Source of the DNA: an uncultured virus (IMG/VR IMGVR_UViG_3300040806_001404) | Lineage: Duplodnaviria > Heunggongvirae > Uroviricota > Caudoviricetes | IMG/VR virus record: IMGVR_UViG_3300040806_001404 | Strand: one strand, 5' to 3' | DNA: 20,000 bases | Shown here: piece by piece, positions 1-20,000 of the stretch | Layout: every line of letters begins with the position of its first letter | How positions within the stretch are numbered: the first letter of the stretch is position 1 | Notes under the pieces: generated by a model | What the model saw: only the letters and a program-made list of their open reading frames with translations | Databases searched by the model: none | What the model was told of the DNA's origin: nothing | Position numbers and translations under genes: made by a program

Positions 1-1143
1 GTCGTTTCCGTCTAATTTTGTGTTAAGAGCTATAAAGAATCCACCAAGTTCTGATACTGGGTCAACTCCATGTCCTGCTTTAGGAGCAATTACTGCTCTT
101 GCTGTTGCATCTGAACCAGCTCCACCTGAAATTACGATATCTGCTACTCTGTAATTAGTACCTTTGTTTGCAATTGTGACACCGGTCACTGCACCATTTG
201 ATACTGTAATACCACTTGTTGTTGTGACTGTTGCTCCAGTTCCGTCTCCAGTTATAGTTGCAGCTACGTTACTATTACTTGTATAACCTGTTCCACCAGC
301 CGTGACTTCAATTCTTTCAATACCTGCAGCTGTTGAAGACAACTCAGAAGCTTTTTGGTTTAAGTATTGAGCGTAATCTGCTTCTGATAAAACAGCTTCT
401 GCGTCGGCATCTGCTGCAAAGGCAAAAGTTAATATAGTAGATGCAGCCACACTTCCTGATGGAGCTCCACTTAATGTTAATACTGAACCGTTAATAGCTG
501 AAACAGTTTTAGATGAACCAATATTAGTTCCAGTCACTGTCATTCCTACAGTAATACCAGGAACAGTTTCTGTTAAGGTTATACTTGCTGTTGCTGAAGT
601 TGCAGCTACTGTTGCACTTGCACTAAGTGGAACGGTTTTAACTGGCATATAACTATTTGTTAAGAATTTTTCAGCATCAGCAACAGATATTGTATACATA
701 TATTTCCATGTATATCCATCTGATTCAGCTGTTGGGGCTGTTAATGTTTGAGTTGGTTGAATGCTTGAAGCACCTCCACCAGCTTTTATACATTTATAAA
801 CTTTAAATTCTGACGTAACAATATAAAATGCTTTATCGAATATACTTGCATCGTCTGAATCCCATGCATAGTATGAATTTCCTGAAGTCCAAGTATGTCT
901 TGGTACAACATGAGCAATATCAGCAGGTACAATTTTCTTTAAGCCTATAAGGTTTGCTCTTGCTTCTCCTATTTGGTCTAAGTTATCTGCTGGAGTAAAA
1001 GGTGTTGTATCTGTAGTATCTGATGTAGTTAAAGACCAGACATCTGATTTGCCTATTCCTACATAAACACTTGAGCCTTCTATTTGCTCTTTAAAATGTC
1101 TACCATTTAAAGTTCTAAAATTTGATGTGATGATTGCTGCCAT
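1..1143 (-). CDS. gp8: T4-like baseplate wedge subunit gp8 (runs off the left edge; 381 codons visible)
   Basis: Not in the ORF track (truncated). Manual translation from ATG at 1143: MAAIITSNFRTLNGRHFKEQIEGSSVYVGIGKSDVW...VVPRHTWTSG...FYIVTSEFKVYKCI...DGYTWKYMYTI...KFLTNSYMPV...GHGVDPVSELGG. These are motifs typical of gp8 in marine T4-like phages; it follows gp6-gp7. Confidence 0.9.
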   Translation of the reverse strand, partial: MAAIITSNFRTLNGRHFKEQIEGSSVYVGIGKSDVWSLTTSDTTDTTPFTPADNLDQIGEARANLIGLKKIVPADIAHVVPRHTWTSGNSYYAWDSDDASIFDKAFYIVTSEFKVYKCIKAGGGASSIQPTQTLTAPTAESDGYTWKYMYTISVADAEKFLTNSYMPVKTVPLSASATVAATSATASITLTETVPGITVGMTVTGTNIGSSKTVSAINGSVLTLSGAPSGSVAASTILTFAFAADADAEAVLSEADYAQYLNQKASELSSTAAGIERIEVTAGGTGYTSNSNVAATITGDGTGATVTTTSGITVSNGAVTGVTIANKGTNYRVADIVISGGAGSDATARAVIAPKAGHGVDPVSELGGFFIALNTKLDGND

Positions 1144-1157
1144 TCTTCTGTCCTGAT

Positions 1158-3896
1158 TTATTCAATATGTACAAATGTACTTGTGTTATTATTATTTATA
1201 TCACTTGAGTTGATAGTTTGTAACGTTTTACTACCTAAAAACTCAATTGTTTGGTTAGTATTATAAAGCCTAGCTGTATTATAAAAATTATCTGTGCCTT
1301 TTCTTTGTTTGTAATTATTATTTATAATGGTTCTAAAATTTGTATTTACTACTTTAACTTTAGACTCTGGTAAAAATTTAACTGCAGTTCCTGTTGAAGT
1401 CATTATAGAACCAGTTGCTTGTACTGGATTTGTTTTAACTTCAGTTATTAATGTATCTACATGATTATGATTACAATTAACTTCTATTATTTCTTGTTGG
1501 TCCGCTACTCTTACTTCGTTATTTGCCTGACTTCCAATTTTAAGAACAGGGTCGTTTATATATCCACTTCCTGCATTTGTTATTGTTGCACCAGTTATCT
1601 CTCCTTTAAATATTTTAACAGCTCCTGCTATTATAGGAACTCTTAATCCTTCTGGAACTGGAGGTATACCAGTATTTGGGTCAGCTTGATATGCTGCATC
1701 TCCAAGTCTTTCTAAATCTTCTTCTGCTTGTGTCCATAATACATCATCTGAGGCAATTGTAAAATTAGCTGTTGCTGTAACGTTTGAAGATAAGAAAGCT
1801 CCTGTCGCATCTTTTGATTGAGGTATAGGGAATGTTATTGTAGGAGCAACTAAAAAGTTTTTATCTGCCAATCCTACAACATCAATTGATGCTATACTCG
1901 TTGCATTTGGATTTGCAGGAACTGTTCCTACTAAATTTTGCCAATTTCTGCCTTCTGAATTTATAGTAATATCATCTTTATCTAATCTTCCTAATGAGTC
2001 TAAACCTACCGTCACAGACGGGTTCACACCAGTAAGTCCTGGGAGGGATATACCATTAAAAGTGATTGACAGTGACGAACCAGTATAACCAAATCCTGGC
2101 TCTCCTATTGTAAGTGCTTCCAAAGCTCCGTCTAAAGTTGTGGCTGTTGCTGTTGCTGTTGCACCAGTTAAAGTATGCGATGTTCCGGAACCTACGCCTG
2201 ATATATTAAGTTCTGCTCCACCTGCAGTTGCTGATAAAGAAATAGCATTACCTGTTATTGTTTTAACAAAATAAGTTGTACCAGAAACTAATCCACCTAT
2301 TGCAGTTCCTCCACCACTATTATATGTAATACTATCATTGGCTACCCATGAATTCTTTTGAGATGCTGTTAATGTTATATTATTATTTGAAACACTTACG
2401 ATTGAACTACTCGAACCATCAAATGTTTGAGCTGTTGGAGCAGCAATTGATAAACTTGGAGTGTTATAATCTTTACCGCCATTACCTATTGTAATTGAAG
2501 ATACTGAGCCATTTGTAAGAACAGCTGTTAATGCTGCTGTTGTAAACCCTGATGGAGTTCCAGTATCTGTAGATGTTATAACAGGAACTGCAGTATAACC
2601 ACTTCCTCCGGAGGTTATTGTTGTTCCATTTATTATACCACTTTTTAAATCAACTGAAACAGTACCTGATTTATGAATCTTTGCTGTGATATTAGGTAAG
2701 AAAGTTGAAACAAACATTTCAACAAGTATTGGAACATCTTCTGGTCCAATAATACCTGGTTGTCTTTCTGGTATTGCTGATAAAACTTTTCTTATTGCTA
2801 ATCCTAAATCATCTGTTCTTTTTCTACCAGAAGGTTCTCCGTTTGGAGCTAGGTCTACGAAACCATTAGCATTAAAAATATCTTCTCCTAATACAGCTTT
2901 TGTTAATTGTAAGAATACTAATATCTCAGCAAAGTAAACAAATCCGGCTGGGTGAACTAATCTATTATATGATAGGTCCCAATCAGATAAATTTTTACCA
3001 GTCTTAATTAAATAAGAAAACTTTTGATATTTTTTACTATCTTGTACTACAATACTATCAGATAAAAATCCTTTATTATCTAAATATTGTCCACCCTTTG
3101 GAAGAGATGCATTAACATCCCAATTACCGCTTGAAGGTATTAATACTTTATCATAAGGAAACTCTACTTCAGCAATATCATTAAATAATATTTTAAAAAA
3201 TATCTCAATAGAATCTGATGAACCTCTTAATCTATAAAAGTCTATAATTTGTTTATAAAGAGTTCTTTTATCTACCGTAACTCCTCTTGGAATTGTAGCA
3301 GCAATTTCTTTTTGCATTAATTCTAAATAGCCTTCACTATTAGTATCAATATCCATTGCCTGTTCAATTGTATTCATTACATATGATGGACCTGGACCTA
3401 CCCAATTCTTTTGTATTGTTGTTAATTTAGCTGAAGAGTTATTATGAGCTGATAAACCGTTAACAGTAAACGTTTTACCTATTTCAGAGGTTGAATTGAC
3501 GAGTGTGCCTGGCAGTTCATTACCATTTGTTATTGCTACATTGACATCAGTTAAAGTTATATTAGTTGTTGTACCATCAGGCGCCGTTACAACAAGAGAT
3601 GAGCCTGCACCGGTTTCATCTGTAAAAAACTTATTATTTTCGTTATTAGGGTCAGGTATTCTAAATTGTGCTTGGCCATTTAATACGACATCTGTAAAAA
3701 CATTATTTTCTTGATAAATAAATTCATCCATATTCATGAATGTATAATAAGCTTTTAAAAATTTATCTAACTTATCTTTATTTTCTAATATTTCAGAAGG
3801 TATTATTTGGTCTAGACGAATATCTTCTTTTGTTTGATTCAGCGTTCCTTGTTCGAGTTCAATCGCTCCAGGAGTTAATGTCTTTTTAAATGCCAT
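1158..3896 (-). CDS. gp7: Baseplate wedge initiator gp7-like protein with inserted beta-rich repeat domains
   Basis: 912 aa; N-terminal FLKAYY..M, IIDFYRLRGSSDSIEIFFKILFN, QDSKKYQKFSYLIKT and LVHPAGF motifs of gp7-like proteins; lies between gp6 and gp8; repeated I(T)xxGxGY units. Confidence 0.8.
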   Translation of the reverse strand: MAFKKTLTPGAIELEQGTLNQTKEDIRLDQIIPSEILENKDKLDKFLKAYYTFMNMDEFIYQENNVFTDVVLNGQAQFRIPDPNNENNKFFTDETGAGSSLVVTAPDGTTTNITLTDVNVAITNGNELPGTLVNSTSEIGKTFTVNGLSAHNNSSAKLTTIQKNWVGPGPSYVMNTIEQAMDIDTNSEGYLELMQKEIAATIPRGVTVDKRTLYKQIIDFYRLRGSSDSIEIFFKILFNDIAEVEFPYDKVLIPSSGNWDVNASLPKGGQYLDNKGFLSDSIVVQDSKKYQKFSYLIKTGKNLSDWDLSYNRLVHPAGFVYFAEILVFLQLTKAVLGEDIFNANGFVDLAPNGEPSGRKRTDDLGLAIRKVLSAIPERQPGIIGPEDVPILVEMFVSTFLPNITAKIHKSGTVSVDLKSGIINGTTITSGGSGYTAVPVITSTDTGTPSGFTTAALTAVLTNGSVSSITIGNGGKDYNTPSLSIAAPTAQTFDGSSSSIVSVSNNNITLTASQKNSWVANDSITYNSGGGTAIGGLVSGTTYFVKTITGNAISLSATAGGAELNISGVGSGTSHTLTGATATATATTLDGALEALTIGEPGFGYTGSSLSITFNGISLPGLTGVNPSVTVGLDSLGRLDKDDITINSEGRNWQNLVGTVPANPNATSIASIDVVGLADKNFLVAPTITFPIPQSKDATGAFLSSNVTATANFTIASDDVLWTQAEEDLERLGDAAYQADPNTGIPPVPEGLRVPIIAGAVKIFKGEITGATITNAGSGYINDPVLKIGSQANNEVRVADQQEIIEVNCNHNHVDTLITEVKTNPVQATGSIMTSTGTAVKFLPESKVKVVNTNFRTIINNNYKQRKGTDNFYNTARLYNTNQTIEFLGSKTLQTINSSDINNNNTSTFVHIE
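1193..1200 (-). promoter_or_regulatory. T4-type late promoter TATAAATA upstream of gp8
   Basis: TATTTATA on + at 1193-1200, inside the 3' end of gp7, about 50 nt upstream of the gp8 ATG; a second copy lies at 1319-1326. Confidence 0.55.
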
Positions 3897-5737
3897 TATT
3901 TAAATCTTGATGTTGTTGTATAATCAATAGAACCAGCTGAACCTGCAGTTGCAATTGTATCTATTTCAGGAGTAATTACTACAAAATTATTATCTATAGA
4001 TATTAATTGGTCTCTTTTTGGCGCTAGGTCTAATGAATTAGGAAGTACTGTAATTTTAATTTGAGCTGTTGTATCTGGTCTAAATTTATTTAAAATAATT
4101 GTTCCTTTATCTACATCTATTTCACCAGCATCTGCAATTACTGTTGTATTAACTTGATTAACTACTTTATAAACAATTACATTTCTTTTTGTAGAATCAG
4201 CAATTGGTTCATCACCAAAGAAATGGTCAACATTATTTATTTTAAATGCTGAAGAAGATATTAAAAATGCTGTTGAATTACCTGACTGATAGAAAGGAGA
4301 TGAAAAACTTAAACTAAAGTTATTATCTGCATTATTTAAAGGTGTAATATATTGAAACATCCTTGGTCTTACAGTAGTGTTTAATATTGATGGGTCAGAA
4401 TTATCTATATTTCTTGTTAATTGCGAGTGTCTAAATACACCATCAAATTTATTTAAATTATTAAAGTTATAATCTGTGATTGTATCTCTTACAACTGATT
4501 GTAATTCTACAGAACTTCTATCTGTTAAATTAGGATTATATTTAAATGAAACATCTAATTCTAAATAAGTAAAATTAGGGTCAACAATTTGTGGTGTAAT
4601 TGATACAACGTTTTTACCTTTTAATATTGCACCTGTAATATTTGTTTTTTCAGCTGTTGTAAGTGTATTTGCTAATAAAGGTTTAATACAAACATATACT
4701 CTTCCATAATCAGGTGGGTCATTATCTTCACCACCCCATGTTGAGATAGAATCTATATTACTAAATTCCTTTTTAATAATAGATGCATAGTCATCGGCTG
4801 TCACAGCTCTGTTTTGTGATATAAAAGTAAGTGGAGCATTAAATCTTATTGACTCCATTGATTCTTCATCGGCTCCACCGGCAGCTGCAGTATCTAATGT
4901 CACTGCAATACTATCGTATCCACCAATTTCATCTACCATAGTAAACGAATTTGCACCATTACTTTCTTTACCTTTTGTAATTACATAATCGATTGTAACG
5001 ATATTATTATTAGTAGGTTTAAATCCAGTTACGCCATCTCCAAAATATACTTCATAATAACCACTTGGATTTTCTTGTAAATAATAAACTTTTGATGTAG
5101 AATCTATACCTTTTAATGATTCAAATTTAGTATATACATCAAATGCTGTTGATTCTTCGTTCGCCTGTACACGTACGCGTAACGTACTGGTATCTGCGTC
5201 ATAGTCTGAGAGTTGAAATTTCTGATTCTCTATATCATTATCAACTCTATATTTTAATTCTCTTGTTGTTCCTTCAACAATTATAACATCATTAAATGTC
5301 CAAGTTGAACCACTTAATGTAGCTTGTTGATTTTCTAATACAACATACTGAAACTCTTCACCACTTACAACAGTATTTAATTTAGTTCCTTTTGTAAGTT
5401 CTAATATCGTTGGTATAACTCCACTATTTGGTTTAGTAACAACAATATCTACTTTAGCTCTTGGTGATAAAACAGACCTAGGTGTATATCCTAATAACTT
5501 AGCTCTTGTTACGACATTACCTCTTATTTGAGCTGAATCTAAAAAAGATTCATTTAATGAATAATGAGCGTTTAAAGCATTGTAATGAGTATTATAAGCT
5601 AATACATCTAATAAAACATTAAGACCTGAACCATCAAAGTCATAATCATTAAATTCTGTTTGTTGTTTTAAAAAGTTTTTGAGATTATTTTTTATATCTG
5701 CAAAATCTAGTTCCGTTACGTTTAAATTTGTTGCCAT
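3896..5737 (-). CDS. gp6: Baseplate wedge subunit gp6
   Basis: 613 aa; LDFADIKNNLKNFL, DYDFDGSGLNVLLDVLAYNTHYNA, ESFLDSAQIR, YEVYFGDG, QNRAVTADDY and WGGEDNDPPDYGRVY are gp6/baseplate-J hallmarks. Confidence 0.95.
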   Translation of the reverse strand: MATNLNVTELDFADIKNNLKNFLKQQTEFNDYDFDGSGLNVLLDVLAYNTHYNALNAHYSLNESFLDSAQIRGNVVTRAKLLGYTPRSVLSPRAKVDIVVTKPNSGVIPTILELTKGTKLNTVVSGEEFQYVVLENQQATLSGSTWTFNDVIIVEGTTRELKYRVDNDIENQKFQLSDYDADTSTLRVRVQANEESTAFDVYTKFESLKGIDSTSKVYYLQENPSGYYEVYFGDGVTGFKPTNNNIVTIDYVITKGKESNGANSFTMVDEIGGYDSIAVTLDTAAAGGADEESMESIRFNAPLTFISQNRAVTADDYASIIKKEFSNIDSISTWGGEDNDPPDYGRVYVCIKPLLANTLTTAEKTNITGAILKGKNVVSITPQIVDPNFTYLELDVSFKYNPNLTDRSSVELQSVVRDTITDYNFNNLNKFDGVFRHSQLTRNIDNSDPSILNTTVRPRMFQYITPLNNADNNFSLSFSSPFYQSGNSTAFLISSSAFKINNVDHFFGDEPIADSTKRNVIVYKVVNQVNTTVIADAGEIDVDKGTIILNKFRPDTTAQIKITVLPNSLDLAPKRDQLISIDNNFVVITPEIDTIATAGSAGSIDYTTTSRFK

Positions 5738-5738
5738 T

Positions 5739-6188
5739 TTATCTTAACCTTCTAAGTGGTATTTCAACGACTTGTTCTACGTTGATTCCTTTTATATTAA
5801 AAAAAACTTCTATAAGATATTCATTCCTAGGTACGTTATCAGTTATATCAATGCTTGTTACTGATACTCTTGGTTCATACTTTTGTATAACATCTCTTAT
5901 ATTATTTCTTAATTCTATATTTGTTATTAACCCTGCAGGCTCAAAAAGTAATCCTCTTAAATTAGCTCCTAAATCATCTGCAAATGGTCTTTCATAAAAA
6001 TTAGTTATAAGTAAATTTTTTATTGCATTTTTAATAGCAGCATCGTCTTTTAAAGGTATAATATCCTTTCTTATAGGATGTATCTTTAAAGATAAATCTA
6101 AGTCACGATGAGGTTTCTTTTTAGATACAACTCGTGCTTGCTCTAAATCCCCTGATATTTGCTTGTCGCCTGTATATAATCCTGCCAT
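5739..6188 (-). CDS. gp25: Baseplate wedge subunit gp25
   Basis: 149 aa; DLDLSL..HP..KDI, AIKNAIKNLLITNFYERPF, LLFEP and IQKYEPRV match the gp25/GPW family; directly upstream of gp6. Confidence 0.93.
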   Translation of the reverse strand: MAGLYTGDKQISGDLEQARVVSKKKPHRDLDLSLKIHPIRKDIIPLKDDAAIKNAIKNLLITNFYERPFADDLGANLRGLLFEPAGLITNIELRNNIRDVIQKYEPRVSVTSIDITDNVPRNEYLIEVFFNIKGINVEQVVEIPLRRLR

Positions 6189-6193
6189 ATATC

Positions 6194-6201
6194 TATTTAT
6201 A
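6194..6201 (-). promoter_or_regulatory. T4-type late promoter TATAAATA 5 nt upstream of the gp25 ATG
   Basis: - strand reads GTATAAATAGATATATGGCA; perfect late consensus in the short intergenic gap. Confidence 0.85.
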
Positions 6202-6205
6202 CTCG

Positions 6206-7207
6206 TTAACTGCTTCCTTGCTCAACTGTTGTGTTAGGAAGTTGACTTTGTGTATTATTAATTAATGTTTGTACTGATTCTGGTAAATCTATTGTTGATG
6301 GAAAGCCTATTACCTTTAAGTAATCACAGAAACTAAATGTAATTAAATCAATTATGGCACCTAATCCTATGGCATTAAAAAAATCTTCAACCTTTTGAAT
6401 CCATAGTTTTATAAGATATGTCTGCCATTCTTCTGTAAACTCTCTTGCTCTTTTTAATAATCTTTCTTTTTGAAACTCTGGTATTTCTACCTTATCATCA
6501 AACTCTCCGCCTAATAAATCTAATAAACTAAATCCAAATATTTGTACCTGTTCTAATTCTTCTATTGTTTTATCTCGTATTAAAGCTTCTAAATCTATTT
6601 CTTGTAAACCTGGAAACGATGGTAATCCTAATGCGTCCCATATTTCATCAAATAAATCTATAAGACCAGAAAATCCACCAGTTAATAAGAGATTCATTTT
6701 CTTTGCAACTTCAGAACGTATATAATTTGCTACAGTTTCTTTTTTAAAATCAGCTGTTTCAAACTTATCCCATATTTTATATTCATCTGGTATTAAATCA
6801 TATATACTATCAATCTCTTCTAGTTTTATATTATCTAAAACACTACTTGGGTCAGTTAAAAAATCAATTATATTAATTTGTATGCCTAATATAGTTACGT
6901 TAAATTCAATAGGAAACAAAGTATTTATTAATTCAAGTATTTGTTTTTGTACATACATTGGAAAATCAGCTGATAACTTCGTTATCATTAATTCCCATTC
7001 TATTTCTGGTATTTCTATCTTTTCAAACTTAGGGTCGACAGAACTTATTAACTTTCTTGTATCTTCAAGAGTTTTTTTTAATTCATCAATCTCATAACGA
7101 TAAGCATGTGTAGCCAATCCACTAAATAAGTTTCTTAAATTAGCTGGAGTAGGTAATAAAACATCAGGACATTCTATTTGTGGCAATGATATACTTGGAG
7201 TTGTCAT
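6206..7207 (-). CDS. Hypothetical acidic protein in the baseplate operon (between gp5 and gp25)
   Basis: 333 aa ORF whose start overlaps the gp5 stop (TAATG at 7207); D/E- and I/L-rich; no family recognised. Confidence 0.8.
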   Translation of the reverse strand: MTTPSISLPQIECPDVLLPTPANLRNLFSGLATHAYRYEIDELKKTLEDTRKLISSVDPKFEKIEIPEIEWELMITKLSADFPMYVQKQILELINTLFPIEFNVTILGIQINIIDFLTDPSSVLDNIKLEEIDSIYDLIPDEYKIWDKFETADFKKETVANYIRSEVAKKMNLLLTGGFSGLIDLFDEIWDALGLPSFPGLQEIDLEALIRDKTIEELEQVQIFGFSLLDLLGGEFDDKVEIPEFQKERLLKRAREFTEEWQTYLIKLWIQKVEDFFNAIGLGAIIDLITFSFCDYLKVIGFPSTIDLPESVQTLINNTQSQLPNTTVEQGSS

Positions 7208-7689
7208 TATATTATTCTAATCTTACCAGTAGAAGTAAATTCTATATGTGAATTTGTTTTACCATGAGTTATTTTTATTTTTTCTGCGCCAGAAGTATTA
7301 TCTAATTCAATCTTATGACCAGCTTTTGATTCATATACTTTATTATCTACTGATGCATCATTTGGTATATCTTTTGTACCATTTGTTTGTGTAGCAATTG
7401 AACCCATAACTATAGGGTCTTGAGCTGATGGTCCATCTGCAAAGAATCCTACAACCCATGAACCAACTTCTAAATGATGATTACTACCATTACCTTTTAT
7501 AGATGCAGATGTAGTTGGCATCATAACAGTTGCCCAAGGTAAATCGGCGACATTTTCTACACCGTCATAATAACCATAAGCATTTACTCTTACTCTATTT
7601 AAATTTTTACTATCATTAATATCTTTTACTTCACCAATAAACCAAGTAAAGACTCCATTTTTAAATTGGTCTACTTTTCTATCAAACAT
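7207..7689 (-). CDS. gp5: Short gp5-like baseplate hub/spike protein (OB-fold plus short beta-strand C-terminus)
   Basis: 160 aa; FTWFIGEVKDIND..NLNRVRV..YGY, DLPWATVMMPTTS and GSWVVGFFADGPSAQDPIVMGSI match the gp5 N-terminal OB domain; ESKAGHKIELDNTSGAEKIKITH matches the start of the gp5 beta-helix. Confidence 0.88.
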   Translation of the reverse strand: MFDRKVDQFKNGVFTWFIGEVKDINDSKNLNRVRVNAYGYYDGVENVADLPWATVMMPTTSASIKGNGSNHHLEVGSWVVGFFADGPSAQDPIVMGSIATQTNGTKDIPNDASVDNKVYESKAGHKIELDNTSGAEKIKITHGKTNSHIEFTSTGKIRII

Positions 7690-9022
7690 TATTACCTCTT
7701 ATTTGTTCTTCAATAAATGAATCTTTTTTAACTTTAGCATTTATATTATAACCTTCTTTACTAAAATGATGAGTAAGACTTGATACGAGATATGCTCCAC
7801 TTACATAATTATCAAATATCTCTCCACTTGCTCCTTCTTTATTTCCTAATTCTTCTGATACATCAGCTTGTTTTAATATTCCAAGACTAATAATTAAACC
7901 AGGCGCAAGGTTAAAATCGCCAGTTAATTTAAGGTCTACTATAGTAGTATCTAAATTATTAATACTCATTCTACTTCTTAATAATGCTTTATCTTTAGTA
8001 GGGTTATGATAATTATCATAACTGTCAAATGCATTATCATTATATGTTATCCAATGTTGTTTAAAATTTTTAAAATCAATAATTTTTTGACCATCAATAG
8101 TCATTTTATCATTAATTGGTGGAAAACTATTTAATCTATGTCTAGGAGAATCATATTTATGAAGAATTTTATCTCTTGTTTTAGTTGATATATCTAATTT
8201 ATTTAAAACAGCTGCAAAACTTCCTTTTTGAGAAGCTTCTAATTTAGAAACATTTAATGAAGATGTCATTTTTTGTATTTTTAATCTTTCTTCTTCAAAC
8301 ATTTTTTCTTCTTTACTATTATACATAGTTTCTTGTGGTACTGGATTTCTATTATATTGACCATAGATACTATTTTGATTAAGTATTGAAGCGTATGAAG
8401 ATAAAACTAATCCATATTTAGCTGATTCATAAAAATATATTTGTGTACCATCATCAAAAGAATTTCTTAAAATCCAACTAATAGCATCAAGTGGCTGTAA
8501 ATTAGGATATATACCTTTAATAATACCTTTTGTTGAACTACTTATTTGTAATTTTGAATCTAAATTAGTTTTTACTATTTGAGATACTAAAGCTCCAGGC
8601 GTTCCTTGAAACGCAGTATTTAAAAGCTTTTTACTATTTAAATACATATGTTTAGAAACACATATAAGAGTATATGACTTAGAACCTGGTGTTGGTTCAG
8701 AAAAATTTGCTACATCAGCAATATAAATTTCTAAATCAAATCCTTGGTCTCCAAGTTTTGGTTCTGTTCTTCCAATTATTAAATTAATTTTTTCATTACC
8801 AGATAATTTTAATTCATTTGTAAGGTTAGTTGAATCTACTAGAAAGATTTCTACTACTATACCTGAACGATGTAAACCTTCATGAATTTTTATATCATGA
8901 ATAACTTCTTTTAATTCAACTTTATGACCATTATTTGCTGTAATAATTGCTTGGTCAATACTATAACTTTTCGGAGACACCGATACATTATCTTTACCGA
9001 TTGAATTATAATTATTGCTCAT
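7682..9022 (-). CDS. Baseplate hub protein, gp27-like
   Basis: 446 aa immediately upstream of gp5; IKIHEGL, LSGNEKINL, IYFYES, LTGDFNLAPG and VSGAYLVSSLTHHF resemble gp27/gpD/VgrG-N hub proteins; assignment by motif pattern and synteny. Confidence 0.7.
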   Translation of the reverse strand: MSNNYNSIGKDNVSVSPKSYSIDQAIITANNGHKVELKEVIHDIKIHEGLHRSGIVVEIFLVDSTNLTNELKLSGNEKINLIIGRTEPKLGDQGFDLEIYIADVANFSEPTPGSKSYTLICVSKHMYLNSKKLLNTAFQGTPGALVSQIVKTNLDSKLQISSSTKGIIKGIYPNLQPLDAISWILRNSFDDGTQIYFYESAKYGLVLSSYASILNQNSIYGQYNRNPVPQETMYNSKEEKMFEEERLKIQKMTSSLNVSKLEASQKGSFAAVLNKLDISTKTRDKILHKYDSPRHRLNSFPPINDKMTIDGQKIIDFKNFKQHWITYNDNAFDSYDNYHNPTKDKALLRSRMSINNLDTTIVDLKLTGDFNLAPGLIISLGILKQADVSEELGNKEGASGEIFDNYVSGAYLVSSLTHHFSKEGYNINAKVKKDSFIEEQIRGNNV

Positions 9023-9798
9023 GTGTTAATTAATTCTTTAAATGATTTTACAAAATTAGCCATACTAGCTGGCTCAATAATCCTTATTTTAGAGTTATTA
9101 TCATTTGATTCTTCAAGATGTTGTCTATTAGTTACAAAAGATAAATTAGCAGGTGATACACCACCAACAATGTGGTCACTATTAGTCACTGGTTTTTTAA
9201 GAGCATCGTCTGTTCTGTAATAATAGTATGGTGCGTCAATGTATTTGTATACATTATAAGTAGAAACTGAATCTTCTGATGTTGCTCCTACAATTAATTC
9301 TTTAGCTCCGTTTGATGAACCTATAAATGTTCCTGTTGTATTTTGTACAATTAACTGACTTAAATCAACTATTTTTTTCGTAACTTTTCCAGTTGCGCTA
9401 CTTACTGAACCAGTAACTGTTTCGCCCATTTTAAATCTACCAGATAAACTATTTTCATGATTATTAAGTACTTTAGGATTAGTTTCTATTGCAAATCCAT
9501 TATATGATGTTGCCATATAATTTTGAAGTGCTTCTTGACTCATTGGCCAAGCTCTATATCCATCATGTAAATGGTCATTGACAAGAAAGAATGTCCAATA
9601 ATACATAGATGTACCATATATTCTACTTGATACTAAATCAGGTCTTTCTCCATTTTTAATATTATAAAATCGATAGCCTGAAAAGTTATCTAAAAAAGAT
9701 GGTAATGGTCTTACACTTCTAAATAAATCGACCATATTTTGTTTAATACCGGTACGATTAAAATCATATTGTACTTTTGGAAATTGTTTAAAAAACAT
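9019..9798 (-). CDS. gp53: Baseplate wedge subunit gp53
   Basis: 259 aa; FFKQFPKVQYD, YNIKNGERPDLVSSRIYG..YYWTFFLVN and WPMS (LysM-like gp53 motif), C-terminal E..N..KIRII.P. Confidence 0.9.
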   Translation of the reverse strand: MFFKQFPKVQYDFNRTGIKQNMVDLFRSVRPLPSFLDNFSGYRFYNIKNGERPDLVSSRIYGTSMYYWTFFLVNDHLHDGYRAWPMSQEALQNYMATSYNGFAIETNPKVLNNHENSLSGRFKMGETVTGSVSSATGKVTKKIVDLSQLIVQNTTGTFIGSSNGAKELIVGATSEDSVSTYNVYKYIDAPYYYYRTDDALKKPVTNSDHIVGGVSPANLSFVTNRQHLEESNDNNSKIRIIEPASMANFVKSFKELINT

Positions 9799-10769
9799 TA
9801 TGCATCTCCTGTATTTACATTTTTATCTGTGGCAATAAATGGAGATGTTTCTGCAATATAATATCCAGATTCTCTTTCGTCAATAGAATCATCAGTGTCA
9901 TATAAATCTTGACGTACAAGTACTCTTTCTTCCTGGAACCCTATAGTTAAATTAACTTCTAATGGAGCGCCACTATCTTTATGCATTGCTGTGCTTCCTT
10001 CATTAAATGTTGATTCTAAAGAAGTTATATAACATGGTTTTATTTTTGGCATATATTGATTTATACCACCATTAGAATAAAATTGTATATCAATTAATGG
10101 TGGATATACTAAAGCAACTGAACCAGCTCTCTTTGGATATAAAAATTTTCTAAAAGTTCTTTCAATTCTTTTAGCCATATCACTTTCTCTTTCATTTTCA
10201 GCAATTAATTTAAAACTAAAACTAAAAGTTCTTACATTTGTGCTTTCATATGCAGTTCTTGTATATGGATTTGTAGCAATACCTAGATTAATAGCACCAG
10301 CACTTGTTATTTTATCAATAGTGCTTGACCCTCCTAGTAATTTATCTTTGCCCATCATAGCAAATGCTCCAACATCAGCATTTGTTATATTAGGACCTTG
10401 GCCGCTTGCCGCGCTTTTTAATAAATTTAAACCACCTCTTATACTACCAACATCAAAATTAGCGTAATTTGCGCCATCTGAAACAGAAAATCCAGGAGGT
10501 TGATATAAATATATTGCTACTCTTTCTGTAGCCGTAACAGGTTTAATACCAAATCGTATAAATGGTAAACCAGTTTCTTGAGCAGACCCATTTAAGTCTA
10601 TAGGATAGCTATAATGATGAAGTCTACTTAAGTCAACTCTTTCTTGACTATACTTATCCATTTCTTCTGAAACTCTGTTTTTAAACTTGTTAGTAAAATT
10701 ATCAAAAAAGCTAGCTTCTTCTTCAGTAGCTGTTTCTATTGTTATGTTTTTGTCTTTTGGTTTAGACAC
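9798..10769 (-). CDS. gp48: Baseplate tail-tube cap gp48
   Basis: 323 aa, GTG start with AGGAG SD at 10776-10780; NPY...YES..VRTFSFSFKLIA, IKPCYITSL and PLEVNLTIGFQE are gp48 family motifs. Confidence 0.82.
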   Translation of the reverse strand: MSKPKDKNITIETATEEEASFFDNFTNKFKNRVSEEMDKYSQERVDLSRLHHYSYPIDLNGSAQETGLPFIRFGIKPVTATERVAIYLYQPPGFSVSDGANYANFDVGSIRGGLNLLKSAASGQGPNITNADVGAFAMMGKDKLLGGSSTIDKITSAGAINLGIATNPYTRTAYESTNVRTFSFSFKLIAENERESDMAKRIERTFRKFLYPKRAGSVALVYPPLIDIQFYSNGGINQYMPKIKPCYITSLESTFNEGSTAMHKDSGAPLEVNLTIGFQEERVLVRQDLYDTDDSIDERESGYYIAETSPFIATDKNVNTGDA

Positions 10770-10781
10770 CTATTTCTCCTA

Positions 10782-10789
10782 TATAAATA
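10782..10789 (+). promoter_or_regulatory. T4-type late promoter TATAAATA driving gp4
   Basis: Perfect TATAAATA in the divergent intergenic region, 34 nt upstream of the gp4 ATG. Confidence 0.8.
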
Positions 10790-10816
10790 CTTGTATGTTA
10801 ATTAATACTATAGAGT

Positions 10817-10824
10817 TATTTATA
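10817..10824 (-). promoter_or_regulatory. T4-type late promoter TATAAATA driving the gp48-gp8 baseplate operon
   Basis: TATTTATA on + at 10817-10824, overlapping the A of the gp4 ATG and pointing toward gp48. Confidence 0.8.
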
Positions 10825-11264
10825 TGAGTTATAGCGGTAGATACACAATAAAACGTCCAGAAAAATATGCTGGTGATGCAAGAAAGGTTGTATATCGATC
10901 TTTGTGGGAAAGACAAGCATTTAAATGGTGTGAAAACAATCCAAAAGTAAAGATGTGGAATTCAGAAGAGGTAGTTGTACCTTATAAATGTACAGTAGAT
11001 AAAAAACTGCATAGGTATTTCGTCGATCTTTTGATACAGATGGAAGACAAAAAGACTTATTTAATAGAAATTAAACCAAAAAATCAAACCATTCCACCTA
11101 AAAAACGTAGTCGTAAGACTAAAAAATATATTAATGAGATGATTACATATAGTAAGAATCAAGATAAATGGGAAGCAGCTGCTCAATTTGCTGAATACAA
11201 AGGTTGGAAGTTTCAAGTATGGACAGAAGAAACTTTAAAAAATCTAGGCATAAAGATACTCTAA
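10824..11264 (+). CDS. gp4: Head completion protein gp4 (TnsA-like PD-(D/E)xK nuclease fold)
   Basis: 146 aa; YSGRY....PEKYAGD, VYRSLWER, WNSEE.VVPY, HRYFVD, LIEIKP, NQDKWEAA and FQVWTE match gp4. Confidence 0.95.
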   Translation: MSYSGRYTIKRPEKYAGDARKVVYRSLWERQAFKWCENNPKVKMWNSEEVVVPYKCTVDKKLHRYFVDLLIQMEDKKTYLIEIKPKNQTIPPKKRSRKTKKYINEMITYSKNQDKWEAAAQFAEYKGWKFQVWTEETLKNLGIKIL

Positions 11265-11269
11265 ATCTG

Positions 11270-11277
11270 TATAAATA
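11270..11277 (+). promoter_or_regulatory. T4-type late promoter TATAAATA 5 nt upstream of the gp2 ATG
   Basis: GTATAAATAGATATATGGCA; same cassette as upstream of gp25. Confidence 0.85.
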
Positions 11278-11282
11278 GATAT

Positions 11283-11930
11283 ATGGCAAGTTTATTCGAT
11301 ACCTTACAAGCAAATGCATTTAGAGCTGGAGTACAAGCTCGTACTAAACAATCGCGTGATTGGTTTAAAAAAGAAGTGCGAGGGTTATCTGTATCAAGAC
11401 AAAAAGTTTTAGGAGATTCAGCTTTAGATAGAACTACTACTAATTTGCGTGGAAGCATGTATATGTATTTTTATGACCCTAAGCATAAAGAAACATTACC
11501 ATACTATGATAGGTTTCCATTGACAATAATGGTAGATGCTGCACCTGGCGGATTCTATGGATTAAATCTACATTATTTAAATTATAATACTCGAGCTAGG
11601 TTTTTAGATGACCTAATGGCATTTGGACCAGCTAAATCTACTGAAAGTTCTCGTCTTACACAATTAAGATATAATTTAATATCGGGCGTAAGAAAATTTA
11701 AAGAATTTAGACCATGCTTTAAACACTATTTAGGAACTAACGTGCGTTCACAGTTTTCAAGAGTCCCAATGACAGATTGGGAGATAGCTATATTCTTACC
11801 AGTAGAACAATTTCAGAAAAAAGGTAAAACTGCTATATGGAACGAAAGTGCTAAAATTGCAAGAAGTACTGGAGGTATAAGTATCAAAAATACTAAAGCT
11901 TATTATATGAGAAATAGGAAGAAAAAATGA
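11283..11930 (+). CDS. gp2: DNA end protector protein gp2
   Basis: 215 aa; MYMYFYDPKHKETLPYYDRFPL, GFYGLNLHYL, RPCFKHYL and WEIAIFLPVEQF match gp2. Confidence 0.95.
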   Translation: MASLFDTLQANAFRAGVQARTKQSRDWFKKEVRGLSVSRQKVLGDSALDRTTTNLRGSMYMYFYDPKHKETLPYYDRFPLTIMVDAAPGGFYGLNLHYLNYNTRARFLDDLMAFGPAKSTESSRLTQLRYNLISGVRKFKEFRPCFKHYLGTNVRSQFSRVPMTDWEIAIFLPVEQFQKKGKTAIWNESAKIARSTGGISIKNTKAYYMRNRKKK

Positions 11931-12562
11931 GTATAGACAGACTAAAATCAACAGTATCTAAAAAAGGTGGATTAGCAAAGGCTAATCGATTCAATGTAAT
12001 GTTTACACCACCAAGTGGTTCACTATTAAACTTTGATGTCGAAAGTATTATTTCATCAGCCATATCAGGCAATTTTAATGCAAAGAATTTAATTAACGAT
12101 CCAAGAGACATTGCATTACTTTGTGATTCAGTATCAATACCAGGAAAACAAATTAGTACATTTGAACATCAGACAGTAAGACAATCTAAAAAAATACCTT
12201 ATGGTACAATACATGATGATGTTTCACTTGGTTTTTTACTTACAAATGATTATTATATGAAAACTCTCTTTGATAAGTGGATAAATAGTATAGTAGATAC
12301 AGATAAATATTGTATCGCATATAAAGAAGATATAGTTACTGATGTAATAATACAACAGTTAGATGAACAAGATATACCAATATATGGTATAAAATTGGAG
12401 GGAGCATTCCCTGTAAGTATGAGTGAAATAGCGTTTTCTAACGAAAGCACTAGCCAGATTCAAAAATTGAATGTGAGTTTTGCTTATGATAAATACGTAC
12501 CACAAGGTGCGTTAAGTAGTACAGGTAGCGCAATAAGAAGTGCGTTATCTATATTTGGATAA
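11927..12562 (+). CDS. gp54: Tail tube initiator / gp19-fold baseplate protein (gp54-like)
   Basis: 211 aa; GGLAKANRFNV, LCDSVSIPGK, FDKWINSI, IIQQLD, LEGAFPVSM and LNVSFAY indicate a tail-tube fold; position between gp2 and gp26 fits gp54. Confidence 0.7.
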   Translation: MSIDRLKSTVSKKGGLAKANRFNVMFTPPSGSLLNFDVESIISSAISGNFNAKNLINDPRDIALLCDSVSIPGKQISTFEHQTVRQSKKIPYGTIHDDVSLGFLLTNDYYMKTLFDKWINSIVDTDKYCIAYKEDIVTDVIIQQLDEQDIPIYGIKLEGAFPVSMSEIAFSNESTSQIQKLNVSFAYDKYVPQGALSSTGSAIRSALSIFG

Positions 12563-12580
12563 TATAATAGGAGAAATATT

Positions 12581-13291
12581 ATGGCTTTACCAGAGCTAAA
12601 TACAGCAAGGTATAGTATTGAAATACCGTCAACTGGTCAAACAGTTACGTATAGACCATACCTAGTGAAGGAAGAAAAGATATTAATGATGGCTATGGAG
12701 ACTAATGACCAAAAGGTTATTATGCAAGCTACCATAGATGTTATTAAATCTTGTGTAGATGATATCGATGATGTTGAAAGTTTAGCAATGTTTGACATTG
12801 AAACTTTATTTTTAGCATTACGAGCTAAATCAGTTGGTGAAAAGATTGATTTAAAAATGAAATGTAATGATGAAACATGCGACATGAGAACTGATGTAGT
12901 CGTAGATTTTGAAGAAATTCAGAATCCAGTAGTTAATAATGAAGAAACTAAAATAATGCTAACAGATGATGTTGGTGTTATAATGAAATATCCATCAGTA
13001 AAACAAGTAAATAGTTTCACTGAAGTTGGAGATGAAGGAGTTGATTCAGCAATGAGTATGATTATTGCTTGTATTGACTCTGTATTTGATGCTGATGATG
13101 TATATGATTCAAGTAATGAATCTAAAAAATCATTAACAAATTTTATTGAATCATTAAGTTCAGTACAATTTATGAAATTGACAGACTTTTTTAATTCAAT
13201 GCCAGCAGTATCATGTACAATTGATTATAAGTGTGCTTGTGGAAAAGATAATACGCAAGAATTAAAGGGCTTACAAAGTTTTTTTACATAG
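12581..13291 (+). CDS. gp26: Baseplate hub assembly protein gp26
   Basis: 236 aa, AGGAG SD; MALPELN, IPSTGQTVTYRPYLVKEEKILMMAME, FDIETLFLALRAKSVGE, MKYPS, C-terminal CACG...LKGLQSFF. Confidence 0.92.
   Translation: MALPELNTARYSIEIPSTGQTVTYRPYLVKEEKILMMAMETNDQKVIMQATIDVIKSCVDDIDDVESLAMFDIETLFLALRAKSVGEKIDLKMKCNDETCDMRTDVVVDFEEIQNPVVNNEETKIMLTDDVGVIMKYPSVKQVNSFTEVGDEGVDSAMSMIIACIDSVFDADDVYDSSNESKKSLTNFIESLSSVQFMKLTDFFNSMPAVSCTIDYKCACGKDNTQELKGLQSFFT
13279..13285 (+). other. Putative -1 programmed frameshift slippery site (T TTT TTT)
   Basis: Seven T's phased X XXY YYZ in the last codons of gp26 (AGT TTT TTT ACA TAG); the -1 frame is the gp51-like frame. Confidence 0.65.
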
Positions 13292-13479
13292 GCCTTTCGC
13301 ACGATAGTCTTGTTAACCATTATAAGACTAATTTTGCAATGATGCAACATCATGGATATAGTTTAACAGAACTAAATGATATGGTACCGTGGGAAAGGGA
13401 GATATACATAGCTCTTTTGCAGGAACACATAGCAGAAGAAAACGAACGCATAAAAGCGGAAAATAGGAGAATGGGATAA
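13285..13479 (+). CDS. gp51: gp51-like baseplate hub assembly ORF, probably expressed as a -1 frameshift extension of gp26 (first in-frame ATG only at 13339)
   Basis: Not in the ORF track. Translation YIGLSHDSLVNHYKTNFAMMQHHGYSLTELNDMVPWEREIYIALLQEHIAEENERIKAENRRMG*; the YKTNFA.MQHH.YSLTE...M.PWEREIY..LL motif is that of the short 'gp51' of marine T4-like phages; its stop overlaps the next ATG (TAATG, 13477-13481). Confidence 0.85.
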   Translation, partial: YIGLSHDSLVNHYKTNFAMMQHHGYSLTELNDMVPWEREIYIALLQEHIAEENERIKAENRRMG

Positions 13480-13856
13480 TGGCTGAAAACCAAGATAACA
13501 GTAGGAATGAAGTAGAAATAGACTTAGATAAGTATATGGCTATGATTGAAAAGCTTGACCAACAAGAAGATACAATCAAGGAAATGAAAGAGGAAGCTAG
13601 GCAAGCTGCAGAAAGATTAGGACCTCGTAAAAGAAAATTCATGGATTTATTCTTAGACGATAACGATTTAAACGAAAAAGCAATCATAGGATTTATATCT
13701 TTCTTTTTAATGATGTGTTTCGGTATAACCGATTTAGTCACAGCATTAGTATGGGATTTAGATTTAAAAGTTTCTGAAACAATATACACTTCATTTGTGG
13801 TAGTAACACTAGGGTCGTTTGGTATTAGTGAAGCTGGTAAAGCATTCGGTAAATAA
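13479..13856 (+). CDS. Small membrane protein (N-terminal coiled coil plus two TM helices), holin-like topology
   Basis: 125 aa, AGGAG SD; charged heptad-like N-half; hydrophobic segments AIIGFISFFLMMCFGITDLVTALVW and IYTSFVVVTLGSFGI. Confidence 0.75.
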   Translation: MAENQDNSRNEVEIDLDKYMAMIEKLDQQEDTIKEMKEEARQAAERLGPRKRKFMDLFLDDNDLNEKAIIGFISFFLMMCFGITDLVTALVWDLDLKVSETIYTSFVVVTLGSFGISEAGKAFGK

Positions 13857-13866
13857 GGATTAAAAT

Positions 13867-15717
13867 ATGGCATTAAAATCTGGACCTGGGTCCACTCCAT
13901 TTGATGATTTAGTCGATAGTGTAAAGAAAATGAATAGTGACCAAAATGCTATAGCAAAAGAAGCTGCAGTATATTCAAAAGAATTACAAGAACATTTAGA
14001 AAAAGATTCTATGAATATGAGTCAATCACAAATTGACGCAATGCAAGATTTAATAATGACTTTAAAAGAAGGTCGATTAGATGATTTAGAAAATGATAAA
14101 GAACAGCTTTTACGCGACCGTATGGAAGCAAGAAGAGATGATGAAAGAAATGATAGCTTATTAGATATATTTAAACAGTTAAAAATGCAGTTTAAACTAT
14201 TACAAGATGCCTTTAAAGGTAAAGATGGTATGAGTATAATAGGACTTATATTCAGAACAGCTTTAGTTGGATTTGTAATAGGTCTAGTCCAAGGGTTTAT
14301 AAAACCATATATGGTAGGAATTAAAGCAATCAGTGGAGCTGTATCAAATGTAGCTAGCAAAGCTTATAAATTTTTTGCATTTGATAAACTATTTAATGCA
14401 ATTAAACTTGGATTTACAAATTTTAGAGTTGGTTTTGTTGACCTTTTTAAAAATAGTCGATTAGCTAAATTTTTCCAAGGTGTCAGTAAAGACTCTCTTG
14501 GAGCAAGATTTTTCAATCAAGTTAAACTAGCATTTAAAGATTTTGGTACATTTGGTAAAAACATAATTAATTTTGTAAAAGCTCTTGGTTTTGCGTTTAT
14601 TGGTTTGTTTACAGGTGCGCCTACTGCATTTAAAAGATTAGCTGATGCAAAATTAGCATTCTCTCCTAAAGGATTTGTCTTTAGAGTCTTAGGAGGTCTT
14701 GTTAATTTTGTTAAAAAGCCATTTACATTAATAATCAATAAAGTAAGAGGAGCTTTTACAGGATTATCGTTTGCTTTAGCTGGTATTGCAGATAAAATTG
14801 GAGGACTATTTAGTCAAGGTGGTAAGACAACTATCTTTACAAAAGCCGCTAATAGGATAAAAGATTTATTTGCTAAACAAGGTCCATTGTCTAGATTCTT
14901 TGGTTTCTTTACTAAAATACAAGGAGTATTTAGAGGAATAGGACAAGTAGTTGGTAAACTACTATGGCCGCTTTTTGCGTTAATTGGATTTATAAAAGGT
15001 GCTACTACAGAAGCTAAAAAAGAAAAAGATACAGCTAACAAAATTATAGCTGGGTTTATTGGTGGTATAGGTGGAGTATTTAGAATTCTTATTGGAGAAT
15101 TCGCAGACTTCTTAAAACAAGCACTAGGATTCTTAATTGATTTAATACCTGGCGTTGATGGTGTAAGAGAAAAATTTGCACAATTCTCATTTGCTGATTT
15201 CTTTGATAAAATATTTGACGCGTATAAAAATGCAGTTCTTGGATTATTGAATACAATAAGAGATTCAATTGCAGATATCGGTGTTGGTGGCTTAATAAAA
15301 AATATTATGCTAAGCCTAATGTCTATCTTTATGAAAATAGCAGCATTTCCAAAGGCAATTGCAGCAGGTGCTTTATCAGCAATAGCAGCAGCTATGCCAG
15401 GTGGAGAAAGTCCGAAAGAAGCTTTTTCTCGTAAATTTAATGAAGTTATGTCTAAAGGACAAGCTGCGGCTGATGCCTTTGAAGCAATGAAAGAAAAAAG
15501 AGATGGTAGAGATTCAGATGGTAATATAATTAAAGCGTTATCTGATGAAGGCAAAATGCTAGCAATGGAAGCAAAAAGAGAAAAATATCCAGCTGGTCCA
15601 CCTACTCAACAGCTTTCATATCAAAATGTTACTGGCGGTGCTACAGTAATAGTTAATGGTGACGCTCCATCAGAAGCGGGTATGAAATTTAAATTCTTTA
15701 ATCAATATTCAGACTAA
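13867..15717 (+). CDS. Tape-measure-like protein (gp29 positional equivalent)
   Basis: 616 aa, AAGGA SD; helical/coiled-coil N-terminus followed by a long G/F/A/K-rich amphipathic region; located downstream of gp26/gp51; length similar to T4 gp29. Confidence 0.6.
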   Translation: MALKSGPGSTPFDDLVDSVKKMNSDQNAIAKEAAVYSKELQEHLEKDSMNMSQSQIDAMQDLIMTLKEGRLDDLENDKEQLLRDRMEARRDDERNDSLLDIFKQLKMQFKLLQDAFKGKDGMSIIGLIFRTALVGFVIGLVQGFIKPYMVGIKAISGAVSNVASKAYKFFAFDKLFNAIKLGFTNFRVGFVDLFKNSRLAKFFQGVSKDSLGARFFNQVKLAFKDFGTFGKNIINFVKALGFAFIGLFTGAPTAFKRLADAKLAFSPKGFVFRVLGGLVNFVKKPFTLIINKVRGAFTGLSFALAGIADKIGGLFSQGGKTTIFTKAANRIKDLFAKQGPLSRFFGFFTKIQGVFRGIGQVVGKLLWPLFALIGFIKGATTEAKKEKDTANKIIAGFIGGIGGVFRILIGEFADFLKQALGFLIDLIPGVDGVREKFAQFSFADFFDKIFDAYKNAVLGLLNTIRDSIADIGVGGLIKNIMLSLMSIFMKIAAFPKAIAAGALSAIAAAMPGGESPKEAFSRKFNEVMSKGQAAADAFEAMKEKRDGRDSDGNIIKALSDEGKMLAMEAKREKYPAGPPTQQLSYQNVTGGATVIVNGDAPSEAGMKFKFFNQYSD

Positions 15718-15743
15718 AAAAAAGGGGACCATTCAGTCCCCTT
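15716..15743 (-). terminator. Intrinsic terminator for gp32 (hairpin between convergent genes)
   Basis: Stem AAGGGGAC (15722-15729) / GTCCCCTT (15736-15743), 6-nt loop; the A8 run at 15716-15723 gives a U-tract on the - strand. Confidence 0.85.
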
Positions 15744-15759
15744 CGAAAATTAAATTTAA

Positions 15760-16674
15760 TTAACTTTCTTTAGCTAGTTTAGCAAAATAGCTGAGCGTAT
15801 CATCTTCATCAGACGAATCAACTGGAGTAGTACCCATTGCTTCCGCATTGGATGTACTCATTCCTTGAGTTGGCGCTGCAGTTTCATTCATTACTGGTGC
15901 TGCTACTGGAGCGTGTCCTGCATCAATACCTAGTACTTTATTCAACTTCATTGAAAGCTCATCGTAAGTTTTATAATTACTTGGCTCTAAGAAATCTTGT
16001 AAAGAATAAAGTTTGTCATAAACTTCGGTTAATCTAGACTCGTCGCCGTCATACAATGATGATGATGAACTAAATTCTGATTTATCGTAGTTTACCCAAC
16101 CTTCTACTTTTCTGATTTTGATTTTGAAGTCTGCGCCTTCCCAGAAATCGTAAGGATTTACTGGGTTTTCATCAGCGAACTGAGGTTGCATGACGTCCAT
16201 AATCTTATCAAAGATTTTCTTACCAAACTTATAAAGAAATACCTTTCCTTCATTTTCTGGATTTGACGGGTCAGAAACAATTAGTACATTACTTACGTAG
16301 TGTAGCCTTCTTTTTCTATCCCTAGCAGTTGCTTTATCTTCGTCTCTACCAGAGTTCCAAAGTACAGAGTTATGCTCCGATACTGGGTCCTGCTGTCCAA
16401 TGGACGTTAAAGAGTTTTCGATATACCATAAGCCAGTTGGTCCCTTGAATCCATGGTCCCAATATCTTACCCAAGGTAAGTCCTCACCATCTTTTGCTGG
16501 TAAGAATCTGACAACGGCATAACCGTTTCCTGCTTTATCTCTTGTAGGCTTCCAAAATCTATCATCCGCATAGGAATTAGTAGTTTCTGGTTTTGCTGAA
16601 GAGACTGCTTCTGCTGCTTTTACGAGTTTGTCGATTGACGAGCCTCGCATGCTCTTTAGATTTTCTAGTGACAT
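15760..16674 (-). CDS. gp32: Single-stranded DNA-binding protein gp32
   Basis: 304 aa; DDRFWKPTRDKAGNGYAVVRFLP, HGFKGPTGLWYIENSLTSIG, VFLYKFGKKIFDKI, PYDFWEGADFKIKI, NYDKSEF and acidic tail DEDDTLSYFAKLA. Confidence 0.97.
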   Translation of the reverse strand: MSLENLKSMRGSSIDKLVKAAEAVSSAKPETTNSYADDRFWKPTRDKAGNGYAVVRFLPAKDGEDLPWVRYWDHGFKGPTGLWYIENSLTSIGQQDPVSEHNSVLWNSGRDEDKATARDRKRRLHYVSNVLIVSDPSNPENEGKVFLYKFGKKIFDKIMDVMQPQFADENPVNPYDFWEGADFKIKIRKVEGWVNYDKSEFSSSSSLYDGDESRLTEVYDKLYSLQDFLEPSNYKTYDELSMKLNKVLGIDAGHAPVAAPVMNETAAPTQGMSTSNAEAMGTTPVDSSDEDDTLSYFAKLAKES

Positions 16675-16737
16675 ATATTTCTCCTGTATTTACACTGTAT
16701 TACTGAATTATCCACTTTATTCATTATATAATAGTAT

Positions 16738-16766
16738 ATTATACCACACTTCTATGGTTTTGTAAA
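16738..16766 (-). promoter_or_regulatory. sigma70/T4-early-type promoter upstream of gp32
   Basis: - strand TTTACA-N17-TATAAT with extended -10 (GTGTGG TATAAT); -35 at 16761-16766, -10 at 16738-16743. Confidence 0.75.
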
Positions 16767-17345
16767 GGTTTCTTTTAATAAATTTAAACATTTATTTCTA
16801 TCAAACTTTACAAATGGTTTGTATTTCATAATTTTTCTATAAATATCAGGCCATATAATAGTGTCCGTAATATTTTTATTTTCGCGTTCTACAAATCCAA
16901 TTATTGAATCCAAGATAACTACTGTTTCCAATAGTATTTCTTCTTGCATCCAAAGCTTTATAATCAATGGATGATTATTATCTTCTGCTTCTAAAAGAGA
17001 ATCAAACGATACATCCATATCATTAAGTTTATTTATATCAGTTTGAAACTGATACGTTAAAGATTCCATAATTTTTTTATGGTCTCTATAATATCTTTCT
17101 CCACCTTCATTAAGCATATCACCGACATACTTAACGTCGTTTTTAAAGTTAGCTATATAAAAATCTTTTAATTCATTTTCATATGTCTTAGCTAGCTTTG
17201 CAAAGAAAAACTTATCTTTTCGTTTAAAGAATGACGTAGGTTTTACTGAAGTCTTAAAATGATATTTAATCGCATCATATCCATCTGTTTCGAAATGTAA
17301 TTTAAGTGCGTTATATAATTTATAAGATTCAAATGGGTCATTCAT
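16752..17345 (-). CDS. gp59: Helicase loader gp59
   Basis: 197 aa; YKLYNALKLHF...YDAIKY, FFKRKDKFFFAKLA, LETVVILD and KIMKYKPF; conserved 33-59-32 order. Confidence 0.92.
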   Translation of the reverse strand: MNDPFESYKLYNALKLHFETDGYDAIKYHFKTSVKPTSFFKRKDKFFFAKLAKTYENELKDFYIANFKNDVKYVGDMLNEGGERYYRDHKKIMESLTYQFQTDINKLNDMDVSFDSLLEAEDNNHPLIIKLWMQEEILLETVVILDSIIGFVERENKNITDTIIWPDIYRKIMKYKPFVKFDRNKCLNLLKETFTKP

Positions 17346-17593
17346 AGAGGTAGTTTATTACCTCTCTTTGATTTAATTAAATGTAAGCCTGAAGCTTCTT
17401 CTTCAATCTTTTGCTTTAAAGAATCTGTTAAGAGCTTCTTAAGATTTTTATAATCCATACCTCTTTGTTCTACGACATAAGATGCTGCATCGATATATGA
17501 CATACTATTATTTGCTACAAGATGCTCTACTGCTGCAGAGAATCTCTTCTTTGTCATAATCTTTTGCTCTATTGGATTATCTTTATCCGACAA
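17342..17593 (-). CDS. gp33: Late promoter transcription co-activator gp33
   Basis: MTKKRFSAAVEHLV, MSYIDA, LKQKIEEEA..LHL and KLPL match gp33. The likely start is TTG at 17593 (83 aa) or the ATG of MTKKRF, rather than the track start at 17632 inside ahpC. Confidence 0.88.
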   Translation of the reverse strand: MSDKDNPIEQKIMTKKRFSAAVEHLVANNSMSYIDAASYVVEQRGMDYKNLKKLLTDSLKQKIEEEASGLHLIKSKRGNKLPL

Positions 17594-18104
17594 ACTCTTC
17601 ACCTTCATTCCAAGCACAACCTGTAAGACCACCTGCTTGTAAAGCTTTCAATGTTCTTAATACTTCTTGTGCGTTTCTTCCTGTATCTAAAGCGTTAATA
17701 GATACATGTTGTATAACTCTATTCTTATCAAAGATAAATGTTGCTCTGTATGGAACACCTTCATCTTCATTAACAATACCTAGTTGATGTGATAGTCCTA
17801 ATCCACAGTCAGCTGCTAATGTATGATTAATAGTACCAATTAAATTATTATCTTGTTTCCAAGCTAATTTACAGAACTCATTATCTCCACTTATTCCAAT
17901 AACATTAGCATCATCGACTAAACAGTCAAACCCAGCTATTTCTGTTGGACATATAAAGGTAAAGTCCTTAGGATAGAAATAAACTACACTCCACTGTTTT
18001 TTCTGTGGCATATAACTTTCGTTTACTTCAACTCTCACAAATTCATTTTTTTCGTTAATTCCTTGCAGTGAGAATGCAGGAAACTTTTCTCCGACTGATA
18101 GCAT
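17583..18104 (-). CDS. ahpC: Peroxiredoxin (AhpC/Prx1, 2-Cys type), auxiliary metabolic gene
   Basis: 173 aa, AGGAGG SD; VYFYPKDFTFICPTEI (PxxxTxxC peroxidatic motif), RATFIFD, GRNAQEVLRTLKALQ and a candidate resolving Cys in TGCAW. Confidence 0.93.
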   Translation of the reverse strand: MLSVGEKFPAFSLQGINEKNEFVRVEVNESYMPQKKQWSVVYFYPKDFTFICPTEIAGFDCLVDDANVIGISGDNEFCKLAWKQDNNLIGTINHTLAADCGLGLSHQLGIVNEDEGVPYRATFIFDKNRVIQHVSINALDTGRNAQEVLRTLKALQAGGLTGCAWNEGEEFVG

Positions 18105-18113
18105 ATTATCCTC

Positions 18114-19235
18114 CTAAAATACTCTCATTAATATACAGTCAGCATTAACTCTGCCTGTTGGTTTATCTATTTTTGTTGTTAATGTATCCCAAATCTTTTC
18201 AATTTGTTTTTCTGTTTTATTTAAAATCATTGGTAGTATTTCATCTGGCTTTCTTAAAGTAGCTTGTCTAGACTCTTTAGTAAAGTTTTTTACTGAAGTG
18301 CCTGATACTTCGAAGCCACTTACTGAGTCTGTAAAGTATTCAATAAGTTTCTTGTTCTTTCTATTATAGACATACAGCTTGTGTTTGCCAGGTATCATTA
18401 CAGGATTAATCGAGGTTAACTTAACGTCGTTATCTTCTGTACAATACTTTAACTTACTAACCTGTTGGTCTGAAGCTTTAACTTTCTTAGCTCTTGGTAG
18501 TTTAGTAGCCTTAAACGAATCTTTTAATCTATCTAAATCAGCAAATATTTCTCTAAACTGCTTAAGTATTTTATTTTTTTCGCCTTTAGTCCAGTGAGAA
18601 TAAGCTTCGACACATTGGTCGCAAGTCTTTTCATATGCCTCATTGATGTTATTATATTCAGTATCTAATAATTCTCTGAATATCTTGATGGCATTACCTT
18701 TTAAGTTATGACCTTTAAATCTGTTATAAGCACTAAACTTTCTATTAAAGTCTCCTTCTAACCAACCTTCAACTATTTCTAAATCAAAATCAGCGTATAT
18801 AGTATCCATCACTTTTCTGCGAGTTCTTTCAGCAGGACTGATAACAACTACTACAGCTTTTTTAGCTTCTTCGACTTTCTTTTCTTTTAAGCCGATTTTA
18901 TATTGAACATTAATAAAATCTTTAATCTTATCTAATTGTTCATCTGAATAGACCCATCCTCTATAATGTAGTTTAATCAGTTTATTAACTGACATAAATT
19001 TATAGTCTTTAAGTCTTTTAAGTACTGCTACTTTCTTTTTATCGTATCCACAATAGTCCATTGCAAACTGATAAGTTGTAGGCATGTAATCCTTAGTCTT
19101 ATAAAAATAGTTATACCATGAAGCTCCTCTTGTCCACTCTCTATCGTTGAACTCTGATTCCTTAGTATAAATTGGTTCTGGTCCAAGATACTTATCATCT
19201 AGACTTGGTCCTCTTTTTCTTTTATTTGCTGCCAT
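18114..19235 (-). CDS. Hypothetical basic phage protein under an early-type promoter
   Basis: 373 aa, strong TAAGGAG SD at 19240-19246; Lys-rich; no function recognised. Confidence 0.85.
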   Translation of the reverse strand: MAANKRKRGPSLDDKYLGPEPIYTKESEFNDREWTRGASWYNYFYKTKDYMPTTYQFAMDYCGYDKKKVAVLKRLKDYKFMSVNKLIKLHYRGWVYSDEQLDKIKDFINVQYKIGLKEKKVEEAKKAVVVVISPAERTRRKVMDTIYADFDLEIVEGWLEGDFNRKFSAYNRFKGHNLKGNAIKIFRELLDTEYNNINEAYEKTCDQCVEAYSHWTKGEKNKILKQFREIFADLDRLKDSFKATKLPRAKKVKASDQQVSKLKYCTEDNDVKLTSINPVMIPGKHKLYVYNRKNKKLIEYFTDSVSGFEVSGTSVKNFTKESRQATLRKPDEILPMILNKTEKQIEKIWDTLTTKIDKPTGRVNADCILMRVF

Positions 19236-19261
19236 ATTTCTCCTTAATTGTTTATATGTAT

Positions 19262-19290
19262 ATTATAACACATTTTAAGTCGTTTGTAAA
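19262..19290 (-). promoter_or_regulatory. sigma70/T4-early-type promoter
   Basis: - strand GTTTACA-N17-TATAAT with TGTGT extended -10; -35 at 19285-19290, -10 at 19262-19267; shares TTTACAAA...TGTG(G/T)TATAATATAC with the gp32 promoter. Confidence 0.8.
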
Positions 19291-19310
19291 CGATTTTTGT
19301 GAATAAAGGT

Positions 19311-19358
19311 GGCCGAGCCTCTGCGGGTGATAAGGAGTCGCATTGTTGAGACTCAGCC
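19311..19358 (-). ncRNA. Putative structured RNA element: extended hairpin with an anti-SD loop
   Basis: - strand GGCUGAGUCUC pairs with GAGGCUCGGCC (11 bp, 2 G-U); inner UGCG/CGCA stem; 13-nt loop ACUCCUUAUCACC; a GC-rich island in AT-rich DNA. Confidence 0.6.
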
Positions 19359-19367
19359 GTTGACATA

Positions 19368-19490
19368 TTAATCTTTCTCCCAAGGTAATGGGATTTGTTT
19401 TCCTTTTCTTTGTTCTTCAGCGACATGGCTTGACATGTATGCAAACACCATTGCTCCTATTGTAATTAATATAGTAAAAAATGTATTCAT
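19368..19490 (-). CDS. Small membrane peptide (40 aa)
   Basis: Not in the ORF track. MNTFFTILITIGAMVFAYMSSHVAEEQRKGKQIPLPWEKD*; GAGGAG SD, TAATG coupling to the upstream ORF; one N-terminal hydrophobic helix. Confidence 0.75.
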   Translation of the reverse strand: MNTFFTILITIGAMVFAYMSSHVAEEQRKGKQIPLPWEKD

Positions 19491-19846
19491 TAGTTTCTCC
19501 TCATATTAGCAATATCAGTTGCTTCTTCTTGAGAGATAACTGGTACAGCATTTGATTTATGCATAGTGGCAATACCTTTTACTAAGGTGCCAGTATACTT
19601 CATTGTTTCTTTTTTACTACAATCGCTAGCGATTTCATGGTAATTACCATTCTTCATATATTCTTCCATTAAGGAATTATATTGTACAGCTTGTCTTTCT
19701 CGTATCTTATTTAATTGAGATTCTCTTAAAGCTGCTGATTGAAAAGCCACTGGCTTCTTTTTAACTCTATTAGCTGCGTGGTTTTTTCTCTTCCTTCCAC
19801 AAGGTGAATACCTTAGTGAACCCATATAGAAGCTCGTAACAGCCAT
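19490..19846 (-). CDS. Hypothetical phage protein
   Basis: 118 aa, GGAGG SD, TAATG coupling at both ends; C-terminal YTGTLVKGIATMHKSNAVPV motif that I recall from uncharacterised T4-like phage proteins. Confidence 0.8.
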   Translation of the reverse strand: MAVTSFYMGSLRYSPCGRKRKNHAANRVKKKPVAFQSAALRESQLNKIRERQAVQYNSLMEEYMKNGNYHEIASDCSKKETMKYTGTLVKGIATMHKSNAVPVISQEEATDIANMRRN

Positions 19847-19977
19847 TACTTAGGACCTCCATTATGTCCAATCATTGATTTTTCTTGTTGTTCTTTTTTC
19901 CATCTTAAAAAATCAAGTGCAACTTCTCTTGTGGTGTGTGTTAACGTACTCACCGGACGTCTTTTTTTATTTTTCAT
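19846..19977 (-). CDS. Small basic protein ending in a GHNGGP motif (43 aa; frame is open to the window edge)
   Basis: Not in the ORF track. MKNKKRRPVSTLTHTTREVALDFLRWKKEQQEKSMIGHNGGPK*; its stop overlaps the next ATG (TAATG). Confidence 0.65.
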   Translation of the reverse strand: MKNKKRRPVSTLTHTTREVALDFLRWKKEQQEKSMIGHNGGPK

Positions 19978-20000
19978 AATCTGTAAATTTGTCCTAATAT

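What the first reader, a model, noticed from the sequence alone, without database searches (positions are those of the whole stretch)
19240..19358. GC-rich RNA hairpin displaying an anti-Shine-Dalgarno loop complementary to neighbouring RBSs
Seen: a 48-nt GC-rich intergenic island folds on the - strand into an 11-bp stem (two G-U pairs that would be A-C mismatches on +, so the fold is strand-specific), a 5-nt AACAA bulge, a 4-bp stem and the loop ACUCCUUAUCACC. The loop contains CUCCUUA and AUCACC, both segments of the 16S rRNA 3' end (GAUCACCUCCUUA). CUCCUUA is a perfect 7-nt complement of the UAAGGAG SD of the downstream 373 aa gene (19240-19246). CUCCUUAU also pairs (8 bp, 1 G-U) with AUGAGGAG of the upstream 40 aa membrane peptide gene. 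An early-type promoter (19262-19290) sits between the hairpin and the downstream gene. Established: T4 silences RBSs on read-through transcripts with RNA structure (genes e, soc, I-TevI), and type I toxin mRNAs use fold-back anti-SD elements. Inference: this is a cis switch (read-through mRNA silenced, promoter-proximal mRNA translated), a fold-back inhibitor of the membrane peptide, or a 3'-UTR-derived trans-acting sRNA that binds SD sequences.
Basis: partly seen in the sequence, partly recalled or inferred. Interest (0 to 1): 0.75.

Follow-up and report, generated by a model that had tools for sequence, protein, structure and literature searches.

The report
Phage hairpin mirroring early ribosome sites
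An uncultured marine T4-like phage ends its block of early genes with a conserved RNA hairpin whose open loop is the mirror image of the ribosome-binding leaders of its own early genes, so it probably holds down their translation, though no experiment has tested this.

Summary
On the - strand, 19358-19311 folds exactly as described (-22.8 kcal/mol, z -3.4; + strand z -0.8).

The hairpin is a real, single-copy, syntenic RNA element:
- 75 of 80 related viral loci carry it in front of the same 373-aa gene.
- The loop core is invariant.
- The 11-bp stem is 100% paired in 28 distinct versions, with two-sided changes at 10 of 11 pairs and many G-U pairs.
- No Rfam family matches.

In every related record with upstream sequence, the strongest complements of the loop are the roughly 30-nt leaders of one or two early-promoter genes 1.3-4.4 kb upstream. 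These form 10-14 bp at -14 to -22 kcal/mol, against about -10 for the adjacent gene. Clades with different loops carry correspondingly different leaders.

Best reading (0.55): an anti-leader, anti-SD hairpin at the end of the early block. It pairs with early mRNA leaders, within the read-through transcript or in trans, and limits their translation. It may also attenuate transcription.

No transcript ends, pairing or effect have been shown. This scan has noted the same kind of element on other phage DNA, and my literature searches found no description. Closest known: icaR 5'-3' UTR pairing, cuckoo sRNA loops and PeSL cassettes.

The parts
19311..19358 (-). Whole RNA hairpin (GC clamp stem, bulge, inner stem, loop)
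   Evidence: MFE -22.8 kcal/mol, z -3.39. R1 match at 19302-19367, 80.9 bits. Homologous hairpins in 75 of 80 loci.
19348..19358 (-). 5' arm of the 11-bp clamp stem
   Evidence: Pairs with 19311-19321. In 28 distinct versions it is 100% paired, and 10 of 11 pairs change on both sides.
19311..19321 (-). 3' arm of the 11-bp clamp stem
   Evidence: 46 of 308 stem cells are G-U or U-G, which would be A-C mismatches on the other strand.
19343..19347 (-). 5-nt bulge on the 5' side (AACAA here, mostly AUCAA or AUUAA in relatives)
   Evidence: Two of its A positions are invariant in A2.
19326..19338 (-). 13-nt loop. With the weak inner stem (19339-19342 with 19322-19325) opened, the loop is 26 nt
   Evidence: The inner stem is 78% paired in relatives, with a U-A to C-G change at its first pair.
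19328..19338 (-). Invariant loop core ACUCCUUAUCA, the antisense of the early-leader box
   Evidence: Invariant in the 28 versions of A2. It is an 11-12 bp complement of the leader at G007 3553 and a 10-11 bp complement of the one at G007 2286. G007 matches the window with 2 mismatches in 3342 bases.
19302..19310 (-). Short U-rich tail after the stem (a weak terminator feature)
   Evidence: 5 T in 9 nt here. At least 5 of 9 in only 20 of 38 distinct versions. The site is not listed among the 17 terminator-like sites.
19262..19290 (-). Early-type sigma-70 promoter (TTTACA, 17 nt, TG-extended TATAAT) of the 373-aa gene
   Evidence: 11 of 12 matches. The same cassette type recurs upstream of the hairpin in related records. 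It is present between hairpin and gene in 30 of 38 versions.
19240..19246 (-). SD UAAGGAG of the 373-aa gene, a secondary and weaker partner of the loop
   Evidence: 7-nt complement, -9.4 kcal/mol. Joint-longest 7-nt match among 22 start regions of the window, and the only one covering the full GGAG (the other is ATAAGGA before 13867-15717)..
18114..19235 (-). 373-aa gene (phrog_11903, function unknown) that always follows the hairpin
   Evidence: 28 of 28 hairpins found by a motif scan are followed by this gene family. No fold match.
19368..19490 (-). 40-aa membrane-peptide gene. Its stop codon lies 9 nt before the hairpin
   Evidence: It sits in this position in only part of the loci.
19497..19504 (-). 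SD region AUGAGGAG of the 40-aa gene, an 8-bp partner (one G-U) of the loop
   Evidence: Duplex -10.3 kcal/mol.

Best explanation
The element is a conserved RNA hairpin transcribed from the gene-sense (- strand) DNA at the end of the early-gene block of an uncultured marine T4-like phage. It sits directly before the conserved 373-aa gene and the gp33/gp59/gp32 module.

A GC-rich clamp stem, kept by compensatory changes, holds open a large loop. The invariant core of that loop is the antisense of the extended ribosome-binding leader (UGAUAAGGAGU type) carried by the phage's 'leadered' early genes. Two such leaders lie about 2.4 and 3.6 kb upstream in the near-identical record G007. The SDs of the two neighbouring genes in the window are weaker partners.

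I infer that the loop base-pairs with these leaders. This could happen within one read-through early transcript (5'-3' pairing as in icaR mRNA) or between molecules. The pairing would cover the SD and so limit or switch off translation of those early genes once transcription has reached the hairpin. Attenuating transcription, or protecting the 3' end of early RNA, is a likely second job in the versions that have a U tract.

Shown: the fold, its conservation, stem covariation, strand specificity, single copy, synteny, and the loop-leader complementarity with its clade-specific matching. Inferred: that the RNA is made and ends here, that the pairing occurs, and that it represses rather than protects.
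For: Structure:
- strand-specific fold.
- present in 75 of 80 loci, in 38 distinct versions. In 28 aligned versions the stem is 100% paired, 10 of 11 pairs change on both sides, 0 of 500 shuffles reach the covariation score, and slid controls are 31-41% paired.
- The loop core is invariant.

Copy number and synteny:
- One R1 hit in the window.
- One R1 hit in each of 5 records of 47-128 kb.
- 28 of 28 motif-found hairpins precede the same gene family.

Targets:
- In G001, G002, G003, G004 and G005 the two best loop complements are early-promoter leaders upstream of the hairpin, at -12.3 to -17.6 kcal/mol. This is among 55, 54, 55 and 55 ORF start regions in G002-G005, and among the 12 ORFs of G001's upstream stretch L002.
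- G008 ranks them 1 and 3 of 16; G009 ranks them 1 and 2 of 17.
- G007, near-identical to the window, has 11-12 and 10-11 bp matches.
- G010 reaches -21.8 and G011 -17.4.

Matching by clade:
- Own loop against own leaders averages -17.1 kcal/mol, against -14.1 across genomes.
- Only 68 of 40,320 permutations do as well.
- Clades with loops ending UUUUUA, UAUUUUAC or UUUUCAUCAA have leaders with the complementary boxes.

Other points:
- Leaderless early genes have no complement.
- No sense-strand terminator-like site lies between the target promoters and the hairpin in G002.
- The clade without a complementary SD on the adjacent gene still keeps loop and upstream targets.
Against: - No transcript mapping. 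The RNA runs are assembled contigs only. One 633-nt RNA-library contig stops inside the 3' arm at 19319, while another bridges the hairpin. Neither is decisive.
- Part of the complementarity is what any anti-SD string shares with any strong SD.
- The covariation signal rests mainly on three clades (G008, G009, G010).
- The loops of G003 and G011 pair even better with leaders of other genomes than with their own. The genomes are related, so the permutation count is not a true probability.
- The ORF-based ranking missed the best leaders in G010-G012, because an upstream ATG was taken as the start. They were found by looking behind promoters.
- An 11-12 bp helix in a 13-nt loop needs the 3-4 bp inner stem to open.
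- The target genes are not the same genes in all genomes. What is conserved is a leader cassette, which could also be spread by recombination.
- The direction of the effect (repression, or protection from nucleases) is unknown.
Confidence: 0.55

Rival explanations
1. Local cis switch only. On read-through RNA the loop pairs with the SD of the 373-aa gene 65 nt downstream and silences it. RNA started at the promoter between them lacks the hairpin and is translated. This follows the logic of T4 genes e, soc and I-TevI.
For: Loop-to-SD duplex has a median of -10.2 kcal/mol in 37 loci, against -6.0 for 167 other start regions, of which 3% reach it. It is the joint-longest match among 22 start regions of the window and the only one covering GGAG. 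A promoter lies between in 30 of 38 versions. The hairpin is strictly linked to this gene. Where the SD has changed (L063, L073, L018), 7-8 bp are kept in a shifted register. T4 precedent: passages of PMC3014915.
Against: 8 of 38 versions have no promoter between. L067, L069 and L070 have no complementary SD (-2 kcal/mol) but keep the loop core. The conserved UAUCA part of the loop has no partner in this SD but does in the upstream leaders, which pair 5-8 kcal/mol better.
Confidence: 0.15
2. A transcription attenuator or 3'-end stabiliser of the early block, i.e. the stem-loop half of a PeSL-type cassette. The loop would be conserved because a protein binds it, for example a phage translational regulator or the 373-aa product. 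The complementarity to leaders would be incidental.
For: The layout (stop codon, stem-loop, AT-rich stretch, early promoter, SD, ATG) matches the PeSL description (passages of PMC2839356). A U tract follows in 20 of 38 versions. An RNA-library contig ends in the 3' arm. A 209-nt cassette is identical between the window and G001 while the gene behind it is only 51% identical. RegA homologues are found in 3 of 5 related records.
Against: 18 of 38 versions lack a U tract. The phage's canonical terminator after gp32 has a 4-nt loop and a T run, unlike this 13-26 nt loop. A protein site would not be expected to track clade-specific changes in distant leaders. The hairpin is single copy, whereas phi1 and RB49 have 51-52 PeSLs each.
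Confidence: 0.13
3. A generic 16S 3'-tail mimic that soaks up SD sequences in general, host or phage. This could fit with the phage-encoded ribosomal protein bS21 and with the many leaderless phage genes.
For: The loop contains the anti-SD core. bS21 is found in 3 of 5 related records. Several early genes start 6-9 nt after the -10 box, and late-type TATAAATA boxes sit just before some ATGs.
Against: The core reads ACUCC, not CCUCC. The loop flanks differ by clade and match the phage's own leaders. A stoichiometric sponge for all SDs would need very high abundance. Most start regions pair weakly, with a median of -6.0 to -6.5 kcal/mol.
Confidence: 0.05
4. Fold-back inhibitor of the upstream 40-aa membrane-peptide gene (type I toxin style).
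For: 8 bp (one G-U), -10.3 kcal/mol, with the peptide gene's SD region at 19504-19497.
Against: That peptide gene lies upstream in only a minority of the 75 loci. Others have unrelated genes there, while the hairpin and loop are unchanged.
Confidence: 0.02

Closest known systems
icaR mRNA of Staphylococcus aureus: a 3'-UTR anti-SD motif pairing with the SD in its own 5'-UTR (PMC3868564; abstract read)
   Same: A pyrimidine-rich anti-SD motif lies downstream of coding sequence on the same strand. It is complementary to the SD region at the 5' end and is proposed to block initiation.
   Different: In this phage the motif sits in the loop of a covarying clamp hairpin, 1.3-4.4 kb and several cistrons downstream. 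It matches the leaders of more than one early gene, in a lytic phage. Neither the pairing nor RNase III cleavage has been shown.
Cuckoo (alpha-r14 / CcsR) small RNAs of Alphaproteobacteria: hairpins with variable stems that all show a CCUCCUCCC loop (PMC4615179; abstract read)
   Same: A conserved anti-SD-like loop sits on stems that vary freely in sequence.
   Different: Cuckoo RNAs are free-standing genes with 2-4 hairpins. This element is one hairpin, 0-11 nt behind a stop codon, with no promoter of its own found, a different loop, and no Rfam match.
PeSL (promoter-early stem-loop) cassettes of T4-type phages (PMC2839356, passages; PMC4122927, abstract and passages)
   Same: The same intergenic layout, with a strong sigma-70-type early promoter. 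There are signs of cassette exchange: 209 nt are identical between the window and G001, with diverged flanks.
   Different: PeSL stem-loops are many per genome and vary in place. They are described as terminators or attenuators and recombination sites, with no conserved loop function. This hairpin is single copy, deeply conserved, and its loop mirrors the early leaders.
T4 control of early mRNAs at their start regions: RegB cleavage in GGAG/U of early SDs, and RBS occlusion on read-through transcripts of e and I-TevI (PMC3014915, passages)
   Same: The target is the SD region of early messages, and the presumed purpose is to time or limit early protein synthesis.
   Different: T4 uses a protein nuclease or local hairpins. 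This element would be a distant antisense loop. RegB was not found in 5 related records, but that search rang in no control genome either, so it says nothing either way.

Membership tests
PeSL cassette (T4-type phages) | Strong sigma-70-like early promoter with an AT-rich upstream stretch, between the upstream stop codon and the downstream SD/ATG | tested here: met
   (11 of 12 matches, TG-extended). The same cassette type is seen.
PeSL cassette (T4-type phages) | A stable stem-loop within the cassette | tested here: met
PeSL cassette (T4-type phages) | The repeated motif occurs many times per genome (51-52 in phi1 and RB49) | tested here: not met
   The hairpin is single copy in the window and in 5 records of 47-128 kb. 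Only the promoter and leader part recurs.
PeSL cassette (T4-type phages) | The stem-loop terminates or attenuates transcription | not testable with these tools
   A U tract follows in 20 of 38 versions. One RNA-library contig ends in the 3' arm and another bridges it.
icaR-type 5'-3' UTR pairing | An anti-SD motif complementary to the SD region of an mRNA made from the same strand upstream | tested here: met
   10-14 bp, -14 to -22 kcal/mol, in 11 records.
icaR-type 5'-3' UTR pairing | Both partners lie on one transcript | tested here: inconclusive
   No sense-strand terminator-like site lies between them in G002. No transcript ends have been mapped.
icaR-type 5'-3' UTR pairing | The pairing blocks initiation and/or creates an RNase III substrate | not testable with these tools
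   Needs toeprinting, reporters or cleavage assays.
T4-type RBS occlusion on read-through transcripts | The sequestering sequence lies upstream of the promoter that makes the translatable mRNA | tested here: inconclusive
   True in 30 of 38 versions and false in 8 of 38.
T4-type RBS occlusion on read-through transcripts | The RBS of the regulated gene is paired by that sequence | tested here: inconclusive
   7-9 bp in most loci, none in L067, L069 and L070. It would be loop-to-strand pairing over 50-75 nt, not a local hairpin.
Cuckoo / CcsR-type sRNA | A free-standing gene with 2-4 hairpins that each show the CCUCCUCCC loop | tested here: not met
   One hairpin with a different loop, directly behind a stop codon. 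No Rfam hit.
Intrinsic terminator | GC stem with a short loop, followed at once by a U run | tested here: inconclusive
   The loop is 13-26 nt. The site is not listed by the terminator scan. A U tract follows in 20 of 38 versions.

The most novel reading that the evidence does not exclude
The hairpin is a built-in timer and shut-off RNA for early genes, an RNA counterpart of T4's RegB/RegA. The RBS of each leadered early message stays open only until RNA polymerase has transcribed the 1.3-4.4 kb to the end of the early block. The loop then closes the message's own 5' leader (5'-3' pairing). Stable hairpin fragments made from all upstream early promoters then silence remaining leadered early mRNAs in trans. 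Leaderless early genes and late genes escape. Since this scan has noted comparable loop-leader pairs in unrelated phage groups, this could be a widespread and undescribed way for lytic phages to schedule early protein synthesis.
Probability: 0.3. Interest if true: 0.88.

Novelty: new variant of a known kind. Interest (0 to 1): 0.78.

Why it matters
How lytic phages end early protein synthesis is known mainly from T4 proteins (RegB, RegA).

A conserved antisense hairpin aimed at the phage's own early leaders would be an RNA-based solution in abundant, uncultured marine myoviruses. It would add a regulatory RNA class to phages, where few are known.

It would also explain why a subset of early genes keeps an unusually long, fixed ribosome-binding box.

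The element is small and its predicted partner is defined. The claim can therefore be tested directly with synthetic RNAs and reporter fusions, without culturing the phage.

Tried and rejected
- Rfam. No family at gathering score in the window or in 7 related loci. Only three chance-level eukaryotic matches in E-value mode.
- blastn of the region against deposited phages found no match.
- The 373-aa gene. No Pfam family, and only a PHROG of unknown function. The AlphaFold model has pLDDT 77.7. Foldseek against the PDB gave no match at E<=0.001. The wide VIA search gave a best Z of 7.6, on a helical stretch only. Its function stays unknown, so it gave no clue to the hairpin.
- Distant homologues in phiM12 and Cr30 have no such hairpin.
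- R1 found nothing in the complete genomes of HTVC008M, Melnitz-3 and C48C1. The model does ring in G002-G006.
- Dispersed repeat: rejected, since the hairpin is single copy.
- Antisense-strand function: rejected, because of the G-U pairs and the + strand fold.
- Peptide fold-back: rejected as a general function.
- RNA runs. Only assembled contigs were available. Stretches without cover, and the contig end at 19319, are not usable as evidence of transcript ends.
- RegB search: no hit, but no control rang either.
- Motif-string search of papers: only primers and unrelated hits. A search on anti-SD, bacteriophage, hairpin loop and mimic listed nothing relevant. A search for IS10 fold-back inhibition listed nothing useful, so that parallel remains recalled knowledge.
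- Look-ups of earlier findings by sequence and by place: nothing.

Full report
**Setting.**
The window is part of an AT-rich T4-like myovirus. On the - strand lie, in order:
- gp32 (15760-16674)
- gp59 (16752-17345)
- gp33 (17342-17632)
- an AhpC-type peroxiredoxin (17583-18104)
- a 373-aa gene of unknown function, phrog_11903 (18114-19235)

Upstream of these come small genes of 40, 118 and 43 aa. The gp32 protein is at most 55% identical to deposited phages; the nearest are C48C1, the Melnitz phages of Methylophilales, pelagiphage HTVC008M and cyanophages. blastn of the region finds nothing deposited. So this is an uncultured marine lineage whose host is unknown.

It has an 11-bp stem with two G-U pairs, a 5-nt bulge, a 4-bp inner stem and a 13-nt loop. 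Energy is -22.8 kcal/mol with 81% of the ensemble, z -3.39, and 1 of 200 shuffles folds as well. The + strand is no better than its shuffles (z -0.79).

GC peaks at 0.52 inside the element. The promoter at 19290-19262 is one of two 11-of-12 matches in the window. The stated complements to the two neighbouring SDs are present.

**It is a real, conserved RNA structure.**
The 373-aa protein recovered 80 related loci from viral contigs. A hairpin with the same loop core lies just upstream of the gene in 75 of them. The five exceptions are as follows:
- L035 and L038 have under 40 nt of upstream DNA.
- L046 and L059 lack the gene's 5' end.
- L062 (43% identity) has upstream DNA but no hairpin.

There are 38 distinct 66-nt versions. 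I aligned the 28 versions of the commonest architecture (A2), out of those 38. In that alignment:
- The 11-bp stem is 100% paired, and 10 of 11 pairs change on both sides.
- 58 cells show double changes, against 17.3 in shuffles.
- 0 of 500 shuffles reach the covariation score.
- Partners slid by 1-3 columns pair in only 31-41% of cells.
- 46 of 308 stem cells are G-U or U-G, so the structure belongs to the gene-sense RNA.
- The loop core is invariant.

The other ten versions, which I did not put into that alignment, have unrelated stems of 13-16 bp around the same core.

No Rfam family matches.

**Single copy and syntenic.**
A covariance model (R1) finds one site in the window at 80.9 bits; the next best is 14.3. 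It finds one site in each of five related records of 47-128 kb. It finds none in the complete genomes of HTVC008M, Melnitz-3 and C48C1.

A scan of viral contigs for a 14-nt loop string returned 80 fetched loci. Of these, 28 have the hairpin, and all 28 are followed by the 373-aa gene family. The other 52 are chance occurrences without a hairpin.

The upstream gene, in contrast, varies.

**The adjacent-gene reading is only part of the story.**
In its favour:
- The loop-to-SD duplex with the 373-aa gene has a median of -10.2 kcal/mol in 37 loci. The median is -6.0 for 167 other start regions of the same loci, of which 3% do as well.
- In the window it is the joint-longest match among 22 start regions and the only one covering GGAG.
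- A promoter separates hairpin and SD in 30 of 38 versions.

Against it as the whole explanation:
- 8 of 38 versions have no promoter in between.
- In L067, L069 and L070 the gene has no complementary SD (-2 kcal/mol), yet the loop core persists.
- The conserved UAUCA half of the loop has no partner in this SD.

**The better partners lie upstream.**
Related records show two kinds of early-promoter cassette upstream of the hairpin:
- Leaderless ones, with the ATG 6-9 nt after the -10 box.
- Leadered ones, with 26-35 nt that carry a long, fixed ribosome-binding box.

The loop is the antisense of that box. Among all ORF start regions in up to 20 kb, the two best complements are such leaders in G001, G002, G003, G004 and G005, at -12.3 to -17.6 kcal/mol. 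In G008 they rank 1 and 3 of 16, and in G009 they rank 1 and 2 of 17.

In G010-G012 the ORF-based ranking missed them, because an upstream ATG was taken as the start. Looking directly behind the promoters gives -21.8 for G010 and -17.4 for G011.

Record G007 matches the last 3342 bases of the window with 2 mismatches, and it extends 5.3 kb further upstream. It has two such leaders about 2.4 and 3.6 kb before the hairpin, with 11-12 and 10-11 bp matches at -17.6 and -16.8 kcal/mol. These targets lie outside the window.

Leaderless cassettes have no complement.

**Loop and leader differ together.**
Clades whose loop continues differently after the CUCCUU core have leaders with the matching box.

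In a loop-by-leader matrix of eight genomes, own pairs average -17.1 kcal/mol and cross pairs -14.1. Of all 40,320 permutations, 68 do as well.

Caveats:
- The signal comes mostly from G008, G009 and G010.
- The loops of G003 and G011 pair even better with leaders of other genomes.
- The genomes are related.
- The leader is part of a modular cassette attached to different genes in different genomes.

**Mechanism.**
The hairpin closes the early block on the same strand. No sense-strand terminator-like site lies between the target promoters and the hairpin in G002. One read-through molecule could therefore carry both partners, as in icaR mRNA (abstract). Every upstream early promoter would also add to the pool of hairpin RNA.

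Covering the SD should lower initiation. T4 reaches the same end with RegB cuts in GGAG/U of early start regions (passages).

Termination is not the conserved feature. Only 20 of 38 versions have at least 5 T in the 9 nt after the stem. The phage's canonical terminator after gp32 has a 4-nt loop and a T run.

A 209-nt stretch is identical between the window and G001 while the gene behind it is only 51% identical. This fits PeSL-like cassette exchange.

**What is missing.**
The RNA runs that hold the region are assembled contigs. One RNA-library contig ends at 19319 in the 3' arm, and one bridges the hairpin into a variant gene. Neither shows a transcript end. Pairing, its direction of effect, and cis versus trans action are all inferred.

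**Relation to earlier notes and to print.**
After I had reached this reading, look-ups by words showed that this scan has noted the same kind of element on other phage DNA. Several of those notes concern marine T4-like phages. These are unchecked notes and not independent support. They gave me the icaR and cuckoo-RNA comparisons, whose abstracts I then read.

My paper searches listed no description of this element.

Noticed in passing
L233 1893, 5002 and 17522; L234, L235 and L236 equivalents; L243 1334 and 3445: Many early-promoter cassettes in the related records place the ATG 6-9 nt after the -10 box, so these early mRNAs should be leaderless or nearly so. A small membrane ORF of this kind is inserted between promoter and 373-aa gene in L007, L013, L020, L022, L037 and L054.
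   Followed up: partly
window 6188-6210 (-) and 11260-11283 (+): A T4 late-promoter-like TATAAATA box sits only about 5 nt before the ATG of the genes at 5739-6188 (-) and 11283-11930 (+). These late mRNAs would also have almost no leader and no SD.
   Followed up: no
G002 44374-44523, G003 69862-70002, G004 51031-51177: The three largest related records encode a ribosomal protein bS21 homologue and a RegA-type translational repressor. No RegB was detected, but that search rang in no control.
   Followed up: partly
window 19230-19440 compared with G001 (L001 about 1560-1770): About 209 nt are identical between the two phages: the end of the 40-aa gene, the hairpin, the promoter and the SD. The 373-aa gene behind them is only 51% identical, and the start of the peptide gene also differs. 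This suggests cassette exchange by recombination.
   Followed up: partly
L017, L028, L033, L036, L037, L040 and L047: spacer between -35 and -10 of the promoter just after the hairpin: In these versions the promoter spacer itself holds a copy of the leader box (UUGAUAAGGAA type). It pairs with the loop at about -12 kcal/mol, more strongly than the SD of the adjacent gene. Its meaning is unknown.
   Followed up: no
window 15721-15744 (-): There is a canonical intrinsic terminator after gp32: 10 bp, a 4-nt loop and a T run. It is a useful contrast to the large-loop hairpin studied here.
   Followed up: no
window 17583-17632 (-): The listed gp33 ORF (GTG start at 17632) overlaps the end of the peroxiredoxin gene by 50 nt. 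The real gp33 start is probably a later ATG, since the Pfam match begins at residue 24.
   Followed up: no
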